From a virus (Duplodnaviria; Caudoviricetes): DNA of 64,000 nt. The stretch lies in IMG/VR virus record IMGVR_UViG_3300036958_000855, positions 19,652 to 83,651 of that record; one strand, 5' to 3'. This document shows, piece after piece, positions 1-64,000 of the stretch (position 1 is the stretch's first letter; each line of letters opens with the position of its first letter). A program made the position numbers and the translations under genes. Below the pieces are notes generated by a model, which saw only the letters and a program-made list of their open reading frames with translations, was not told the DNA's origin and made no database searches.

Positions 1-271
1 CGAGGCCGATGAACAGGAACGGGGTGAAGTTGGTGCGCCCGGCGCTGACGCCGCGCTGCACGCAGCCGCGCACGCTTCCCCCCTTCGCCATCGGCGCGAA
101 GTTGGTCTGGTTGGTGAAGAAGCCGACCGCTCCCGCAAGAACATCGAGCGAGTTGAAGCCGAAGATGAAGGTGCCACCTCCGTTCGGCGCCGTGATGCCT
201 CCGGTGATGCCGCGGCTGACGGAGCCGCTGCTCAGTCCGCCACCTAGTTCTGTCCAATCAGCCTGGGCCAT
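1..271 (-). CDS. Putative virion structural protein, N-terminal part (runs off the window edge)
   Basis: Not in the ORF track. ATG at 271 with GGAGGAG RBS; reads MAQADWTELGGGLSSGSVSRGITGGITAPNGGGTFIFGFNSL... with no stop before base 1; directly downstream of the baseplate genes. Confidence 0.6.
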   Translation of the reverse strand, partial: MAQADWTELGGGLSSGSVSRGITGGITAPNGGGTFIFGFNSLDVLAGAVGFFTNQTNFAPMAKGGSVRGCVQRGVSAGRTNFTPFLFIGL

Positions 272-283
272 GGGTTGCTCCTC

Positions 284-1114
284 CTAGACGTTCACCGTCC
301 ATATCCAGTGGACGGCTGGGTCGCCGTGCACGTAGTTGATTCCGATGCCGTAGTCCGTGATGTTCTCGACTGGCGTGCCCGCGGGGTTGAGGCTTGACGT
401 GAACGTGTCCGCGTCGATGTAGGTGGCATAGTAGCGGTTTGACTCTGCTAATGGCGCTGGCAGCACGCCTCCCGCGACGAAGTAGTGTGGCTCGTGCACG
501 GAGCCGCCGAACATGTTGTGCGGTCCCGCCGTCGTGATGTAGTTGAGCGTGGTGTCCACGCTGAACGCATGCTGAGGGCGGTATTGCAAGAAGCCCTCGT
601 AAGTCGCATAGATGACCGACCCGCCTCCGCTCATGTACGCATACTGCGCGCTCTGAACGGCGATTAGCTCGGTGACGTATGCGTTGTCCCATCCTTCCAG
701 CGCGTCGAAGGTCTCCACCGCACGCGTCGTGAACCAGTAGCGTGCTTCCGCAAGGTCGCCTGGGTCAAACGTGGTCTTCCACACTCCCCACTCGCAGTCG
801 TCAATCGGGTCCGCACCCCCGTTGTAGAGGGCAGTCTCGGCCAAAGACAGCTCCGTGAGCCATGGCACGTTGTCCCAATACATCTCGAACCCTTCGCGTG
901 GGAGCAGTTGGTACTCGGCGCCGTCCAGGTCCGTGCTCGCGAAGGCGCCGAGGTACGTGGCGTCCCACCCCTCGTCTGCGGAAAACCGCTCCCAAGGAAG
1001 GTCGCTGTACGTGGCGATGCGCGCCGCGGTGCACACCACGCTCGCGTCCCAATCTAGCGGAATCCCCGGCGTCGCCGAAGCGGTCTCGAAGCTCAGGTTG
1101 CTTGGGGCTGGCAT
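284..1114 (-). CDS. Baseplate-associated hypothetical protein (276 aa)
   Basis: Start overlaps the baseplate-J stop; aromatic/acidic composition; synteny only. Confidence 0.55.
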   Translation of the reverse strand: MPAPSNLSFETASATPGIPLDWDASVVCTAARIATYSDLPWERFSADEGWDATYLGAFASTDLDGAEYQLLPREGFEMYWDNVPWLTELSLAETALYNGGADPIDDCEWGVWKTTFDPGDLAEARYWFTTRAVETFDALEGWDNAYVTELIAVQSAQYAYMSGGGSVIYATYEGFLQYRPQHAFSVDTTLNYITTAGPHNMFGGSVHEPHYFVAGGVLPAPLAESNRYYATYIDADTFTSSLNPAGTPVENITDYGIGINYVHGDPAVHWIWTVNV

Positions 1115-2616
1115 CAGAGCGTCTCCCCGGTATCACCGTCAATGAGCGTGACCGTGCCGAGCACGGGGAACTCGTGGTAGTCGAGTGCCACGTCTAGGTG
1201 CTCGCCATTCAGCAAGAAGCCCGTCGATGTCGCGTCCACCTTTCGCACGCCAGACACGTCCCGCACCACGTTGTGCACATCCGACCAAGCGATGCCGTCG
1301 AGCGGGTTGCCGTCCGCGTCCTTGAGGTTGCCGCCGAAGTCCACGTTGGTGTTGGGCGTGCCGTCTTCGTTCGAGATGGCGAAGAACGCGGCAAGCGCGT
1401 CCCCGATGTCCGCCTTCACGGTCGCCGGAACCGCGCCCTGGCGCAGGTAGACGACGGCTTGCACGTCCACGGTCAGGTACACGGGGTCGTAGACCATCGG
1501 CTGGAACGTGAGCGTGCATGGGTACGTGACTGTCACGGCGACGAGTACCGCTGCCTTGAGCGCGCTGCTTGGCGCGCCTCCGCCAGTCGGCACGATGTAG
1601 AGGATGCCGGTGTTCTCCTCCACGGCGTCGGACTCGTTCGACGTGAGCATGAGCGCCCGCGCCACGCCGTCCACGCGCAAGGCGACAGTCTCGAAGTCCG
1701 CCTTGCTCACGCATCGCGTGAGCGCCCGAAGGCTTGCTGGTGCGTAGAGCCGTATCTGCTGGTTCGTCTCGCGGTCAGTCCCGCCACTTGCGGGCGCCGG
1801 GTTCGTCACGCGCACGATGACCGGGGTGGCACCAGCGGTGAACACGCCAGATACGCGGTTGATGGCGCTCGCGGCGACATTCCCCTTCGTGCCTCCCCCA
1901 ACCTTGTAGTCAAGAGTCACGGTTCCGGTTGGCACGGCGCCGTTGATGCCATTGCCGAAGCGCACCGTGGCGCGGTCGTTCTGGTCCACCGCAACCGTGA
2001 AGTGCCGCTGCGCCGAGGTCGAGGAGAGGAAGTTGTCCACCTCCGTGTACGAACCGTTCCCCGCAACGATGACGAGCGACCCGTCCAGGAACGGGGTAGT
2101 CCCGAGCGTGAACTCCTGGTTTGCGAGCCCGGTAGACACGAACGTCTCGGTGACGTTGCGCGAGTGCTCCACGGTTCCGGTCACGCTCGTGCTGCCTGCG
2201 GGGATGGTTCTTGCGCTCAGAAGCTGGAACTCGATGGGCTCGGCAATCTCGGACGTGGCGCAGATGGTCCCCTCCGGGATGCTCACGGCGTCGCCCATGG
2301 CAGACGCGATGCTGAACAAGACGTCGGCGGTCGCCGCGTTGGCGCCGGATGGCTCGTACCCGATGAGCTTGCATAGCCCGAGCAAGCTCTTGCGCTGCGT
2401 TGCAGTGATGATGCGGCTCTCACGTGCGTTCGCGTCCATGTAGTAGCAGAGCACGTCGCCAACGAAGCAGAACAACTCCACGAGGATGTCGCCGAAGTTG
2501 GCAATGGCGTAGTCCGTCCACTCTGGGAACACGGACTTGAGCAGGGCGAACAGGCGCTCCCGCAAGGCGTCGAAGTCCTTGTCGGTATAGTCGAGGTTGG
2601 GCGGTAGCAGTGCCAT
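1114..2616 (-). CDS. Baseplate wedge protein, baseplate J/gp47-like (500 aa)
   Basis: N-terminal LDYTDKDFDALRERL...WTDY...GDILVELF; GNGINGAVP; GGTDRETNQQIR...RCVSKADFE, typical of the family. Confidence 0.85.
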   Translation of the reverse strand: MALLPPNLDYTDKDFDALRERLFALLKSVFPEWTDYAIANFGDILVELFCFVGDVLCYYMDANARESRIITATQRKSLLGLCKLIGYEPSGANAATADVLFSIASAMGDAVSIPEGTICATSEIAEPIEFQLLSARTIPAGSTSVTGTVEHSRNVTETFVSTGLANQEFTLGTTPFLDGSLVIVAGNGSYTEVDNFLSSTSAQRHFTVAVDQNDRATVRFGNGINGAVPTGTVTLDYKVGGGTKGNVAASAINRVSGVFTAGATPVIVRVTNPAPASGGTDRETNQQIRLYAPASLRALTRCVSKADFETVALRVDGVARALMLTSNESDAVEENTGILYIVPTGGGAPSSALKAAVLVAVTVTYPCTLTFQPMVYDPVYLTVDVQAVVYLRQGAVPATVKADIGDALAAFFAISNEDGTPNTNVDFGGNLKDADGNPLDGIAWSDVHNVVRDVSGVRKVDATSTGFLLNGEHLDVALDYHEFPVLGTVTLIDGDTGETL

Positions 2617-2625
2617 TGGGTTCTC

Positions 2626-3177
2626 CTAGCTCTCCGGGATGACGTCTTCGATTGGAGGGGCTGTGCCAGATTCCGACACTACGACCCGCTGCGTGATGTC
2701 CTCGACCACGACCTCGCCGGTCACCACGAAGTCGTAGCGCACCGACACGACCAACACGTCTTCCCCACCGACTCCCGCGTGCGGCGAGCGCTCTCGCGTG
2801 ATGATGACGGACTTCACCCGCACCCGCGGTTCCCATCGCGCGAGCGCGTCCGCCACGTAGACGCGCGCGAGCTGCGCCGTCACGGGGTCGTTGGCGCGGT
2901 GCCGCAGCAGGGTGAGCAGACTCCCGAACTCCGGGCGCCACGGAAGTTCCCCTTGCGTGGTCTGGCTCGACCCGACCGTGCCAAGCACCTGGCCTACGCA
3001 CGCACGCACGAGCGCCACGCCCTCCGCGGTAGCGAAGTCACCCTTCTGGTCGCGCACGAATGGACGAACAAGCCCGAACCCGAGGAACGACTTCCCGGCA
3101 AGCGCATACGGGCGCGTCGTGCCAGCAGATACCCCGCTGACCGATGGCGTGACGCTATATCCCCAAGTCGTTCCCAT
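2626..3177 (-). CDS. Baseplate wedge / sheath initiator, GPW/gp25-like
   Basis: GELPWRPEFGSLL and ALARWEPRVRV motifs; directly upstream of baseplate J. Confidence 0.85.
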   Translation of the reverse strand: MGTTWGYSVTPSVSGVSAGTTRPYALAGKSFLGFGLVRPFVRDQKGDFATAEGVALVRACVGQVLGTVGSSQTTQGELPWRPEFGSLLTLLRHRANDPVTAQLARVYVADALARWEPRVRVKSVIITRERSPHAGVGGEDVLVVSVRYDFVVTGEVVVEDITQRVVVSESGTAPPIEDVIPES

Positions 3178-3181
3178 GGCC

Positions 3182-3988
3182 TCAGTCCTCCATCACGAGG
3201 GTGCCAGCTTCGTTGCCCTCTGCGTCGATGGCGAAAACCTTGAATGTTGGCGAGCTGGGCCACCCGCCCGTGCGCAGGATGCTGTACTGCCACCCATCAT
3301 CGAGCGCGGTGCGGTACGAGGTCGCGGCGTAGTAGGCGGTCCACGAGTCCCCATCGTGCGCGACCTCGGCGACCCCGGTTCGCGGGAAGTAGATTGCGAC
3401 GAGGATGCGCCGGAACCCTTCTGGAGCGCCAGGACCTGGCTCATCCGTCACCCGAAACGTGACTGGCTGCGTGCGCGAGATGGTCTGGTTTGGCGCCGGG
3501 CTGGCATTCTTCACCACAGGTCCGTAGACGCCTGGGGTGTCGCCGGTCGTAGTTGCCGACTGCTCGGCGGTGTTCGTGTCGGTGTTGCCAGATGCGTCCC
3601 GCGCCCGCACGCGGAAGAAGTAGGTGCGCAGCGGCAACAGCCCGTCGATGTCGAACGAGCACGGGATGGGAATCTCCATGGCCTCCCAACCGGGAGGGAG
3701 CACGTCGGCAGCGTGCACGACGCGGTGTACCTCGAACGCGGCGCCGGGCTCGTAGCTCACGTGCACCTCGTACCAGATGGCATCTATCGCGGTCACTTCG
3801 TCGATTGCCGCATCCCAGGTGAGCCGCGCCGTCCTGCTCGTGAGCGCCGTGGCGCTCGTGATTCCGCCAAAAGTTGGTGGGTCCGTGTCTTGTGTAGCGA
3901 ATACTATCTGCGTTCGCGTGACCTTGTTTCCAGCGGTGCGCCTTCCTGGCTCCGCGCTTGGAACGAGCTGTATGCGGTCAACAGTCAT
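3182..3988 (-). CDS. Fibronectin type III-containing virion protein
   Basis: DTDPPTFGG...ARLTWDAAID...YEVHVS...LLPLRTYFFRVRARDASGN is an Fn3 pattern; start set at MTVDRIQ (ATGA overlap with upstream stop). Confidence 0.75.
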   Translation of the reverse strand: MTVDRIQLVPSAEPGRRTAGNKVTRTQIVFATQDTDPPTFGGITSATALTSRTARLTWDAAIDEVTAIDAIWYEVHVSYEPGAAFEVHRVVHAADVLPPGWEAMEIPIPCSFDIDGLLPLRTYFFRVRARDASGNTDTNTAEQSATTTGDTPGVYGPVVKNASPAPNQTISRTQPVTFRVTDEPGPGAPEGFRRILVAIYFPRTGVAEVAHDGDSWTAYYAATSYRTALDDGWQYSILRTGGWPSSPTFKVFAIDAEGNEAGTLVMED

Positions 3989-4950
3989 ATCAGCACCGCA
4001 CTTGGCGCGGGCCACCAGAACGCACCGAACTTCACGCTTTGGTATGGCGGACCAGACAGCGGCTCTACCGTGTTTTGCGCAAGGCCGTCTGGCGCGAAGT
4101 AGATGTCGATTAGGCGCCCGCGGAACGCTTGCTTTCCCGCAGTTGAAGCCCATACGTACGCCGGAAAGTCCGGAGATGGCTGTGCTGCATCCCAATCGTC
4201 GAGAGTGAATGTCGCGAAGATGCTTGAGTTGTAGTAGTATGGCGGCATCGGGTGCGCCATGGTTGTCGTACCATCTTGGTGGTACAAGTAGAGGGTACTA
4301 GCCGTTGCCGAGATTGTTTGCACTATTGCGGAACTGTTTTTCAGGTACAAGGCACACGGCATGTCCCCGGAACGCGGGTTCGACAACTCCAGTAGCCCGT
4401 ACGATTGCACCGGCCAGATATGACCAGACCCGTCCGTGAATAGTGCGTACCAACACCCAGACTCCGCGATTCCCAGCGTTATCTTGTATGGTCGCGCATA
4501 GCCGTCGTAGCGCCCGCACACGTCCACGTTTCCAGTATCTATGGTTTTCCCGCTGAACGTCGGGGGAGTGGTTTGCGCTCCTCCGACTGGCGCGTTGTCA
4601 GTTACGACAAAGCGTCCTCCCCCATACGTTCCAGATATGATCACGGTTACCCAGATGTTCGCGAACGCGGTTTCAGCAGGACCACGTAGACAGTACCAGT
4701 TACCTACCGAGAACGACGTTGTGTCCACACTGCCCCACCGATCAATGCCGTCCATTCCTCCGCCCTTCACACCCTTGGGGCCACCACTCCCCTCCAGTGT
4801 CCACTCTGTGGCAAGCGGCGCGTAGGTGCCAACCAGCGCGTCCTTGGTCGCCATCAGAAAGCCCACCTTGTTGCGAAAGTGGTCACCCGTGGTAGAACAG
4901 TATGCGTCGTTGCCGGTGGAAAAGTCCCATGTTCGTTCGAATGTAGTCAT
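3985..4950 (-). CDS. Putative tail/baseplate accessory protein (321 aa, beta-rich)
   Basis: Gly/Thr/aromatic-rich ORF in the baseplate operon, coupled to the Fn3 gene; no family recognised. Confidence 0.55.
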   Translation of the reverse strand: MTTFERTWDFSTGNDAYCSTTGDHFRNKVGFLMATKDALVGTYAPLATEWTLEGSGGPKGVKGGGMDGIDRWGSVDTTSFSVGNWYCLRGPAETAFANIWVTVIISGTYGGGRFVVTDNAPVGGAQTTPPTFSGKTIDTGNVDVCGRYDGYARPYKITLGIAESGCWYALFTDGSGHIWPVQSYGLLELSNPRSGDMPCALYLKNSSAIVQTISATASTLYLYHQDGTTTMAHPMPPYYYNSSIFATFTLDDWDAAQPSPDFPAYVWASTAGKQAFRGRLIDIYFAPDGLAQNTVEPLSGPPYQSVKFGAFWWPAPSAVLI

Positions 4951-4957
4951 CGCTTAC

Positions 4958-5704
4958 CTACGGAATTGCCACATACAACGCCCGCAAGGCGCTGATGAGA
5001 GCGTCGATGGGAGCGAGTGCAGCTTCCGCACTCTCCCCAAGGTCGTCGAGTGTTGGGACTTCCGGGAGCCCGGCGAGCCCTGCAAGCAGGTTGAGCAGGC
5101 CAATGAGGCGGTTCAGCGGCGCTGCGCCGTTGCCCATGGCCTGGAATTGAAGGTCGAGGGATGCTTGGGCGCAGTCCACCGCGACCTGGAGATCGAGCGA
5201 CCCGAGCGCCGTGGCGCGCGCGCCAGACAGGTCGATGCGCGCCTGGGCGTCGATGATGGCTTGGAGCTGCGCCCGGAAGCCAATGACGAAGAGGAGCAGC
5301 ACGGACACGATGCCCTTGAGCAAGATGGGTATGCTGAGCTGCGGAATCATCAGCTTGAACTTGTCGAGCTTGGGCAGCATCGCGTCTATCTTCGCGGCAA
5401 TCTTGGGCGGGTTGAGGGACAGAACCGCGTCGAAGATTGCCTTGAAGGTGAGCAACAGGTCGATGAGGTCGAACAGCGGAACGAGTGGCATGAGCGCCGC
5501 GTTCACCTCTCCCAGGAACTTGCCCGTCAGGTCGCCGGGGTTCGGCACCTTGAGCCCGGCAAGCGCGCTGAGGTTCACGCCTCCGGGGAACGTGATATTG
5601 AGCCCGCTCAGGTCGAGCCCGCCCAGGTCGATGTTCAGGCGCACGTCGAGCCCGGTGTTGATGTCCAGCTCGATGCAGGCGTCAGACGGGCTCGGTAGAG
5701 GCAT
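4958..5704 (-). CDS. Hypothetical protein of the baseplate operon
   Basis: Probable start MPLPSPS 5 nt after the gpV stop; helical hydrophobic protein. Confidence 0.55.
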   Translation of the reverse strand: MPLPSPSDACIELDINTGLDVRLNIDLGGLDLSGLNITFPGGVNLSALAGLKVPNPGDLTGKFLGEVNAALMPLVPLFDLIDLLLTFKAIFDAVLSLNPPKIAAKIDAMLPKLDKFKLMIPQLSIPILLKGIVSVLLLFVIGFRAQLQAIIDAQARIDLSGARATALGSLDLQVAVDCAQASLDLQFQAMGNGAAPLNRLIGLLNLLAGLAGLPEVPTLDDLGESAEAALAPIDALISALRALYVAIP

Positions 5705-5709
5705 GGCGA

Positions 5710-6300
5710 TTACTGAATCGGTTGCCCGTTGGGCATGACCGTCCTCCCGTTGATGTTGACCTGAAGCCCTTTGAGCGAGATGACCCCATCGCACTCCAGC
5801 GAGAGAATGCTCGTCGCCTTGAGGCGCACGCCATAGCGCACGCCGTCGAACAGAAGCTCGTCGTCAGTCTTCTTGTCGCGGATGACGAGCCGTTCCTTCC
5901 CGGCGCGCTCGTCCACGATGACGAGGAATCTGGCACCCTCCCAGCACCGCACGAGGTGCGCATCCGCAGCAGGCACCTCTTCTGCTTCCTCCTCCCCTCC
6001 GTGGTAGCCACCAACCGGTCCAGGGGTCTCAGACCCGGCTGCTGGCGCTCCCCACCACCCACCAACGTAGAACGGGCGCTCCACGTCCCCGGCTTGAAAG
6101 AGCACGCCAACGTCAGCCCCAACTGGCGGAGGGCAATAGGCACCAACATGCGAGGCGCCACCACCCGCGGCAAGCGGAAACGCCCATGCACTCGCGGGCT
6201 CGCACACTCCGGGGATGCGCACCCGAATCCGCCCAAGCCTCTCCGGGTCGTCGTTGTGCGTGACGGTGCCCGTGTAGAGCGCGCAATACTTCCTCCCCAT
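5710..6300 (-). CDS. Baseplate spike protein, gpV/gp5 OB-fold
   Basis: GTVTHNDDPERLGRIRVRIPG...WAFP...CPPPVGADVGVLFQAGDVERPFYVGG. Confidence 0.9.
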   Translation of the reverse strand: MGRKYCALYTGTVTHNDDPERLGRIRVRIPGVCEPASAWAFPLAAGGGASHVGAYCPPPVGADVGVLFQAGDVERPFYVGGWWGAPAAGSETPGPVGGYHGGEEEAEEVPAADAHLVRCWEGARFLVIVDERAGKERLVIRDKKTDDELLFDGVRYGVRLKATSILSLECDGVISLKGLQVNINGRTVMPNGQPIQ

Positions 6301-6419
6301 GCCGTCATGCTCTGTACTCAAAACGCCCCGTTTCTCCGTGCGAACGCGCGACGGACATGCTATGACAGTGCACCAAACGCAGGTGAACCACATCGTCCAC
6401 GGAAGACGCTGGAAGCACG

Positions 6420-6590
6420 TTACTTAGCATCTTGCTTCTCCGGTGGTGGTGACGGGTCCGTTTTGGCCGTCTCGATGGAGTAGTTCGTCGGGCATTCGTG
6501 CGAGTAGCACACCCCATTCACCTCGATGGCACCGCATGTTGGGCACGCCTTCACCACGTTCGTCTCTGGCATCTGGCCTCCGCACATCAT
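6420..6590 (-). CDS. Small Cys-rich protein (56 aa)
   Basis: Not in the ORF track. MMCGGQMPETNVVKACPTCGAIEVNGVCYSHECPTNY...; ATGA overlap with the gpD-like stop. Confidence 0.5.
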   Translation of the reverse strand: MMCGGQMPETNVVKACPTCGAIEVNGVCYSHECPTNYSIETAKTDPSPPPEKQDAK

Positions 6591-8137
6591 GTTGCCCCTC
6601 TCCCACGACCGTCGCTGTAGGTCGTGCGTTCTTCGCCGGTTCGCGGGTCCACTGTGACGGTGGGTTGCAGCGCTGGGGGAGCCGCTCCGGGCGCTGGGTT
6701 TGGCGTTGCGCTCTCTGGCGCCGTGCGCGGGTTCGGCGTCGCGGCGCTCGCGGGCTGCGTGCGTGCCGCGCCAGTCGTGCCCGGCTTGTTCGTGCCGTCG
6801 CTCTTGGTTTTGAGCTTGAGCTTGTAGCCTCCGCCGTCAATGGTGTGGACTGCCTCCGTCACGAAGTACTTGCCGCTCAAACGCCCTCCGAGCCCGCGCA
6901 CCTCCACGATGCTCTTCGCCGCGATGTCTGGGTCGCCAACCATGTCGATGTTGAGCTGCACGGTCGCCTGTTGGCTGCGCCGGTACACCCCATCTGCTTC
7001 CCGTCGAGCCCCTGCCGCGGTCGGTTCGGACGTCGGCCTCGTTTCTGTCCCCGCGGCTGCTGCCGGTGGGGTTGGCGCCCCAACAGCACCAGATGGCGCT
7101 GTCCCGGTGGTTGCCTCGCCGGTCACCGGATTGACGGTGACGGTTGGGACCGCGTTGGCGGTGGCGGTCGTGGTCCGCGGCGTAGTCGAGTCACTCGCGG
7201 TGTACGTGATGTCTTGCTTCGCCACGGGGTCGCGCCCGCGCACGGTCACGGCGCTCGGCGTAGCCGACACGTCGTTCTCGACATCGAACGCCATGATGTC
7301 CCCGACGTCTGGCGGGAGATAATACTGGAGCACGCGCATCGGCTGCTGGTCGAGCTTGCGCGCGTGCCAATGCAGCCCGTCCACGTCCACGTAGAACTCG
7401 AAGCCTTCCTGGTCCGCAAGCTTCTTCATGAACTGCGCGTCAGATTGGCTTGCCTGCGTGATGACGGGATACACGATGTCGGTGTCGTCTACGTGTTGCC
7501 GTGCCGTCTCGTACCCGTTTTCCTGGGCAAGTTGGCGCACCACGGCGCTGCGCGTCATGTTCTCGAATGCGCGGGAGCGCCCCTTCTTGTTGAGGAGCAC
7601 TCCCTTGTCCTGCGCCTCGATGGAGAGCTTCAGGGCTCCCTTGACCTTCTGCACCACGACCTCGTGGGGTTGGCACATCCGCTCGGCATATCCCCAGCTC
7701 ACGATGAGCACGGTGCCCTTCTCGAACACGCGGTCGTCGAATAGCGCGAGGTCGCGGTTATCGAAGGTCATCTTGCACAAGTCGGTCTTCTTCTCGCTGT
7801 CTTCGTAGGAGAACGTCAGAAGTCGTGTCGTCAGGTCGAGCGGTTCTGGTTCCGGCGCCGCTTCTGCCGTTGCTGGCGCAGGCGCACTTGCCGCGGCAGC
7901 TCGTGCGGCTTCCAAACGCTCCGCTGCTGCGTGCACTTCTGCCTCCGCTGCGTGCACTTCTGCGATGACGTTGGGGTCGTGCGTAGCGGCAGCGGCTTCG
8001 GCGAGGTCGTTCATGCGCGCACGCGCCGCATTGAAGTCGTGCTCTGCGCGCGCCACGCCAACGTTCCCACTCGGCGCCGGGCTCTTGCCGACGTACTGAA
8101 TGAGCACTCGCGGCTCGGAACGCGCGATAGCTGGCAT
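6587..8137 (-). CDS. Tail hub protein, late control D / gp44-like (516 aa)
   Basis: FSYEDSEKKTDLCKMTFDN; QASQSDAQFMKKLADQEGFEFYV; GDPDIAAKSIVEVRGLGGRLSGKYFVTEAVHTI. Confidence 0.85.
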   Translation of the reverse strand: MPAIARSEPRVLIQYVGKSPAPSGNVGVARAEHDFNAARARMNDLAEAAAATHDPNVIAEVHAAEAEVHAAAERLEAARAAAASAPAPATAEAAPEPEPLDLTTRLLTFSYEDSEKKTDLCKMTFDNRDLALFDDRVFEKGTVLIVSWGYAERMCQPHEVVVQKVKGALKLSIEAQDKGVLLNKKGRSRAFENMTRSAVVRQLAQENGYETARQHVDDTDIVYPVITQASQSDAQFMKKLADQEGFEFYVDVDGLHWHARKLDQQPMRVLQYYLPPDVGDIMAFDVENDVSATPSAVTVRGRDPVAKQDITYTASDSTTPRTTTATANAVPTVTVNPVTGEATTGTAPSGAVGAPTPPAAAAGTETRPTSEPTAAGARREADGVYRRSQQATVQLNIDMVGDPDIAAKSIVEVRGLGGRLSGKYFVTEAVHTIDGGGYKLKLKTKSDGTNKPGTTGAARTQPASAATPNPRTAPESATPNPAPGAAPPALQPTVTVDPRTGEERTTYSDGRGRGAT

Positions 8138-8481
8138 CAGACGACCTCCTCCTGCCTACGCGATTCCGCGAACACCCGTTCGAGCACCGTGCGCACGGAT
8201 GGGATGATGAGCGTGGAGCCCTCCGCAAGCGCTAAGGTCGGGTCGAACACGGGGTCTGGCTGGAAGTCAGCTATGACCCACCAGAGCCCGGCTGCTCGCG
8301 GGAGCGGCTGGAAGTAGCGGTAGGCCAGATGCCAGAGCGTGTCGCCTTGGGCGACCGTGTGGATGAGGTTGTCCGGCAAGGAGCGGTAGCGGAACGGCTC
8401 GCGCTCGCTCAGGAATGCCCTGCCGTCCGAGTCGTCTTGCCCGGTGCAGAAGGTGTGTCTGGAGTAGAGCCGTGGTGCCAT
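8137..8481 (-). CDS. LysM-like tail protein X
   Basis: HTVAQGDTLWHLAYRYF...LWWVIADFQ...GSTLIIP; start MAPRLY overlaps the upstream stop. Confidence 0.85.
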   Translation of the reverse strand: MAPRLYSRHTFCTGQDDSDGRAFLSEREPFRYRSLPDNLIHTVAQGDTLWHLAYRYFQPLPRAAGLWWVIADFQPDPVFDPTLALAEGSTLIIPSVRTVLERVFAESRRQEEVV

Positions 8482-8996
8482 CAGAACGCCAACCCCGTTC
8501 GTTCGGAGCCCATGTTGAGCACGTCTTCGCACGTGAGCAGCGTGTCGCGAATCTCCGTCAGCGTGCACGATGCCGTGAAAACCGTGGGAGCAGCGTCCGT
8601 GTTCATCAGCGTGTACCCGAACTTCAACTTGTCGAGCGTGCAGGTCAGCGAGATGAGCCCAGGCCAGACGAAGAGAAGCCGTGGCGCCCCAGCCGACCGC
8701 AGGTTGCTCGCCATGCGCCGCGGGAAGCACGCAGCCATCAGGAACTTTCGCGCTTCCGAGTTGCGCGCGTGCTGCGCCTTGCCCGCGCTGATGCTGTCGA
8801 AGTAGAGGTTCACGTCGAGAACCTGCGACTCGGTGTGCACGAATTGGCGCACGGGGTGGCTCAAACCGGGCACCACCTCGTCTGCGTACTTGGCGCCGAG
8901 GCTTTCCGTCAGTTCAGTCGGGTTGAACTGCGCCTCCAGCACGCCTTGGGTGTGCAGATTCACGATGGACATGAGGGGAGGTCGTTCGTATTGCAT
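8481..8996 (-). CDS. Tail tube initiator / CIS tube-like protein
   Basis: AQFNPTELTES...VPGLSHPVRQF...LYFD...APRLLFVW; lies between tape measure and LysM gene. Confidence 0.75.
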   Translation of the reverse strand: MQYERPPLMSIVNLHTQGVLEAQFNPTELTESLGAKYADEVVPGLSHPVRQFVHTESQVLDVNLYFDSISAGKAQHARNSEARKFLMAACFPRRMASNLRSAGAPRLLFVWPGLISLTCTLDKLKFGYTLMNTDAAPTVFTASCTLTEIRDTLLTCEDVLNMGSERTGLAF

Positions 8997-8999
8997 CGC

Positions 9000-11921
9000 C
9001 TACCCCGTGGACGTCGGGCTTGGCCCGAAGCTCCGGTTGGAGGTTGAGGTCGAGTGGCGGTCTACCACCTCCGCGAGCGTCGCCCCGTCCACCTCAAGCC
9101 GAATGTTCGAGGTGACGTTGACCGGCTGCGGGTTCACCACGACCGGCGCTGGCGCCGCGGGCGCCGCGGGGAACATGCCCATCGCTGGCGACGGCGCTCC
9201 CATGCCCGGAATGGTTGGGGCAGCCGGTGGCGCGCCACCGGGCGCTGCTGGGGCGAGCGCGGGTTGCATCGGCTCTGCTGGCAAAGCCGTCGGGCGCGCG
9301 GGTGTAGGCGCCGCTGCGGGCGCGGGTCGCCCACTCGGCTGCGGAGGCAACCCCAACGCCCCACCGAGGTCGCGCATCATGTCCACCTTGGCGCCCTCCA
9401 CGGCTGCCTTGATGCCGAGGTCCTTCCCGAACGCCTTGCCGAGCGAGTCGATGATGCTGGCGATGGAGCTGACCATGGCGGTCACGGCGCCTACGATGGC
9501 CTGCACCACGCCGAACACCACCATGGCGAGCCCTTGCCACATCGTCGGCCAGTCGCCCGTGAACAAGCCGCGCAGGAACGTCCAAACGCCCATCACGACA
9601 GACACGATGCCGCTGAAGATGCTCACGATGCCGCTCACGACGGAGCCAGCAACGCCGACGAGGATGCTCACAGCGTAAACGATGGCTGCGATGACGTAGG
9701 CAAAGATGGCGCCAACGGCGCCAATGACGGCGCCGAGGGTCTGCCACCCGGAGCGGTTCTTCTCTCCTGCAACGTCCGCGGACCCGAAGGCGCCGAGGAG
9801 CTGGCCGAACGAGTCGATGAGAAGCCCGAACGCACCCCCAAGCACGCCAATCACCGGACCCATCGCCTTGAAGCCGCTGACGAGCCCGGTCCAGACGTCC
9901 ACAACTATCTGAACGCCCTGCACGATGAGCCCGAAGACCGTGGCGAGCCCCTGCCCAACCGTGCGCCCGACTTGCTCGAACTGCTCATACGCCGAGGCGT
10001 TGTCCTCCGCACTCGACTTCGAGAACCCGAGCGCGGCGCCTAGCGCCTGCAAGCTCGTGACGAGGGACTGGAATGCTGGTGCGAGCGCGTCCATCCCCGT
10101 GGAGAACCCGGCGCTGATGCCAGACACGAACGCCTTGAGGCGCTCCCAGTACAACCAGATGGTAGTGATGGCGTTCTTCACCCCGTCCCCGAGTCCCAAG
10201 TAGGCGGTCGCCGCGTCGCCCGTCAGCTTGCCGTTGCCTTCCATGAGCCCCTGGAATGCCGTCAAGGCGCCAGATGCCTGTCCGAACACGGACTGGAACC
10301 ACGTGCCGAACCCTCCAAGGTTCTTCTGAATAGCCGTGTAGAAGCCGTACGCCACCCCGGCTGCCGCAACAAACGCGGCGCCGACGTACTGCATCACGGC
10401 GACAACCGCCGCTGCCGCGATGAGGATGACCTCCCATCCAACCGCGGCGAACGCTGCCGCAAGCGCGGCGACCGCCGCGACCGTCGTGAGGATGGTGCCC
10501 GCCACGACGAGCAAGATGGAGCCGATGGCAGTCCCGCCAACGAGGAGCTTGCGCAGCGGCGCTGGTAGGTTGTTGAACGCCACCACCAGCTTGTTGATGA
10601 TCTGGAGCATGTACCCAAGAATCGGCGCCAGCACGTCGCCAATCTTCACGAGGGCAATCTGAAGGTTCGACTTGAGCACGGTCGCTGCGAACTCCCCCGT
10701 CTGCGCCAGCGTCTTGAAGGCGCTGTCCGTGGCGCCCGCGGAGCCGCGCACCTGCTTGATGAAGTCGAGGAACTTGGCACCTCCACCAGCAGCCATGACG
10801 TTGACGGCATTGAGCGCCTCCGTGCTCGACCCGAACAGAAGTTCCATGCTGTCCGCGGCAAGCTTCGGGTTGTTGATGATGTCCATCATGAAGCGCTCGA
10901 AGCCCTTGCTCCGAAGCGCGGCGCTGTTGAACTCGATGCCGAGGCGCTTTGCTTCGGCGGCAGCCTTGCTCGTTGGCTTGATAATCTGGTCGAAGACCGC
11001 CTTCATCCCTGTGATGGCTTCATCGGTCTTGATACCACTTGCCGTGAGCGCAGCGATGGTTGCTGTGAGGTCCGCGATGCTCACCTTGAGGACCGCTGCC
11101 GTAGGGGCAACGCGCCCGATGCCTTCCGAGAGCTTGCCAACTCCCATGTCGCTGCCGCCGAGGCGCACGGCAGCGAAGAACATGTCGCTCACCTCCGTTG
11201 CCCTCGTGAGCGACATGCCGTAGGCGTTGAGCGTTCCCATGAGCCCGTTCATCGCCACGTCCACCGACACTAACCCGCCGATGGCGAGCTTGTTCGACGC
11301 CTCCAGCACAGCGACCGCATCCGCGGCTTTCTCGGCGCCGCTACCGATGGCGGTGTAGAGCGCCGCAGCTTGCGTTTCGAGGTCGCCACCGAACTGCTGC
11401 GACATGCTCATCACGATGTCGCGCAAGCGAGTCACGGGGAACTCCGTCTGGTTCGCGATGGTGGATATCTTCGCGATGGCCGTCTCGAACTTGTTCGACG
11501 CATCCGTGGCGCGCCCAAGAAAGCTCAGCCCAGCCATGCCAACGTCGTGCATCTTCTGGCCTGCTTGCCCAATGCGGTCCCATGCTTGGTCTAGGCTCTG
11601 GGTGAGCTGCGCCTCTTTGCCGCTCAAGCGAGTCACGGGGAACTCCGTCTGGTTCGCGATGGTGGATATCTTCGCGATGGCCGTCTCGAACTTGTTCGAC
11701 GCATCCGTGGCGCGCTCAAGAAAGCTCAGCCCAGCCATGCCAACGTCGTGCATCTTCTGGCCTGCTTGCCCAATGCGGTCCCATGCTTGGTCTAGGCTCT
11801 GGGTGAGCTGCGCCCCTTTGCCGCTCAAGCCCTGCATGGCGTTCCCGACCTGGGAGAAGACCGCGCTTGCGGCATCCTTGGCGGTGATGAGGAAGCCCAA
11901 ACCCAAGTTATTCAAAGCCAT
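9000..11921 (-). CDS. Tail tape measure protein (TP901-like core, 973 aa)
   Basis: Long Ala/Gly-rich helical protein, GIKTDEAITGMKAVF-type core, hydrophobic segments, canonical position after the tail chaperones. Confidence 0.9.
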   Translation of the reverse strand: MALNNLGLGFLITAKDAASAVFSQVGNAMQGLSGKGAQLTQSLDQAWDRIGQAGQKMHDVGMAGLSFLERATDASNKFETAIAKISTIANQTEFPVTRLSGKEAQLTQSLDQAWDRIGQAGQKMHDVGMAGLSFLGRATDASNKFETAIAKISTIANQTEFPVTRLRDIVMSMSQQFGGDLETQAAALYTAIGSGAEKAADAVAVLEASNKLAIGGLVSVDVAMNGLMGTLNAYGMSLTRATEVSDMFFAAVRLGGSDMGVGKLSEGIGRVAPTAAVLKVSIADLTATIAALTASGIKTDEAITGMKAVFDQIIKPTSKAAAEAKRLGIEFNSAALRSKGFERFMMDIINNPKLAADSMELLFGSSTEALNAVNVMAAGGGAKFLDFIKQVRGSAGATDSAFKTLAQTGEFAATVLKSNLQIALVKIGDVLAPILGYMLQIINKLVVAFNNLPAPLRKLLVGGTAIGSILLVVAGTILTTVAAVAALAAAFAAVGWEVILIAAAAVVAVMQYVGAAFVAAAGVAYGFYTAIQKNLGGFGTWFQSVFGQASGALTAFQGLMEGNGKLTGDAATAYLGLGDGVKNAITTIWLYWERLKAFVSGISAGFSTGMDALAPAFQSLVTSLQALGAALGFSKSSAEDNASAYEQFEQVGRTVGQGLATVFGLIVQGVQIVVDVWTGLVSGFKAMGPVIGVLGGAFGLLIDSFGQLLGAFGSADVAGEKNRSGWQTLGAVIGAVGAIFAYVIAAIVYAVSILVGVAGSVVSGIVSIFSGIVSVVMGVWTFLRGLFTGDWPTMWQGLAMVVFGVVQAIVGAVTAMVSSIASIIDSLGKAFGKDLGIKAAVEGAKVDMMRDLGGALGLPPQPSGRPAPAAAPTPARPTALPAEPMQPALAPAAPGGAPPAAPTIPGMGAPSPAMGMFPAAPAAPAPVVVNPQPVNVTSNIRLEVDGATLAEVVDRHSTSTSNRSFGPSPTSTG
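11424..11830. repeat. 201-nt in-frame tandem duplication (2 copies, 2 mismatches) in the tape measure gene
   Basis: CAAGCGAGTCACGGGGAAC... starts at 11424 and again at 11625; the 67-aa repeat LSGK(G/E)AQLTQ...TEFPVTR differs at 2 residues. Confidence 0.95.
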
Positions 11922-12089
11922 GGCGCTTGCTCCAATGTTGTTTCCGTGCCACGGCTTTGCTTATGAGCGAACAACCGGCGTGACGAGCGTGATGGCCGGG
12001 CTCATCGCGAGAGGGCAAGCATGGGTGCACGTTGGTGGTCCGCGCACGCTGTCGCGTCCGAAAGGCAGACGTGCACGAGTATGATGGGT

Positions 12090-12389
12090 TCAGCGCCATC
12101 GCGACCTCCTACCAGAGCGCGTGTTGGCGCGCCGGATGGCAGCGGCCTCCTGCTTCCGGTACTCCTCGACTTGCTCGTACCACCATTCCATACGGCTCCA
12201 GTCTAGCTCAAAAGCCTCGGTCAGCGTAAGGTTCGAGCCGCTTCCGCCGTGAGAACGGTACGTAGCCGCGAAGAGCTTGTTCCACAAGTCGTCCCCGTTC
12301 ACGGGGAACAATAGCGCGGCTTGCTCGGCGTTCAGGTCGCCGATGTCAGCGGCTTCTTCCGAGGCGCCCAGAATGGGCGGTCGAAAGGG
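12090..12389 (-). CDS. -1 frame extension of the tail assembly chaperone (GT-like product)
   Basis: The -1 frame is open from slippery C-CCT-TTC (12389-12383) to the stop at 12090: PFRPPILGASEEAADIGDLNAEQAALLFPVNGDDLWNK...WWYEQVEEYRKQE. Confidence 0.7.
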   Translation of the reverse strand, partial: PFRPPILGASEEAADIGDLNAEQAALLFPVNGDDLWNKLFAATYRSHGGSGSNLTLTEAFELDWSRMEWWYEQVEEYRKQEAAAIRRANTRSGRRSRWR

Positions 12390-13099
12390 AGGTCAACGTC
12401 CAGGATGGCGCCGCAGTGCGGGCACTCAACCTCGATGGTCGTGTTCACGCCACCGTCGCTCTCGTCCATCGTCGCGATGAACTCGGTCGCGTCGCCCATG
12501 TCGAGGTCGTCGAGCCACCGCAGCTTGTCGTTCGCATGCACGCCGTCGATGTCGATGATGCGCGCTGCGAGCGAGATGGTGGCGATGCGCGACGCCCCAG
12601 CTTGCCTGCTCTGCGCCATCCGCTTGGACGCTTGGCGCTCATCATCGCCGTTGAGCAATCGGTACGTCACGCGGCGCCCGGCAAGCTCGCTCTCGAACAC
12701 GTTGCCTTCCGCGACGATGCGCTTGCTGTCTTCTGGCAACGACTTGACTGGCAAGTCGTCGAGCAGGTTCACGCTCCACTCGAAGCGCTGTCGGCACATC
12801 TGCTGCGTGCACTGCAAGCCGAAGTCGTACTGCGCGCCGTAGGTGGCGATGCGGATGTGCATGAGCGCCACGAAGCGGTCGCACACCAGCACCTTCCCCC
12901 AGTTCCCCTTGCCTTGCTCGAACGACGGGTAGATGCCGTGGTCCGCGGTGCTCATCCAACACGCGGCGAGCACTTGGTCGAGCGCTCCGCCAGAGCGGAG
13001 GAACGATGGGCTTGTGAAGAGGTTGGCCTCCTTGGTCTTGAGGCCGCGAACTTCTCCGGCGAGGCCGGATGGACAGACGACAGAGCGAATCTCGGACAT
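12332..13099 (-). CDS. Tail assembly / baseplate hub chaperone, T4 gp26/gp51-like
   Basis: DRFVALMHIRIATYGAQYDFGLQC...C and IEVECPHCG zinc-ribbon motifs; between tube and tape measure; start MSEIRS. Confidence 0.7.
   Translation of the reverse strand: MSEIRSVVCPSGLAGEVRGLKTKEANLFTSPSFLRSGGALDQVLAACWMSTADHGIYPSFEQGKGNWGKVLVCDRFVALMHIRIATYGAQYDFGLQCTQQMCRQRFEWSVNLLDDLPVKSLPEDSKRIVAEGNVFESELAGRRVTYRLLNGDDERQASKRMAQSRQAGASRIATISLAARIIDIDGVHANDKLRWLDDLDMGDATEFIATMDESDGGVNTTIEVECPHCGAILDVDLPFDRPFWAPRKKPLTSAT
12365..12389 (-). promoter_or_regulatory. Programmed -1 ribosomal frameshift signal (slippery heptamer plus 3' hairpin)
   Basis: mRNA C CCU UUC (X XXY YYZ) in the correct phase, followed 3 nt later by stem CGCCCA-UUC-UGGGCG. 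Confidence 0.7.
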
Positions 13100-13155
13100 G
13101 GGCGTGACTCCCTTCGCGTTCCTGCGCAGGCGCGGTGCGGCGCGCCCGCCACTTG

Positions 13156-13617
13156 CTACGACACGATGTCGAAGTAGTCGTACTGGAGCGTGATGGACTC
13201 GATGACCGTCTCGTCGGCCTCGTTGTCCCAATCCCCAGCGACGAACTTCGACGGCCAAGCGCCCGTGAGGCGCCATCGGCGAAGCGTGGTCCCATCACGC
13301 TCCTGTTGCACGATGTCGAGGTTCTTGCGGAACGAGGGGTCCGCCTTGCCTGCGTTGGCAGCGGCGTTCGCCACGTCCTTGTACCAGCGGAACATGTCGA
13401 GGTCGCTCGTGGCGCCGCGCTCCAACGTCAGTTCGGAGAACGTGATGCGTCCGGGCGACTTGTTGGCGATGAGCGTGCCACCCTCGCTGTACTCGACAAC
13501 CGCGACCTCGCTCGACAACTCGCTGCACTTCTGGAAGTGCGATGACGCGAAGCCATCGACCTCGACGACGAACTTGTACTTGTGGTGGAACTTCCTGGGC
13601 GTGCCTACGACTGGCAT
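13156..13617 (-). CDS. Tail tube protein, T4 gp19-like
   Basis: [10 protein letters not shown]...YSEGG...[14 protein letters not shown]...[11 protein letters not shown]...[11 protein letters not shown]. Confidence 0.95.
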
Positions 13618-13628
13618 GGCGTGCCTCC

Positions 13629-15854
13629 TTACGCAGCAGTATCAAACGCGCGCGTGTCCTGCGAGAAGCGCAAGACGATGAACTCGGCAGGCTTCTGCGT
13701 AGCCAGCCCGATGCGCCCGACGAGCTTGTTGGCGAACACGACGGCGGGAGTGTTGAGCCCCTCGCCGAAGTCCACGAGGAACGCCTTCGCGGGGTCTTGC
13801 GACCGGAAGGCACGATGCTTCATCTGCACTGTGAGGAAGCCCTCCACAGTGCGCGCCACGGACGCACGCAGCAGCTCGTCGTTGTTCGAGTGGCGCGCGT
13901 ACTGGAGGCCGTCCTTGATGGACTGCTCGATGAAGATGACGCCCCTGCGCTCACTCACGCTGGGGAAGTTCCCGTTGGCCTTGAGCGTGCGAGAGCCGTC
14001 GATGTAGCACGGCGACCCCTTGATGCGCGTGATGGGGTTGATGCGCTTCGGGTACACGAGGTCGCGCTTCGCCTCGTCGAGCACCTCGTCCGTCTCGAAC
14101 CCAAGGCACCCGAACACAACGCCGCGCTCCGTGCCCGCGGGCGCATCATAGACGCCACCACCGCGCGCCGCATCGGTGCGTGCGCAAACGCCAGCGACGT
14201 AGCCGCTAGGCGCAACGGTGATGGTAGTGCCAGACCCGAACACCGCGGTGCTCGGGTTCGCCACCTTGATGCGAGGCCAGTAGATGGCGCCGAACTCGCT
14301 CAGTCCGAGCAGCGCTGCCGTCGTTTCCACGTATGTCACGATGTCGGTCGCGCTCATCGCGGCAGGCGGGTCGAGGATTGGGAACACCGAACGGTTTCGC
14401 GTCACCTCGCAATACGCAACCATCGCGTTGTGCACCGCGCTCGTGGCGCGACCGGGGATGATGAGGAGCGCGAGGTCGAGCGCAAGGTCGAGCGTGCGCA
14501 TCCCAACGCGCCCGTTGACGCCGACGCCTCCAGTGAAGTCCGCATCGACGAGCCCGACGAGGCCATCGTCACCTCCGGTCAGAGGCCCAAACGTGCCGAC
14601 GGCTGGGCCATACCCGGAGAGCAGGTCCGTGAGCGTGATGTAGTTGGAGCCCGTGCTCTCATCGTTCACGACCGTCTCGTAGTAGTCGTCGGATGCAGAG
14701 TCGGTCGAGAGGTTGGGCCACGTCTCCAGAATGACGCCAGCGCGCACGATGAGCAGGTTGAAGCACGCTGCTTCCCCGTTCGTCGCCGCAGCAATCTGGA
14801 TGGAGAGGGCGTTGGCGTAGGTGCCGTCGTACTTGGCATCCACGTCGATGACGTTGACCACGCCTCCAGCGGAGCCGCTGTGCGTGGCGTTGTCGAAGCC
14901 GAACTCGTCGTCGGCGGTGCTGCTCGCCTGCACCTGCACGCTGGAGCTTGCTCCGGTCGTGCTGCTCGTGATGCGCAAGTAGCCACCAACCACGCTCACA
15001 GCGCACCCAGCGACAGCGGCCTCGATGACCGTTTCCGCTTCCGCAGCGCTCACCTGCGTGATGTCTGCGACGTTGCCTGTGCCCTGCACTTCTGCGGTGT
15101 TGAAGGCGAGCGCCGTGTTCGCCGTGCCTCCAGTCACCTCGATGTACGAGCCGGTGCCCTTCGTGTCACTCGTGATGGTCACCTTGGTTCCGCCACTCGT
15201 CACCGTGGCGCGGGCGCCAGCGACATTGGCGTTGATGACCGCGGCGACTTCCTCTGCGGTCGCGTTGGCGATGTCCACGAACTCGCTCGTCAGAAACGCA
15301 ATGGTCTGCACTGCGCCGCGGTCCACCTTGAGGATGAGGGTCTGGCCGTTGCTCAGCGCGTAGGTTTCAGCAGGCGTGTTCTCGCGCGCCGCAGCCGTGG
15401 CGTTGAACGTGGCGGTTGCCGGGAGCCCGCCGTCGATGGCGACCACAAGAGTGTCGCCGTGAGCAAGCGCCCAGGGCGCCGCAACCGACGCAGCAGCGTA
15501 GCCAGCAGACGCGGCGACCGCGTCGCTCTGCAACGTGAGGCTAGCTGCCGCGCTCGTTTTGGTCGTTGGGTCGCTGGCGTCGGTGCAATGCACGACGCGC
15601 GCGACATACGCCTTCTGGCCTTGCTGGTTGGTCCACCAGCCATCGAGCGCTTGCGCGACTTCTCCCGACGTCACGTAGCCACCGAAGATGGCTTTGAACT
15701 GCTCGGGCGAGGTCACCTCGACATACTCGCCAATCGGTCCCTTCTCGGTCACACCGACCACCCCAAGCACGGAGGTGGGCGCGGACGGAATCTGCCGAAT
15801 CTGCGGCTCTTCCTCTTCGATGACGATCTTCGACGACAGGAGCAACGACGACAT
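13629..15854 (-). CDS. Tail sheath protein (741 aa)
   Basis: [11 protein letters not shown]-terminus; [53 protein letters not shown]. Confidence 0.95.
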
Positions 15855-15868
15855 GGCTCACCTCGTAG

Positions 15869-16144
15869 TCAGTCTTGTACCACGAACAAGATGCCTCGCG
15901 CGACTGCCCGTCGTAACACGGGGCTCTTCCCGATGACATCTGGCAGGTTGCGCTTCGTTTCGCCCGGCAGCCACGTGAGCGCCCCAGGCAGTTCCCGCTC
16001 GACAAGGCGACGGTGTTCGTTCCCGTCCTTGTCGTAATCCAGCAGCACAGCGCTGAAGTGGGAGCCCGCGCACTCCGGGTGACCGCCGTAGTTTGCGCCG
16101 CGCTCCAGGTTCAGCACGAAGTGTTCCTTTGCTCTCACGTTCAT
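15869..16144 (-). CDS. Hypothetical protein (91 aa)
   Basis: Start MNVRAKE; fills the gap directly upstream of the sheath gene. Confidence 0.5.
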   Translation of the reverse strand: MNVRAKEHFVLNLERGANYGGHPECAGSHFSAVLLDYDKDGNEHRRLVERELPGALTWLPGETKRNLPDVIGKSPVLRRAVARGILFVVQD

Positions 16145-16169
16145 CTTGGCCTCCGAGGTGTGCGGTTCC

Positions 16170-17255
16170 TCAGTCGTTCCAGTAGTCCTCCGAGCGGTAC
16201 TGGTATGGGCCGTCGCCGGGTTGCCCGGAAACAGCACCAGTCCCAAGTGTTACACCATCCGGCTCTTGCACGGAAACAGCACCAGTCCCAAGTGTTACAC
16301 CATCCGGCTCTTGCACGGAACCCGGCAAGACAACATCCTCCAGCTCCCAAGTAGGCTCGGCGCCTGCGGATTCGCCAGCGGCGCCCGGCAAGCCGTCCGC
16401 GTCGTCCAAGTCCACGCCATAGACGCGAAACGTGGCGACTGCCTGCCGCACGTTGCTCTCGTTCTCGACGCTGCTCACGGCAAACTCTCTTACGAAGTCG
16501 ATGCGATAGCCGACGTCGCCTTGCGCCGCGTCGTCCTTGTCCCGAAGCACGCGCAGGTCCACCTGCCGGAAGATGCACTGCGAGCACTCCTTCACGAGCG
16601 CAAGAAGCTCGACCGTGGCGTTGCTGAGCGCCACGATGTCGAACTCCAAGTCGGTCGTGAGGCACGTACGCAACGTGCGCCACGACCCGTCTGGCATCCG
16701 CACCTGCTTGCGCGGGTTGAGGCTGTAAAGGCGGTTTTCCTCCAAGCGCGGACCCACGAGCACGACCGCAGGCAACGCCGCAAGCTCCGTGATGTTGCAC
16801 AAGTCCTGTGGGGAGCCGTCGTAGTCCGTGTGCGTCGTGAGCACGACGTTCTCCATCACCTCGCGCTTGAGAAGCTGAATGAGCGTGCGCGCCACGTTCT
16901 GTAGCGGGTTGTCCCCAGTGAGGTCCGGGCGCTTGAACTCGAAGGCGTTTGCCTTGGTCACCGTTTCGCCTGGGATGAGCACCCCATCTGCGTCGATGTT
17001 CTGCACCGTGACGCCAACAAGCTCCGGGTCGTGCGTCGGCGCCAACGCTACGAGCCGCGTTGGCGTCAGCACCCAGATGCGCAACGCTGGCACGACGCCG
17101 AACAGCACGCGCACCGGGTCTGGTGGCTTCGCTGCGCGCCCGCTCTCTGGCGGGTCTGCGTACTGCTGAAAGGCGGTGCCGACCACGGTGACAAGCCTAC
17201 GTCCCGACGTGCGCGCAGTGGTTGGGGTCACGGAGGTGATGGTCGGTACAGCCAC
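16170..17255 (-). CDS. IPT/TIG domain plus tail terminator-like protein
   Basis: N-terminal PTITSVTPTTARTSGRRLVTVVGTAF (IPT/TIG pattern); neck-to-sheath position. Confidence 0.65.
   Translation of the reverse strand: MAVPTITSVTPTTARTSGRRLVTVVGTAFQQYADPPESGRAAKPPDPVRVLFGVVPALRIWVLTPTRLVALAPTHDPELVGVTVQNIDADGVLIPGETVTKANAFEFKRPDLTGDNPLQNVARTLIQLLKREVMENVVLTTHTDYDGSPQDLCNITELAALPAVVLVGPRLEENRLYSLNPRKQVRMPDGSWRTLRTCLTTDLEFDIVALSNATVELLALVKECSQCIFRQVDLRVLRDKDDAAQGDVGYRIDFVREFAVSSVENESNVRQAVATFRVYGVDLDDADGLPGAAGESAGAEPTWELEDVVLPGSVQEPDGVTLGTGAVSVQEPDGVTLGTGAVSGQPGDGPYQYRSEDYWND
16226..16320. repeat. Exact 45-nt tandem repeat (2 copies) in the IPT-protein C-terminus
   Basis: CGGAAACAGCACCAGTCCCAAGTGTTACACCATCCGGCTCTTGCA at 16226 and 16271; encodes SVQEPDGVTLGTGAV twice. 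Confidence 0.95.
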
Positions 17256-17293
17256 GGGTCTAGCGTATCACATGCTGGACGGCGCAACCATCC

Positions 17294-17848
17294 CTACGAA
17301 CCCAAGCTCCCGCCGAGGAGCTTGGCGAGATGTTCCTGAAAACGCTGCTGGGACTTCGGCGCCTCCGCGGCGAACGCTGGCTGCACGAACGGGCGCGCCG
17401 GGATGCGGATGACGATGATGCGTGTGCCCGGTCCTGCCTTGGGAGGCGACCCCTTGAACAACACGCCGAAGAGGAAGCGGCGCATCTTGTCGGTCATGTT
17501 GAGCACGATGGTGCGACCCTGCTCGTGCGTGACAGCGAGGTTGTACTTGCCAGCACTGCGCGGAATGCCGATGAACGCCTCATCGCCCTTCTGCACCACG
17601 GTTACGGCGCCGAGAAGACCTCCGGTTGCGTTGAGCGGCTTCGAGCCTCCCTTCGCTCCCTTGCGCGTCTTGCGCGTGAGTGGGCTCAACGGCGGTGGCG
17701 GACCCCTCTGGATGTTGCGCTTGATGGCGCCTTCCAGCACGAGCGCTTCTAGGCGCACTGCTTGTTCGATAGCCTTCTCGATGTCGCCGGGTGCCGCGTT
17801 CAGAATCTTCGCGGCGAGCTTCCAGTCGCCGACGAGCTTGATGTTCAT
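17294..17848 (-). CDS. Neck / virion morphogenesis protein (HK97 gp10-like)
   Basis: PLSPLTRKTRKG...KPLNATGGLL...AVTHEQG...IPARPFVQPA. Confidence 0.75.
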   Translation of the reverse strand: MNIKLVGDWKLAAKILNAAPGDIEKAIEQAVRLEALVLEGAIKRNIQRGPPPPLSPLTRKTRKGAKGGSKPLNATGGLLGAVTVVQKGDEAFIGIPRSAGKYNLAVTHEQGRTIVLNMTDKMRRFLFGVLFKGSPPKAGPGTRIIVIRIPARPFVQPAFAAEAPKSQQRFQEHLAKLLGGSLGS

Positions 17849-18369
17849 CCCGCCACCCATGCACGCGCTGCCTGGTCGCGGGTCTGGAATGTCATGAGCA
17901 GCAGGTTGCGTGCGCGCCCCAAGCCGAATGAGGTTGGCATCACCTGAGTGCAGAACATCGGTTCTCGCACTTGCTGCACGAGCGCGCCGCACGTGTCGTA
18001 GATGGCGACAAGCCGGTCGCCAACGCGAAGTAGCGCCTCGCCCGTTGCCGTGTCCACCATCCCGGCAAGCTCCAAGTCTGCGAAGTGCAGCACGAGCGTG
18101 AGCATCGCTTGCGGGCTGTTGCCGGGGAAGAACTGCACGAGCTGGTCGTAGGTCACGACCTCGACTTGGCACTGCACGCGCACGGTCTTCTCCACGCGCT
18201 CCTCTGCGCCTGGGCCTTGCCCGGTCAACGGAGGCACCTTCACCAGCTCGCGGAAGTCGTCGTCGTAGCCGCTCGTAAGTGCGCCCGCGCCATCCGGGTC
18301 ACCCGCAGTCGCAAGCGTGTCGAGCTGGGCAATCTCTGCCACGAACGGGTTTAGGAGCTTTCCCCTCAT
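17845..18369 (-). CDS. Head closure / head-tail adaptor-like protein
   Basis: Position between head-tail connector and neck gene; short beta-rich protein. Confidence 0.6.
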   Translation of the reverse strand: MRGKLLNPFVAEIAQLDTLATAGDPDGAGALTSGYDDDFRELVKVPPLTGQGPGAEERVEKTVRVQCQVEVVTYDQLVQFFPGNSPQAMLTLVLHFADLELAGMVDTATGEALLRVGDRLVAIYDTCGALVQQVREPMFCTQVMPTSFGLGRARNLLLMTFQTRDQAARAWVAG

Positions 18370-19526
18370 GCTGCACCCAGCATCGGTGGGCGTACGAACA
18401 TCGCCAACAGCGTGTCCACGTCGGCGTCGCCCGTGAACGCGCCTTTCAGGTGGTTAGGCTCCAGCGTGTAGCTCTGGTCGCGCGTCTTCTCGCTCGTCAG
18501 ACGGTGGCGTTTGATGGTGTCGTCGCGTGCCTCCCCGCACGCACTCCCCGCAAGCGTCGGAAGCTCTCGCATGACCAGAAGTTGGCAAGCGCGCCGGATG
18601 AGGTCCGGCGTCTGGCCGAATGGCGTGCCATCCGCGTCCGTATAGCCGAACACGCCGATGAGTCCGACGTTCCGTTGCCCGCGAGGGAACACGAGCTGGC
18701 TGAACTCGAACGGGCGTCGTCGCACTTCGACCTCGCCGGGGTGGTACAGCTCGATGCGCGGGTTGTTGCGGTCGTCTGGCTGGAACAGACCAGATAGGTG
18801 CCGATTGTAGGCGCGGTAGAGCGTGCTTTCGATGGAGTATGTCTCGGGGTGCAGGTACGTGAGGCTCATCTGCAACGACTCGATTGCGATGAGTGGCATG
18901 TTGAGCAGCAACGCGGAGTTGCCGTGACCATCGAGCTTGAGCGCTAGGTAGCGCGGCTCGAAGAACCTCCCCGTGATGCGTTCGATGTATCGGGATGCCC
19001 GCTGGATTGCGAGCAAGATGCGCTCGTCGGACGCGCTCTCCTTCGTCACACCCTCAAGGCGCATGTCGGCAAGCGCGCAGTAGAACGGGCCAGCGAACGT
19101 GCCAGGAAGCGATACAACCTCGAACTGCTGGCTCACCTCAACGACCGGAGAGTCGGCGAAGAGCTTCCACGACCACCGCACCTCGTGCAGGCCGATAGGC
19201 TCCGTGGCAGAGCACGCCCAGCTCGCCGCGTATCGCCCAACCCCAAGCCTGTCGGCGCCCGCTGTGTCCACCGTCTGCTTCTGCCCAGGAGTCGTCGGGT
19301 ACACTTGCACGGGCGCGAGCTGCTTTGCCTCGGTCGAGAGGTCGAATATCTGGAACTTCAGCTCGTGCAAGTCAAAGAGCGTGCCTCCCCCAGGGTCCGT
19401 GGCGCTTGCCCGCCCGGTGTTATCCTGCGCGTAGAACACGAGCACCGGGTTGGTCGCTCCGATGGTCTGGCCTCGTCCAATGGGCTTCATGCGCCAAGTT
19501 TCCCACGTCAAGCGGGTTTGAAGCAA
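18366..19526 (-). CDS. Head-tail connector protein with N-terminal extra domain
   Basis: FYCALADMR...ERILLAIQRASRYIERITGRFF and TPDLIRRACQLL...EKTRDQSY; the true start may be MKPIGRG at 19490. Confidence 0.7.
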   Translation of the reverse strand: MLQTRLTWETWRMKPIGRGQTIGATNPVLVFYAQDNTGRASATDPGGGTLFDLHELKFQIFDLSTEAKQLAPVQVYPTTPGQKQTVDTAGADRLGVGRYAASWACSATEPIGLHEVRWSWKLFADSPVVEVSQQFEVVSLPGTFAGPFYCALADMRLEGVTKESASDERILLAIQRASRYIERITGRFFEPRYLALKLDGHGNSALLLNMPLIAIESLQMSLTYLHPETYSIESTLYRAYNRHLSGLFQPDDRNNPRIELYHPGEVEVRRRPFEFSQLVFPRGQRNVGLIGVFGYTDADGTPFGQTPDLIRRACQLLVMRELPTLAGSACGEARDDTIKRHRLTSEKTRDQSYTLEPNHLKGAFTGDADVDTLLAMFVRPPMLGAA

Positions 19527-20065
19527 CGTGCAACGACACGCCCAGCTACGGTTGGGCCATCGGCGCCTCCAGCGAACCCAGGTCCATCGACGGCGCCTTC
19601 TACAACCCCAAGTTGGTCGCGTACCTCTCCGCGTGCTTCGGCGCCAGACGCAACCTCGCCAACCAACGATGGTGCGCCGATGCTGCCACCCAGCTTCCGC
19701 ACGAAGTCGAGGTCAGTTTGGGTGCTCACAATGACCACGACATCGTGGTCGTCGCCCTGTACCTCTCCGCCGTCATCAACGTGGTACTCCGCGATGAGCA
19801 CCGTGCCAGCAGGCGCGCCGGGCACCACGGCAAGGTCGAGGTTGCGGTCGTACGTGCCGCGCTCACTTTCAGTCAACGTTGCGTACTTCTGCGTCCAGCC
19901 CGAGGTCTTGAACGAGTTGTCACCCCAGTCGAGGTACGAGCCCGCGGTGCTCCCGCGACGAATCGCCACGGTAGGCACGAGCCCCGAGATGCCACCCACC
20001 CCTTCCCTGTCGATGGTCAGGGTGAGTGGCACTCGGGTCCGTGCTTCAACGAGGAGAACGCTCAT
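19508..20065 (-). CDS. Hypothetical virion protein (185 aa)
   Basis: Coupled ORF in the head-neck cluster. Confidence 0.55.
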   Translation of the reverse strand: MSVLLVEARTRVPLTLTIDREGVGGISGLVPTVAIRRGSTAGSYLDWGDNSFKTSGWTQKYATLTESERGTYDRNLDLAVVPGAPAGTVLIAEYHVDDGGEVQGDDHDVVVIVSTQTDLDFVRKLGGSIGAPSLVGEVASGAEARGEVRDQLGVVEGAVDGPGFAGGADGPTVAGRVVARCFKPA

Positions 20066-20247
20066 GGCGCAACGAGCCTATCATACAGCCAAACGATGGA
20101 CGCAGCACTCAAGAGAACGCCTGCGCACGTGAGGGAGACGTTGCGCACCCGCTCAACCCACGTATCCGGGCGCAGGCGCACGACGGACTGGTGCAAGCGC
20201 GTCACCTCATCTGAGAGCGTGAGCATCGCCTGCGCCACGGATGCCAT
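20062..20247 (-). CDS. Small coiled-coil protein with a C-terminal transmembrane helix
   Basis: MASVAQAMLTLSDEVTRLHQSVVRL...VSLTCAGVLLSAASIVWLY; holin-like architecture, not proven. Confidence 0.5.
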   Translation of the reverse strand: MASVAQAMLTLSDEVTRLHQSVVRLRPDTWVERVRNVSLTCAGVLLSAASIVWLYDRLVAP

Positions 20248-20285
20248 GAGGCAGCCAGGACCTCCGCACGGGTGTGGTGAGCCGC

Positions 20286-21524
20286 TCAATGCGGCACCGC
20301 CACGAAGCGCACGGGGAAGGACGAACCTCCAGTCGGCATGAACTGCGCCCAAGGCGCTGGCGTTGCGCTCAGGTTGTAGCGCCCCTCCACAGCTCCCTTG
20401 GCGTTGTCCCCGGTGCTCCCAGATGCTGCCGGGATGAGGAACTTTCCGCCAGGAAGAAGCCCGGCGAGCGTCCAAGCCGCGCCTCCCCACTGTCCAGCGC
20501 GCGGGTTGATGAGGAACCCGATGTTCTGGCCGTCACTTGCGGACGTGGCGATGTGCATCCGGTAGAGCACTCCGTAGTTCCCAGCATTCGTCATCGCCGT
20601 CCCGTCTGTCACGTCCACGCCAACCGCGAACGCATCCGTCGCGGTGCCACCAGCGACAGGGAATTGCTGCACGCCAGCAGCCGTGTCGATGATGACGCCA
20701 CTCGCCGTGTCATACACCTTGTCGGCGTAGGGGAACGTCCCGCGCTTGTGCGTGTCGCGGGCGAGCACGGCGAGCGTCGGGCATACCGTGAGCGGCGCGT
20801 CGTTCGTGGCGAGAATGCAGATGGTGACCTGGTGCGTCTGGCCGAAGCTGTAGTCCCAGATGCCATGCAGCAGGTTGCCGGTGTTCACGTCCGTCACGTC
20901 GAACGTCGTGTCGAGCCGCACCGTGGCGCCCGCGGCAACGTTCACGGGTGTTGCCGCAGCAGCGTTGAGCCAGCGCTCGAAGGCGAGCTTGCCTGCGTAG
21001 AGGAACGATGTGGTCGGGCCAGCCGTGCCGCGTCGTTGCACCGTGAGCGTGCCCGCGCTTGCCGACGTGTTCTTGAGCAACACGGTGAAGCGCGACTTCG
21101 CAGAGCGCCCGTTCACGTGATACGCGAACACGCGGTTGTAGTCGGAACCGCTTGTCGCGGGCAACGTGCCGTCCTCGTAGAGCTTGCCGCGGTCAGTCGG
21201 CGTCTCTGGCGAGTCGCTGAAGATGAGCTTTCCACCTGCCCATGTCTCCGTCATTGTGACTTCCGGGCACGTGAGGGGATTGAGCCCGGACAAGCTGATG
21301 ACCGCGGCTTGCGACGCAGCGGTGAGGTCCGTGTCGAGCTGCGCGGGCGTCGGGCACTGCGCCACGCCAGCACGTGTTTCGGAAGCCGTTGGAGCTGCGG
21401 GCGCTGAAGCCTCTGGCGTCGCAACGTCGGGCAACGTCGGCGCGGGAGCCGCGTTCACGCACGGCGCGGGCGAGCGGGTGCACGCAGCGAGCAACACGAA
21501 CATCAACAGAGCAAGCTTCTTCAT
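20286..21524 (-). CDS. Predicted lipoprotein (412 aa)
   Basis: MKKLALLMFVLLAAC: basic N-terminus, hydrophobic core, LAAC lipobox; Pro/Ala tether then a beta-rich domain. Confidence 0.75.
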   Translation of the reverse strand: MKKLALLMFVLLAACTRSPAPCVNAAPAPTLPDVATPEASAPAAPTASETRAGVAQCPTPAQLDTDLTAASQAAVISLSGLNPLTCPEVTMTETWAGGKLIFSDSPETPTDRGKLYEDGTLPATSGSDYNRVFAYHVNGRSAKSRFTVLLKNTSASAGTLTVQRRGTAGPTTSFLYAGKLAFERWLNAAAATPVNVAAGATVRLDTTFDVTDVNTGNLLHGIWDYSFGQTHQVTICILATNDAPLTVCPTLAVLARDTHKRGTFPYADKVYDTASGVIIDTAAGVQQFPVAGGTATDAFAVGVDVTDGTAMTNAGNYGVLYRMHIATSASDGQNIGFLINPRAGQWGGAAWTLAGLLPGGKFLIPAASGSTGDNAKGAVEGRYNLSATPAPWAQFMPTGGSSFPVRFVAVPH

Positions 21525-21527
21525 GAG

Positions 21528-22145
21528 TCACATCTCCCAGCACAGCAGTTCGCCTCGTACCGTTGTCGAGGACGTTTGGTTCGGAATCATCGTCGCGCGG
21601 ATGTACGCTTTCTCTGCGTACGGAACCGCCACGAGACGCCGGTCGAAGATGAGTAGTCCTGGTGGCGTTGCGATGCCCATCAGGTTCACCAAGTCCCAAT
21701 GCTCATCCACGATGTTCACGCCATACGTGGAGCGCCCCATGAGCTTGAGCTTCACTTCGTCGTCGGAGCTAGCTCCCCACCCATAGACGTACCCAGACTT
21801 GCCAGCGGGCACGTAGTGGTGGCAGAGGAAGGCGTCGAACGTACCGACACCGATGCCAGTCACCTCCGTGGCGCCACCGCCCGTGCCGTCGTAGAGCACG
21901 ATGGCGCCAGCGGCTGCCGCGCCCTCGATGACGTGGAACTTCTCGATGAAGCGTATGTCGCTCGCGACCGTGTTGACTTTGCTCGTGCCGTTGAGCGTCA
22001 CGTCCTCGGTCTTCGCCACGTACGCGCTCGTGAGGTAGTGGATGCGCACCTTCTTGGCGCCCGTGCCAGCGGGCGCGTCCTGCGCAGAGCTGGACGCAAC
22101 GGAGCGTTGCGCTTGCCCGCTTTGCTCCACATAGGTGCGCGCCAC
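21528..22145 (-). CDS. Hypothetical virion protein (205 aa)
   Basis: ORF with phage-like codon usage in the head accessory cluster. Confidence 0.55.
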   Translation of the reverse strand: MARTYVEQSGQAQRSVASSSAQDAPAGTGAKKVRIHYLTSAYVAKTEDVTLNGTSKVNTVASDIRFIEKFHVIEGAAAAGAIVLYDGTGGGATEVTGIGVGTFDAFLCHHYVPAGKSGYVYGWGASSDDEVKLKLMGRSTYGVNIVDEHWDLVNLMGIATPPGLLIFDRRLVAVPYAEKAYIRATMIPNQTSSTTVRGELLCWEM

Positions 22146-22159
22146 GGCTCACCCCTTTC

Positions 22160-22498
22160 TCACGTGAACTTGGGTCGTACCGTAAGCCTCGCAGGGGTTG
22201 CCACAAGCTCGCCTCCAGGCACGGTCAAGCGTGGCTCCAAAACGAGTTCATCTGGGTCTGGCACATCGCTGGGTGCGAAGACGTGCGTGAGCCTACATGC
22301 CGTTGCGGTCTGGTCCGACACCACGCACGCCCAGGTTGCGATTGAGCCGTCCCCGCGCTGCACCTCGAAGTGCGCCGCGGTCACGGCTGTCAAGTCGAAG
22401 TCAGGGTCATCCGTGGTCATGTCGTAGCGGACCACGTATGGCGCAGTGGCTCCAGCGTGAATCGAGCTGCGGTTGGAAGAGGAAGTGCACGTTGCCAC
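22160..22498 (-). CDS. Small beta-sandwich protein, possibly BppU N-terminal-like
   Basis: DLTAVTAAHFEVQRGDG...LTHVFAPSDV...LEPRLTVPGG resembles BppU-N; start uncertain. Confidence 0.45.
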   Translation of the reverse strand: MATCTSSSNRSSIHAGATAPYVVRYDMTTDDPDFDLTAVTAAHFEVQRGDGSIATWACVVSDQTATACRLTHVFAPSDVPDPDELVLEPRLTVPGGELVATPARLTVRPKFT

Positions 22499-22547
22499 AG
22501 CCAGAGCTTACACCACTCTTGCGTGGCAGGGCCAGCGAGGGGGAGAG

Positions 22548-23003
22548 CTATCGGCGACGTCCACGCTTGGGCGCACCGGGCACCGCGACTGGCGCTGGTG
22601 TCGCCGCAACTTCCGCGGCGAGGTCTTCGGATTCGAGGTCTGCTTCGTTGCCGGGCAGGTCCGCTGTCGTCACGACGTCTTCACGTGCGGCACGCCTCGC
22701 CGCATCCCGCGCTTGCGCCACGGACGGGTGATGGATGCGAAGCGGAGCGGTCGCAGATGCCTTCTCCACCTGCTTCCGTTCCGCGTCTTCAAGAGCCTGC
22801 GCTTCCTCCCGCGTGCACACGTCGAACGCCAGCGGAGCGTTGCCGTCGTACTGCGAGTTCCGAATCGTGGCGAGGTATGCTGCGTCCGCGTCGGACACCT
22901 CATACCAACCCGCGGTTTCGCGGAACACGGTGCCGTGAAGCACGTAGGTGCGTAGCTTGAACCCTTTCTTGGGGTTGTACGGCTTGATGCGGACGACCTT
23001 CAT
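22548..23003 (-). CDS. Hypothetical protein (151 aa)
   Basis: Clear ORF after the capsid decoration genes. Confidence 0.6.
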   Translation of the reverse strand: MKVVRIKPYNPKKGFKLRTYVLHGTVFRETAGWYEVSDADAAYLATIRNSQYDGNAPLAFDVCTREEAQALEDAERKQVEKASATAPLRIHHPSVAQARDAARRAAREDVVTTADLPGNEADLESEDLAAEVAATPAPVAVPGAPKRGRRR

Positions 23004-23040
23004 GTGACTCCTTTCCCAGCGCGTGACTGCTGGTGGCGCG

Positions 23041-23337
23041 CTACGCCTTCGTGGTCTTCAGCGTGTAGGCGCCCGGTAGTGCTGCGCGAAGCGCGGCTTG
23101 GTCCGCCTTGAGAGCGTTGACGAACGTGCGCAAGAGCGCCATCTCGGCAGCGCTGGGCGGGTCGGTGAACGCGGCGATGTCGGCGCCAACCGTGGCTGCC
23201 GTAGGCACGCCTACCTGCACGCCAGCGAGGTCGTCGGCGATGTCACGAAGCGCATCTGCCAACGTTGGCTGGCCTTGGTTCCCTCCGGGCGCGAGGTTCG
23301 CGCCACCGGAGCCGAAGCGGATGGTGATGGCTGCCAT
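23041..23337 (-). CDS. Putative head decoration/fibre protein
   Basis: Short Ala-rich protein near the capsid gene; GGAGG RBS. Confidence 0.5.
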   Translation of the reverse strand: MAAITIRFGSGGANLAPGGNQGQPTLADALRDIADDLAGVQVGVPTAATVGADIAAFTDPPSAAEMALLRTFVNALKADQAALRAALPGAYTLKTTKA

Positions 23338-23347
23338 GCTCGCCTCC

Positions 23348-23689
23348 TTACCTGCTCACCACGAGCACGTTGAAGGTGATGGCGCTCAGGTCCGCGGCAG
23401 AGGTGACCTCGATGAGAGGCCCGTCTGCTCCGCCGTCGTTGTTGGCGAAGTAGACCTTGAGCTTGTCGTTGGTCTTGTCGTAGCACGGGACGTAGCCTCC
23501 GCAGTCCTGCGGAATGACGGCCAGAATCTCGCGCGCCGACTTGACCTTCGTGCGAAAGGTCGTCTGGAACGCCGCGGTTCCCCCAGTGGGGTAGGCGCCA
23601 TCCCCAGCGAACGACACGAGGTCGAGAAAGACAGGGGGCTCTGCACCGGGCGCCGCGATGCTGCCCAAACTGAGGGTTCCGATTGCCAT
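23348..23689 (-). CDS. Putative capsid decoration protein
   Basis: Directly follows the major capsid gene; GGAGG RBS. Confidence 0.55.
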   Translation of the reverse strand: MAIGTLSLGSIAAPGAEPPVFLDLVSFAGDGAYPTGGTAAFQTTFRTKVKSAREILAVIPQDCGGYVPCYDKTNDKLKVYFANNDGGADGPLIEVTSAADLSAITFNVLVVSR

Positions 23690-23741
23690 GGTTCAATCCT
23701 CCGGGCGCGCGTACGCGCCATGTCAGAGCCGCGCTTCCGCG

Positions 23742-24704
23742 CTAGCTGACCTTCACGTTGATGCACTTCGCGACCGCGTTCTCCTCCGCGTACTTCGTGT
23801 CGAATCGCAGGGTCACGACGATGATGAGCACGCCGTCCGACACGAGCTTGTCCGTCTCGATTCGGATGTTGCGCCAGATGCCGACGTTGATGTTCTTGGG
23901 GTCGGTGAGGAGGATGTCGGTGCAGTTGGACCCGACGCCGAGGTTCTCGGGGAACATCGGCACGTCCACGACCGGGATGCCGGTGTATGACACCTCGCCC
24001 TGCTCCTGGAGCCACGCATCGCCACCAGGAGTGCCGCGGTCGGCAAGCGCGTCGCGGTAGTTGATCTCCGAGTTGACGCTCGTGAGGAACCGCAGCGCTG
24101 CCTTGTCACGCAAGAACTCGTTCGGCACGACCTTCATGAGGTCGCGGAACAGCGACTTGTTGGTGGTCTGGAGCGCGGCATCCACGACATGCGACGAGGC
24201 CTGCGCGAGAATGCCGTCGAACTTCGCGAGGAACGGGTCGCCGCTGGTGGTGTCGCCGTTGATGACGACCTCCTCCATGTCACGGCTGACCGCCTCCGCC
24301 ATCATCGACATGATGGTCTGGCGCAGTTCCTCACGCTCGATGGAGTCTTCGAGCACCTCGTTGTCCAAGCGCACCTCGCCCTTGAAGAGCTGCGCATCCA
24401 GCTCGACCTTCCCAAGGTCCGGCTTGGCGCGGTCACCCGCGGGCAGCGCCGTCGCCTCCACCCCGGCGCGCAAGATGCGCCCGCCGAAGCGAATCTTCTC
24501 GATGAGCTGCTTGGGCGCGCGCATCGGAACGACGGTGCTCATGCCGAGCACCTTCGACGCCTTGATGAGAATCCTCATGAACTTGGCTGCCTGCGCTGGC
24601 TGGAGCAGTCCGCCCGAAGTCGTCAGGTCGGACAGCGCGAGGTCGGCCTTCTCCAAGAGGGACCTGTTGTCTGTGAGTCCAGTGGTCATCGTGCTCTCCT
24701 TCAA
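23742..24704 (-). CDS. Major capsid protein (HK97 fold, P2/XkdG-like)
   Basis: GGLLQPAQAAKFMR...KIRFGGRILRAG...EVLEDSIEREEL...EEVVINGD...LTDPKNINVGIWRNIRIE. Confidence 0.9.
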   Translation of the reverse strand: MKESTMTTGLTDNRSLLEKADLALSDLTTSGGLLQPAQAAKFMRILIKASKVLGMSTVVPMRAPKQLIEKIRFGGRILRAGVEATALPAGDRAKPDLGKVELDAQLFKGEVRLDNEVLEDSIEREELRQTIMSMMAEAVSRDMEEVVINGDTTSGDPFLAKFDGILAQASSHVVDAALQTTNKSLFRDLMKVVPNEFLRDKAALRFLTSVNSEINYRDALADRGTPGGDAWLQEQGEVSYTGIPVVDVPMFPENLGVGSNCTDILLTDPKNINVGIWRNIRIETDKLVSDGVLIIVVTLRFDTKYAEENAVAKCINVKVS

Positions 24705-25705
24705 CGTTCCTCGGGCTCGAAGAATGCGTCTTTGCCGAGTTCTGCTCGACGGAACGGGCGGTTCATGTCCAGAGGCCAGGATACCCGCTCGCTTTCAGGG
24801 TTGACAGACTTTTCGACCGGAATGCCGTTGCTCCGGTCGCGCTTGGCGCGGATGGCAGCGGCCTCCTCTGCCTGCTTCTTCAGCTCGGACTGGAGGTCGG
24901 TGACTTGCTTGGTGAGCTTGGCGACCTCCGCCTGCATGTCTGGCGTGACCGGCGGAGGCGGAGCGGGCGCCGGTCGTGCCTTCTCAGCGGCGAGGTCGGC
25001 TGCGGCTTGCGCGCTGTCGAGTTCGGCAAGCAGCGACGACAAGATGCTCAGCGCGTTCTTGAACCTCGCAAGGCGCTCCTTCGCCATGCGGGCTCCAAGC
25101 TTCTGCACCACGGTGCCCATCTGCTTCTCGAACTCCGCGCGTCGCACGACGCGCTGCGCGGCGAGCAGCTCCAAGCGCTTCCCGAGCCCCATGGTGACCG
25201 GAGGCGCGGGTGCAACAGCCGATGCTGGAGCGGGCGCGGTGGCGGGTGCGGCGCCGGGCGCGGGCGCCGCGGCAGCCGGTTGCTCCGACGCCTCCTCGAC
25301 TTCCGCACCCCCAAGCGCGGTCACTGCATCCTCGAAGCCACCCGCCACGGTCGCAAGCAGCTCGACGAGCGCCGTTGCGTCTTGTTCACCCGGCTCCTCG
25401 ACGACCTTCGCCTTCTTCACCATGGCAAGCGCGTCCTCGACCATCTTGAGTGCGCTCTCAACCACGCCCTGCAGCGCGCCTTGCGCGTCCTTGGTCAGCG
25501 CGATGTCCGCCTTGGGAGTGGGCTCTGGCGTGCCTCCCGCTGTGTATGTACCGTCCGATTGCTGCGTAACTTCTGCACCAGGAGGCATTGGCTCGCTCCT
25601 TTTCACGACGAGAAACTTTCGTCGGTTCGCTGCACGGTCCACGAGAGACACCTCTTCGACGAGCATGTCAACGAGGCGGGTCACCTTGTCATTCTCTGGA
25701 GGCAT
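24701..25705 (-). CDS. Scaffold-like protein carrying the protease EVSLVDRAAN strand
   Basis: N-terminal RLVDMLVEEVSLVDRAANRRKFLVVK, then Ala/Pro-rich and coiled-coil segments; upstream of the capsid gene. Confidence 0.7.
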   Translation of the reverse strand: MPPENDKVTRLVDMLVEEVSLVDRAANRRKFLVVKRSEPMPPGAEVTQQSDGTYTAGGTPEPTPKADIALTKDAQGALQGVVESALKMVEDALAMVKKAKVVEEPGEQDATALVELLATVAGGFEDAVTALGGAEVEEASEQPAAAAPAPGAAPATAPAPASAVAPAPPVTMGLGKRLELLAAQRVVRRAEFEKQMGTVVQKLGARMAKERLARFKNALSILSSLLAELDSAQAAADLAAEKARPAPAPPPPVTPDMQAEVAKLTKQVTDLQSELKKQAEEAAAIRAKRDRSNGIPVEKSVNPESERVSWPLDMNRPFRRAELGKDAFFEPEER

Positions 25706-25752
25706 CGTGCTCCCCCAAGTTTGCGTTGGTATGCGGCATCATGTCAACACGC

Positions 25753-27576
25753 TCACGTCGGTTGCGCTTGCGGCTCCGGCTTGCGGATGGCGGAGCCACC
25801 GATGCTAAACCCGGTCAGCGCCCCATCCTTTACCATCTTCCATAACTCGTCGTCGAGTACGCGCACGCCCATCAGCCAAGTGCCTGCCTTGAGCGGCACG
25901 CCCTCAACTTCCATGTCGCACGGGGTCACGTACGACTCCAGAATCTTCACCTTGTCGTTGACGCCCGCTTTGTGCATGAGCCCCATGGTGCGGAACTTCT
26001 CCATGAAGGTGTGCGCCGCGCCACGAATCTCTTCCACGCTGTAGATGTCGTTTTGCGCATCCACCGCTTCCGGTTCGAGGATGATGCCGAGCACGTAGCG
26101 CTCATCCGCCTTGATGATGCGCGATACGCCAGCATCCTTCTGCACCGGCTTCTTCTTGCCTCCGCCGCACCCCTTTTCCTCGTCGATGCGCTTCTGCGCC
26201 TCTTCGAGCAACTGGCGCGCCTTGTCCTGCAACTTCTTCTTGTCGTCGGCGCTCAAGCCGGGCGCGTTGCTTTGCGGGATGCGCGCGATGGCGTTTCGTG
26301 CGTGCGGCACGTCGAGGGCGCCGTCTGCATCCCGCACGGGGAAGTACCGCAACGACCGCGGTTTCGTTTTCCCGTCTTCGTCCTTGTCTCCGCCAGCGGC
26401 GATGTAGAGGAACGCCGAGTCCGGCAAGTCGTTGATGTACGCGGTAGTCCACACCGCCTTCTCGATGCCGTCGATGGTGTGGTCCGCAAGCTTCGCGGCG
26501 CACGCGACGCACACCATGGTGCGCTGGCTGTCCGCCTTGCTCGTCGCCACGTGCGTCGCCGGTTCCCCGCACGCGCATTCGACCCCGTGCATCGGCACGT
26601 CGGTATCGAGCCACCGGGCACCGGGCACCGCAACAGACGCGACGAAGATGCGCGACGGGTCGTCAAAGCCGTCAAGCTGGAACACGCGCCCGAGCTTGCC
26701 GAGCGCGGCTCGGGCGTCTGGCGTGTCCTCGTGCTCCAGAAGCCACTTCGTTGTCGGTTGTTCCCGGAGCAGTGCATCCACAACAGGCGACACGTCGCTT
26801 GTCGGCGACGAAAGCAGCATGAACGCCTTGGCGTCGTGCGCGTGCTCCTTGAGCACCGTCGCCCAATCGTCAGACAGCATCGGCTGCACGATTGCGTGAG
26901 TCGCTGCGATGGCAGACATGGCGCGCGCCACGTCGTGCCTCTTGTTCAGGTCCGCATCGGTCGGTTCGTACAAGAACAAGCGCTCGACGCACAAGCGTAT
27001 CGCCCCGTCCACAAGCTTCACGAGCCGGTCGTGGAACATGCCGCTCTTGACCAACTCGTTGCGTGTCACGACGGCCTGCGCCGCTGGTTGCGCCCAGAAG
27101 CGCAAGCGCACAGGAACGACACGCTCCAGCGACTTCGGCATCGCACTCATGCCCTCGGGTGGCATGATGCCCGCCTTGACCGCCTGTTTCGTCAATACGT
27201 ACGGCACGAGCGACTTCGCCATGGAGCTGACCCAACCATCGCCGCGTCGCTTCACAACGAGCACGCCGTTGGGACCGCCGCTCCCGCTGAGGAAGTATTC
27301 GTGGAAGTCCGCCGTCTGGGTGCCGTACTCAACGTTCGGTCCGGCATCTCCCTTCGACACGGGCTCGCACGGTGTCGCGTGCGTGCCCATCCCGAGCGCG
27401 TCACGTAGCGCCAACGGCAAGCGAGACGGCGCACGCATGAGGTCCATCTGCCACTCCACATCCTGGAGTCGCAGCTTCGCAACGGCGCCGTCGATGCACA
27501 ACACCGACTGCTCCGTGCGCGCCTCAACCTGAGCGGTGGGCGCGCTCACCGACTTGGCAACCTTGCGCCGCGCCAT
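25753..27576 (-). CDS. Multidomain prohead protease, XkdF-like (607 aa)
   Basis: C-terminal ERYVLGIILEPEAVDAQND...MHK...ESYVTP...KAGTWLMG...TGFSIGG; central WTTAYINDLPDSAF domain. Confidence 0.8.
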   Translation of the reverse strand: MARRKVAKSVSAPTAQVEARTEQSVLCIDGAVAKLRLQDVEWQMDLMRAPSRLPLALRDALGMGTHATPCEPVSKGDAGPNVEYGTQTADFHEYFLSGSGGPNGVLVVKRRGDGWVSSMAKSLVPYVLTKQAVKAGIMPPEGMSAMPKSLERVVPVRLRFWAQPAAQAVVTRNELVKSGMFHDRLVKLVDGAIRLCVERLFLYEPTDADLNKRHDVARAMSAIAATHAIVQPMLSDDWATVLKEHAHDAKAFMLLSSPTSDVSPVVDALLREQPTTKWLLEHEDTPDARAALGKLGRVFQLDGFDDPSRIFVASVAVPGARWLDTDVPMHGVECACGEPATHVATSKADSQRTMVCVACAAKLADHTIDGIEKAVWTTAYINDLPDSAFLYIAAGGDKDEDGKTKPRSLRYFPVRDADGALDVPHARNAIARIPQSNAPGLSADDKKKLQDKARQLLEEAQKRIDEEKGCGGGKKKPVQKDAGVSRIIKADERYVLGIILEPEAVDAQNDIYSVEEIRGAAHTFMEKFRTMGLMHKAGVNDKVKILESYVTPCDMEVEGVPLKAGTWLMGVRVLDDELWKMVKDGALTGFSIGGSAIRKPEPQAQPT

Positions 27577-27579
27577 GGT

Positions 27580-28593
27580 TCACCACCGATCGTCTTGCGG
27601 TTCCGGCTTCGGCTGGTTCCGTTCGTCATCGTAGAGGTCGTCACGTGCCATGTCGTGAGGCCAGAGGAACGACCCCTTGCCGAGCATCCGCTTCGCGAAC
27701 GCGGTCTGCCTGGTCGCCTGCGTTGCGTTGTGCTGCGAGACGAGCGCGGCGACCGTGTTGCCGAGCGTCTGCGCCGTGTTCGCCGCGAACGCGCTGTCGC
27801 CAGATTCCGCATCAGATGGTTGCTGCTCGTTGGTCTTCTGCTCCTGCCCAGTCGTGAGGTCCATACGCGCGCCTCCGAGCGAGCTTCCGACGAACGCCTC
27901 TTCGATGTCAGCGGAAACCGGCGTTGCCTCGGTCTGCTCGAAGCTGCTCTGCTTCGCCACGTCCACGACGCGCGCGATGCACGCAAGCCGCTTCATCGCC
28001 TGCTCGGGCTTGTCCTTGGCAACCTCTGCAACCTGCTCGGTGAGCCACTTGACGAGCAGCTCCGGTGTGAAGGCGACCTTCACCATCTTCTCGGCTGGCG
28101 CTGCGGGCGCTGCGGCGCCCATCTGAGTCGATACGTTGGTCAACATGTCCGTGGCTCCCTTCAGCTCCGTGAGCGCCTCGGCCACCTTCTGTTGCCCCAG
28201 CAAGTCGCTCACCTTCCACATTCTGTCTTGCACGGCGCGGGTCGTCGTGACCATCGCCGTGTAGGTGTCCAGCTCGAACTTCACGATGCGCTTCGCAGCC
28301 GGGTCACGCGCTGCGACCGGAACCGCGGGTGTGCCCGTCCCTTCCGCGGCGACCGCTGGCGCCGGGGTCGCGCCGCACAACTGCACCAGCGCGGACGCAA
28401 CCGCCCTGCACACGTCGGCTCCGCCTTCTGGAAGCGCTCCATCTGGCCCAACCTTGTCAGCCAACGCTGTGATGGCCGTCGCCGCGTCGCGCAACGTCGT
28501 CGCAACCTGTGGCGCTCCTTCTGGAGGTGCCTTGTGCAGCGGTTGGAGTGCTTCGGAGATGCTGTTCAACAGATGTGCGACGGTCGGAGGCAT
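27580..28593 (-). CDS. Hypothetical head-region protein
   Basis: Helical Ala-rich ORF between MuF and the protease; probable start MPPTVAH. Confidence 0.55.
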   Translation of the reverse strand: MPPTVAHLLNSISEALQPLHKAPPEGAPQVATTLRDAATAITALADKVGPDGALPEGGADVCRAVASALVQLCGATPAPAVAAEGTGTPAVPVAARDPAAKRIVKFELDTYTAMVTTTRAVQDRMWKVSDLLGQQKVAEALTELKGATDMLTNVSTQMGAAAPAAPAEKMVKVAFTPELLVKWLTEQVAEVAKDKPEQAMKRLACIARVVDVAKQSSFEQTEATPVSADIEEAFVGSSLGGARMDLTTGQEQKTNEQQPSDAESGDSAFAANTAQTLGNTVAALVSQHNATQATRQTAFAKRMLGKGSFLWPHDMARDDLYDDERNQPKPEPQDDRW

Positions 28594-28606
28594 GGTCACG
28601 GCTCCT

Positions 28607-28918
28607 TCACGATGGTGTCCAGATGAGGCGAGCGTCGGGCTTCCAGTCCTGCCCGTCCAGTTCGGCGCGCAGGAAACGATACAAGTTGTCGCAGATGCGC
28701 ACAACCGACCACTTCAGGTCTCCGCGGCACACCTTTACGATGCGGATGCAGATGTCGAAACGACGTCGCGTTTCCGCGCCCGTGAGGTACGACACGACGC
28801 GCCCGTTCTTCGCAGCCGCAAGGTCGTCGTCGAACGAGCGAGCGATGGCACGATGCACAGCGGTGGTCACGCGCCCAAGCTGGTCGCGCTCTACGAGGTC
28901 GAGAAGCTCACCTGCCAT
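28607..28918 (-). CDS. Hypothetical protein (103 aa)
   Basis: Compact globular-looking ORF in frame with operon direction. Confidence 0.6.
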   Translation of the reverse strand: MAGELLDLVERDQLGRVTTAVHRAIARSFDDDLAAAKNGRVVSYLTGAETRRRFDICIRIVKVCRGDLKWSVVRICDNLYRFLRAELDGQDWKPDARLIWTPS

Positions 28919-28957
28919 ACGGCCGAGCGTACCGCGAACTGGCGGGTCAAGCCAAGC

Positions 28958-29152
28958 CTAGTCCTCTGGATAGGTGATTCCGAGTTCTGCGTAGAGCGCC
29001 CGGTAGGCTGCCAGCAGCTCGGTCGGGTCGTCTTGCAGCATGTAAAGCGTCTCGCCGGTTTCCGGCGATAGCTCCCCGGTTTCTTCTAGTTCTGCGCGTG
29101 CCACAGCGAGCGCGCCATCGAGGTCGTTTCGTCCGAGCGGTTCCATCAGCAC
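28958..29152 (-). CDS. Small acidic protein (64 aa), candidate immunity protein
   Basis: Overlaps the MuF stop by 7 nt; D/E-rich. Confidence 0.55.
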   Translation of the reverse strand: MLMEPLGRNDLDGALAVARAELEETGELSPETGETLYMLQDDPTELLAAYRALYAELGITYPED

Positions 29153-32100
29153 CCTGCCTTGCGCTTCGTGCCCGCGATTCTCACCACCGTGGCCTCTTCT
29201 TGGGCTTCGGCTTTGTCTCTCATCAGATTCGGGTCCGCCAGTATCTTGTCCCGCAGCTTCCTGCGCTCCTCAACCGACAAGCTAGGAGCAAGCTCCTCCA
29301 ACAAACGCATGATGTGCTCAGGAGGTCCGTTGATTGGGACCGGAGGCTTCCCGCCACGCAAGCGCGCTCCAGCCCGCTCCAACAGCTCCGGCACCTCTTC
29401 TGGCTTTATCTTCGGGTTCGCAAGGCGCAGCGCCTCATGCGCGTGCGTGAGCAACGCCCGTTGGTAGTCCCGATAGGTGGAAGCCGCAGCTATGTCCCAC
29501 TGCCCCTTGTAGTGGGAAGGTTGGCGCAGCGCAGATTGGTTCACCGTGTCTCCGCCATCTGGTGGCACGCCAAACAACGCTCGCGCCGACCGTCGAGCGA
29601 GCATCTCCGTCATGGCCTCTTCGACGCCAACCCCAGCGTCCACGTATGCATGGCGCATGATTGGCGATGCACCGTGTGCCTCCTCGTGCAAGAGCAGCAC
29701 CAGCCCGAACAGCTCATCTGGACTGAGCGACCCCAACGCAGCCTTCGGGTTCTTCACATCTTCTGGGCGTAGCTTCGCGAGAGCGTGCATGGCGAGTCGC
29801 ATGTACTTCGGTTTGACACGCACGACGTCGTCCCAACCATGCGTTGCGGCTGCGCCGGGTCCGGTATCCCCAGCGCGTAGCTTGTCTGCGCCGTATTGCG
29901 GTGCGATGGGCGTACTACCAGGGATGCGCGCAATCACGCCATCTGCCGACGTTAGGCCAACCATGGCGAGCGCGTGCCGCGCTGCTTGCCGCAAGGCGCG
30001 CTCCTCTTCCTTCGTGCGCGGCTTGTCACCCTTCTCAGGAGCGCCATCTCGTGCGAGCACCGCGAAGCCCTCGATGCCTTCTGGCACCGCACCAGCTTGG
30101 CGCGCTGCTGGCTCTGCCGTCGTGATGGGGATGCGCGGCATCCCGAGCGCCTTGGCTGCCGCAACGTACGCGGCGCCACGCACGATGTAGAGCTTCCCGT
30201 CTTGCTTGACGGCAACAATGTCCGGGTGCTCCCCGCGTGCGAGCTTGCGCATCGCTGCGCGCACCTCTTCGTTCGTGGCGGGAACGTCTGACGTGGACGT
30301 CGCAATCAGCTCGTCCACGCCAACGCGAGCCCGGTCCTCAATCGGCTTCTTGAGCGCCGTCGCTATGCCGTCGTCGGTGATGCGCGCCATCGCATCCACG
30401 ACCGGACCTTCCCTGTTCGCTTGGATACCCTTGAGCCCGAGTGCGCGAGCACGTTGTGGTGGTGTCTTGGCGCGCGCGAGGTCGGGAAGCTTCGCCATCG
30501 CGCGAAGCGCCCCTTCACCAAGCTCCGCGTCCTCTGGCGCAGGGCGCGGTTGCATGAACAGTTCTTCGCGAACGCGAGACGGCTGTGCGTCAAGGTCTAC
30601 AACGTGCCCGCGCAACGCACTCATCCCCATGGCGCGCATCGCAGCCACGTCCGTCACCGCGTCGCCGAACACGTAATACTTGCCCTTGTACTTCACGATG
30701 CGCGGGAACTCGCCGGGGTCCGCCACGCCACGAGGTGACGCCGCGAGCCCGTGCCATCGACGAACCGCGAGTTCGAGCTGTGCCCGCGTCTGCGTTCGTT
30801 CCGTCACGACCACCGCGTCCCAAGGAACATCCGCGAGCACCGGCGACGCCCAGTGCTCTGGTTGCAGTTCACTTCCACGGAACGCACCGTCTACCTGCAA
30901 CCCAAGCCGCAACACATCGGCGCGCCCGTCTGGCGTGCGGGCGCCTTGCAGCACGCGCATCGTGTCGTCCTGTCCCTTGGACGTGTGCGGTGGGAGCTTG
31001 CGCGCTTCGTCTTCCGCGACCACCCGGTGTTCCAACGGAGGCGGTGGCGGTGGTGCTTCTTCTGGCGTTGGCTTTGCTGGCTTCGGCTTCCCCGGTTTGG
31101 GAGGCGCGGGCGCACGGCGCAGTGGCTGGATGCTCGTCATGTCTGGCACGACCGTCGTTCGGCAGTTGGCGTGAAACGGCGGAATCATCACACCAGCCTT
31201 GGCGAGGTCGGCGTCGCTCATCGCCTGCTTGAACTTGCCGGGGTCGTCAACGCGACCCATGCCAGACTGTTCCTCGCGCGCGACCGTCGTGCGCGACCCG
31301 TCCCGATTCTTCACGTACAAGTATTGGCCCTCGTCATCCTTGCCGTCCCGCAGCCACGGCTGGATGTAGCGCACGTCCTCGGGGTCATCCGCGGCGTCAA
31401 CCTCGTCGAACGTTTCGAGAGCGCGCGCGATGCTGAACGTGCGGTTGTGCATGAACCTGCACTGGCGCGTGGTCACCTCGTCGAGCACGGCAAGGATGGT
31501 GTACCGCGTGAGCCCCGCTTGCTGGTATGACGACATGGCGCCGTAAGAGCGTGCGCGCGCCACGAACACCCCGGCAGCCATCGTCCAGTACGCATCGGAG
31601 CGGTTCACCCCCTGCGCCGTCAACTCCGTCTTGAGCCGCTGCCCTATCTCGTGACGCCCGTGCCCAGCGTCCAACCCCTCTGCCACAATCTGACGCGCAC
31701 GCTGCGAGAACGCCTCCTCGCGCTTGCCGTACTCGTTGCGGATGAAGTTCCCTTGCGACTTCGCGGCACGCTCTGCGATGCGCGCGTCTCGCGCGTTCTG
31801 GTCGTACGACACCGCGTACCCGAAGTCGCGGCTCACCTTCTGCTTCACACCATCAATGGTGCGGTTCGCAGACGCGCGCAGCGTCTCCTCTACCCGCGGG
31901 ATTACCTTGTCTGGCACCTGTTTGAGCGCCGCACGCGATGCGCGCACGATGCGCTCGCGTTCCAAGCTGCTCAGAGCGCGCCAATCCACATCGAGCGACG
32001 CGATGGCGCGCTTGATGGCATCGGTTTCGGTTTCCCGCGTCGCTCCCTTGAGCGCGTCTGCTAGGCGTTTGCTGATGACGAGGAAGTCCGCGTCATCCAT

Positions 32101-32214
32101 GGGGTCGAGCGCCTTGGTCGCATGGATGCGCCAGACATGCGCGAGCACCGCCTCGACGGCCTGCACCCCATCCGCGATGAGGTTTCCAGTTGGCTCAATG
32201 CGTAGTGTCGTCAT
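29146..32214 (-). CDS. Head morphogenesis protein (MuF / SPP1 gp7 family) with C-terminal extension and HExxH metallopeptidase
   Basis: TILAVLDEVTTRQCRFMH and PPFHANCRTTVVP MuF motifs; C-terminal LLLHEEAHG...VEEAMTEMLAR. Confidence 0.85.
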   Translation of the reverse strand: MTTLRIEPTGNLIADGVQAVEAVLAHVWRIHATKALDPMDDADFLVISKRLADALKGATRETETDAIKRAIASLDVDWRALSSLERERIVRASRAALKQVPDKVIPRVEETLRASANRTIDGVKQKVSRDFGYAVSYDQNARDARIAERAAKSQGNFIRNEYGKREEAFSQRARQIVAEGLDAGHGRHEIGQRLKTELTAQGVNRSDAYWTMAAGVFVARARSYGAMSSYQQAGLTRYTILAVLDEVTTRQCRFMHNRTFSIARALETFDEVDAADDPEDVRYIQPWLRDGKDDEGQYLYVKNRDGSRTTVAREEQSGMGRVDDPGKFKQAMSDADLAKAGVMIPPFHANCRTTVVPDMTSIQPLRRAPAPPKPGKPKPAKPTPEEAPPPPPPLEHRVVAEDEARKLPPHTSKGQDDTMRVLQGARTPDGRADVLRLGLQVDGAFRGSELQPEHWASPVLADVPWDAVVVTERTQTRAQLELAVRRWHGLAASPRGVADPGEFPRIVKYKGKYYVFGDAVTDVAAMRAMGMSALRGHVVDLDAQPSRVREELFMQPRPAPEDAELGEGALRAMAKLPDLARAKTPPQRARALGLKGIQANREGPVVDAMARITDDGIATALKKPIEDRARVGVDELIATSTSDVPATNEEVRAAMRKLARGEHPDIVAVKQDGKLYIVRGAAYVAAAKALGMPRIPITTAEPAARQAGAVPEGIEGFAVLARDGAPEKGDKPRTKEEERALRQAARHALAMVGLTSADGVIARIPGSTPIAPQYGADKLRAGDTGPGAAATHGWDDVVRVKPKYMRLAMHALAKLRPEDVKNPKAALGSLSPDELFGLVLLLHEEAHGASPIMRHAYVDAGVGVEEAMTEMLARRSARALFGVPPDGGDTVNQSALRQPSHYKGQWDIAAASTYRDYQRALLTHAHEALRLANPKIKPEEVPELLERAGARLRGGKPPVPINGPPEHIMRLLEELAPSLSVEERRKLRDKILADPNLMRDKAEAQEEATVVRIAGTKRKAGC

Positions 32215-34162
32215 GCGAGGTCTGGTTTGGCGCCCGTTCCATCTCCTCGATGCGACGCTTGCGGAAGTCCTCCGCGGCTTGCGCCGCTTCTTCTTCTATG
32301 AGTGCCCGACGCAGCGCCAGCATCGCCTTCGCTTGTTCCCCGAGCCCGCGCAAGCCGGGTGGCAAGCGCAGCAGCGCAGCACGCTGCGCTGGCTGCAACG
32401 TGCCGTTGAGCCCCTTTGTTGGCGCCGCTGTTGGCGGCGTTTGCGCGCCGGGCGCGGGCTGTGGCGCCAAGCCCAAGTCTTGGAACGGCGCGCGCTCCTG
32501 GCCGATGCCTGGCGCCTCGCCGGTGAACGGCGGTGGCGGTTCTTCCACGACGCCAACGCCAGCCATGGTGAGCTGCACGGGCTGCTTGACCCATGCGGCG
32601 TCGATGCGCCGCAGCTCGCGGTTGAACACCAGCTCCGCAAGCTGCCTGCCCTCCTCTGGCGTGAGGATGTTCGCGTTCGCAAGGTCTTTGATGATGCCCG
32701 CCAGCAGTTGCGGGTCACGTACGGTTGGGCTGTTGCTCTGGAACTTCCAGAACCGAACGCCCATGTCGGTGAACACCTTGCGGTTGATGATGAAGTCGAA
32801 CTCCTCGCGCTCCGGCTGGAACACCTGCTGTTCCGCGAAGTCGATAGCGGCGTCTGCTGTGGCGCGGTTGAAGTCCCGCACGTCACCACGCAAGAGCCGG
32901 GGCAGCCGGAACGACTGGCCCACCTTGTCCATGTTCCGCTCATCGTACCCCGTGAACAGCGCGTCCTTCTGTTGCGCGTCGGTGAGGGGCTGCAACGTGA
33001 GCTGCATCTTGCCAGAGTGCTCCAGCGTCCCGCTCGACCCTCCCTCGGCTTCGAGGATGAGAATCTTGTGGAAGTTCGCCTTGCCCTTCAGCTCGTGCTG
33101 CACGAACGACTCAAGGCGCTGCACCGTCTCCTCGGTCACGCGCCCTCCAGACACGAGCAGCGCCAGCGGTGGCACGCTCTTGTTGTCGAAGTAAAGGTAG
33201 TTCACCTCCTCGGCCTGGCGCGACCCAAGCACGGCGAGCAAGTTTCCTATCCACCGCGGCACGCCGTAGGCGGTACGTGACGAGTGGAGCTTGAAGTGCA
33301 GCACCTCGGTCGCCGGTCCGTCGGTCGGGTTCGCCTTGCGCATCTCCTCCACGCTCGGCCAGACGCGCCCGTTGAGCTTGCTCACAACACGCGGGTCGCC
33401 GAACTCCTTGAAGAACATGGTCCGCGACTCGAACACTTGCACGAAGCGACGGAATAGGCGGTCCTTCGTCGTCACGTCGTACGCGATGTCGCTCACCTTA
33501 GCCTTGGCTTGCACGCTCGTGTAGGTCTTGTCGAGCGGCAGGAGCCGGATGGTGAACGCTGGCATGTAGACGAACTCGGCAATCTCCCCGGCCCCGTCGC
33601 GCAACACCTCCATGTACCCGTTGCCCATCAGCTCCAAGTCTTGCCGCACGCGACGCCGCAGCGTCACGAAGCTCGTGTCCTCGACGCAGAACTCGAAGAA
33701 GTGCTCCAAGCGCGTCTTCTCAGCACGCATCTGTTGCACCAACTCTGCCTTCCGCTGCGCCACCTCCTCTGACGTTGGCATGAGCTGACGGCCAACCACA
33801 TCTGCCGGTGCGCCCGGCTTCTCTCGTTCACGCAGGCGCTCCAGGTAGACCGCTTGCGCAATCCGCTGGTCCGCGTCCGCGGTGTCCAAGTCGATGACCG
33901 GAACGAACTGGTGGCCGAAGGCATCGATGTTCGTCACGTAGGCATCGATGTTCTGGCGCAACGAGTTCGAGTGCTCCATGAGCAGCGCAAGCGTGGAAAG
34001 GCTGTATGGAGGTTCGATGGCTCCCGCCTGCGAGAACGCACGTTCCGCCTCGTCCACGCCCTGCATGGTGTTGCTCGTCTGGACGCCCTTGTCGGCGCCG
34101 ATGAGCACCGCCTTCAGAACGTTCGCGTGACGGCCGACATTCTCGTCGAGGTCGTTTGCCAC
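32195..34162 (-). CDS. Portal protein (PBSX-like, 655 aa)
   Basis: DLELMGNGYMEV, YGVPRWIG, YFDNKSVP, FRLPRLLRG, NRATADAA...EQQVFQP. Confidence 0.9.
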   Translation of the reverse strand: MANDLDENVGRHANVLKAVLIGADKGVQTSNTMQGVDEAERAFSQAGAIEPPYSLSTLALLMEHSNSLRQNIDAYVTNIDAFGHQFVPVIDLDTADADQRIAQAVYLERLREREKPGAPADVVGRQLMPTSEEVAQRKAELVQQMRAEKTRLEHFFEFCVEDTSFVTLRRRVRQDLELMGNGYMEVLRDGAGEIAEFVYMPAFTIRLLPLDKTYTSVQAKAKVSDIAYDVTTKDRLFRRFVQVFESRTMFFKEFGDPRVVSKLNGRVWPSVEEMRKANPTDGPATEVLHFKLHSSRTAYGVPRWIGNLLAVLGSRQAEEVNYLYFDNKSVPPLALLVSGGRVTEETVQRLESFVQHELKGKANFHKILILEAEGGSSGTLEHSGKMQLTLQPLTDAQQKDALFTGYDERNMDKVGQSFRLPRLLRGDVRDFNRATADAAIDFAEQQVFQPEREEFDFIINRKVFTDMGVRFWKFQSNSPTVRDPQLLAGIIKDLANANILTPEEGRQLAELVFNRELRRIDAAWVKQPVQLTMAGVGVVEEPPPPFTGEAPGIGQERAPFQDLGLAPQPAPGAQTPPTAAPTKGLNGTLQPAQRAALLRLPPGLRGLGEQAKAMLALRRALIEEEAAQAAEDFRKRRIEEMERAPNQTSHDDTTH

Positions 34163-34170
34163 GTGTCACC

Positions 34171-34470
34171 TCAATCTGTACGGGAGTCGAACCCACCGAG
34201 GTGGGCAACCGGAGTGCCGTTGGTGTAGGCGGTCGTCTTGATGCGCAGCCGCGTCACGGCGAGCGGAACAGCCACGATGCTCGGCGCCGAGATGGCAGAG
34301 CCGATGTCTGTCCACTCGTCGTGAGCGCCGACAACCCCCTGCACCTGCAACGTGGCGGTGAACGTTCCGTGGATGTGCAGCGTCTTCTCGTGGAAGCGCT
34401 CCACCACCTCCGGGCGCCCCTCACCGTTCAGAAGCTCCTTGACCTCCATCTGAATGACTTCGTGGCGCAT
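34171..34470 (-). CDS. Small beta-rich hypothetical protein
   Basis: Start MRHEVIQ; directly upstream of the portal gene. Confidence 0.55.
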   Translation of the reverse strand: MRHEVIQMEVKELLNGEGRPEVVERFHEKTLHIHGTFTATLQVQGVVGAHDEWTDIGSAISAPSIVAVPLAVTRLRIKTTAYTNGTPVAHLGGFDSRTD

Positions 34471-34474
34471 GGCG

Positions 34475-34684
34475 CTACTCCTTCGCGTGGATGTAGGCGA
34501 CGAACGTGTCGCCTGGGCTGCACGCCACCGACCGGACGGCATGACCCCAGCCGACGAGCCGTTCCGTCACGACGCGGAGTGCGTGGTCCGTGTTGCGCGC
34601 GTCTACCGTGAAGCCCTCCCGCTGTACCGGCTTCGCTTGCGGCGTCGCCGCAACCTCGAACAGCTTCACCTTGTACGTCTTCAT
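34475..34684 (-). CDS. Hypothetical protein (69 aa)
   Basis: Tightly packed ORF with GAGGG RBS. Confidence 0.55.
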   Translation of the reverse strand: MKTYKVKLFEVAATPQAKPVQREGFTVDARNTDHALRVVTERLVGWGHAVRSVACSPGDTFVAYIHAKE

Positions 34685-34693
34685 GCCCTCATC

Positions 34694-35014
34694 CTACCCG
34701 CGCGCCGCGCCGTTGCCAAGCGCATAGTCTCGCGTCCCTTGCGTATCCCGCGCGCCTACGAGACGCACAAGCGCCTCACGCTCCGTGTCGCTTGCGACGG
34801 CGCGACCGATGGCAGCATACGCCGCTGGCGCGCGCACCCCGCACACGTCAAGCCAACGCGCCGCATCCGCAACCCACGACGGATACCAGTAGCGTCCACG
34901 CTCACCGCGTCGCGTCGGCGGGTCGTAGACCAAGTGCACACCGGCATCGCGTAGGCGCATCGCGCGCTCAGCGCATTGCGTCCAGACGTAGTTGTTGGGA
35001 ATCGTAGGAGCCAT
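34694..35014 (-). CDS. Hypothetical protein (106 aa)
   Basis: Tightly packed ORF. Confidence 0.5.
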   Translation of the reverse strand: MAPTIPNNYVWTQCAERAMRLRDAGVHLVYDPPTRRGERGRYWYPSWVADAARWLDVCGVRAPAAYAAIGRAVASDTEREALVRLVGARDTQGTRDYALGNGAARG

Positions 35015-35385
35015 CGCGCACGCGCAATCGGTAAACGGCGACTTGTGGAGGCATCAACGCCGAAGCGCCCCTTCACCCAGCACGCCACCATGTAAAGCAA
35101 GGCGCCGTCAAGCGGGTCTGCCGCGAGCCCGGCAAGCTCGTTGATGACCCCGACGAACCGCTTGTCGTTGATGAACGCGCCCCATACCTCGTCCCAGTTC
35201 GGCACGCGGTGCTGCGCCATGGCGCACAAGGAGTCCCACTCTTCGAGTTGCGCCACGTACAATGACCATGCTGGCATCGCGAGCATGGTGCCGGGCTTGG
35301 CCTCACGCTGCTCATCTTCCACCACGACCCCGCGTGCACGCGCAAGCCTCGCGTGCACGAACGTCCCCAGCAAGTGCGTGCTCAT
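34756..35385 (-). CDS. Hypothetical protein; C-terminal part overlaps the 34694-35014 ORF
   Basis: ATGA-coupled start MSTHLL; the first ~115 aa look globular, the remainder looks like a shadow frame. Confidence 0.4.
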   Translation of the reverse strand: MSTHLLGTFVHARLARARGVVVEDEQREAKPGTMLAMPAWSLYVAQLEEWDSLCAMAQHRVPNWDEVWGAFINDKRFVGVINELAGLAADPLDGALLYMVACWVKGRFGVDASTSRRLPIARARWLLRFPTTTSGRNALSARCAYAMPVCTWSTTRRRDAVSVDATGIRRGLRMRRVGLTCAGCARQRRMLPSVAPSQATRSVRRLCVS

Positions 35386-35561
35386 CGGTTGCGGCTCCAC
35401 GCGCCGGGCAGGAACCCGGCGTTGCTCATCCAGTCATCGAGCGCCTCGACGAGTTCTGCGAGGCGACGCACATCATCCTCGTCTGGCATGTCCCCGTCGC
35501 ACGGGTTCAGGAGCTTGTGCGCCAGACGCCGCTGCTCCGCCAGGTTCGCGTCAGGGTCCAT
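35382..35561 (-). CDS. Small phage protein (MDPDANLAEQ...GFLPGAW)
   Basis: AGGAGG RBS; helical-hairpin pattern I recall from small phage proteins. Confidence 0.65.
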   Translation of the reverse strand: MDPDANLAEQRRLAHKLLNPCDGDMPDEDDVRRLAELVEALDDWMSNAGFLPGAWSRNR

Positions 35562-35721
35562 CGTGTGCCTCCTTTGGTATCGCAAGCACGACGAGTTCGC
35601 CATCGCGTACGATGCCCTTTGCCGTGGCGCGACGTGCGGTCAACCAGTCGCGCAATTCCCCAAGCGTCCGCGGCTTGCTGTGCTCCAGCAAGTGCTCCAC
35701 CAGTTCATCCGAGTGCCTCAT
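35551..35721 (-). CDS. Hypothetical protein (56 aa)
   Basis: ATGA-coupled, AGGAGG RBS. Confidence 0.55.
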   Translation of the reverse strand: MRHSDELVEHLLEHSKPRTLGELRDWLTARRATAKGIVRDGELVVLAIPKEAHDGP

Positions 35722-36023
35722 CTTGCCTCCTTCTTCTCGTGAGCCAAAACCCATTCCGCCATCGCTGCTTTCCCACCAAGCGTCCGCACCGTGCGCAACG
35801 CGGGGAGCAGCCGTGCGGGGTCCGCACGCACGACGTTGATTGCCCGCTGCACGGAGATCTCCGCCCATCGTGCGGGCACAAGCTCACACACCCACCATAC
35901 CCACGTTGGCACGAACCATCCATCTAGTACGTGAGGCTGTCCGGGAGGCCCGAGGCCGTTACGAAGAGTTGGCTCGTTCTGAAGTTCCTTCGCGAGCACG
36001 TCGTTGATGACCTTGTACCCCAT
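35718..36023 (-). CDS. Hypothetical protein
   Basis: Start MGYKVIN; packed operon. Confidence 0.5.
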   Translation of the reverse strand: MGYKVINDVLAKELQNEPTLRNGLGPPGQPHVLDGWFVPTWVWWVCELVPARWAEISVQRAINVVRADPARLLPALRTVRTLGGKAAMAEWVLAHEKKEAR

Positions 36024-36040
36024 GCACTCCCGCTCCCACG

Positions 36041-36274
36041 TCACCGCCGTCGCCCGTGCAGCTTGCGTGCGATGTGCTGCGCGGCTTGTTGCCGGTCCCG
36101 TAGCGCAGCCAGCTCGATTGGGCCAACTTCCACGCAAAACGGAACGGGCGCTGCGGGCACGCGCTGGAACGTGCCGCACTGCGGGCAGCGGATGATATCG
36201 GACGGCTTCGTCCGAGGGCCAACCAACCCGCACTTGCAACACAGCACGTTCTTGCTCTCGTCGAACTCTGCCAT
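36041..36274 (-). CDS. Zinc-ribbon protein
   Basis: CCKCG...CPQCG; ATGA-coupled. Confidence 0.6.
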   Translation of the reverse strand: MAEFDESKNVLCCKCGLVGPRTKPSDIIRCPQCGTFQRVPAAPVPFCVEVGPIELAALRDRQQAAQHIARKLHGRRR

Positions 36275-36492
36275 CACGCCCAGCCCTTCTGCTCCGCAAG
36301 CCACCGCTTGATGACCAACGTGCCGCGGGTGTTCTCCGCGAACACCTCGGACTCGTCTGCAATCTGCGACTTCGGCACCCAGTGCTCCTCGCCAGCGATG
36401 ACGCACAAGAGCGCCTTGTCCGTTTCGCGCTCCACCGTCACGTCGTCGTGGCAGATGAAGCGCTCCTCCGTGTTGTGGTCGTAGAACTCCAT
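36274..36492 (-). CDS. Small acidic phage protein with WVPKSQI motif
   Basis: ETDKALL...EEHWVPKSQI...WLAEQKG; AGGAG RBS. Confidence 0.7.
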   Translation of the reverse strand: MEFYDHNTEERFICHDDVTVERETDKALLCVIAGEEHWVPKSQIADESEVFAENTRGTLVIKRWLAEQKGWA

Positions 36493-36500
36493 GGCTCCTC

Positions 36501-36734
36501 CTACGTGTGAATGTACCCATCCAGCTCGACGCCGTGGAACATCCCGCACGCAACGAAGTAGTAGCATCCCATCGTGTAGTCCCACTGCAACTCCGGGTAG
36601 CCGCGGGCGCACTGCAAGCACGCGCCTCCGCGATTGTCGCAGTCGTGGTGCATGGGCTGCGGGTGTGCGGTAGCCCATGCGCGCATCGCGTGGTGCACCG
36701 CCTCTGGCACCTCAAGGGGTCTCGGCGTCGGCAT
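36501..36734 (-). CDS. Cys/His-rich hypothetical protein (77 aa)
   Basis: HHDCD..CLQC..CGMFH. Confidence 0.45.
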   Translation of the reverse strand: MPTPRPLEVPEAVHHAMRAWATAHPQPMHHDCDNRGGACLQCARGYPELQWDYTMGCYYFVACGMFHGVELDGYIHT

Positions 36735-37005
36735 CGCACACCTCCTCGATGGTCACGCGCAGCAGTTGCGCCGGTCGCCCTCTCGACTGAAGCTGCTCCG
36801 TCACACGTCGCGCCTCATCCGCGTCCGCGAACAGAACCGCCTCCGTGGCGCGCCTCTGCTTCAGGTAGTCCGCGAGCACGCTCAGATTGAGCCCGCCCAA
36901 GTAGGCTACAACCGGAGGCGCCGGGCACATCGGCAAGCCCTCCGAATCAACCCCGTGGCACGTCCCACAAGCCGGGCACGGTGGCTCACGCATGGTCCAC
37001 CCCAA
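36712..37005 (-). CDS. Hypothetical protein with CPACGTC
   Basis: Zinc knuckle; packed operon. Confidence 0.5.
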   Translation of the reverse strand: MGWTMREPPCPACGTCHGVDSEGLPMCPAPPVVAYLGGLNLSVLADYLKQRRATEAVLFADADEARRVTEQLQSRGRPAQLLRVTIEEVCDADAETP

Positions 37006-37318
37006 GCTCCGTCAGCACGGCGACGCGAAGCGACGCCTTTCGCTCCACGCGCACGACGCGCGAGTGCATGCTCATCCCCGCATCCATGAGGTTCGCGACG
37101 CACACGTTGAGCGTCTTGGGGATGTAGCCGATGTGCGTGCGCCGCACGCCGTCGTCGTCCAGCGCGAACACCTTGATGGCGTACTTGTCGAACTCGTTGT
37201 CTGGCTCCCGCTCCAAGTCCAGAAGCTCGCCGGTCTGGAGCACATCGGCGCGCTCTTGCGCGTGCGCCGGACGGTACGTTACCCCAGCAACCTCAAACGC
37301 CAGAAGTTTCACCAGCAT
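36986..37318 (-). CDS. Stand-alone HIRAN domain protein
   Basis: FEVAGVTYR...LDLEREPDNEFDKYAIKV...HIGYIPK. Confidence 0.9.
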   Translation of the reverse strand: MLVKLLAFEVAGVTYRPAHAQERADVLQTGELLDLEREPDNEFDKYAIKVFALDDDGVRRTHIGYIPKTLNVCVANLMDAGMSMHSRVVRVERKASLRVAVLTELGVDHA

Positions 37319-37610
37319 CGTTCTCCTCCTTCGTTCCCATGCGGCGCAGCAGCGTGCGCACGTCACCACCCATCCGATGCGCGGCGCAGATGACGCTCGC
37401 CGTCTCATCCGGGCGCTCGCTCAGCGCGCACAGCTCCAACGCGACCGTAACCGTAACTACCCCGACCCCATGCATGCCATCGTGGTCAAACCAGAGGCAG
37501 TGCCACAAGCGGTGCGCCCAAGCTGGGACAAGCAGGTATGGACGCAGGTGTGCAACCGCGTCGTTGCTGCGTCCATCCGGCAAGTCGTGCAAGCGCGCCA
37601 GCTCGCTCAT
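37293..37610 (-). CDS. Hypothetical protein
   Basis: ATGA-coupled start MSELARL. Confidence 0.45.
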   Translation of the reverse strand: MSELARLHDLPDGRSNDAVAHLRPYLLVPAWAHRLWHCLWFDHDGMHGVGVVTVTVALELCALSERPDETASVICAAHRMGGDVRTLLRRMGTKEENDAGETSGV

Positions 37611-37909
37611 TCGTCCTCTCCATTGAACCCTATCGAGTTGCATCCTGGGCATCGCCCTGCCTTGCCAATCGCAAGCGCGAATCTCTGACCGCAGAACGAG
37701 CAGCAGAACAATTCCGATTCCGGTTCCGGCAACGGCACCCCGGCGCGGAAGGCAGCGGCGCAGCGGGGGTGCATGCACCCGCGGGAAGTCCCGATGCACG
37801 GGTCGTCGTGCGCCCCACCACGAATCGGCTTCCCGCACCGCGCGCAGGTGCAGCTCGACCCCGCACCGTCCAAGCGCACAGACGCGAGCCGCGACCTTCT
37901 GCTTTTCAT
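37607..37909 (-). CDS. Double zinc-finger protein
   Basis: CARC...HPRC and CSFC...CPGC. Confidence 0.6.
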   Translation of the reverse strand: MKSRRSRLASVRLDGAGSSCTCARCGKPIRGGAHDDPCIGTSRGCMHPRCAAAFRAGVPLPEPESELFCCSFCGQRFALAIGKAGRCPGCNSIGFNGEDE

Positions 37910-38349
37910 GCAACCCTCACCCCGTACTCGTTCACGTAGAAGCTCTCCCCGTGCACGACGCCTTTTCCCTCGTAGGCTCGCAACGCCTCGCACAAGTCGA
38001 GCGTGCTCTTGCCCCTATCTGGTCCAGCCCACCAGATGACATGCTGCGCCCCGTCCCGTCGCTCGTTCGGCACGAGCCCCGCTGGCTCAAGCTCGATGAG
38101 GAGCATGGGGTCAACGCGAGTCATCCGCATGTAGCACCTGTGCCACGGACTCCACTGGAACCGCATTCGCAAGGCGCGCACGCGCTGGCCCAACGTCTCA
38201 GTCCTCACGGCGCCGAGCGCGTGTTCGTGGCGCGCCACGATGAGGCCCACCACCCGCTCACTCACCAGCGTCGCGCCGCACATCGTGCAGCACCCATCCT
38301 CATCCCCATCTGCAATGCCACACTTAGGGCAATACACTTCGTCACTCAT
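37906..38349 (-). CDS. Zinc-ribbon protein
   Basis: YCPKCG...CTMCG N-terminus. Confidence 0.6.
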   Translation of the reverse strand: MSDEVYCPKCGIADGDEDGCCTMCGATLVSERVVGLIVARHEHALGAVRTETLGQRVRALRMRFQWSPWHRCYMRMTRVDPMLLIELEPAGLVPNERRDGAQHVIWWAGPDRGKSTLDLCEALRAYEGKGVVHGESFYVNEYGVRVA

Positions 38350-38749
38350 CGTCAACCTCCTCCCCCCACCGTATCCCCTTTCCCGCACAGCCAGGGCACA
38401 AGCCGAAAGCGTCCCAGCCCACACCGCCACAAGCCGGGCACAAGTGCGTCGGCCTCAGTTGCGCACTGCGCGCACCGCGGGCGCGCAAGCGTGCGGTGAC
38501 CTCGATGCGGAACTCGTTCACGCAGCGGTGCATGATGCTGCCGCAGCGGAAGCCGGTGCCCGTGAGCAGGTTCAGCACCCGCTGCTCGGCACGCTCCGTT
38601 GGCACCGCCTCCAAGTAGGTGCGCAGCCGCTCCACGCACTCCTCGGGCCTCTTCGCCCACAAGCCGACGAGCCCGGCGCGCACCTTCTGCCAACGGTCAT
38701 CCGCCACGAGGTGAACGATGCGTTTGGTTCGGAAGGTGCGTCGAGCCAT
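38342..38749 (-). CDS. Protein with C-terminal DnaJ-type zinc knuckle
   Basis: CPACGGVG...CPGCAGKG. Confidence 0.6.
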   Translation of the reverse strand: MARRTFRTKRIVHLVADDRWQKVRAGLVGLWAKRPEECVERLRTYLEAVPTERAEQRVLNLLTGTGFRCGSIMHRCVNEFRIEVTARLRARGARSAQLRPTHLCPACGGVGWDAFGLCPGCAGKGIRWGEEVDDE

Positions 38750-38778
38750 CACCCCAGCCTTGCGCGCCGGGCGCCGGA

Positions 38779-40269
38779 TTATCCGACTACCCGCGCACCG
38801 ACACTCCCCGCGCCCGCGGCGCCACCGCGCTCCAGCTTGCGCGCGCCCTCGCGCGCAAACCACGAGGCCATCAGCCGGTCGCCCGTGTGCTCTTGCGGGT
38901 CGTAGTAGAGCATCTCCCCGACCCAAGCCGCGACCTCCGGGTCCATCTTCCCGCCAACGTTGGGGATGATCCAGCGCCCGCCAGCCATCTCCGCAGCAAG
39001 GCTCTCCACGCCAAACTCGGGGTTTGCCTTGTTGCGCCCGGTCGTGAAGGGAACGATGACCGCCTTGCTCCCAAGCGCAGGGGCGAACTGGAGGAGGAAG
39101 TCCTGCGCCGCGACGTTCTCAATGATGAACACACCACCGAAGCGCTGGTCGAGGTCCACCAGCTTCGCCACGATCTCGGGTCCGCTCCAGCGCCCGCTCT
39201 CGATATGGAGCACCTGGCGGGTGCCGTCCGGGTGCAGGAGGAGCGTGAAGAAGCACGTCAAGTCGCTGTGCGCGTGCCGCTGCACGGCGAGGTCAACGCC
39301 CGTGTAGAGCGCGTACCCGCCCTCAGGGAGCTGCACTACGCGGTCCACGCACTTGTAGCCGCGCCCGCGCTCCAGGCCACGCTCCACCCACTCGCGCTTG
39401 AACCGTGCCGCAGCATCGTCGCGCGCCAAGCACAGGAGCTGGCGGTTGGCCTCCAGGGGTCCGAGCGTCGTCATCGCCTTCGCGATGCGCTCCTTGGGCC
39501 AGACCGCAGGCCACGAAAGCTCCCCAGCATCGCTCACGACCGGGAAGCGGTACGAGGTGAAGCCGGGCATTGCGGCAAGGCGGTGCATGGCGTCGTCCGG
39601 GTGCCAGGCGTTGCCGACGCACGTGACGGAGCTGTTCTCGGTGAGGCGCGGGAGTAGGGTGCTCTGGACCCAGCGCCACGTGTCCTCGCGGGGTCCGGGT
39701 GTGCGCGTGTTCTCGTAGTCGAGGATGTCGTCAAGCACGAGGTCGTCGATGCGCGCCCCTGTGATGTTGCCGTGGATGCCGCACGCCTGGATGCTCGGGT
39801 CTTTCCCGATGACCGTGCGCTCGACCGTGATTGCCATGGCGGTCCACGGGAGGCTGATGTCGCGCGCCTTGCGCAGGTCCGGGAAGACCTGGTGCAGCTC
39901 ATCGCTGCGCTCGATGTACTGCGCGCACGTGCGCACAACCTTCTTCGCCTGCTCGCCCGTGTTGCTCACGACCACGATGCGCCGGTTGGGGTCGCGCCCA
40001 AGGCGCCAGAGGGGACGGCCAACGGAGAGCTGCGCGGTCTTGCCCGCCTCCACGTGCGCCCAGATGACAACGCGGTCGTGGTTGTCGAGGATGTCGTGCC
40101 ACTTGTCGTGCATGGGCGCCTGCACGATGTCCTTCCCCGTTCGCTCGTCGCGCAGCACCAGAGGGCAGAAGGTGCGGGCGTCGCGCCGCGCAACCTCCCG
40201 CCGTATGGCACGGGCGCGGGCGAGTGCGCTGCTCGCGTGCGCTGCCTGCTCAATGACCGGCGCTGGCAT
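38779..40269 (-). CDS. Terminase large subunit
   Basis: WAHVEAGKT (Walker A-like), ITGARIDDLVLDDI (Walker B), VGNAWHPDD, nuclease GVDLA...ENVAAQ...HTGDRLMASW. Confidence 0.92.
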   Translation of the reverse strand: MPAPVIEQAAHASSALARARAIRREVARRDARTFCPLVLRDERTGKDIVQAPMHDKWHDILDNHDRVVIWAHVEAGKTAQLSVGRPLWRLGRDPNRRIVVVSNTGEQAKKVVRTCAQYIERSDELHQVFPDLRKARDISLPWTAMAITVERTVIGKDPSIQACGIHGNITGARIDDLVLDDILDYENTRTPGPREDTWRWVQSTLLPRLTENSSVTCVGNAWHPDDAMHRLAAMPGFTSYRFPVVSDAGELSWPAVWPKERIAKAMTTLGPLEANRQLLCLARDDAAARFKREWVERGLERGRGYKCVDRVVQLPEGGYALYTGVDLAVQRHAHSDLTCFFTLLLHPDGTRQVLHIESGRWSGPEIVAKLVDLDQRFGGVFIIENVAAQDFLLQFAPALGSKAVIVPFTTGRNKANPEFGVESLAAEMAGGRWIIPNVGGKMDPEVAAWVGEMLYYDPQEHTGDRLMASWFAREGARKLERGGAAGAGSVGARVVG

Positions 40270-40627
40270 ACTCGGCCTCGTCGAAAAGCTGCACGTACCA
40301 CTCGCGCTCCTGCGCGAGGTACTTCTGGTTGCCTCCGGCGCTCAGAGCACAGCCGTGAACGCCCTCGCACACGTCCTGCACGTAGTTCATGCCATGCGCG
40401 CGCACGTCGGCGAAGTCGAGCCGGGCGGTGCGCACGACGCGCGTAGCGCCATTGTGACCGTGGATGGCAACCACGGCGTCCATGCTGTCGTAGACGGCGA
40501 CGCTCGTGTGCGCGGTGAGCCACGCAAGGACCACCTTGCCGTTGTCAAGGACCACGCCACGGGCGACCGTCCCCGTCCCACTAACCCCTGTCTCGTCCAC
40601 GTCGCGGCGAAGTTCAAACACGTCCAT
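40250..40627 (-). CDS. Conserved phage hypothetical protein
   Basis: DETGVSGTGTVARGV...W...S...Y...IHGHNG. Confidence 0.7.
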   Translation of the reverse strand: MDVFELRRDVDETGVSGTGTVARGVVLDNGKVVLAWLTAHTSVAVYDSMDAVVAIHGHNGATRVVRTARLDFADVRAHGMNYVQDVCEGVHGCALSAGGNQKYLAQEREWYVQLFDEAEYASAGH

Positions 40628-41276
40628 CTGTCCCTCCTTCCGGCGCGAGGCGCGCGAACCAGCGCAAGTCCTCAAGCGACCCATTCCAGCGGTTCAAGTC
40701 ACAGGGGGTGGGGATGCCGGGCACGGCGCCGGACCAGGAGTATTGCCACACAAGCCACTCGCCCCAGCCCGCGGGGAGCATGGGCGCGGGCTTGCCACGG
40801 GTGTCGGCGACCCACAGGGCGAAGCGGTCGAGCCCCTCGGGCAGGCCACCTATGGCGCCGCTCCACCAGCCAGCCATGGTGTAGAGGAGCGGGGCCAAGC
40901 CGGTGCGCTCCCAAGCACGCTCGCAGAAGGTGTTCACGCGCCGGGCACGCTCGGCCTTCGTGAGCCCCTCTCCCCCTGACTCGATATCGCACACGGGCGG
41001 GAGGATACCAGGGGGGAGGGGCAAGGGCTCCAGCCCAAGCAGAGCGTCGCACAAGCGGTCGGCCTGCGCCACTGGGTCCAAGGCGAGGCGGAAGAAGTGG
41101 TAGGCGCCACGGAGCATCCCCGCGGCACGGGCGCCAGACCAGTTCTCCGCAAAGCGCCTGTCCGGCTTCACACCATCCCCTGTGCGCAGCCAAGCGAAGC
41201 TCACGTGCTCCGCGACCGCACGCCAGCGTATCTGCCCGTTGTGGTGGCTCACATCTACGCCAAGAACGTCAGCCAT
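40614..41276 (-). CDS. GH25 muramidase (endolysin, catalytic domain only)
   Basis: GVDVSHHNG, GAYHFF, PPVCDIE, LWVA, WQYSWSGAVPGI...CDLN. Confidence 0.93.
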   Translation of the reverse strand: MADVLGVDVSHHNGQIRWRAVAEHVSFAWLRTGDGVKPDRRFAENWSGARAAGMLRGAYHFFRLALDPVAQADRLCDALLGLEPLPLPPGILPPVCDIESGGEGLTKAERARRVNTFCERAWERTGLAPLLYTMAGWWSGAIGGLPEGLDRFALWVADTRGKPAPMLPAGWGEWLVWQYSWSGAVPGIPTPCDLNRWNGSLEDLRWFARLAPEGGTDGRV

Positions 41277-41375
41277 GCTCTGCCTCCCACGGGTGCGGGT
41301 GCATCATCCCGTGCTCCGCCGCTCTCCGGGTCGCGTCTTCCGCCCGCTCGCGGTTCTTGGGGCTCTCGGGTGGGT

Positions 41376-41438
41376 TCTCGGAAAGCGCTGACCCCAGGAA
41401 TAATGGCTCTCGGAAAGCGCTGACCCCAGGAATAATGG
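41376..41438. repeat. Exact 31-nt direct repeat, 2 copies, 1-nt spacer, intergenic
   Basis: TCTCGGAAAGCGCTGACCCCAGGAATAATGG at 41376 and 41408. Confidence 0.95.
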
Positions 41439-41573
41439 GTGGGGTGGAGGGCTCCAGGGACACCGAGGCGAAAAGGGCGGAGACCCCTCCCCCTCCGGGG
41501 AGGGCGCCGAGGTGGGGGGAGCCCAGGGGGGAGTGGTGTTGGCGTGTCGAGGTGGTGGTGGTGCGGGTGTGGC

Positions 41574-41681
41574 TCACTGCTCCCCCCTCCCCATCTTGGC
41601 GAGGGTGCGGTCGACGAGGACGCCGCTGACCCAGCCGACGACGAAGGCGGAGCAGACGAGGATGAAGGAGGCGAGGCTCAT
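41574..41681 (-). CDS. 35-aa single-transmembrane protein
   Basis: Not in the ORF track. MSLASFILVCSAFVVGWVSGVLVDRTLAKMGRGEQ; ATGA overlap with the RHH gene stop. Confidence 0.55.
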   Translation of the reverse strand: MSLASFILVCSAFVVGWVSGVLVDRTLAKMGRGEQ

Positions 41682-42046
41682 GGTGCTGCTGGAAGCCCCT
41701 CATCAAGTAAGCGCGCCACGGCGCCCGAGCGGGTGAGGCTGTGCTCGGTGGCGTAGGCGTCGAGGCGTTGGAGGAGGGCTGGCGGGACAACCGCGGTCAC
41801 GCGCTCGTGTTCGACGTCGGCACGCGGGCGCCCGGCGCCGTTGCGCCTCCCGCCCCTCGCCGACACTGTGTCTGGTTGCGTTGGTGTCGTGTCGCGTGGT
41901 CGCGGTGCTGCTTGGCGCTTGGGGGAGGGGGGAGGGGTCCTATCAACGCTGTCGGGGTCGTCGAGGTGGCAGCCCCTGGGGCAGCGCACCCCGTAGACCT
42001 TGTCCTTGAGGACCGGGCTGCCGCACCGCTTGCACCGCTCTGCCAT
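41678..42046 (-). CDS. Zinc finger plus ribbon-helix-helix (CopG-like) DNA-binding protein
   Basis: CKRCG...CPRGC; RGGRRNGAGRP; ERVTAVVPPALLQRLDAYATEHSLTRSGAVARLL; AGGAG RBS. Confidence 0.75.
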   Translation of the reverse strand: MAERCKRCGSPVLKDKVYGVRCPRGCHLDDPDSVDRTPPPSPKRQAAPRPRDTTPTQPDTVSARGGRRNGAGRPRADVEHERVTAVVPPALLQRLDAYATEHSLTRSGAVARLLDEGLPAAP

Positions 42047-42077
42047 CTTTGATTCTCCTATGAGCGCTCCGGGCGCC

Positions 42078-42121
42078 GTTTGATTCCGGTATACATATAC
42101 CGGAATCAAACCTCGTGTCAA
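42078..42121 (-). promoter_or_regulatory. Sigma70-like promoter overlapped by a 34-bp palindrome
   Basis: GTTTGATTCCGGTATA-CA-TATACCGGAATCAAAC at 42078-42111; minus-strand TTGACA (42121-42116) followed 16 nt later by TATATG. Confidence 0.75.
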
Positions 42122-42885
42122 CGGCGGTCGGCTGCGGTGCGGTCGAAGTGGTAGTCGCCGTCCTGCTCCGGGCGCCCTCCCTTGTGAACGACGAGCCCCA
42201 GCTCCTTGGCGCGCTCCAGGGCGTGCTTCGCCAGCTCCACCTCGCGCTCAGCATCTTCGAGCGAGACGTTCGCAAGCTCGACTCCGACGATGCTTGTCGG
42301 CAGGCCACCGCGGAGGCGCTGCATCGTGAGCACGGTATCCGCGGCGCCGATGAGGGCGCGGGCGCTCAGCGAGAACCTGCCCATCACCTTCAACGCGTCG
42401 AGCACGTCCAGGTTGAGTGGCACCTCGACAATGGCGCCCGTCGCCGGGTCGCGCTGCGCCACGGCGCCACGTTCCAGAGCCGTGTTGACTCGCTCGGCCA
42501 GCTTGCCGATGCCGTTGACCAGCTTCGCGAAGGTGACGAGGCCTCCGAGCACGTCGTTCCGAGCGACCCGGAGGATGTTCTCCTCGACTTGGTTCGCCTC
42601 CGCCTCAAGCTCCCGTTGGCGCTGCGCCGTGTCGGCCAGAGCGGCTCTTCGCTGAATCTCCAAGTCGTGCTTCGCCCTCGCTGCGCGCTGTTCCTCCTCG
42701 GCTAGGACAGCCTGAATCGGAGGCGCCCAAGGCCAGACCTTCCACGGTGGGCCTCGGTAGGCTCTCCTGGCGAAGCGCCAGTCGATGCCGGTTGCGCGAG
42801 CGGCGCCTTGGTGGTCGCCTGGGTGGGTGCGGAAGTAGTTTTTGAGCTGTTCGTACAGCTCTGGTGTGAGGGGTCGTGCAGCCAT
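42118..42885 (-). CDS. Probable terminase small subunit
   Basis: N-terminal HTH-like segment (GAARATGIDWRFARR), coiled coil, upstream of TerL; position and architecture only. Confidence 0.5.
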   Translation of the reverse strand: MAARPLTPELYEQLKNYFRTHPGDHQGAARATGIDWRFARRAYRGPPWKVWPWAPPIQAVLAEEEQRAARAKHDLEIQRRAALADTAQRQRELEAEANQVEENILRVARNDVLGGLVTFAKLVNGIGKLAERVNTALERGAVAQRDPATGAIVEVPLNLDVLDALKVMGRFSLSARALIGAADTVLTMQRLRGGLPTSIVGVELANVSLEDAEREVELAKHALERAKELGLVVHKGGRPEQDGDYHFDRTAADRR

Positions 42886-43115
42886 ACCCTGATGGTGCCC
42901 GGTTGGGCACGATGCGTCAAGGTGCAGCCGTTCACCGACGCGATGCTACCGGATTGGGAGTGGTTGGGTTGTTGGTTGGTGGGAGTCGGCGTAGGCTTGC
43001 GTCATGGAGGCACGCAAGCGCGAGGTGTGCGTGGAGGGGGTGGTTGTGGCAGCGCAGGTGATGAGGCGCTACGGGCTGAGTGGTGAGCAGGTGCGGGAGG
43101 TGTTCGTGGCGTTGT

Positions 43116-43760
43116 TCACTGGGGAGAGTTGTGGGCGGTGCGAGCGTTGCGTTCGGCTCTGTGATGAAGCGCGCGGTTGGCGAGCTGCTGGTGGGAGAGG
43201 TGTGCAAGGTGCATGAAGAAGGCGTAGCGTCTGGGAGCGCCGGACCATTCGCATCTGCCGTTGGCGTAGGAGGCGATGGTGCCGATGGTGGTTTGGCAGC
43301 GGTTGTGGGATGCGGTGATGATGCGGGTGGCGACCCATGCGGCGGTGCGGGTTGCCTCCTGGTTCGTGCCGACCATTCGTTCCCACTCGTCTCCTTTCAC
43401 GTATCCGGTTCGTTGGAGTTGCCAGGGGGTGCGGGCACGGTGGACGATTGTTCCGTTCCGTAGCTTCGTGGCGTCACATTCGAACACGCGGCACCGCCCC
43501 TCGTGGACGTTCTGTGCGAAGGCGCTCTCCCAGAAGCCCTTCGTGACGAGGAGCAAGGCGAGCTGCTTCCGGTCGCCGGTCCACCTGGGTTTGCAGTCGT
43601 CGGTGTCGTACGGCACGTCGCAGGTTGCGCGCGCAGTGGCGTCCTCGATTGCGCTGGCGATGGTTCCCATGCGCGCCTCCCGCTCCTCCCACGACTCCGT
43701 GTCGTGCGCCGCGGGCGGTAGGCTCATCAGAACCGCCAAGATGTAGGATGAGGTGTTCAT
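43116..43760 (-). CDS. Putative lysozyme-fold / lytic-transglycosylase-like protein
   Basis: LALLLVTKGFWESAF (helix ending in ES) followed by PWQL; hydrophobic N-terminus. Confidence 0.45.
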   Translation of the reverse strand: MNTSSYILAVLMSLPPAAHDTESWEEREARMGTIASAIEDATARATCDVPYDTDDCKPRWTGDRKQLALLLVTKGFWESAFAQNVHEGRCRVFECDATKLRNGTIVHRARTPWQLQRTGYVKGDEWERMVGTNQEATRTAAWVATRIITASHNRCQTTIGTIASYANGRCEWSGAPRRYAFFMHLAHLSHQQLANRALHHRAERNARTAHNSPQ

Positions 43761-44143
43761 GGGCTGGGATTGTCGTCGGGCTTGGCATCCCCGGTCAACC
43801 CCTTCATGGCGTAGAAGTCGTGCACGCGCCTCCACAGCTTCACGGCTTCGACGAGCGCGCTCGCCTCCTTGCACGCAATCAGCGGGTAGGAGCGCTCCAG
43901 GATGTGCACCCACTTGTCCGCGGCTTGGAGCACGAGCACGACAGCGGGGACAGTCTCCGGGTCGAGCACGACCATCGCCGTCGGCTCCTCCCCCGTCATG
44001 TCCCACTCGACGTCGAGCACGCGGAACGCCGTCGTGTCCCCGTCTTCGCTTGTACTCAGTACAACCCGCTCCCCTACCCGCGGGAGGCGGGAGAAGTTGC
44101 GCCTCGTTATCTCCAGATGGCCCGTCGTGAACGTGACTTGCAT
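43757..44143 (-). CDS. Hypothetical protein (128 aa)
   Basis: Packed ORF. Confidence 0.55.
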   Translation of the reverse strand: MQVTFTTGHLEITRRNFSRLPRVGERVVLSTSEDGDTTAFRVLDVEWDMTGEEPTAMVVLDPETVPAVVLVLQAADKWVHILERSYPLIACKEASALVEAVKLWRRVHDFYAMKGLTGDAKPDDNPSP

Positions 44144-44154
44144 GTTTTCACCCC

Positions 44155-44601
44155 TTATCCACTCGTTTTCACAATGAAAGAGCGCGCAGTCCCCTCGTAA
44201 GATGCGAGAGCCCCGTGCCCGGCAAGCCTGGCGAGCCCGCAGGCCGCTGTGAAGTGCTCCTCCGCCACGAAGTACACCGCTACCTGCACGAGAGGCGCTG
44301 CCCTGTCGCCCAACGCACGGTGAAGCCTGTCGCTCACCGACCCTGGGCGCGCATCCGTGATGACGACCACGGTTTTCGTCGAGCGAGACAAGCCTGCCGC
44401 CGTTCCGAACGTGCCAGACTGCTCGTACATGAGACGAAGCCGCGGGAGCCCGCCCAGCACGCTCCGAACCACCGGGCGAATGCCGAAGATGTCCTCCGCG
44501 AGGTCCGCTTCCGCCACCTCCTGCTCAATCTCCACCGGCACCCCTGGCGCAGGCAGCCGTCGTGACAAGCGTGGCCCAAGATTCCGTCGGCGTCGCGTCA
44601 T
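44155..44601 (-). CDS. Hypothetical protein
   Basis: ATGA-coupled start MTRRRR. Confidence 0.5.
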   Translation of the reverse strand: MTRRRRNLGPRLSRRLPAPGVPVEIEQEVAEADLAEDIFGIRPVVRSVLGGLPRLRLMYEQSGTFGTAAGLSRSTKTVVVITDARPGSVSDRLHRALGDRAAPLVQVAVYFVAEEHFTAACGLARLAGHGALASYEGTARSFIVKTSG

Positions 44602-44906
44602 CCTGGCTCCTTGTAGCGCTCCGGGAGCGCGTCGATTGGGCACCCAAGGCGCACAGCAGCAGACGCAGCGCCAATGAGCGCCGCGTTGCCGCACACCACC
44701 CGCAGCACCACGTGCACCGGGACGCGCTCAAGCAGCTCTTCTTTGACCTTCATGGCCTCGACCGCGCTGAAGTCGCCAACCACGATGATAACGCCAGGCT
44801 CCGACGCCCTGTCCACCATGACACGCACGGCGCGTCGGCAGATGTCCTCGCACATCTGCTCGATGTCGAACAGGTCGAGCAAGGAGCCGCGCAAAACTCC
44901 GCTCAT
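44598..44906 (-). CDS. Hypothetical protein
   Basis: ATGA-coupled start MSGVLR. Confidence 0.5.
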   Translation of the reverse strand: MSGVLRGSLLDLFDIEQMCEDICRRAVRVMVDRASEPGVIIVVGDFSAVEAMKVKEELLERVPVHVVLRVVCGNAALIGAASAAVRLGCPIDALPERYKEPG

Positions 44907-45343
44907 GAGTGCTTGTCCCGCAGCCACGCCAGCACGTCGATGAGGTTCTTCGTGAACCCGGCGCCGGTCTGCTCCTTGAGCGTGGCGTGCGCTTGGCGCA
45001 ACTCGCGCAAGGCATCGGCGACCTCCGCCTTGGTCGGCTTGTGCGCGTGCACGACGGAGCCAAACGGAAGCTGGTCGGTCACGTCCCACACCTCCGCTGT
45101 GTTGCCGGTCACGCAGCACGCCCTCGTCCCGCCACGGAACGCGACCCCGAGCTGCTCCAGTTCGTGCAGCCTCCGATGGTAGCTCGGGTGTGGTTCGTTC
45201 GGGCGTTGCAGCATCGACGTCAGTTCGCCCGCCGTCATGGGACCGTTGTGGAAGAGGCAGTCGTAGACTTGCCATCGCGAGCGGCTCAGATACCCGTTGT
45301 CGTGAATCGCGCAGTACGCAGCCAAGCTCGTTCGTCTCGACAT
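44903..45343 (-). CDS. Winged-helix DNA-binding protein
   Basis: VYDCLFHNGPMTAGEL...YHRRLHELEQLG...W; GGAGG RBS. Confidence 0.7.
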   Translation of the reverse strand: MSRRTSLAAYCAIHDNGYLSRSRWQVYDCLFHNGPMTAGELTSMLQRPNEPHPSYHRRLHELEQLGVAFRGGTRACCVTGNTAEVWDVTDQLPFGSVVHAHKPTKAEVADALRELRQAHATLKEQTGAGFTKNLIDVLAWLRDKHS

Positions 45344-45355
45344 GCCTCCCTCCGT

Positions 45356-46198
45356 TTACCCTCCGGGTAGCGTCTTGCGCTTGCCGAGCACCCAGTCGAG
45401 CACGGCGCGCACGGGCGCTTCGACTTGCGGGTCAATGCTGTCACGCGCCGCAGCCACCTCCTTGGCGCCACGGCACCGCATGGCAGGTGGCGCCCGCAAC
45501 CGCCCGCGCTTGCCGCGGGCTTGCGCTGCTTGCTCGCGCGCAGCGGCGCCGCGCATCTGGCCTGACGCACGCATCTCTTCGAGCTTCTGCGTCTGCTCCT
45601 CGGTCGGGAGCGCGCTCAGAGTGCGCGCCACCGTGAGCGGCAAGTCGCCCATCTCTACTGCGCGCTGCACCGGGCGCGCGCACTGGAGGAGAGCAACAAG
45701 GTTGCGAATGCCACGGCTGTCCGTACCGAACACGACCTCAGCATCCTTCTCGCTGTACCCCATGTCGAGGTAGCGCTTGAGCTTGCGCGCGTTGCTCATC
45801 GCGTCGGTGGCGACGCGCAGTTCGTTCGTTGCCACCATCGCGCCGAATGCGTCGCCCTCATCGCCGCGACGGATGACCGCGGGCACAAGCACGGGCGGGT
45901 CGCCGTTGGCCTTGCGCGCGTTCACCGCTCTGGCAGCGCGCACGCGCTGTCGCCCATCCACGACTTCTATGATGGGCGTCCCGTCCTCTGCCTCTCCGTT
46001 GCGCCGCACGACCACTGGCTCCAACACGCCTTGCGCCGCGATGCTCCGCACGAGCGGCTCGGACACTGGCATGTTCACCCGGTCGTCGTAGAGCGGATGC
46101 GCCTTGTCCTCTACAAGCACCAGCTTGTCGGGGTCGAACAGCAGAAGCTCGCCGCGCTTCACCGCGTTGAACCGCTTCTCTGCAAAGTTGTCAGCCAT
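45356..46198 (-). CDS. ParB/Srx-family protein
   Basis: LVRSIAAQGVLEPVVVR...EVVDGRQRVRAA...ATNELR, followed by an HTH. Confidence 0.85.
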   Translation of the reverse strand: MADNFAEKRFNAVKRGELLLFDPDKLVLVEDKAHPLYDDRVNMPVSEPLVRSIAAQGVLEPVVVRRNGEAEDGTPIIEVVDGRQRVRAARAVNARKANGDPPVLVPAVIRRGDEGDAFGAMVATNELRVATDAMSNARKLKRYLDMGYSEKDAEVVFGTDSRGIRNLVALLQCARPVQRAVEMGDLPLTVARTLSALPTEEQTQKLEEMRASGQMRGAAAREQAAQARGKRGRLRAPPAMRCRGAKEVAAARDSIDPQVEAPVRAVLDWVLGKRKTLPGG

Positions 46199-46403
46199 CG
46201 TTCACGTCTCCCTTCGCGCGTACTCCCTTGTGCACGCGCCGCTTCTTCCATGCGCCCAACACAGCGCTCGCTCGTTCGATATCTCCAACACGTTCGGCGT
46301 GCAGTGCCTCTGTCGGCAGCACGTAGCACTCATGCTCGACGGGCTTGCCGTCGAGCAGACGGTGCCCTTGGTTGCAGAATGACGTACAGAACACCTTGCT
46401 CAC
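46191..46403 (-). CDS. Hypothetical protein (70 aa)
   Basis: Packed ORF. Confidence 0.5.
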   Translation of the reverse strand: MSKVFCTSFCNQGHRLLDGKPVEHECYVLPTEALHAERVGDIERASAVLGAWKKRRVHKGVRAKGDVNDG

Positions 46404-46576
46404 CAGTTCCCCACTCCTTTCGCGTTCTCAGTCAGCCAGCGGTTCCCAGCGCAGTACGCACGCACCGCGGCACGCGGGCTTCCGCCAGACCTCCGCACCT
46501 TCACGTAGCGCTTGTCGCGCTCCGCGAGCCCATCGTCATCCGGCTTCTTCTTCTCGTCCTTGTTGTCGTCCTTCAT
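46400..46576 (-). CDS. Hypothetical protein
   Basis: ATGA-coupled, GGAGG RBS. Confidence 0.5.
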   Translation of the reverse strand: MKDDNKDEKKKPDDDGLAERDKRYVKVRRSGGSPRAAVRAYCAGNRWLTENAKGVGNW

Positions 46577-47337
46577 TGCTCCTCCCATGGCATGCGAATC
46601 GGTACGTCGCTACGCAGCTCCACGAGCATCCTGCTCAACCGAGCTTGCCCAATGCCATTGACGAACTTCCGCTCCGCAGCGCTCACGCGCTCCCCAACGC
46701 GCACGCGCAACTCCAACGCCTCGTACGCGCCTTCGAGCGTACCGTGCGCGTTGAGCAGCTCCGCGGCTGCTTTCGGTCCGAGCCCGCGCACACCAGGCAC
46801 GCCGTCGCAAGCGTCACCAGCAATGGCGAGGAAGTCTCCAACCTGTGCGCACTCCACGCCGAATCGCTCTCGCACGTGCTCGGGCGTCACGAAGTCGTGC
46901 CCGTCATGCAGGTGCACGTCCGGTCCGATGAGCTGCGCCATGTCCTTGTCGGTGCTGAACACCACAACGCCGAGCCCGGCTTCGACCACGCGCCGGGAGA
47001 CAGTCGCCACGATGTCATCCGCTTCGTACCGTGGCGCCCGCAAGACTGTCGCGAAGCGCTCCGTTCGCTCGCACAACTCGCGATGCTGCTCCTCCAGCGC
47101 AACCTGCTCATCCTCCGGTCTGTTCGGTCGATGCCCCTTGTATTCTGCGAACAGCTCGTGGCGCCACGTCGATGTCCGCGGTGTGTCCGCGCACAGCACG
47201 ACACGCACCGCATCCTCAGCATGACGTGCGATGACCTTCGCGAAGCGCACGCCAGCGTACGCAGCTCCCCCAGGCGTGTAGAAGAACCGGCAAAGCATGC
47301 CCAAGTCCCAGACGTGCACGACGTGGCTCGTCACCAT
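46573..47337 (-). CDS. 5'-3' exonuclease / flap endonuclease (Pol I N-domain-like)
   Basis: WRHELFAEYKGHR, YEADDIVAT, STDKDMAQL, GDACDGVPGVRGLGPKAA. Confidence 0.92.
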   Translation of the reverse strand: MVTSHVVHVWDLGMLCRFFYTPGGAAYAGVRFAKVIARHAEDAVRVVLCADTPRTSTWRHELFAEYKGHRPNRPEDEQVALEEQHRELCERTERFATVLRAPRYEADDIVATVSRRVVEAGLGVVVFSTDKDMAQLIGPDVHLHDGHDFVTPEHVRERFGVECAQVGDFLAIAGDACDGVPGVRGLGPKAAAELLNAHGTLEGAYEALELRVRVGERVSAAERKFVNGIGQARLSRMLVELRSDVPIRMPWEEQ

Positions 47338-47513
47338 GAGCGCCTCATCTCCTCGTGCGCGGCTTCGCGCACCTCGTCGTGCAACTTCCGGTATTCATCC
47401 GGCGCACGGCACCACGCTGTCGTGATGATGTCGCCTTCCTCATCAGAGAGCTTCCCGCCACGAACCGACTTCTCCATGATGGCGCGCACGCGGTCCCAAT
47501 CGATGGTCTTCAT
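47331..47513 (-). CDS. Hypothetical protein
   Basis: Start MKTIDW, ATGA-coupled. Confidence 0.5.
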   Translation of the reverse strand: MKTIDWDRVRAIMEKSVRGGKLSDEEGDIITTAWCRAPDEYRKLHDEVREAAHEEMRRSW

Positions 47514-47722
47514 CGCCGCTCCGTGTGCGCGGTGTCTGGAGGCATGCACAGCGCAAGCGTGCGCCCGTTATCCCACCGAACTCCGACGTGCCAGCAGTTG
47601 AGTACGGGTTCGACCCAGAGCACGACCCCGCGCTCACCACGGCGCACGGGGTCCGGGTCGTCTGGCATCGCGTCGAGCACAATGCGGTCGCCTTCATCGA
47701 ACGGAGGGCGCGTCACGTCCAT
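47510..47722 (-). CDS. DUF4314-like small protein
   Basis: GDRIVLDAMPDDPDPV...G.V..V...V.WDNGRTL. Confidence 0.7.
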   Translation of the reverse strand: MDVTRPPFDEGDRIVLDAMPDDPDPVRRGERGVVLWVEPVLNCWHVGVRWDNGRTLALCMPPDTAHTERR

Positions 47723-47922
47723 ACCTCGTGGATTGCAGGGTCGTCGTTTGGGGACCGCTCGATGCGCACCATGCTTCTCGGGATGAGCGCACGCGCCTCT
47801 TCGAGAGTGTCGAGCACGTAGCAGCGCGCATCTGGCGTTGGACTCGGCAACACTTGCCAGCGCCGCAGCACCCACTTCAGCGGATGGTCCTCTGGGTTCC
47901 AGTACACCACGTACATGAACAT
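47713..47922 (-). CDS. Small phage protein
   Basis: YVVYWNPEDHP...LEEARALIP...RSPNDDPAIHEVW. Confidence 0.65.
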   Translation of the reverse strand: MFMYVVYWNPEDHPLKWVLRRWQVLPSPTPDARCYVLDTLEEARALIPRSMVRIERSPNDDPAIHEVWT

Positions 47923-48551
47923 CACGGACGCCTCCTTGCCGCTCGCTCCACGCCTACGAGGTCGGGAGCGCGGCTTGCGACCCAGTCGTACAAGTCCTGT
48001 CCGTCGCACCCGAGACGCAACGCGGCGAGCAACTTGCGGCGGAAGTCCTCGTCGTCGGCGCAGCGCGAAAGCGTGCGAGGCCAGTCGATGCGCTGCCCAT
48101 CCTTGGCGCGTTGCTTCCGCACCGCGTGCCCGGCTTGCAGCAGCAGTCCAACCCACTCTGGCGCCACAACCACCGCCCATGGCAGCACGTCATCAACCTC
48201 GCACACCAGTTGAACCCATGGCGCGCGCGTTCGTGCGAGGTACGTGGCGATGTCGAGCACGCCAACCGCAAGAGCGCTGCGCTCGAAGCCGACGACTTGC
48301 CCGCCTACGCGGTTCGAGTCCTCGATGAGCACGACGCCTCCGACCGGATTACGAAGCACCGGCTTCCGCACGCGACGCCCGCACTCGCCACACAGGTGCA
48401 CGGACCATGATGCGCCGCGACTCCTCCGTGAGCACCGCGCGCAACCAAGCGCAGCGGCAAGCTCCGCCGCTTCTCCACGCTGTTCTTCTGCTGCCCGCGA
48501 CCGCAGGCGCGGGCGATGGTCGTCACGCATGGCAGCAGACTTGCGCGCCAC
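47922..48551 (-). CDS. Hypothetical protein (start uncertain)
   Basis: CARC...CGEC segment; N-terminal third looks shadow-like. Confidence 0.4.
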   Translation of the reverse strand: MARKSAAMRDDHRPRLRSRAAEEQRGEAAELAAALGCARCSRRSRGASWSVHLCGECGRRVRKPVLRNPVGGVVLIEDSNRVGGQVVGFERSALAVGVLDIATYLARTRAPWVQLVCEVDDVLPWAVVVAPEWVGLLLQAGHAVRKQRAKDGQRIDWPRTLSRCADDEDFRRKLLAALRLGCDGQDLYDWVASRAPDLVGVERAARRRP

Positions 48552-48559
48552 GACGCCGA

Positions 48560-49903
48560 TTATCCGACTATGCCGAGCAAACCAACATCGACAGCAGCGA
48601 GAAGCCCCTCGCGCTCATCGTCACTCATGCTCACCACCACGGATGGGTGTGCGGCATCTGGGTATTCGATGAAGCCGAGCAGGCGCGGGTTGTCGAGCCG
48701 ATGCTCCGCCTCGCGAACGCAGTCGCCCGCCTCGTTCCCGCCGATTGCCTTGTAGGTTCCGTCGTCGCGCCACTCCGACACGCGGTTCACGTGGCGCCAC
48801 CACGACGTGTCTGGCTTCGCTGGGTCGCTGCGGTCATAGATGGCAAGGTCGCCAACCTCCGGACGCCACGAACCAGAGCGTGCAAGCGCGACCGGGCGCC
48901 ACGTCTTCGTATCCGCTGCGTCAGCGACCAACTCCACGACCGCAGCACGGTAGCCGTGCGGGCGCTCCTCGTCGCGCTCAGCGCAAGCAGCGAGCGCTGC
49001 GCACGCGAACGCCGAGCACCAGTTGCTCGCTTTCAGGTTGAGGTGCATCCCGGTATCGCGGCGAATGCACGGCGCCAGGTACGACCGCACCTCTGGCCCT
49101 GTGTTGCTCCCCAGCGGTTGCTCTCGCACGCCGAGCCGTGCACGCGACCAGTTCACACAGCGTTGGCCTAATGACTGACGCTCTCCGTCAAGCACCATCA
49201 CGGCGCCGTCATCATCCGCGTGCGCAACGGCTGGCCCAATCTCCGTCCACACCCATCGAAGCATCGCCGGGAGGATGTCGCGTGCTTGCCGCACGTGCGC
49301 GTCCTTGTCGTTCCCACCACACGACCAAACGCACGCGCCTCCGCGCTCTTGTCGGACTGGCTCCAGCACCCGCGAAGGCAACGGAAGGTCCATCCCCGTT
49401 ACGCGCTTGAGCACGCTGTGTGTCGATGCGTACGGACCTTGCGGTGGCTTGAGCTTCTCGACGTAGGTGAGGCCAGAATGCGACGCCGCGAATGCGTATC
49501 GTCCTGGATTCTCCGCCGCACGCTCGAACGCAGCGCGCCACGGCGCCACGGATGCCTCGTCGATAGGCCACCCAGCGTGCGTCCCGTCGCACGCCACCAC
49601 GGCGTAAGGCACTTCCCCGGCGCGCAAGTGCGCGCGCACGCCCTGACAGCCCTCGCTGAATCCAGCAAGCACCACGCGCCCAATACGGCAATCTCCGACC
49701 TGCGCAGCGACTTGCGCGACGAGTGCCTCGTGCATCTGCACCGTCTTGTACGCACCAACCATCGGCGGGTGTGTGATGTTGAGCACGAGCACATCCCCAC
49801 CAACCGCTTGCATGATTGCCGTGTCGAGCGAGGAGGAGAGGTGATAGACGACGAGCAGATGCCGCGTCTGGCCGAGCCCTGGCTGCACGACGCGGACGGT
49901 CAC
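48560..49903 (-). CDS. Alpha/beta-hydrolase plus CHAP amidase/peptidase fusion
   Basis: N-half VVLAGFSEG (GxSxG)...ACDG...DAH; C-half GVREQPLGSNTGPEV...NWCSAF...GDLAIY...RHVNRV...GGNE; GTG start coupled to the upstream stop. Confidence 0.75.
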   Translation of the reverse strand: MTVRVVQPGLGQTRHLLVVYHLSSSLDTAIMQAVGGDVLVLNITHPPMVGAYKTVQMHEALVAQVAAQVGDCRIGRVVLAGFSEGCQGVRAHLRAGEVPYAVVACDGTHAGWPIDEASVAPWRAAFERAAENPGRYAFAASHSGLTYVEKLKPPQGPYASTHSVLKRVTGMDLPLPSRVLEPVRQERGGACVWSCGGNDKDAHVRQARDILPAMLRWVWTEIGPAVAHADDDGAVMVLDGERQSLGQRCVNWSRARLGVREQPLGSNTGPEVRSYLAPCIRRDTGMHLNLKASNWCSAFACAALAACAERDEERPHGYRAAVVELVADAADTKTWRPVALARSGSWRPEVGDLAIYDRSDPAKPDTSWWRHVNRVSEWRDDGTYKAIGGNEAGDCVREAEHRLDNPRLLGFIEYPDAAHPSVVVSMSDDEREGLLAAVDVGLLGIVG

Positions 49904-50238
49904 GGCGCACCCGCCTTCGCCTTGCACTCCGGGCACCCCTTGCCGCTAACGCAATCGAGACAGCCGTGCTTGCGACAATACGGACACTGTGTCGTGCGCT
50001 CCGTGTCGCCGTGACAGAACTGACAGACCAACGGCCAGCCCTCCAACTTCGCCGCGACGCCCGGCATCCGGGACGCGACCGTCTTGGACGCGAGCAAAGC
50101 ATTCTCGCTCACCGGACGGCGCCCAAGCAGCGCCCGCACAAGCTCGTCCACCGACACCTGCCGCGCTTGCGCCTCCGCTTGCAGCACCGACAACAGCCCA
50201 ACGGTCTTCCGCAGAATCACGTGACGCTTCGCGTCCAT
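49900..50238 (-). CDS. Cys-rich zinc-finger protein with RHH-like N-terminus
   Basis: CQFC...CPYC...CLDC...CPEC; GGAGG RBS. Confidence 0.6.
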   Translation of the reverse strand: MDAKRHVILRKTVGLLSVLQAEAQARQVSVDELVRALLGRRPVSENALLASKTVASRMPGVAAKLEGWPLVCQFCHGDTERTTQCPYCRKHGCLDCVSGKGCPECKAKAGAP

Positions 50239-50240
50239 AG

Positions 50241-50993
50241 TCAACCTCCTTGTATTCCGAGCAACTTGTGCGCTTGCGGGCACAACGCCCATTCCGGGTG
50301 TGCCATCACGAAGTCTATCGCACGTTGCAGATGCAGATGCAGCGCGACAAGAGCGAGTTGTTGCGTCTCCTCGTCCGCGTCCTCGCAGTCCACCAGCGCC
50401 GTCTTGCCCGGAGCGTCCCCGAGCAGTACGTCCTGCGGCACGACGTAGAGCGCGCCCCACCTGCCCGAATCGGCAAGCGAGAGCAGTTCATCATCAGCCC
50501 AACCGCCAGTCTGTGACGGTGCGACGCCTGGCAGCACGACGCGCAGCTCGTGCGCGCGCGCCACGGCGAGAGGCACTCCGTGCTTCGGGCTCACGGTCAC
50601 CCAATCCACGTCCCCGAGCAGTGCGCTTTCGATGGTGCCGTTCGTCTCAACCGCCACCATCCAACCAGCAGCATGCAACGCATCAAGCAGCTCGCGGTCA
50701 AGGTGAAGCATCGGCTCCCCTCCCGTGAGCACACACCATCGAGGCGTTGCGCCAGTGCTGGGCCACAGGTCGTCAAGCGCGAGCAGAAGTGCGTCGAGCG
50801 AGAGCACTTGCCCGCGGTGAAAGTCGGCATCGCACCAGAGAGCGCACGGAGCATCAGAACGTGCGCGCGAGAGCGCCGTGCCCTCCCACAGATTGCACCC
50901 AGCGAAGCGCACGAACACGCTGCGTTTCCCGGCGCGACGCCCCTCGCATTGGAGCGAGTTGTAGATGTCCTTGACGGCGTAGCGACTACTCAT
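50241..50993 (-). CDS. queE: QueE-like radical SAM enzyme (divergent)
   Basis: YAVKDIYNSLQCEG...VFVRFAGCNLW...C...WCDADF, TGGEP, ETNGT, VTVSPK, QAHK. Confidence 0.8.
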   Translation of the reverse strand: MSSRYAVKDIYNSLQCEGRRAGKRSVFVRFAGCNLWEGTALSRARSDAPCALWCDADFHRGQVLSLDALLLALDDLWPSTGATPRWCVLTGGEPMLHLDRELLDALHAAGWMVAVETNGTIESALLGDVDWVTVSPKHGVPLAVARAHELRVVLPGVAPSQTGGWADDELLSLADSGRWGALYVVPQDVLLGDAPGKTALVDCEDADEETQQLALVALHLHLQRAIDFVMAHPEWALCPQAHKLLGIQGG

Positions 50994-53604
50994 CGACCTC
51001 CTCCAATTCTGGCAAGGACACGTCGATGTTCGACGGGAACTGGAGCGGAATCTGCTGCGGGTCGCCCTTGAAGAACACGAGGACGTTCTGATGCGTCTTG
51101 CCGAGCTTGCGGTAGCGCGGGAACTGGCGCCCAACCCGCACGGGGAGGCTGCCAACAGCCGTCACGAGAATCGCCTCGTTGTAGAAGCGTGCGCCCGCGT
51201 CCTCGAACGCCTCGATGGTGAGCGGGATGAGCCCGCGGTAGAACCCGCCATCTCCGCGCACCTCGCCAACGACGACCACCGCGAAGCGGTTCGGTCGCAG
51301 CCGCGCCACGGCGCGCGCCACGATGTCGCGGTAAACGCGGTTGAACTCCGCGTTCGTCATGTTCGACAAGTCGCGCGGGTCGTCGCTGTAGACCTCCAGG
51401 TCGAAGTAGGGAGGGCACGTGAACACGAGGTCCACCTGTTCTCCGTCCTCCGAGAGCACATCCTTGGAGTCACCAACGAGCCACGTCGGGTCATTCACCG
51501 GAGCGGTTGGAGCGGGATGCCACGTCACCGCCACCGTCTGGCGCAGCCCAACAACCCAGAAACAGTCTCCCGGCTCCAGGAATGGCAGCGCCTTCGCCTC
51601 GTAGTGCGGGTCGAGCACCACGTCGCCAATGCGATTGCTGGGCGCTGCGTCGTGGTAGTCGAGGTCACTTCGCACGAGCGTCACCATGTCCCGCCAGTTT
51701 GCGGGCGCCCATCTGTCGAGCCGCTCCTCCGGGTCGGCACCAACCACGACACCAAGCACCGGCAAGCGCAGGCCAGCATCAACGAGCCCGTGCAAGATGC
51801 CCGCGAGCGACATGCCAGACCCAACCGGAACAACGAGGCGCTTCGCATCGGTCGGCAGATTGCGCGCCTGCGCCCGTGTCGCATCCACCGCGGCTTGGCA
51901 TTCCATGCCGAATGGAATCTCGCGCCACCCAGCCGCGGCTGCGTCCTCCCGTGCGCGGGCGATGATGACGTTGTTGTACCCCGGCGAGTGCTGCACGTGC
52001 TCAGCGCCAGCACCGATTGCTGCGAGCACTTCCGGCGCGGGCTCCCCGCTCGGGGTGTGCACGCGACACGGGATGTTCAGGGCGCGCGCGACGTGCGCGA
52101 CGATGTTCACCTGCGGGCTCGCACGGCTCCCAGCCGTCACGAGCCCCGACGCGCCTTGTGCGAGCCCCCAGCACGTGCGCACCTTGCCACCGCGCACGCC
52201 AGCGACCGAAAACAAGTCGTCGCGCTTGAGCCACAGCTCCCCGACGCGCTGCACAGGCGTCATCGCAACCGGGTCCGCGATGGTCGGCTCTGGCTGCTCC
52301 TGGGATGCGAGCCGCGAGCTGATGTCGCGCCACTGCTCCTCGTTCGCAGCAACCTGCTCTTGCCGCAGGTCGATGCCGGTGTAGTGGAGGCCAAGCGTGG
52401 CTGCCACGACGCCGCGCACGCTCCCACCCGCGAACGGGTCGAGCACCCGCCCACCAGTCGGACAGAACCAGCGGTAGACCAGTTCGCACAACACCGGGTC
52501 GAAGATGCTCGTGCCCGTCCGGTTGACGGTCGTGTCCGCGCCACCGCTGTAGGCGTTGATGGGTGCGCGAATGCTCGTCGTCCTGCCGGGGATGTGCACG
52601 CCACCCGGCTCGGCACGCGCCGGGGAAGGACCGCGCGACACGGCGATGTCCTCACCTGGCTTCGCCCGTTCCATGCGCTCCGCGAGGCTGTTCTTCGACT
52701 TCGCCCAAGCACGCGCCACCTTCTGCCTTGCGGGTGGCTCCAACGACCCGCCCGGCGCGACGCGGCTGCTTGGGGTTGTCACGGCGCCATCCGCGAACAG
52801 ACCCACCTTCGCGCCAGACGGCTCGCGCACCCGTGCGTGCAGGTCGCCGCGGGCGAACTTCCCGTCTGGCCCGATACGGTCGGATGGGAACATGCCACCG
52901 CCCGGCGCTGCGGTTTTGGCGCCGCGGTTGAGGTGGTCTGGAAGGTCGTAAGCGAGGTTCTCGCCTCGCCCAATCTCACTCTGGATGCCCAACGTAAGCC
53001 ACCAGTTCTTGCGCTCGCGCCAATACCCCTGGCGCGCGTCGAGCACGGAGAACGGAGGCACACCGAAGCGCGCCGCAAGCGAGCCCATGTTGATGTTTGG
53101 ACGTTCGTCGTTCCCGCCAAGGTTAGGAGGCGTGAGCGTGCTCGCCAGAAGCCGGTCCAGCTCCTCCTTCGTGATGCCTGTGCCGCGCAAACCGTGCTCG
53201 ACAGACGCGGCGCTCTCAGTCACGCGCCGCATCATCTCCCCAAGCTCGGCCTCATCCCAACCACCCAACTCGACGAGCCGGTTGTCGGCAACGAGGTACG
53301 CTTCCGCCTCTTCCTCGCTTGTGAACTCCACGCCACGGAGGACAGGCACCGCCCAATCCCCATCAACCTCATGAATGCGCTGTGGCGGAGCCATCCCCGC
53401 ATCGCGCCGGGCAAGCAGCGCCTCCAGACGCCCGTGCCCGGCGACCAGCTTGCCAGACGAATCATCCTGAACGAGCGGCGCCACGAAGCCAAAGCGCTCC
53501 AGGCTCTGGTTCAGTTCGGACAGGTTGTGGCGCTTGGGGTTGCGCGGCCACCGACGCACCTGCTCCAGCGGAACGTACTCGATTCGGACTGACTGTGCGG
53601 ACAT
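50986..53604 (-). CDS. ParB-N / DNA amino-methyltransferase with an inserted PLP-dependent (fold type II) domain
   Basis: ParB: RNPKRH...GFVAPL...AGHGRLEA; MTase motif I DPFAGG; PLP: TP...LKRDD...GGKVR, PVGSGMS, LDPHYEAK; MTase catalytic CPPY. Confidence 0.85.
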   Translation of the reverse strand: MSAQSVRIEYVPLEQVRRWPRNPKRHNLSELNQSLERFGFVAPLVQDDSSGKLVAGHGRLEALLARRDAGMAPPQRIHEVDGDWAVPVLRGVEFTSEEEAEAYLVADNRLVELGGWDEAELGEMMRRVTESAASVEHGLRGTGITKEELDRLLASTLTPPNLGGNDERPNINMGSLAARFGVPPFSVLDARQGYWRERKNWWLTLGIQSEIGRGENLAYDLPDHLNRGAKTAAPGGGMFPSDRIGPDGKFARGDLHARVREPSGAKVGLFADGAVTTPSSRVAPGGSLEPPARQKVARAWAKSKNSLAERMERAKPGEDIAVSRGPSPARAEPGGVHIPGRTTSIRAPINAYSGGADTTVNRTGTSIFDPVLCELVYRWFCPTGGRVLDPFAGGSVRGVVAATLGLHYTGIDLRQEQVAANEEQWRDISSRLASQEQPEPTIADPVAMTPVQRVGELWLKRDDLFSVAGVRGGKVRTCWGLAQGASGLVTAGSRASPQVNIVAHVARALNIPCRVHTPSGEPAPEVLAAIGAGAEHVQHSPGYNNVIIARAREDAAAAGWREIPFGMECQAAVDATRAQARNLPTDAKRLVVPVGSGMSLAGILHGLVDAGLRLPVLGVVVGADPEERLDRWAPANWRDMVTLVRSDLDYHDAAPSNRIGDVVLDPHYEAKALPFLEPGDCFWVVGLRQTVAVTWHPAPTAPVNDPTWLVGDSKDVLSEDGEQVDLVFTCPPYFDLEVYSDDPRDLSNMTNAEFNRVYRDIVARAVARLRPNRFAVVVVGEVRGDGGFYRGLIPLTIEAFEDAGARFYNEAILVTAVGSLPVRVGRQFPRYRKLGKTHQNVLVFFKGDPQQIPLQFPSNIDVSLPELEEVDE

Positions 53605-53630
53605 GCGGAGTCTCCTTGCGCGTGACGCGC

Positions 53631-55268
53631 TCACGTTCTCATGGTGACAACGCCGTTGTCTACATGCACATGGCGGTCAGAGCGCAGCGTTTGAGCGATG
53701 GCGTCTGAGTGGGACACGATGACCACGCAGCGGTCTTGCGCGAGTTCGTGCAGCACGGCGCTGATGCGTTGCACGCCGTCCGGGTCGAGCAGGTCGAACA
53801 CCTCGTCGAAGAACAGCGTGCCCGACGCGCCAGAATGAGCAGCGCTCGCAACCTCCGCGAGCGCTAGGAGCAACGCCACGTCGAGGCGCCGTCGCTCTCC
53901 ACCAGACGCGGCACGGTAGCCGTGCCCGTCCCCTGCTCCGATGATGTCGAGGCTGATGCTGTCGCTCACGCCTCCGGTCTTCTTCTCAGTGTATGGGGAG
54001 AGCTTCAAGCGCAACTCGCGCCCAGCGACGCGGCTCAACCAGACGTTGGCAACCGCCTCGATGCCACCGAGCGCACGTGCGAGCACGTGCGCTCGCACAC
54101 CCTTCAACCCGAGCACCTGCTCGCACGCTTGGAGTTCGTCACGGAGTTTCGTCGCCTGCGCGAGGCGCTCTTCCTGCTCCGCCAAGGCAAGCTCAAACTG
54201 CCCGACCTTCGCCGTCGCATCTGCAACCGTGGCGCGCACTTGTGCGTCCCTGTCCCGTGAGAGCTTGGCGCTCCGATAGGCGTGTGCAGCCTCGCGAAGC
54301 TTGCCTTCCAGAGCAGCACGCTCCGCGTTGAGTTCGTCGAAGAGGTCAGCGCCTTTCGCAAGTTCCTCGTTGGCGGCAGCCATGCGCTGCTCGTGTGCGG
54401 CTTGGGCCTCTTGCGCTTCGCGCTCCAGCTTGTCCCGCAGCGCTTGCGGGATGGGCTGGCTACACGTCGGGCACGTCGCGCCACGCAGGCGCTCCAACGT
54501 CGCCCGCGCTTGCCTCGCCATGGCTGCCAGCTCCCCCTGGCTCGTTGCGCCACGCCTCGACATGTCCGTCATCGACCGGAGGTCCGCCTCGGACTTCTCG
54601 ACGAGCGCGCGTAGGTTCTCCGCCTTGGCGCGTAGCGCTTCCACATCCTCGGTGGCTACGTGGTCGTCACCGAGCCACGACTGCGCCTCCGCCAGTCGCC
54701 GTTGCTCGGACCGGAGCCGCTCGCCTTCCACGAAACACCCTCGTTCTGCGACATCACGCGCTGCCTCCGCCTGCTTCAAGTCCTTGCGGCACGCATCCAG
54801 CGCGACGTCGAACCGCTCGATGCCGAGGATGCGCTCCAGCAATCGCTTGCGCTCCCCATCCGTCGCGAGCGAGAAGTGCGTGGCATCCGCGCTACTGAAC
54901 AGCGAGCATCGGCGCCAGACCTCCCACGGACCAACCACGCTCTCCAGCGCGTCCTGCGCCTTGGTCGTGTTCTCGAACTTCGTCGCTGGCTCGCCCTGCT
55001 TGTTCCAGTCGAGCATCACCTTGCCCTTCTTGCGCTTGCGGATGGCGCACGCGAGGTCCGTGACGACCGCTGCCTCGCCGTCTGGTCCAGACCACGGCGC
55101 CGTGCCGCGCACGGTCTGACCCCACAACGCCACGCTCACGCCCTCGACGATGCTCGACTTGCCAGAGCCGTTTCCGCCGGTCACGAGCACAACGCCCCTC
55201 GTCGGCAGAGCGAGCGTCGTGTCCTTGTGCGCCATGAATCCCTTGATGCGAAGGCTTCGGACGTTCAT
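53631..55268 (-). CDS. SbcC/Rad50-like ATPase
   Basis: Walker A GGNGSGKS, zinc hook CPTC, signature SGGE, Walker B FFDE. Confidence 0.92.
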   Translation of the reverse strand: MNVRSLRIKGFMAHKDTTLALPTRGVVLVTGGNGSGKSSIVEGVSVALWGQTVRGTAPWSGPDGEAAVVTDLACAIRKRKKGKVMLDWNKQGEPATKFENTTKAQDALESVVGPWEVWRRCSLFSSADATHFSLATDGERKRLLERILGIERFDVALDACRKDLKQAEAARDVAERGCFVEGERLRSEQRRLAEAQSWLGDDHVATEDVEALRAKAENLRALVEKSEADLRSMTDMSRRGATSQGELAAMARQARATLERLRGATCPTCSQPIPQALRDKLEREAQEAQAAHEQRMAAANEELAKGADLFDELNAERAALEGKLREAAHAYRSAKLSRDRDAQVRATVADATAKVGQFELALAEQEERLAQATKLRDELQACEQVLGLKGVRAHVLARALGGIEAVANVWLSRVAGRELRLKLSPYTEKKTGGVSDSISLDIIGAGDGHGYRAASGGERRRLDVALLLALAEVASAAHSGASGTLFFDEVFDLLDPDGVQRISAVLHELAQDRCVVIVSHSDAIAQTLRSDRHVHVDNGVVTMRT

Positions 55269-56401
55269 TGGCTCACCCCCAGGTACTTCTGCGCCCGTGT
55301 GAGCACGGCGCCACGGTCCACCCCTTCCTTCAATGGCATCGCGGCGACGAACTTGCCGAGCGCCTCCCCGAGCGTGTCAGCCGACCGTGCGCTTTGCGCC
55401 GCGGTGCGCGCCGCAGCTTGCGCCTCGCCGCTATCCACGACCACCTCGCACGCTCGAAGAACCTTGTCGTCCCCGCAGTGCTCGTCGGCGAACGCCTTGA
55501 TGCGCGCCACGTCTTCCGGCATCGCCCGCACGCGCACGTAGAGCTGGCACTTGCTTTTCGCGTGCTTGGCAACCGTCGCCTCAAGCCCATCCAAGCCCGT
55601 CACCGTGGCAAAGCGTGGCCCAGGCACGGCGATGTAGTGCAAAGCAGCGTCGGCAAGGTCCGCCACAACCACGCGCCCGTATGCGTCGAAGCCGGGGTTG
55701 TCCCAACCGGTCGGCACGAGCGCTCCGCACTGCACGACCGTCGCTACGTCGTCGCCCTCCCACACCAGATGTTCGTGCCAGTTCCCGGCGAACACCCCGT
55801 CGATGCCGTGCGCATCGGCAAGCTCCTGCAAGCGCTCGACATGGATGCTGTCTGGCGCCGTGCGAAGCCAATCTGGGGTCTCGTCGTCTGCCACGCCAAG
55901 GTGCACTACCAGCAGGCGCGTCGCCTTGGACTTGCCCTTGGCGACGTGCTTCACCGTCTTCTCAAACCACGCCGAAGCTGGCTCTGGATGGAACGGCACG
56001 CACAGCAGCTCCACGGGCGCAACCCCATCCGTCATCTTGACAACCTCTGGCGAAGTGACGACCGTGGCGTAGTCGCGCAGTGGCCCAAGTGCGTGGTCGC
56101 CGTCCTCGTTGGAGTGCATGTCGTGGTTGCCAAGCACGATGACGCACCGCAACGATAGCGCATCCCTCCCCCACCGCAGTGCTGCCTGCACCTCGGCGAT
56201 GAGCTGTGGCTCTGGGCGGCACCCATCATACAAGTCACCGCACACCACGACGCACCCGGCGCCAGCGCCAGCGGCAGCCGCGAGCCCAGAACGGAATGCC
56301 TCCAGCGCCTCCCGACAACGTCGATTCAGACCTCCTGCGGACGGTCCACCATGGGTGCGGTGGTTTCCGAGGTGAACGTCCGCGATGAACCCAACTCTCA
56401 T
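55265..56401 (-). CDS. SbcD/Mre11-like metallophosphoesterase nuclease
   Basis: ADVH, GDLYD, GNHD, H, GNWH phosphoesterase motifs. Confidence 0.9.
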   Translation of the reverse strand: MRVGFIADVHLGNHRTHGGPSAGGLNRRCREALEAFRSGLAAAAGAGAGCVVVCGDLYDGCRPEPQLIAEVQAALRWGRDALSLRCVIVLGNHDMHSNEDGDHALGPLRDYATVVTSPEVVKMTDGVAPVELLCVPFHPEPASAWFEKTVKHVAKGKSKATRLLVVHLGVADDETPDWLRTAPDSIHVERLQELADAHGIDGVFAGNWHEHLVWEGDDVATVVQCGALVPTGWDNPGFDAYGRVVVADLADAALHYIAVPGPRFATVTGLDGLEATVAKHAKSKCQLYVRVRAMPEDVARIKAFADEHCGDDKVLRACEVVVDSGEAQAAARTAAQSARSADTLGEALGKFVAAMPLKEGVDRGAVLTRAQKYLGVSQ

Positions 56402-56919
56402 CCTTCGTCCTCCCATACTCCCATGACCGCGCAAGCGCGCCCAAACCGCGCAGGCAAGTCATGTCCGCAGCGTGCGAGCGCCGTGACTTGTTGCTGCACG
56501 CTCAGCAGTAGTTCGAGGGCGCCAGCCTTGGTCATGCCCTCATCCACGCACACCTGGATGGCATCAGACAGCTTCGTAGCTTGGGATAGCTGCGCCACGA
56601 TGCCATGTAAGCCATTCTCCTCCTCCAAGCGCTTCCTGGCACGTTGCGCTGCCTCATGTTCCTCACATCCGGGGCAGCGACCGCTTGTGTCAAACAACCC
56701 GTGGTCCGGGCACACGTCGCGCTCGTCGCCTAGCATCCGCCGCACGTGACGAACGGCGGATGCTAGGCGCTCCACGAGCACGGCATCGAGCACCACATCC
56801 GCATCCGTTTCGGCGTCTGGACCTGCCGTGACCGTCGTGAGATTGAGGCGCTCGTCCAGCTCGATGCGAACCGTCACGTCGCCAGCAAGGCGAACGAAGA
56901 TGCGCGGCTGAACGAGCAT
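56398..56919 (-). CDS. Hypothetical protein (173 aa)
   Basis: Coupled ORF with CPDH...CPGC. Confidence 0.55.
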   Translation of the reverse strand: MLVQPRIFVRLAGDVTVRIELDERLNLTTVTAGPDAETDADVVLDAVLVERLASAVRHVRRMLGDERDVCPDHGLFDTSGRCPGCEEHEAAQRARKRLEEENGLHGIVAQLSQATKLSDAIQVCVDEGMTKAGALELLLSVQQQVTALARCGHDLPARFGRACAVMGVWEDEG

Positions 56920-56923
56920 GGCG

Positions 56924-57697
56924 TCACTTCACCACTTCGGCGTCCACGTCCATCGCGTCGGCCTCCGCGGTGCGGCGCCTCGGTCCTCCGCGCCCAGCGG
57001 CAGGCGCGGGCGCCGCTGCTCCGCGGCTCGGGCGGAGCACGCCGTTGTCCTCCAACATCTGGCGAATGTCCTCTGCGCTCGGCACGCGGGCGTAGCGCGA
57101 GAGGTCGTGCTGCATGTCAATCCATTCCATGTCGCCAAGCTCGCTGCACTGGCGCGCCGGGTTCACGGTGTACTTGGTGTCGTTCTTCCCCGTGCCCACC
57201 CGCGTCACGATGAGGTCGAAGCCGTTCTCGGTCGGGTCGGTGAAGTCCCCTCCCGCGTCCTTGTCCTGCCGCAGCGCAGTGAGGGCTTCGTGAATCTTCT
57301 TGCCGAACGCCCAGATGACCGGACCGTTCTCTGGGTTGGTCCGGTCGATGATGTTGCAGTAGACCCGGATGCGCGCGAAGAACTCCCCGGCGAGGTCATA
57401 GTCTGCCTGGCGCCCGGTGCCCTTCAGTCGGTCGGCCTCCTGGCAGACCGGGCACGGTCGCTTCGCCATGAGGCGAGGGCAGTTGAAGCTCAGCATCTTG
57501 CTCATCCCAGGCAAGTCGAGGGTGTGCTGGTACGTGATGACGAACGGCGAGTTCTTGCCAAGCGGAGGAGGGAGCACCCGGATGGGGTTGCGCCCGACGC
57601 CCGGCTTGAAGAACTCGCTGGTCCCCTTGGAAAGCTCCTCCGCTTCTGCCGCTGCCGCCTCTGGTTCGTATGTGCCGTACTTCTGAATGTTTGCCAT
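56924..57697 (-). CDS. Single-stranded DNA-binding protein, T4 gp32-like
   Basis: IRVLPP...QH...C...CPVC...RVYCNII...IWAFGKKI...DFTDP...GFDLIVTR...TKY; acidic tail. Confidence 0.8.
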   Translation of the reverse strand: MANIQKYGTYEPEAAAAEAEELSKGTSEFFKPGVGRNPIRVLPPPLGKNSPFVITYQHTLDLPGMSKMLSFNCPRLMAKRPCPVCQEADRLKGTGRQADYDLAGEFFARIRVYCNIIDRTNPENGPVIWAFGKKIHEALTALRQDKDAGGDFTDPTENGFDLIVTRVGTGKNDTKYTVNPARQCSELGDMEWIDMQHDLSRYARVPSAEDIRQMLEDNGVLRPSRGAAAPAPAAGRGGPRRRTAEADAMDVDAEVVK

Positions 57698-57765
57698 TGT
57701 CCTAGTCCTTTTCTGCTCTGTTTCGTGTGTCGTGTGACTCGTGCGACCGTGTGACCCGTTTCTGG

Positions 57766-58224
57766 TTAGCGCCTCCTTCCCGCGGCAACGTCCGAGCGGA
57801 TGCTCGGGTCCGCCTGCATCTCAGCCCGCACGTGCGCCCCAAGCGACACGAGCATGTCGCGCTTGGTCCGCACGGCGTCGAGTACCCCGGCGAGCCGCAC
57901 CTTCTCAACCTCTGCGTCGATGAGTGCGGCACGCGCCTTGTCCATCTGCTCGTCGGTGTTCACGGCAGCTTCCACCATGCTCTCGGTCGGAGGCTTGGGG
58001 TTTTCTGCCGTGAGCCGCTCGCGATGGATGATGCGCAAGTGCGAGGCCGTGCGCTCGATGGCAATCTTGGAGGTGAGGTGTTCGCGCACGGCAGCCGCGT
58101 ACCGCTGGTTCCAGTAGGCGAGGTCCGCGGACATCCGAACGAACTCCTCCTCCAGAGCAAGCGGTTCGATGCGCACGCTCTCATAGAGGTACTCGTCCAC
58201 GTCAAGCTCATGAATCTTCGGCAT
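57766..58224 (-). CDS. UvsY-like recombination mediator
   Basis: Coiled coil; PTESMVEAAVNTD...LDAVRTKRDMLVSLG; next to the SSB gene. Confidence 0.6.
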   Translation of the reverse strand: MPKIHELDVDEYLYESVRIEPLALEEEFVRMSADLAYWNQRYAAAVREHLTSKIAIERTASHLRIIHRERLTAENPKPPTESMVEAAVNTDEQMDKARAALIDAEVEKVRLAGVLDAVRTKRDMLVSLGAHVRAEMQADPSIRSDVAAGRRR

Positions 58225-58433
58225 CAGACACTCCCTTCGTCGTTGGGGCTGCACGTGCCTTGCACAAGCGCGCGCGGATTCTCGCCACACCGCACAAGCA
58301 CGCGCCCATCCGGCGTCCAGTTCTCGAAAGGAGGGCACGCCTTGTCCGGAGTTTGGCTCACGCGCCCGCACACCAGACACACGAACAGCGTCTTCCCGCT
58401 CGGGCTCGTGCGCACGATTGGCTCCCAGCGCAT
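58224..58433 (-). CDS. Small zinc-finger protein
   Basis: FVCLVCGR...C; coupled on both sides. Confidence 0.55.
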   Translation of the reverse strand: MRWEPIVRTSPSGKTLFVCLVCGRVSQTPDKACPPFENWTPDGRVLVRCGENPRALVQGTCSPNDEGSV

Positions 58434-61400
58434 CACGCCTTCCTCTTCTCCATCGCGCCCCAGGCGCGCCCAACCTTGAAGTCCACGACCAGCGGCACCC
58501 CCTGGCAGTTGAAGCCCTGCATGATGTTGCCGAGTTGCCAGATGACCTCCTCGACGTTCTCCTCCCGCGTCTCCAGCATGATGGAGTCGTGCACGGGCAC
58601 CACGACCTTCGCCGGAACCGCGTCTTCCAGAATCCACGCCACGACCGCGACAAGACTCGCCACGAGGAAGTCGCTCGCGGTCCCCTGCACTGGGGTGTTC
58701 CACGAGGCGTGCTCTGCTTTGCTACGCGCGAGGTCGTCCTTGTCGGCAACACGCCAGAGGTTTCGTCGCCGCGCCCGATGCCCGTCCCACCACGTCCACG
58801 CCTCACCCGTGCGGCGTGCCTCCGCAAGGCACTCCTGGCACCATCGGTCCAGCTTGCGGAACTTCCCAAGAATCGCCTCCCTCACCCGAGCCGCTTCTGA
58901 CTTCTTGCACCCCATTGTGCGTGCCAACTCGTCATCGCCCTGCCCGTAGAGCAGCCCGAAGTTGATGCCCTTCGCCCAGCTCCGGTGCTTGTCCGTGACG
59001 TCCTCCGGCGCGATTCCCCAAGCCACCCGGCTCACGAGCTGCGCCGTGCGAAGATGGTAGTCCACGCCCTCACGAAAGATGGCGCGCATCTTCTCGTCGC
59101 CGGATAGCGCGGCAGCGACGCGCAGCTCAATCTGGCTGTTGTGCGTCAAGAACCCTTCCGCGATGAACGTCCTAGTCGAGGTCTGCACCGCAACGACATC
59201 GCGTTCACCGAGGTACTCCACAGCAAGCACAACCGCTGGCTTGGACTTCTTGCCCCAGGTACGTCGGCCATCCCACCCGGCTCTCACGCCAGCCATCAGC
59301 CGAGACGGACGCAGCATTCCGAGCAAACGAAGCCCAGCCTTTTCACCCGCTACCCGCACTCGATTGCACCCGTTCTGGTTCTTGTCGATGTCCAGCATGA
59401 ACCCGCGCGCACGAAGCTCCGCGCACACCTTGGCGAACACAGCCCCGTCGTTCTGACCAAACCCAACGCAGCGGCCACCATCCGATACCCAACCCTCGCC
59501 GTCCAAGAACCCGCTCAGGTAGCCTCCCATCCAAGACGTGTCCTCTTCCCACGGGTCCGCAAAGAATGAGATCTTATCACCGACGCGAAGCTCCTGTGTC
59601 TGCACCCACGCTCGCACTTGCCGACCCAGCTTTGGGCGCACAACCCACCCGTGCATCGCGCTCGCGATGCACTGACCGCGGCTTGTGACGACCCGATAGC
59701 ACGGTTGCACAAGCCGCTTCGTCGCTTGCACGACCGCACCACGGAAAGAGCACTTGTGCCCGCCCAAGTCCTCATCGAACCCAACCAACTCCTGTCCGAC
59801 TTCCACCTCTTCTATCGGCTGCCACCGCAAGTCCGCTGTTAGCACCCGCGTGCCAGGAGCGAGGCAGTAGTCCGCCTCCACGAGCACGTGACCCGGAGGA
59901 GCGCAGAAGACGTTCCGCGCCATGGTGCCCTCCTCCGTTTGCGCCCGCGGGATGTTCTGGAGGTTCGGGTCGCTCGACGATGTGCGCCCAGAACGCGCGC
60001 CGTCGAGGTTGAGGTTGGGGTGGATGCGCCCGTCCGCGCGCACGTGCGGGAGCATCCCGCTCGCGTACGTGCCGCGCATCTTCGACACGCGCCGATATTC
60101 GAGCAGCGTGGCTGGGAGCGGGTGGTGCGTCTTGAGCGCGTCGAGCACGTCGGCATCCGTGGAGTCGCCTCCGCTCTTGGTCTCCTTCTGTGGAGGCAAG
60201 CCCAGCTTGTTGAACAAGATGTCCGCGACCTGCTTGGGGCTGTCCCAGTTCACGCCAGAGAAGTAGCCGTTCAGCTTCTCCCCCAATTCCTGCGCCCGCA
60301 CCGAGCACCACGTGTCAAACACGCGCAAAGCGTCCCGGTCGGCGCCGATTCCCCATGCCTCGACCTGCGCAATGGCCTCCGAAGCCGGGCGCACAAGCCG
60401 GTGCCACGTGCGACGCAAGTCTGGCTCGGCATCGAGCGCGCGCCACATCATCTCGCATAGGCGCGCCGTGGTCACGCTATCGCGCGCGTTGTAGCGGTAC
60501 AGCGTGCGATTCGGGATGAAAGCAAAGGACCACTTGTCCGTCTCGTGCTCGCCAGACGCGACCATGCGGTCAAGCGCTGGCGCGTCCTCTGGCGGGTCAC
60601 GGAACTCTGCGAGTTCGTAGGCGTCCGGGTTCGTCTTGCGCACTGCACGCAGCGCCTTGTTGACCATCTTGACCGCGTTTGCCTTCGCCGTCTCTGCCTC
60701 CTCCTTGTGCCCGCCAAGCCCGACAAGCTCCGCCATCGCGGCAAGGCGCCCGTCTGCGTCGCTCTCCAGGAGCTTTCGCATGAGGCGCGAGTCGAGCGCG
60801 ACCCCGCGAGGCATCACGCCATACGCCGCGAAGAACGCCACGCAATCGAACTTCACATTCTGGCCTGCCTTGGGCGCGTTTTCGTCTCGCATGTAGTCCA
60901 GCAGCACTCCGCGTGCTGCTGGGTTGGCAAGCCCGTCCTTCGTCCAAACGTAGGCATCATCGCGCCCGCGCCCGCACAACGACACGCACAGCACACGGAA
61001 CGACGGGTCGAACATGCACCCAGCCGTCTCCACGTCGAACGCTGCCCACTCGCACGTTCGTAGCGCTGCGACCGCGGCACGGGCGTCGTCCTCGTTCTCC
61101 ACCAGCCAAGCGGGCGCATCCCACACCGGGTCTGGCACGTTGACCGTCAATGCCCAGGCCATGTCCGCCTCGAACCAGCGGCGCACGAAGCGGTTGCGCA
61201 GGGCAGCAGCCGGGTGCACGACCATGAACACGGGAACAGGCAATCCGAGCGGAGGAGTCATGTCCGGGCTCGTGAGGAATCCGAACCCGCGCCGCGTGCT
61301 CAGTGGCGACACGGACCTCCCAAGCACCGCTTGGGCAGCAGTCGCCCCGACCGTGACAATCCGCCGAGGTTGCGCCTCCAGAATGGTCTGAGCGAGATAG

Positions 61401-61756
61401 CCTCGGCACGCGGCGACGTGCTTGTCCTTCACCTCGACCCCGGTTCCCGGATAGCACCGAAGCGCGTTGTCGAGCACTACCGGACCCGCCCAATGCTGCG
61501 CCACGACCTGCCGCAGCAGCGTCCCGCTCGGACCAACAAACGGGCGCCCGCGGACGTCTTCCTCACGACCAGGCGCTTCCCCTACGATGAGCACCCCTCC
61601 AGCGTGGTCCGCGCTCGCGATGACCTCTCCCCCGACGCACACGGAGCGCGCGCCCTCCCAAAGAGAACAGCGACGACATGCCTTATCCTGTTCGAGCGGC
61701 GCGACACGCTCAACCTCGGCTTGTGGGGTGCCATCGTAGAGTGCGATGCGCTTCAT
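58433..61756 (-). CDS. Family A DNA polymerase with N-terminal family-4 uracil-DNA glycosylase and 3'-5' exonuclease; intein-containing
   Basis: UDG CxxC, GEAPG, HPAAALR; exonuclease FDVET, QNVKFD, YNARD; GRTSSSDPNLQNIPR, motif A DY/SQIELR, motif B KGINFGLLYG, motif C VHDS. Confidence 0.95.
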   Translation of the reverse strand: MKRIALYDGTPQAEVERVAPLEQDKACRRCSLWEGARSVCVGGEVIASADHAGGVLIVGEAPGREEDVRGRPFVGPSGTLLRQVVAQHWAGPVVLDNALRCYPGTGVEVKDKHVAACRGYLAQTILEAQPRRIVTVGATAAQAVLGRSVSPLSTRRGFGFLTSPDMTPPLGLPVPVFMVVHPAAALRNRFVRRWFEADMAWALTVNVPDPVWDAPAWLVENEDDARAAVAALRTCEWAAFDVETAGCMFDPSFRVLCVSLCGRGRDDAYVWTKDGLANPAARGVLLDYMRDENAPKAGQNVKFDCVAFFAAYGVMPRGVALDSRLMRKLLESDADGRLAAMAELVGLGGHKEEAETAKANAVKMVNKALRAVRKTNPDAYELAEFRDPPEDAPALDRMVASGEHETDKWSFAFIPNRTLYRYNARDSVTTARLCEMMWRALDAEPDLRRTWHRLVRPASEAIAQVEAWGIGADRDALRVFDTWCSVRAQELGEKLNGYFSGVNWDSPKQVADILFNKLGLPPQKETKSGGDSTDADVLDALKTHHPLPATLLEYRRVSKMRGTYASGMLPHVRADGRIHPNLNLDGARSGRTSSSDPNLQNIPRAQTEEGTMARNVFCAPPGHVLVEADYCLAPGTRVLTADLRWQPIEEVEVGQELVGFDEDLGGHKCSFRGAVVQATKRLVQPCYRVVTSRGQCIASAMHGWVVRPKLGRQVRAWVQTQELRVGDKISFFADPWEEDTSWMGGYLSGFLDGEGWVSDGGRCVGFGQNDGAVFAKVCAELRARGFMLDIDKNQNGCNRVRVAGEKAGLRLLGMLRPSRLMAGVRAGWDGRRTWGKKSKPAVVLAVEYLGERDVVAVQTSTRTFIAEGFLTHNSQIELRVAAALSGDEKMRAIFREGVDYHLRTAQLVSRVAWGIAPEDVTDKHRSWAKGINFGLLYGQGDDELARTMGCKKSEAARVREAILGKFRKLDRWCQECLAEARRTGEAWTWWDGHRARRRNLWRVADKDDLARSKAEHASWNTPVQGTASDFLVASLVAVVAWILEDAVPAKVVVPVHDSIMLETREENVEEVIWQLGNIMQGFNCQGVPLVVDFKVGRAWGAMEKRKA
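59138..59866 (-). mobile_element. Intein (243 aa) with a single LAGLIDADG-type motif
   Basis: Cys1 CLAPGTRV, terminal THN, +1 Ser; splicing restores DYSQIELR; YLSGFLDGEG motif. Confidence 0.92.
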
Positions 61757-62670
61757 CCCGTGTGACCCATGACTTCGAGGGTTCGCGGGATGCGCGTCTC
61801 CAAGTCGGGGATTCGGCTCAGCACCGGCACCTCCGCCTTGATGTCCGAGCAAAGCGCCACAAGGTCGCTAGCGCTCGTCACGCCACTGTCGATGAGCTTG
61901 CCGAGCACTTCGCCAAGCCGCGCAGCCTTCTTCAGTTCAGCCAGCACCGTGGCGTCCAATGCGCCGGTTTTCGGCTTGGGCGGAGCGTCCACCGCCTCTC
62001 CCGGAGGGGCGAGCTGCCACGGGTCGGGTTCGCCGGGGAGCACCGGGCCAGCGGCGGTCCCATTGCCCTTCTTCTTGGCGTCGAAGTCCGCCTTGGACAT
62101 CGCCTCTACGCCAGCCATGAGGTCGGCCAGCGTGAGCCAGCAATGGTTGTTGAAACAAACCACACCACCATCTGGCCGAAGATGCAGCTCCTTCCCGCAC
62201 GCTGGGCACGGAGGGAGCGCCTCCGTTGGCTTGGCCTGCGGCTCTTGCGGTGCAGATGCCTCCGGGCGCTTGCGCGTCGCCCGACGCTTGGGTGCTTCTG
62301 CCACAGGCGCGGGTTCTGGAGCGGGCTCCGGCTTGGGCTCCACAGCGGGCGCCGCAACCAACGTAGCGGCAACCACGGGCTCAGGCGCGCCGGGCACCGG
62401 AATGGGTGGCGGAACGTGGATAGGCGCGGTCTCGGCAGCCTTCGACGCCTCCTCATAGGCGCGGTCCTTCGCGTCCCGGTCGCCAGTCACGCCGAGTGCC
62501 GCTGGTCCACCGAGGCAAAGCGTCGCGAGAACGAGCTTGGCCTCTTCTTCGCCAAGACCGTAGAGCGCGAGGCGCCCCTTGTTGGCGCGAAAACCGAAGC
62601 GCCTCTCGTAACCGAGGACCTCTGCGGTTCCGCCCCAATCCGTGATGTTGAACTTCGCTTGCTGGTTCAT
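61753..62670 (-). CDS. Pro/Ala-rich hypothetical protein with central CxxC...CxxxxC
   Basis: GGAG RBS before MNQQAKF; stop overlaps the polymerase start. Confidence 0.6.
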   Translation of the reverse strand: MNQQAKFNITDWGGTAEVLGYERRFGFRANKGRLALYGLGEEEAKLVLATLCLGGPAALGVTGDRDAKDRAYEEASKAAETAPIHVPPPIPVPGAPEPVVAATLVAAPAVEPKPEPAPEPAPVAEAPKRRATRKRPEASAPQEPQAKPTEALPPCPACGKELHLRPDGGVVCFNNHCWLTLADLMAGVEAMSKADFDAKKKGNGTAAGPVLPGEPDPWQLAPPGEAVDAPPKPKTGALDATVLAELKKAARLGEVLGKLIDSGVTSASDLVALCSDIKAEVPVLSRIPDLETRIPRTLEVMGHTG

Positions 62671-62692
62671 CGTGTCTCCTGTGCGGGTTGTT

Positions 62693-63583
62693 TCATTCCA
62701 GCCCAACGCTGGACCATTCGAGCAAGGCGCGCCGCGCAGCAGAGCGCAGCGCGCCACGGTCTGTTACGTGCGGGTCGGTTCGTGGCGGAAGCCGAATGGC
62801 GCCTGTCGGCACCCCGTCCATCCGCAACCGAAGGCAAGCGCCAAGCGCTTCCTCCCATGCATCACCGTCGAGCGCAAACACGACCGGGCGCCGCGACCGC
62901 GCGAGGCGCTCCATGTGCGCGTCGTTCGGCTTGCCGAGGCAAGCTACGACGTCGGGGAGGTGCGGGATGGCGTCGAACACGCCCTCCACCACAAGCGCGG
63001 GCTCATCGGTAGCTATGTCGATGACGCGCTCGTTGAACAGCAGACCTCCGCGGGCGCCAGACGGGTACATGTATGGCTTCTCTGCCTTGGGCACCCAAGC
63101 GCGGGCGACCCACCATTCCCATCGCCCGCCAGCATCGAACACCGGAACCACGACACGACCAGCGCACTTGCCAACCGGGCAGGCGCCGATGTGGAGGTCA
63201 CACACCTCCTCGTACGTGATGTGCCGAGTTCGCAGGTACTCCCAAGCTGGCTGCAAGCACGACGTGTTACGTTCCCACTCCAACGGGTAGAAGTGCTCCG
63301 GTGGCGTGATTGGCTCCGGCGCCTGCTTCTGCGCGTCCTCCGCGTAGTCCGCAGCATACGCGAACGCACTCTCGATGTCGTAGATGCGCCCCTGCGCGCC
63401 GCACTTGAAGCAGTGGTAGGTAGACGTCGCGACGTTCACTCCGAGCGACCGCTTGCGGTCTGCCTTCCCCGTTCGCTCCTCGCACAGCGGGCACGTGCCT
63501 CCCACCCACCCGCGCTTGTTCGGCACCTTGCCGAGCACCGCTGCGAGAATTCGCTGCTCGTCATACCCCATGCGAACCTCCAT
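62693..63583 (-). CDS. DNA primase (zinc finger plus TOPRIM)
   Basis: CPLC...YHCFKCG; GRVVVP; VEGVFDA; LDGD. Confidence 0.88.
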   Translation of the reverse strand: MEVRMGYDEQRILAAVLGKVPNKRGWVGGTCPLCEERTGKADRKRSLGVNVATSTYHCFKCGAQGRIYDIESAFAYAADYAEDAQKQAPEPITPPEHFYPLEWERNTSCLQPAWEYLRTRHITYEEVCDLHIGACPVGKCAGRVVVPVFDAGGRWEWWVARAWVPKAEKPYMYPSGARGGLLFNERVIDIATDEPALVVEGVFDAIPHLPDVVACLGKPNDAHMERLARSRRPVVFALDGDAWEEALGACLRLRMDGVPTGAIRLPPRTDPHVTDRGALRSAARRALLEWSSVGLE

Positions 63584-63813
63584 CAGAATGGCGGAACGTC
63601 ATCATCCGTTGGTCCTCCGATAGCCTGCATGAAGCGTTCTGGGTGCCCGCACAGGCCAGACCCGGCGCGGTGCGGGAAGTGGTAGGCAGGGCAGCAGCAC
63701 ACCGCCTGGTTAGCCTTGCGTCCGCGCATCCAGCGGCACAGCGGTCGAGATGGACGGCAGCCTTCCGCATGTTGGTCCGCGTGCGGACCCCAGCATCGCT
63801 TCGGTCGTGCCAC
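63583..63813 (-). CDS. Small Cys/His-rich protein
   Basis: CCCPAYHFPHRAGSGLC; stop overlaps the primase start. Confidence 0.5.
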   Translation of the reverse strand: MARPKRCWGPHADQHAEGCRPSRPLCRWMRGRKANQAVCCCPAYHFPHRAGSGLCGHPERFMQAIGGPTDDDVPPF

Positions 63814-63814
63814 A

Positions 63815-64000
63815 TCAGAATGCCTCCTCGCTCGTTGGCTTCACGGGCGCCGCGGGCGCTTCGTACTCGTTGAGCGGCGCGATGCGCGCCCGCTCCCACT
63901 CCACGGGCAGCGGACCCACGGTCTTTCGCGATGAGCCCAAGCGGTTCTTCGCCACGTAGAACACCATCTGCGTCCCATCGTCGCGCGCGTTGAGCGAGAT
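63815..64000 (-). CDS. DnaB-like replicative helicase, C-terminal fragment
   Basis: Not in the ORF track. ISLNARDDGTQMVFYVAKNRLG... contains the KNRxG motif; upstream of primase; truncated by the window edge. Confidence 0.7.
   Translation of the reverse strand: MSLNARDDGTQMVFYVAKNRLGSSRKTVGPLPVEWERARIAPLNEYEAPAAPVKPTSEEAF

What the first reader, a model, noticed from the sequence alone, without database searches (positions are those of the whole stretch)
50986..53604. DNA methyltransferase with a complete PLP enzyme inserted between its SAM-binding and catalytic motifs: candidate new DNA-modification enzyme
Seen: one ORF in the order ParB-N (~53250-53604), SAM-binding motif I DPFAGG (52423-52440), a ~250-aa insert (~51547-52290), then the catalytic CPPY (51406-51417) and the rest of the MTase. 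The insert keeps fold-type-II PLP hallmarks of the ACC deaminase/D-cysteine desulfhydrase group: TP..LKRDD..GGK (candidate Schiff-base Lys at 52183-52185), phosphate loop PVGSGMS, and LDPHYEAK. Established: ParB-MTase fusions are common in phages, and PLP enzymes paired with radical SAM enzymes process amino-acid adducts on DNA in thymidine-hypermodifying phages such as Pseudomonas phage M6. I do not recall a PLP domain nested inside an amino-MTase. Inference: the two active sites may be coupled, for example transferring a SAM-derived group other than methyl (such as aminocarboxypropyl) and then deaminating or eliminating it, or making the donor in situ, to give a non-canonical A or C that blocks restriction.
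Basis: partly seen in the sequence, partly recalled or inferred. Interest (0 to 1): 0.92.

Follow-up and report, generated by a model that had tools for sequence, protein, structure and literature searches.

The report
Phage DNA methylase with built-in PLP enzyme
A phage gene fuses a DNA-binding ParB domain, a DNA methyltransferase-type enzyme and, nested inside it, an intact vitamin-B6 (PLP) enzyme whose nearest studied relatives trim amino acids hanging on phage DNA, so this widespread, unstudied module may put a mark other than methyl on DNA.

Summary
One intact 882-aa ORF (50986-53634, minus strand) reads ParB-N, SAM motif I (DPFAGG), a ~270-aa fold-type-II PLP module with Lys484, then CPPY. 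Every coordinate checks. It is not a chimera. Hundreds of independent contigs and cultured phages (Pam4, Erythrobacter ZS04/R6L) carry the same fusion.

- CPPY marks the whole methyltransferase family, including more than 7,300 PLP-free relatives. It is not tied to the insert.
- Nesting is not essential. The same PLP module (58-72% identical) is also C-terminal or a separate neighbouring gene.
- The PLP module fails ACC-deaminase/D-Cys-desulfhydrase membership. It matches the PHROG family of ViI gp226, a proven decarboxylase of amino acids attached to DNA.

The adjacent QueE-like gene is not a conserved partner.

My best reading, at about 35%, is this. The transferase places the amino-acid (aminocarboxypropyl) end of SAM on a DNA base, and the PLP module then decarboxylates it. 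The main rival is plain methylation with a helper PLP enzyme.

I found no publication on this family. This scan met the same family earlier on other DNA, at least six times. It is a new variant of phage DNA hypermodification, and it can be tested in cultured phages.

The parts
50986..53634 (-). Whole CDS, 882 aa from GTG 53634. The gene as called elsewhere starts at ATG 53604 (872 aa). Stop TAG at 50986-50988.
   Evidence: (P0002)
53122..53595 (-). ParB/Srx N-terminal domain, residues 14-171
   Evidence: phrog_620 E 1.4e-24 and phrog_15396 E 1.6e-21; pLDDT 82-96. Only about 30% identical among homologues.
52960..53079 (-). Conserved 40-residue motif (FGVPPFSVLD..W..RK..W..GI.SE.GR), residues 186-225. 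It is shared with PLP-free family members.
   Evidence: 64% median identity
52522..52953 (-). Variable linker predicted to be disordered, residues 228-371
   Evidence: pLDDT below 50 for 228-303 and 324-374; not alignable among homologues
52297..52521 (-). Methyltransferase N-half, residues 372-446: GTSIFDPVLCEL helix, motif I DPFAGGSVRG (52423-52440), strand 2 and its helix
   Evidence: Pfam N6_N4_Mtase 390-430; aligned to 2zie residues 220-270; invariant D399
51487..52296 (-). Nested fold-type-II PLP module, residues 447-716. Includes Schiff-base Lys484 (52183-52185), S506-P507-Q508, phosphate loop G605-S609, and Y678-E679-K681.
   Evidence: PALP E 2.7e-9; phrog_3650 E 6e-38; 1j0a Z 24.1; Lys aligned with the GGNK lysine of D-Cys desulfhydrase 4d8t and 1j0a and with K92 of ViI gp226; invariant residues
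51025..51486 (-). Methyltransferase C-half, residues 717-870: W.GDS strand, motif IV FTCPPY (CPPY = 51406-51417), rest of the catalytic domain
   Evidence: aligned to 2zie residues 26-101; phrog_498 and phrog_12517; forms one Rossmann domain with the N-half
50241..50993 (-). Neighbouring QueE-like radical SAM gene. Its probable ATG at 50993 overlaps the methyltransferase stop by 8 nt. It is probably not part of the module in general.
   Evidence: TIGR04508 E 2.5e-49 but below the cut-off; overlap; a QueE homologue lies near the fusion in only 1 of 80 related loci

Best explanation
The gene encodes a self-contained, three-module phage DNA-modifying enzyme. The ParB-N domain loads or holds it on DNA. 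The split Rossmann domain is a SAM-dependent transferase that acts on an exocyclic amino group of a flipped base; it belongs to the CPPY family. The nested PLP module is a tailoring enzyme that acts on an amino-acid group hanging on the DNA, as its nearest characterised relatives ViI gp226 and M6 gp52 do. The transferase is the module's only conserved partner, and SAM is that partner's only amino-acid-bearing substrate. The most likely chemistry is therefore transfer of the 3-amino-3-carboxypropyl end of SAM (releasing methylthioadenosine) to adenine N6 or cytosine N4. PLP-dependent decarboxylation to an aminopropyl side chain would follow, giving a cationic mark that blocks restriction. Shown: the domain anatomy, the conserved catalytic residues, the tight PLP-to-transferase linkage, and the kinship with DNA-amino-acid decarboxylases. 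Inferred: the group transferred, the target base, decarboxylation itself, and the anti-restriction role.
For: (1) The PLP module scores 131.6 bits (E 6e-38) on phrog_3650. ViI gp226 is a member of that family (E 2.5e-241). By comparison it scores 37 bits on Pfam PALP and 19.5 bits on TIGR01275. BLASTP against gp226 gives E 3e-6, with Lys484 aligned to gp226 K92 and a shared S-P-Q and P.YE.K. gp226 and M6 gp52 are purified PLP decarboxylases of O-seryl- and C-alpha-glycinyl-thymine in DNA (PMC8989533). (2) Dependence runs one way. Of 80 viral loci with the module, 64 are fused to the CPPY transferase and 11 have it within 1.6 kb. One near-complete genome has it about 13 kb away. The remaining 4 are fragments estimated 2-17% complete. 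The transferase family itself is mostly PLP-free. This is the pattern expected of a downstream tailoring enzyme. (3) The two have been joined in several layouts: nested, appended, and as separate genes. (4) The same loop, or the PLP module itself, also carries other tailoring domains. A GNAT acetyltransferase is nested in P0303. PLP-GNAT (P0171) lies 4 nt after a CPPY transferase gene. PLP plus an Fe/2OG-type hydroxylase are nested in P0382. An extra class-I methyltransferase is present in P0367. Such enzymes need an amine or alkyl side chain and have nothing to do on m6A or m4C. (5) The 83.6-kb phage record shows no 5-hmdU kinase, amino-acid:DNA transferase, ThyA-like or Tet/JBP gene, so no other adduct supplier was found. 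(6) Catalytic residues are kept: GGK in nearly all of about 240 sequences, CPPY in 124 of 125, DPFAGG in 114 of 122. The PLP module is the most conserved part, at 67% median identity. (7) A paralogue with an eroded transferase but an intact PLP module lies between two intact ParB-CPPY transferases. This fits PLP acting on DNA already modified by an active transferase. (8) ParB-like proteins are published activators of phage DNA base-modifying enzymes (PMC13229309).
Against: No N6_N4_Mtase-family enzyme, and no DNA enzyme at all, is known to transfer aminocarboxypropyl. The transferase core of PLP-linked members cannot be told apart from that of thousands of PLP-free relatives. The window's core is 65% identical (median) to PLP-free ones and 61% to other PLP-linked ones. 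On the tree, PLP linkage changes at least 22 times, and no column discriminates the two groups. So either the whole family transfers something other than methyl, or all members simply methylate. One prophage ParB-methyltransferase, BCE_0392, gave weak m6A in E. coli (PMC3459991), though I did not test whether it belongs to this family. The phage record is only 78% complete.
Confidence: 0.35

Rival explanations
1. The transferase is an ordinary N6-adenine or N4-cytosine DNA methylase. The PLP module is a helper that acts on a small molecule, for example by destroying the inhibitory product S-adenosylhomocysteine, converting SAM, or removing a host defence metabolite. It is tethered to the methylase only for proximity.
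For: Most family members work without any PLP module (most cultured phages have no PLP match). The catalytic cores are identical. A ParB-methyltransferase gave m6A. Nesting is dispensable. The fold is closest to ACC deaminase and D-Cys desulfhydrase, which act on free C3/C4 amino acids related to the SAM side chain.
Against: The specific sequence kinship is with enzymes that act on DNA-borne amino acids, not with metabolic enzymes. The GNAT and hydroxylase domains in the same loop are hard to explain as SAH or SAM housekeeping. A paralogue with a dead methylase keeps the PLP module while retaining the DNA-binding scaffold.
Confidence: 0.3
2. The PLP module trims an amino-acid adduct that some other, unrecognised enzyme installs on DNA. 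The methyltransferase fold only tethers it and presents the base, or methylates the resulting amine.
For: Known pathways install the amino acid with a kinase plus a transferase, not with SAM. A catalytically eroded scaffold still carries the module. The record is 78% complete.
Against: No kinase, amino-acid:DNA transferase, ThyA-like or Tet/JBP gene was found in the 83.6 kb. Clustering of neighbours over 80 loci found no conserved partner gene, only terminases and portals.
Confidence: 0.15
3. The module works with the translationally coupled QueE-like radical SAM gene, in a 7-deazaguanine pathway or in a radical-SAM/PLP pathway like that of phage M6.
For: There is an 8-nt start/stop overlap. 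M6 pairs a radical SAM isomerase with its PLP decarboxylase.
Against: A QueE homologue lies near the fusion in only 1 of 80 related loci. The record has no DpdA/TGT, QueC, QueD or FolE.
Confidence: 0.05
4. The insert is a catalytically dead PLP-fold domain that serves as a target-recognition or structural domain.
For: It sits where alpha-class methyltransferases carry their recognition domain.
Against: The Schiff-base Lys, the phosphate loop and the Y-E pair are invariant over hundreds of sequences. The module also exists as a free 250-aa protein.
Confidence: 0.03

Closest known systems
ViI gp226 (phrog_3650) and M6 gp52 (phrog_7093): PLP-dependent decarboxylases of amino-acid:thymine conjugates in phage DNA (PMC8989533)
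   Same: Both are phage-encoded fold-type-II PLP enzymes. The window's module matches the gp226 profile at E 6e-38. The Schiff-base Lys aligns with gp226 K92, and S-P-Q and P.YE.K are shared.
   Different: Pairwise identity is only 23-28%. gp226 has an extra N-terminus and a ~60-residue insert. Those enzymes are stand-alone and work after a 5-hmdU kinase and an amino-acid:DNA transferase, neither of which was found here. This one is tied to a SAM-dependent amino-methyltransferase.
Phage and prophage ParB-methyltransferases without an insert (Enterococcus phiFL3A gp36, Listeria B054 gp77, HCTV-2 gp11; possibly BCE_0392 of B. cereus, which gave weak m6A)
   Same: They share the ParB-N domain, the 40-residue motif, GTSIFDPVLCEL, DPFAGGSVRG and F[ST]CPPY. 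Identity is 41-43% over the full length, and up to 69% in the core for metagenomic relatives.
   Different: They have no PLP module. Their chemistry is almost unstudied. I did not test whether BCE_0392 belongs to the family.
ACC deaminase and D-cysteine desulfhydrase (1j0a, 4d8t, 1rqx)
   Same: These are the best structural matches (Z 22-24). The Lys, the phosphate loop and DPxY(E/T)xK are aligned.
   Different: The window's module is about 70 residues shorter. S-N-H/Q is replaced by S-P-Q. TIGR01275 scores 19.5 bits against a cut-off of 289. It is not a member of that family.
TrmN, Trm14 and Trm11: N2-guanine tRNA methyltransferases, and the beta-class DNA methylase TTHA0409 (2zie)
   Same: They share one Rossmann domain with the order motif I then xPPY. 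All act on exocyclic amino groups. Z is 17-18 at rmsd 2.2-2.8 A, and 2zie matches by sequence.
   Different: Those act on RNA, or (for 2zie) are circularly permuted relative to this protein. They have D/N/S rather than Cys before PPY, and no inserted domain.
ParB-dependent phage thymine dioxygenases (PMC13229309)
   Same: In both, a ParB-like module is recruited to a post-replicative phage DNA base-modifying enzyme, often beside the terminase.
   Different: There ParB is a separate activator of an Fe/2OG dioxygenase. Here it is fused to a SAM-dependent enzyme.

Membership tests
N6_N4_Mtase (PF01555) amino-methyltransferases | SAM-binding motif I (DPFxGxG) with a Pfam match above the gathering score | tested here: met
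   Residues 390-430, 31.3 bits against a cut-off of 26.7; D399 is invariant.
N6_N4_Mtase (PF01555) amino-methyltransferases | Catalytic motif IV (D/N/S)PP(Y/F/W) | tested here: inconclusive
   PPY is present, but the first residue is Cys (C740). CPPY occurs in 124 of 125 PLP-linked and 111 of 120 PLP-free relatives. The effect of Cys on the chemistry is unknown.
N6_N4_Mtase (PF01555) amino-methyltransferases | The two halves form one class-I Rossmann methyltransferase domain | tested here: met
   TrmN 3tma: Z 18.3, rmsd 2.2 A, 165 residues aligned over model range 2..486.
N6_N4_Mtase (PF01555) amino-methyltransferases | Transfers methyl from SAM to DNA | not testable with these tools
   Needs biochemistry.
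Fold-type-II PLP enzymes (PALP, PF00291) | Pfam match above the cut-off, and the fold | tested here: met
   37.2 bits against a cut-off of 35. Foldseek 4d8t E 7e-11. 1j0a Z 24.1 over 254 residues.
Fold-type-II PLP enzymes (PALP, PF00291) | Schiff-base lysine and glycine-rich phosphate loop at the homologous positions | tested here: met
   The GGK lysine aligns with the GGNK lysine of 4d8t and of 1j0a. GSGMS aligns with their phosphate loop. Both are invariant in the family.
ACC deaminase / D-cysteine desulfhydrase family (TIGR01275) | Score above the family cut-off | tested here: not met
   19.5 bits against a cut-off of 289.4.
ACC deaminase / D-cysteine desulfhydrase family (TIGR01275) | Active-site S-N-(H/Q) after the TAG block | tested here: not met
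   S506-P507-Q508, invariant.
Phage PLP decarboxylases of DNA-borne amino acids (ViI gp226 type, phrog_3650) | Profile match, and Lys aligned with gp226 K92 | tested here: met
   E 6.2e-38; gp226 itself scores E 2.5e-241. BLASTP E 3e-6 with K484 aligned to K92.
Phage PLP decarboxylases of DNA-borne amino acids (ViI gp226 type, phrog_3650) | Co-occurrence with a 5-hmdU DNA kinase and an amino-acid:DNA transferase | tested here: not met
   No homologue of ViI gp243 or gp247, and no ThyA-like gene, in the 83.6-kb record, which is 78% complete.
Phage PLP decarboxylases of DNA-borne amino acids (ViI gp226 type, phrog_3650) | Decarboxylase activity on DNA | not testable with these tools
   Needs biochemistry.
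ParB/Srx N-terminal domain | Profile match at the N-terminus | tested here: met
   phrog_620 at 1.4e-24, phrog_15396 at 1.6e-21 and phrog_723 at 5e-21. Pfam ParB_N did not reach E 0.01 for this sequence, but it is recorded for many homologues.
Phage 7-deazaguanine (Dpd/Que) DNA modification | DpdA/TGT plus QueC, QueD and FolE alongside QueE | tested here: not met
   Only a below-cut-off QueE-like gene is present. There is no TGT, QueC, PTPS or GTP cyclohydrolase I in the record.

The most novel reading that the evidence does not exclude
The whole CPPY family of ParB-linked 'methyltransferases' (thousands of phage genes) transfers the aminocarboxypropyl group of SAM to DNA rather than methyl. 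The members with PLP, GNAT or hydroxylase domains in the same loop then sculpt that group into aminopropyl, acetylated or hydroxylated forms. This would be a new SAM-derived class of DNA hypermodification on adenine or cytosine.
Probability: 0.2. Interest if true: 0.92.

Novelty: new variant of a known kind. Interest (0 to 1): 0.72.

Why it matters
Known phage DNA hypermodifications start from 5-hydroxymethyl-pyrimidines or 7-deazaguanine. Here a tailoring enzyme of the kind that trims amino acids on DNA is tied to a SAM-dependent amino-methyltransferase instead. The tie takes every possible layout, across hundreds of uncultured phages and several cultured ones.

If the transferase installs the amino-acid end of SAM, this would be a new chemistry for DNA. 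It would also be a new activity for one of the best-known enzyme families, and a source of restriction-resistant DNA and of enzymes for DNA labelling.

If it only methylates, the PLP module is still an unexplained, highly conserved accessory of phage methylases.

Either way, the question can now be tested directly in cultured phages: Pam4, vB_EliS_R6L/ZS04, Vincenzo/AlanGrant and Mae-JY30.

Tried and rejected
- **Near-identical phage DNA.** Megablast of 15 kb around the gene against 50,697 phage records found no match.
- **QueE as a partner.** tblastn of the window's neighbours (QueE, SbcC, SbcD, gp32-like, PolA, CHAP, FEN, second ParB) against 80 related loci gave QueE in 1 locus and PolA in 4, so the neighbourhood is not conserved.
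- **Conserved neighbour genes.** All-against-all clustering of 5,011 ORFs from the 80 loci gave only antisense ORFs of the gene itself, plus terminases and portals of several types in at most 9 loci each.
- **Discriminating residues.** No alignment column separates PLP-linked from PLP-free cores; the largest total-variation distance is 0.66, at non-motif positions.
- **Thymidine-hypermodification and 7-deazaguanine genes in the record.** None found. The Tet_JBP search had no positive control and proves nothing.
- **Complex prediction.** Tested a separately encoded transferase (L008) with its neighbouring PLP protein (P0149). The result was 'no answer' (score 0.00), which is evidence neither way.
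- **Literature.** Searches for ParB + methyltransferase + pyridoxal, 'ParB-methyltransferase', PLP-dependent + DNA methyltransferase + hypermodification, and aminocarboxypropyl + phage found nothing on this family.
- **Phosphorothioation.** An idea linking cysteine desulfhydrase, the CPPY Cys and phosphorothioation was dropped. The module is not a D-Cys desulfhydrase member, and no Dnd genes were seen.
- **Distance between active sites.** Model coordinates are not exposed, so the distance between the PLP and SAM sites could not be measured.


Full report
**Observation**

The window is 64 kb of an 83.6-kb IMG/VR phage record that is 78% complete. It has 65% GC, and most genes are on the minus strand. 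The ORF at 50986..53634 (-) is intact. It is 882 aa from GTG, or 872 aa from the ATG at 53604, which is how the same protein is called elsewhere (P0002).

- DPFAGG = D399-G404
- Lys484 = 52183-52185
- PVGSGMS = residues 603-609
- LDPHYEAK = residues 674-681
- CPPY = C740-Y743

Pfam finds PALP (residues 466-635) and N6_N4_Mtase (residues 390-430), both above their gathering scores. PHROGs add ParB families at residues 14-171. Against the PDB by sequence, residues 720-793 align with the N-terminal xPPY region of the beta-class methylase 2zie, and residues 378-428 align with its C-terminal motif I. So, relative to beta-class enzymes, the order is permuted: motif I comes first, then motif IV.

**Structure**

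The AlphaFold2 models are confident for all four folded parts. pLDDT is 77 for the whole protein. For residues 372-870 it is 88, with pTM 0.68. Residues 228-375 form a disordered linker.

An all-against-all structure search of the second model shows two things:
- The insert (model 82-336) matches the ACC-deaminase homologue 1j0a at Z 24.1, D-cysteine desulfhydrase at Z 23.1 and ACC deaminase at Z 22.2.
- The two flanking pieces together (model 2..486) match single Rossmann methyltransferases that act on exocyclic amines: TrmN at Z 18.3 with rmsd 2.2 A, then Trm14 and Trm11.

The nesting is therefore real. By secondary structure, the insert lies between the helix that follows strand 2 and the W.GDS strand that precedes CPPY. 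In Rossmann folds, helix-to-strand loops lie on the sheet edge opposite the cofactor site. That is general knowledge about the fold. It could not be measured here, because model coordinates are not exposed.

**Not a chimera, and not rare**

The insert alone finds at least 499 fused proteins of 485-1544 aa. They are 60-72% identical in the insert, and nearly all also carry PF01555. It also finds at least 983 proteins of 149-475 aa. Most of these are free-standing PLP proteins of about 250 aa, at 56-72% identity.

A profile of the module finds 473 clusters (50% identity level) at E <= 1e-30 among 1.84 billion representatives.

Cultured phages carry it too:
- nested in Pseudanabaena phage Pam4 gp70 and Erythrobacter phages ZS04 gp7 and vB_EliS_R6L;
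- as separate adjacent genes in Mycobacterium phages Vincenzo/AlanGrant (gp1 = ParB-transferase, gp2 = PLP, annotated 'carboxylate deaminase');
- as three separate genes in Microcystis phage Mae-JY30, with a divergent PLP gene annotated as a methylase.

GC3 is uniform along the gene.

**What is and is not special about the methyltransferase**

Insert-free homologues (phiFL3A gp36, Listeria B054 gp77, HCTV-2 gp11) share the 40-residue motif after ParB, GTSIFDPVLCEL, DPFAGGSVRG and F[ST]CPPY.

CPPY occurs in 124 of 125 PLP-linked transferases and in 111 of 120 PLP-free ones. The C-half alone has more than 7,300 PLP-free relatives shorter than 485 aa; the best 120 are 53-69% identical.

I built a tree of 226 cores. 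On it, PLP linkage changes at least 22 times. The window's core is closer to PLP-free cores (median 65% identity) than to other PLP-linked ones (61%). No alignment column separates the two groups.

So the insert did not arrive with a remodelled pocket. Whatever the transferase does, it does with or without the PLP module.

**Layouts**

Among the 120 best long hits, about 98 are nested and about 24 have the PLP module after a complete transferase. Two of the appended forms keep a second, weaker C-half after the PLP module.

Of 80 viral loci holding the module:
- 64 are fused;
- 11 have the transferase within 1.6 kb;
- 1 genome, 94% complete, has it about 13 kb away;
- 4 are fragments estimated 2-17% complete.

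The dependence is thus one-sided. The PLP module almost never occurs without this transferase family, while the family mostly lacks the module. No other gene is a conserved neighbour. The commonest neighbours are terminases and portals of several unrelated types.

**What the PLP module is**

It keeps these residues across hundreds of sequences:
- the Schiff-base Lys, aligned with the GGNK lysine of D-Cys desulfhydrase 4d8t and of 1j0a;
- the phosphate loop;
- the Tyr-Glu pair of DPxYEAK.

It is the most conserved part of the protein. Median identity is 67%, against 54-64% for the transferase halves and 30% for ParB.

It fails membership of the ACC deaminase / D-Cys desulfhydrase family. TIGR01275 scores 19.5 bits against a cut-off of 289, and the active-site S-N-H/Q is S-P-Q.

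Its strongest family match by far is phrog_3650 (E 6e-38). Direct BLASTP gives E 3e-6. Lys484 aligns with gp226 K92, the lysine the authors proposed for the internal aldimine. S-P-Q and P.YE.K are shared.

gp226 and M6 gp52 were purified and shown to decarboxylate O-seryl-thymine and C-alpha-glycinyl-thymine within DNA (PMC8989533). The nearest characterised relatives are therefore decarboxylases of amino acids attached to DNA. They are not deaminases of free amino acids.

**Further clues from relatives**

The same loop of the transferase, or the PLP module itself, also carries other tailoring domains:
- a GNAT acetyltransferase nested at the same site, without PLP (P0303);
- a PLP-GNAT fusion 4 nt downstream of a CPPY transferase (P0171, L096/L097);
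- PLP plus an Asp/Arg-hydroxylase-type Fe/2OG domain, both nested (P0382);
- an added class-I methyltransferase (P0367).

These are the enzyme classes that sculpt amino-alkyl side chains in known hypermodification pathways. They would have no substrate on m6A or m4C.

One paralogue (P0017) has lost motif I and CPPY but keeps a near-perfect PLP module. It lies between two intact ParB-CPPY transferase genes. This suggests that the fold can serve merely to hold the DNA and base for the PLP module.

**Surroundings in this phage**

Upstream on the coding strand are SbcD-like and SbcC-like genes, a gp32-like gene, and a PolA with a UDG-like N-terminal domain. Downstream are a QueE-like radical SAM gene, a CHAP protein, a flap endonuclease and a second ParB.

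The QueE-like ATG at 50993 overlaps the transferase stop by 8 nt. But the record has no DpdA/TGT, QueC, QueD or FolE, and a QueE homologue accompanies the fusion in only 1 of 80 loci.

The record also shows no 5-hmdU kinase, amino-acid:DNA transferase or ThyA-like gene. The target gene is its only N6_N4 methyltransferase.

**Mechanism**

A PLP enzyme needs a primary amine on an sp3 carbon. Unmodified or methylated DNA offers none. The module's only constant partner binds SAM, which carries exactly such an amino-acid moiety.

The most economical model is this. The CPPY transferase places the 3-amino-3-carboxypropyl group of SAM on an exocyclic amine of a flipped base. The PLP module then decarboxylates it to an aminopropyl chain. 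ParB keeps the enzyme on DNA; ParB-like proteins are published activators of phage base-modifying dioxygenases (PMC13229309).

I put this at about 0.35. It requires a chemistry never shown for this enzyme family. It also implies that thousands of PLP-free relatives do the same first step.

The main rival, at about 0.3, is plain methylation with a PLP helper that acts on SAM, SAH or another small molecule. A prophage ParB-methyltransferase (BCE_0392) gave weak m6A in E. coli and no transfer of tritiated methyl in vitro (PMC3459991). I could not test whether it belongs to this family.

Lesser rivals are an unknown installer of the adduct (about 0.15), a link to the QueE-like gene (about 0.05) and a dead structural domain (about 0.03).

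**Novelty**

The paper searches found nothing on this family. The same family was noted at least six times before by this scan on other DNA, with the same leading idea. My tests here agree with those notes. They add the family-wide CPPY result, the one-sided dependence, the census of layouts, the structural proof of nesting, and the GNAT and hydroxylase insertions at the same loop.

I rate it a new variant of a known kind: phage post-replicative DNA hypermodification with a different installing enzyme. It has real experimental handles in cultured phages.

Noticed in passing
window 50241-50993 (-): Orphan, divergent QueE-like radical SAM gene. TIGR04508 scores 168 bits, below the cut-off of 240, and the cluster motif is Cx16Cx3C. 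Its ATG overlaps the stop of the PLP-methyltransferase by 8 nt. The 83.6-kb record has no DpdA/TGT, QueC, QueD or FolE.
   Followed up: partly
window 58433-61852 (-): A 1,139-aa DNA polymerase A with an N-terminal UDG-superfamily domain and a 3'-5' exonuclease. The same UDG-PolA fusion lies near a stand-alone PLP gene plus methyltransferase in locus L010.
   Followed up: no
window 45356-46198 (-): A second, ordinary ParB (ParB_N plus HTH_ParB), separate from the ParB domain of the fusion.
   Followed up: no
P0303, P0382, P0365, P0367 (relatives): The same helix-to-strand loop of the CPPY transferase hosts other domains. P0303 has a GNAT acetyltransferase without PLP. P0382 has PLP plus an Asp/Arg-hydroxylase-type domain. 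P0365 has PLP plus a weak LPG_synthase_C-like (GNAT-fold) match. P0367 adds an N-terminal class-I methyltransferase.
   Followed up: partly
L096/L097 5156-10551: A DNA-modification island in 90-177-kb phage contigs. It holds a CPPY transferase, a PLP-GNAT fusion 4 nt downstream, then a classical DPPF beta-class methylase followed by a Mom homologue, with a thymidylate-synthase-like gene nearby.
   Followed up: partly
L099 4730-9541: Three tandem ParB-transferase genes in a 253-kb phage contig. The middle one has lost motif I and CPPY but carries an intact PLP module. An intein-bearing NrdD and a radical SAM gene lie nearby.
   Followed up: partly
L003 1-2275 (Mycobacterium phage Vincenzo) and L007 2977-5295 (Microcystis phage Mae-JY30): Public annotations mislead. 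Vincenzo gp2 is labelled 'carboxylate deaminase' or 'nucleoside deaminase', and the Mae-JY30 gene labelled 'DNA modification methylase' is a divergent PLP module. Both are PLP modules of this system, lying beside a ParB-CPPY transferase.
   Followed up: partly
P0037, P0087 (relatives): Appended forms keep a second, weaker methyltransferase C-half after the PLP module (MTN-MTC-PLP-MTC'). This hints that the appended layout arose by tandem duplication of a nested gene.
   Followed up: no
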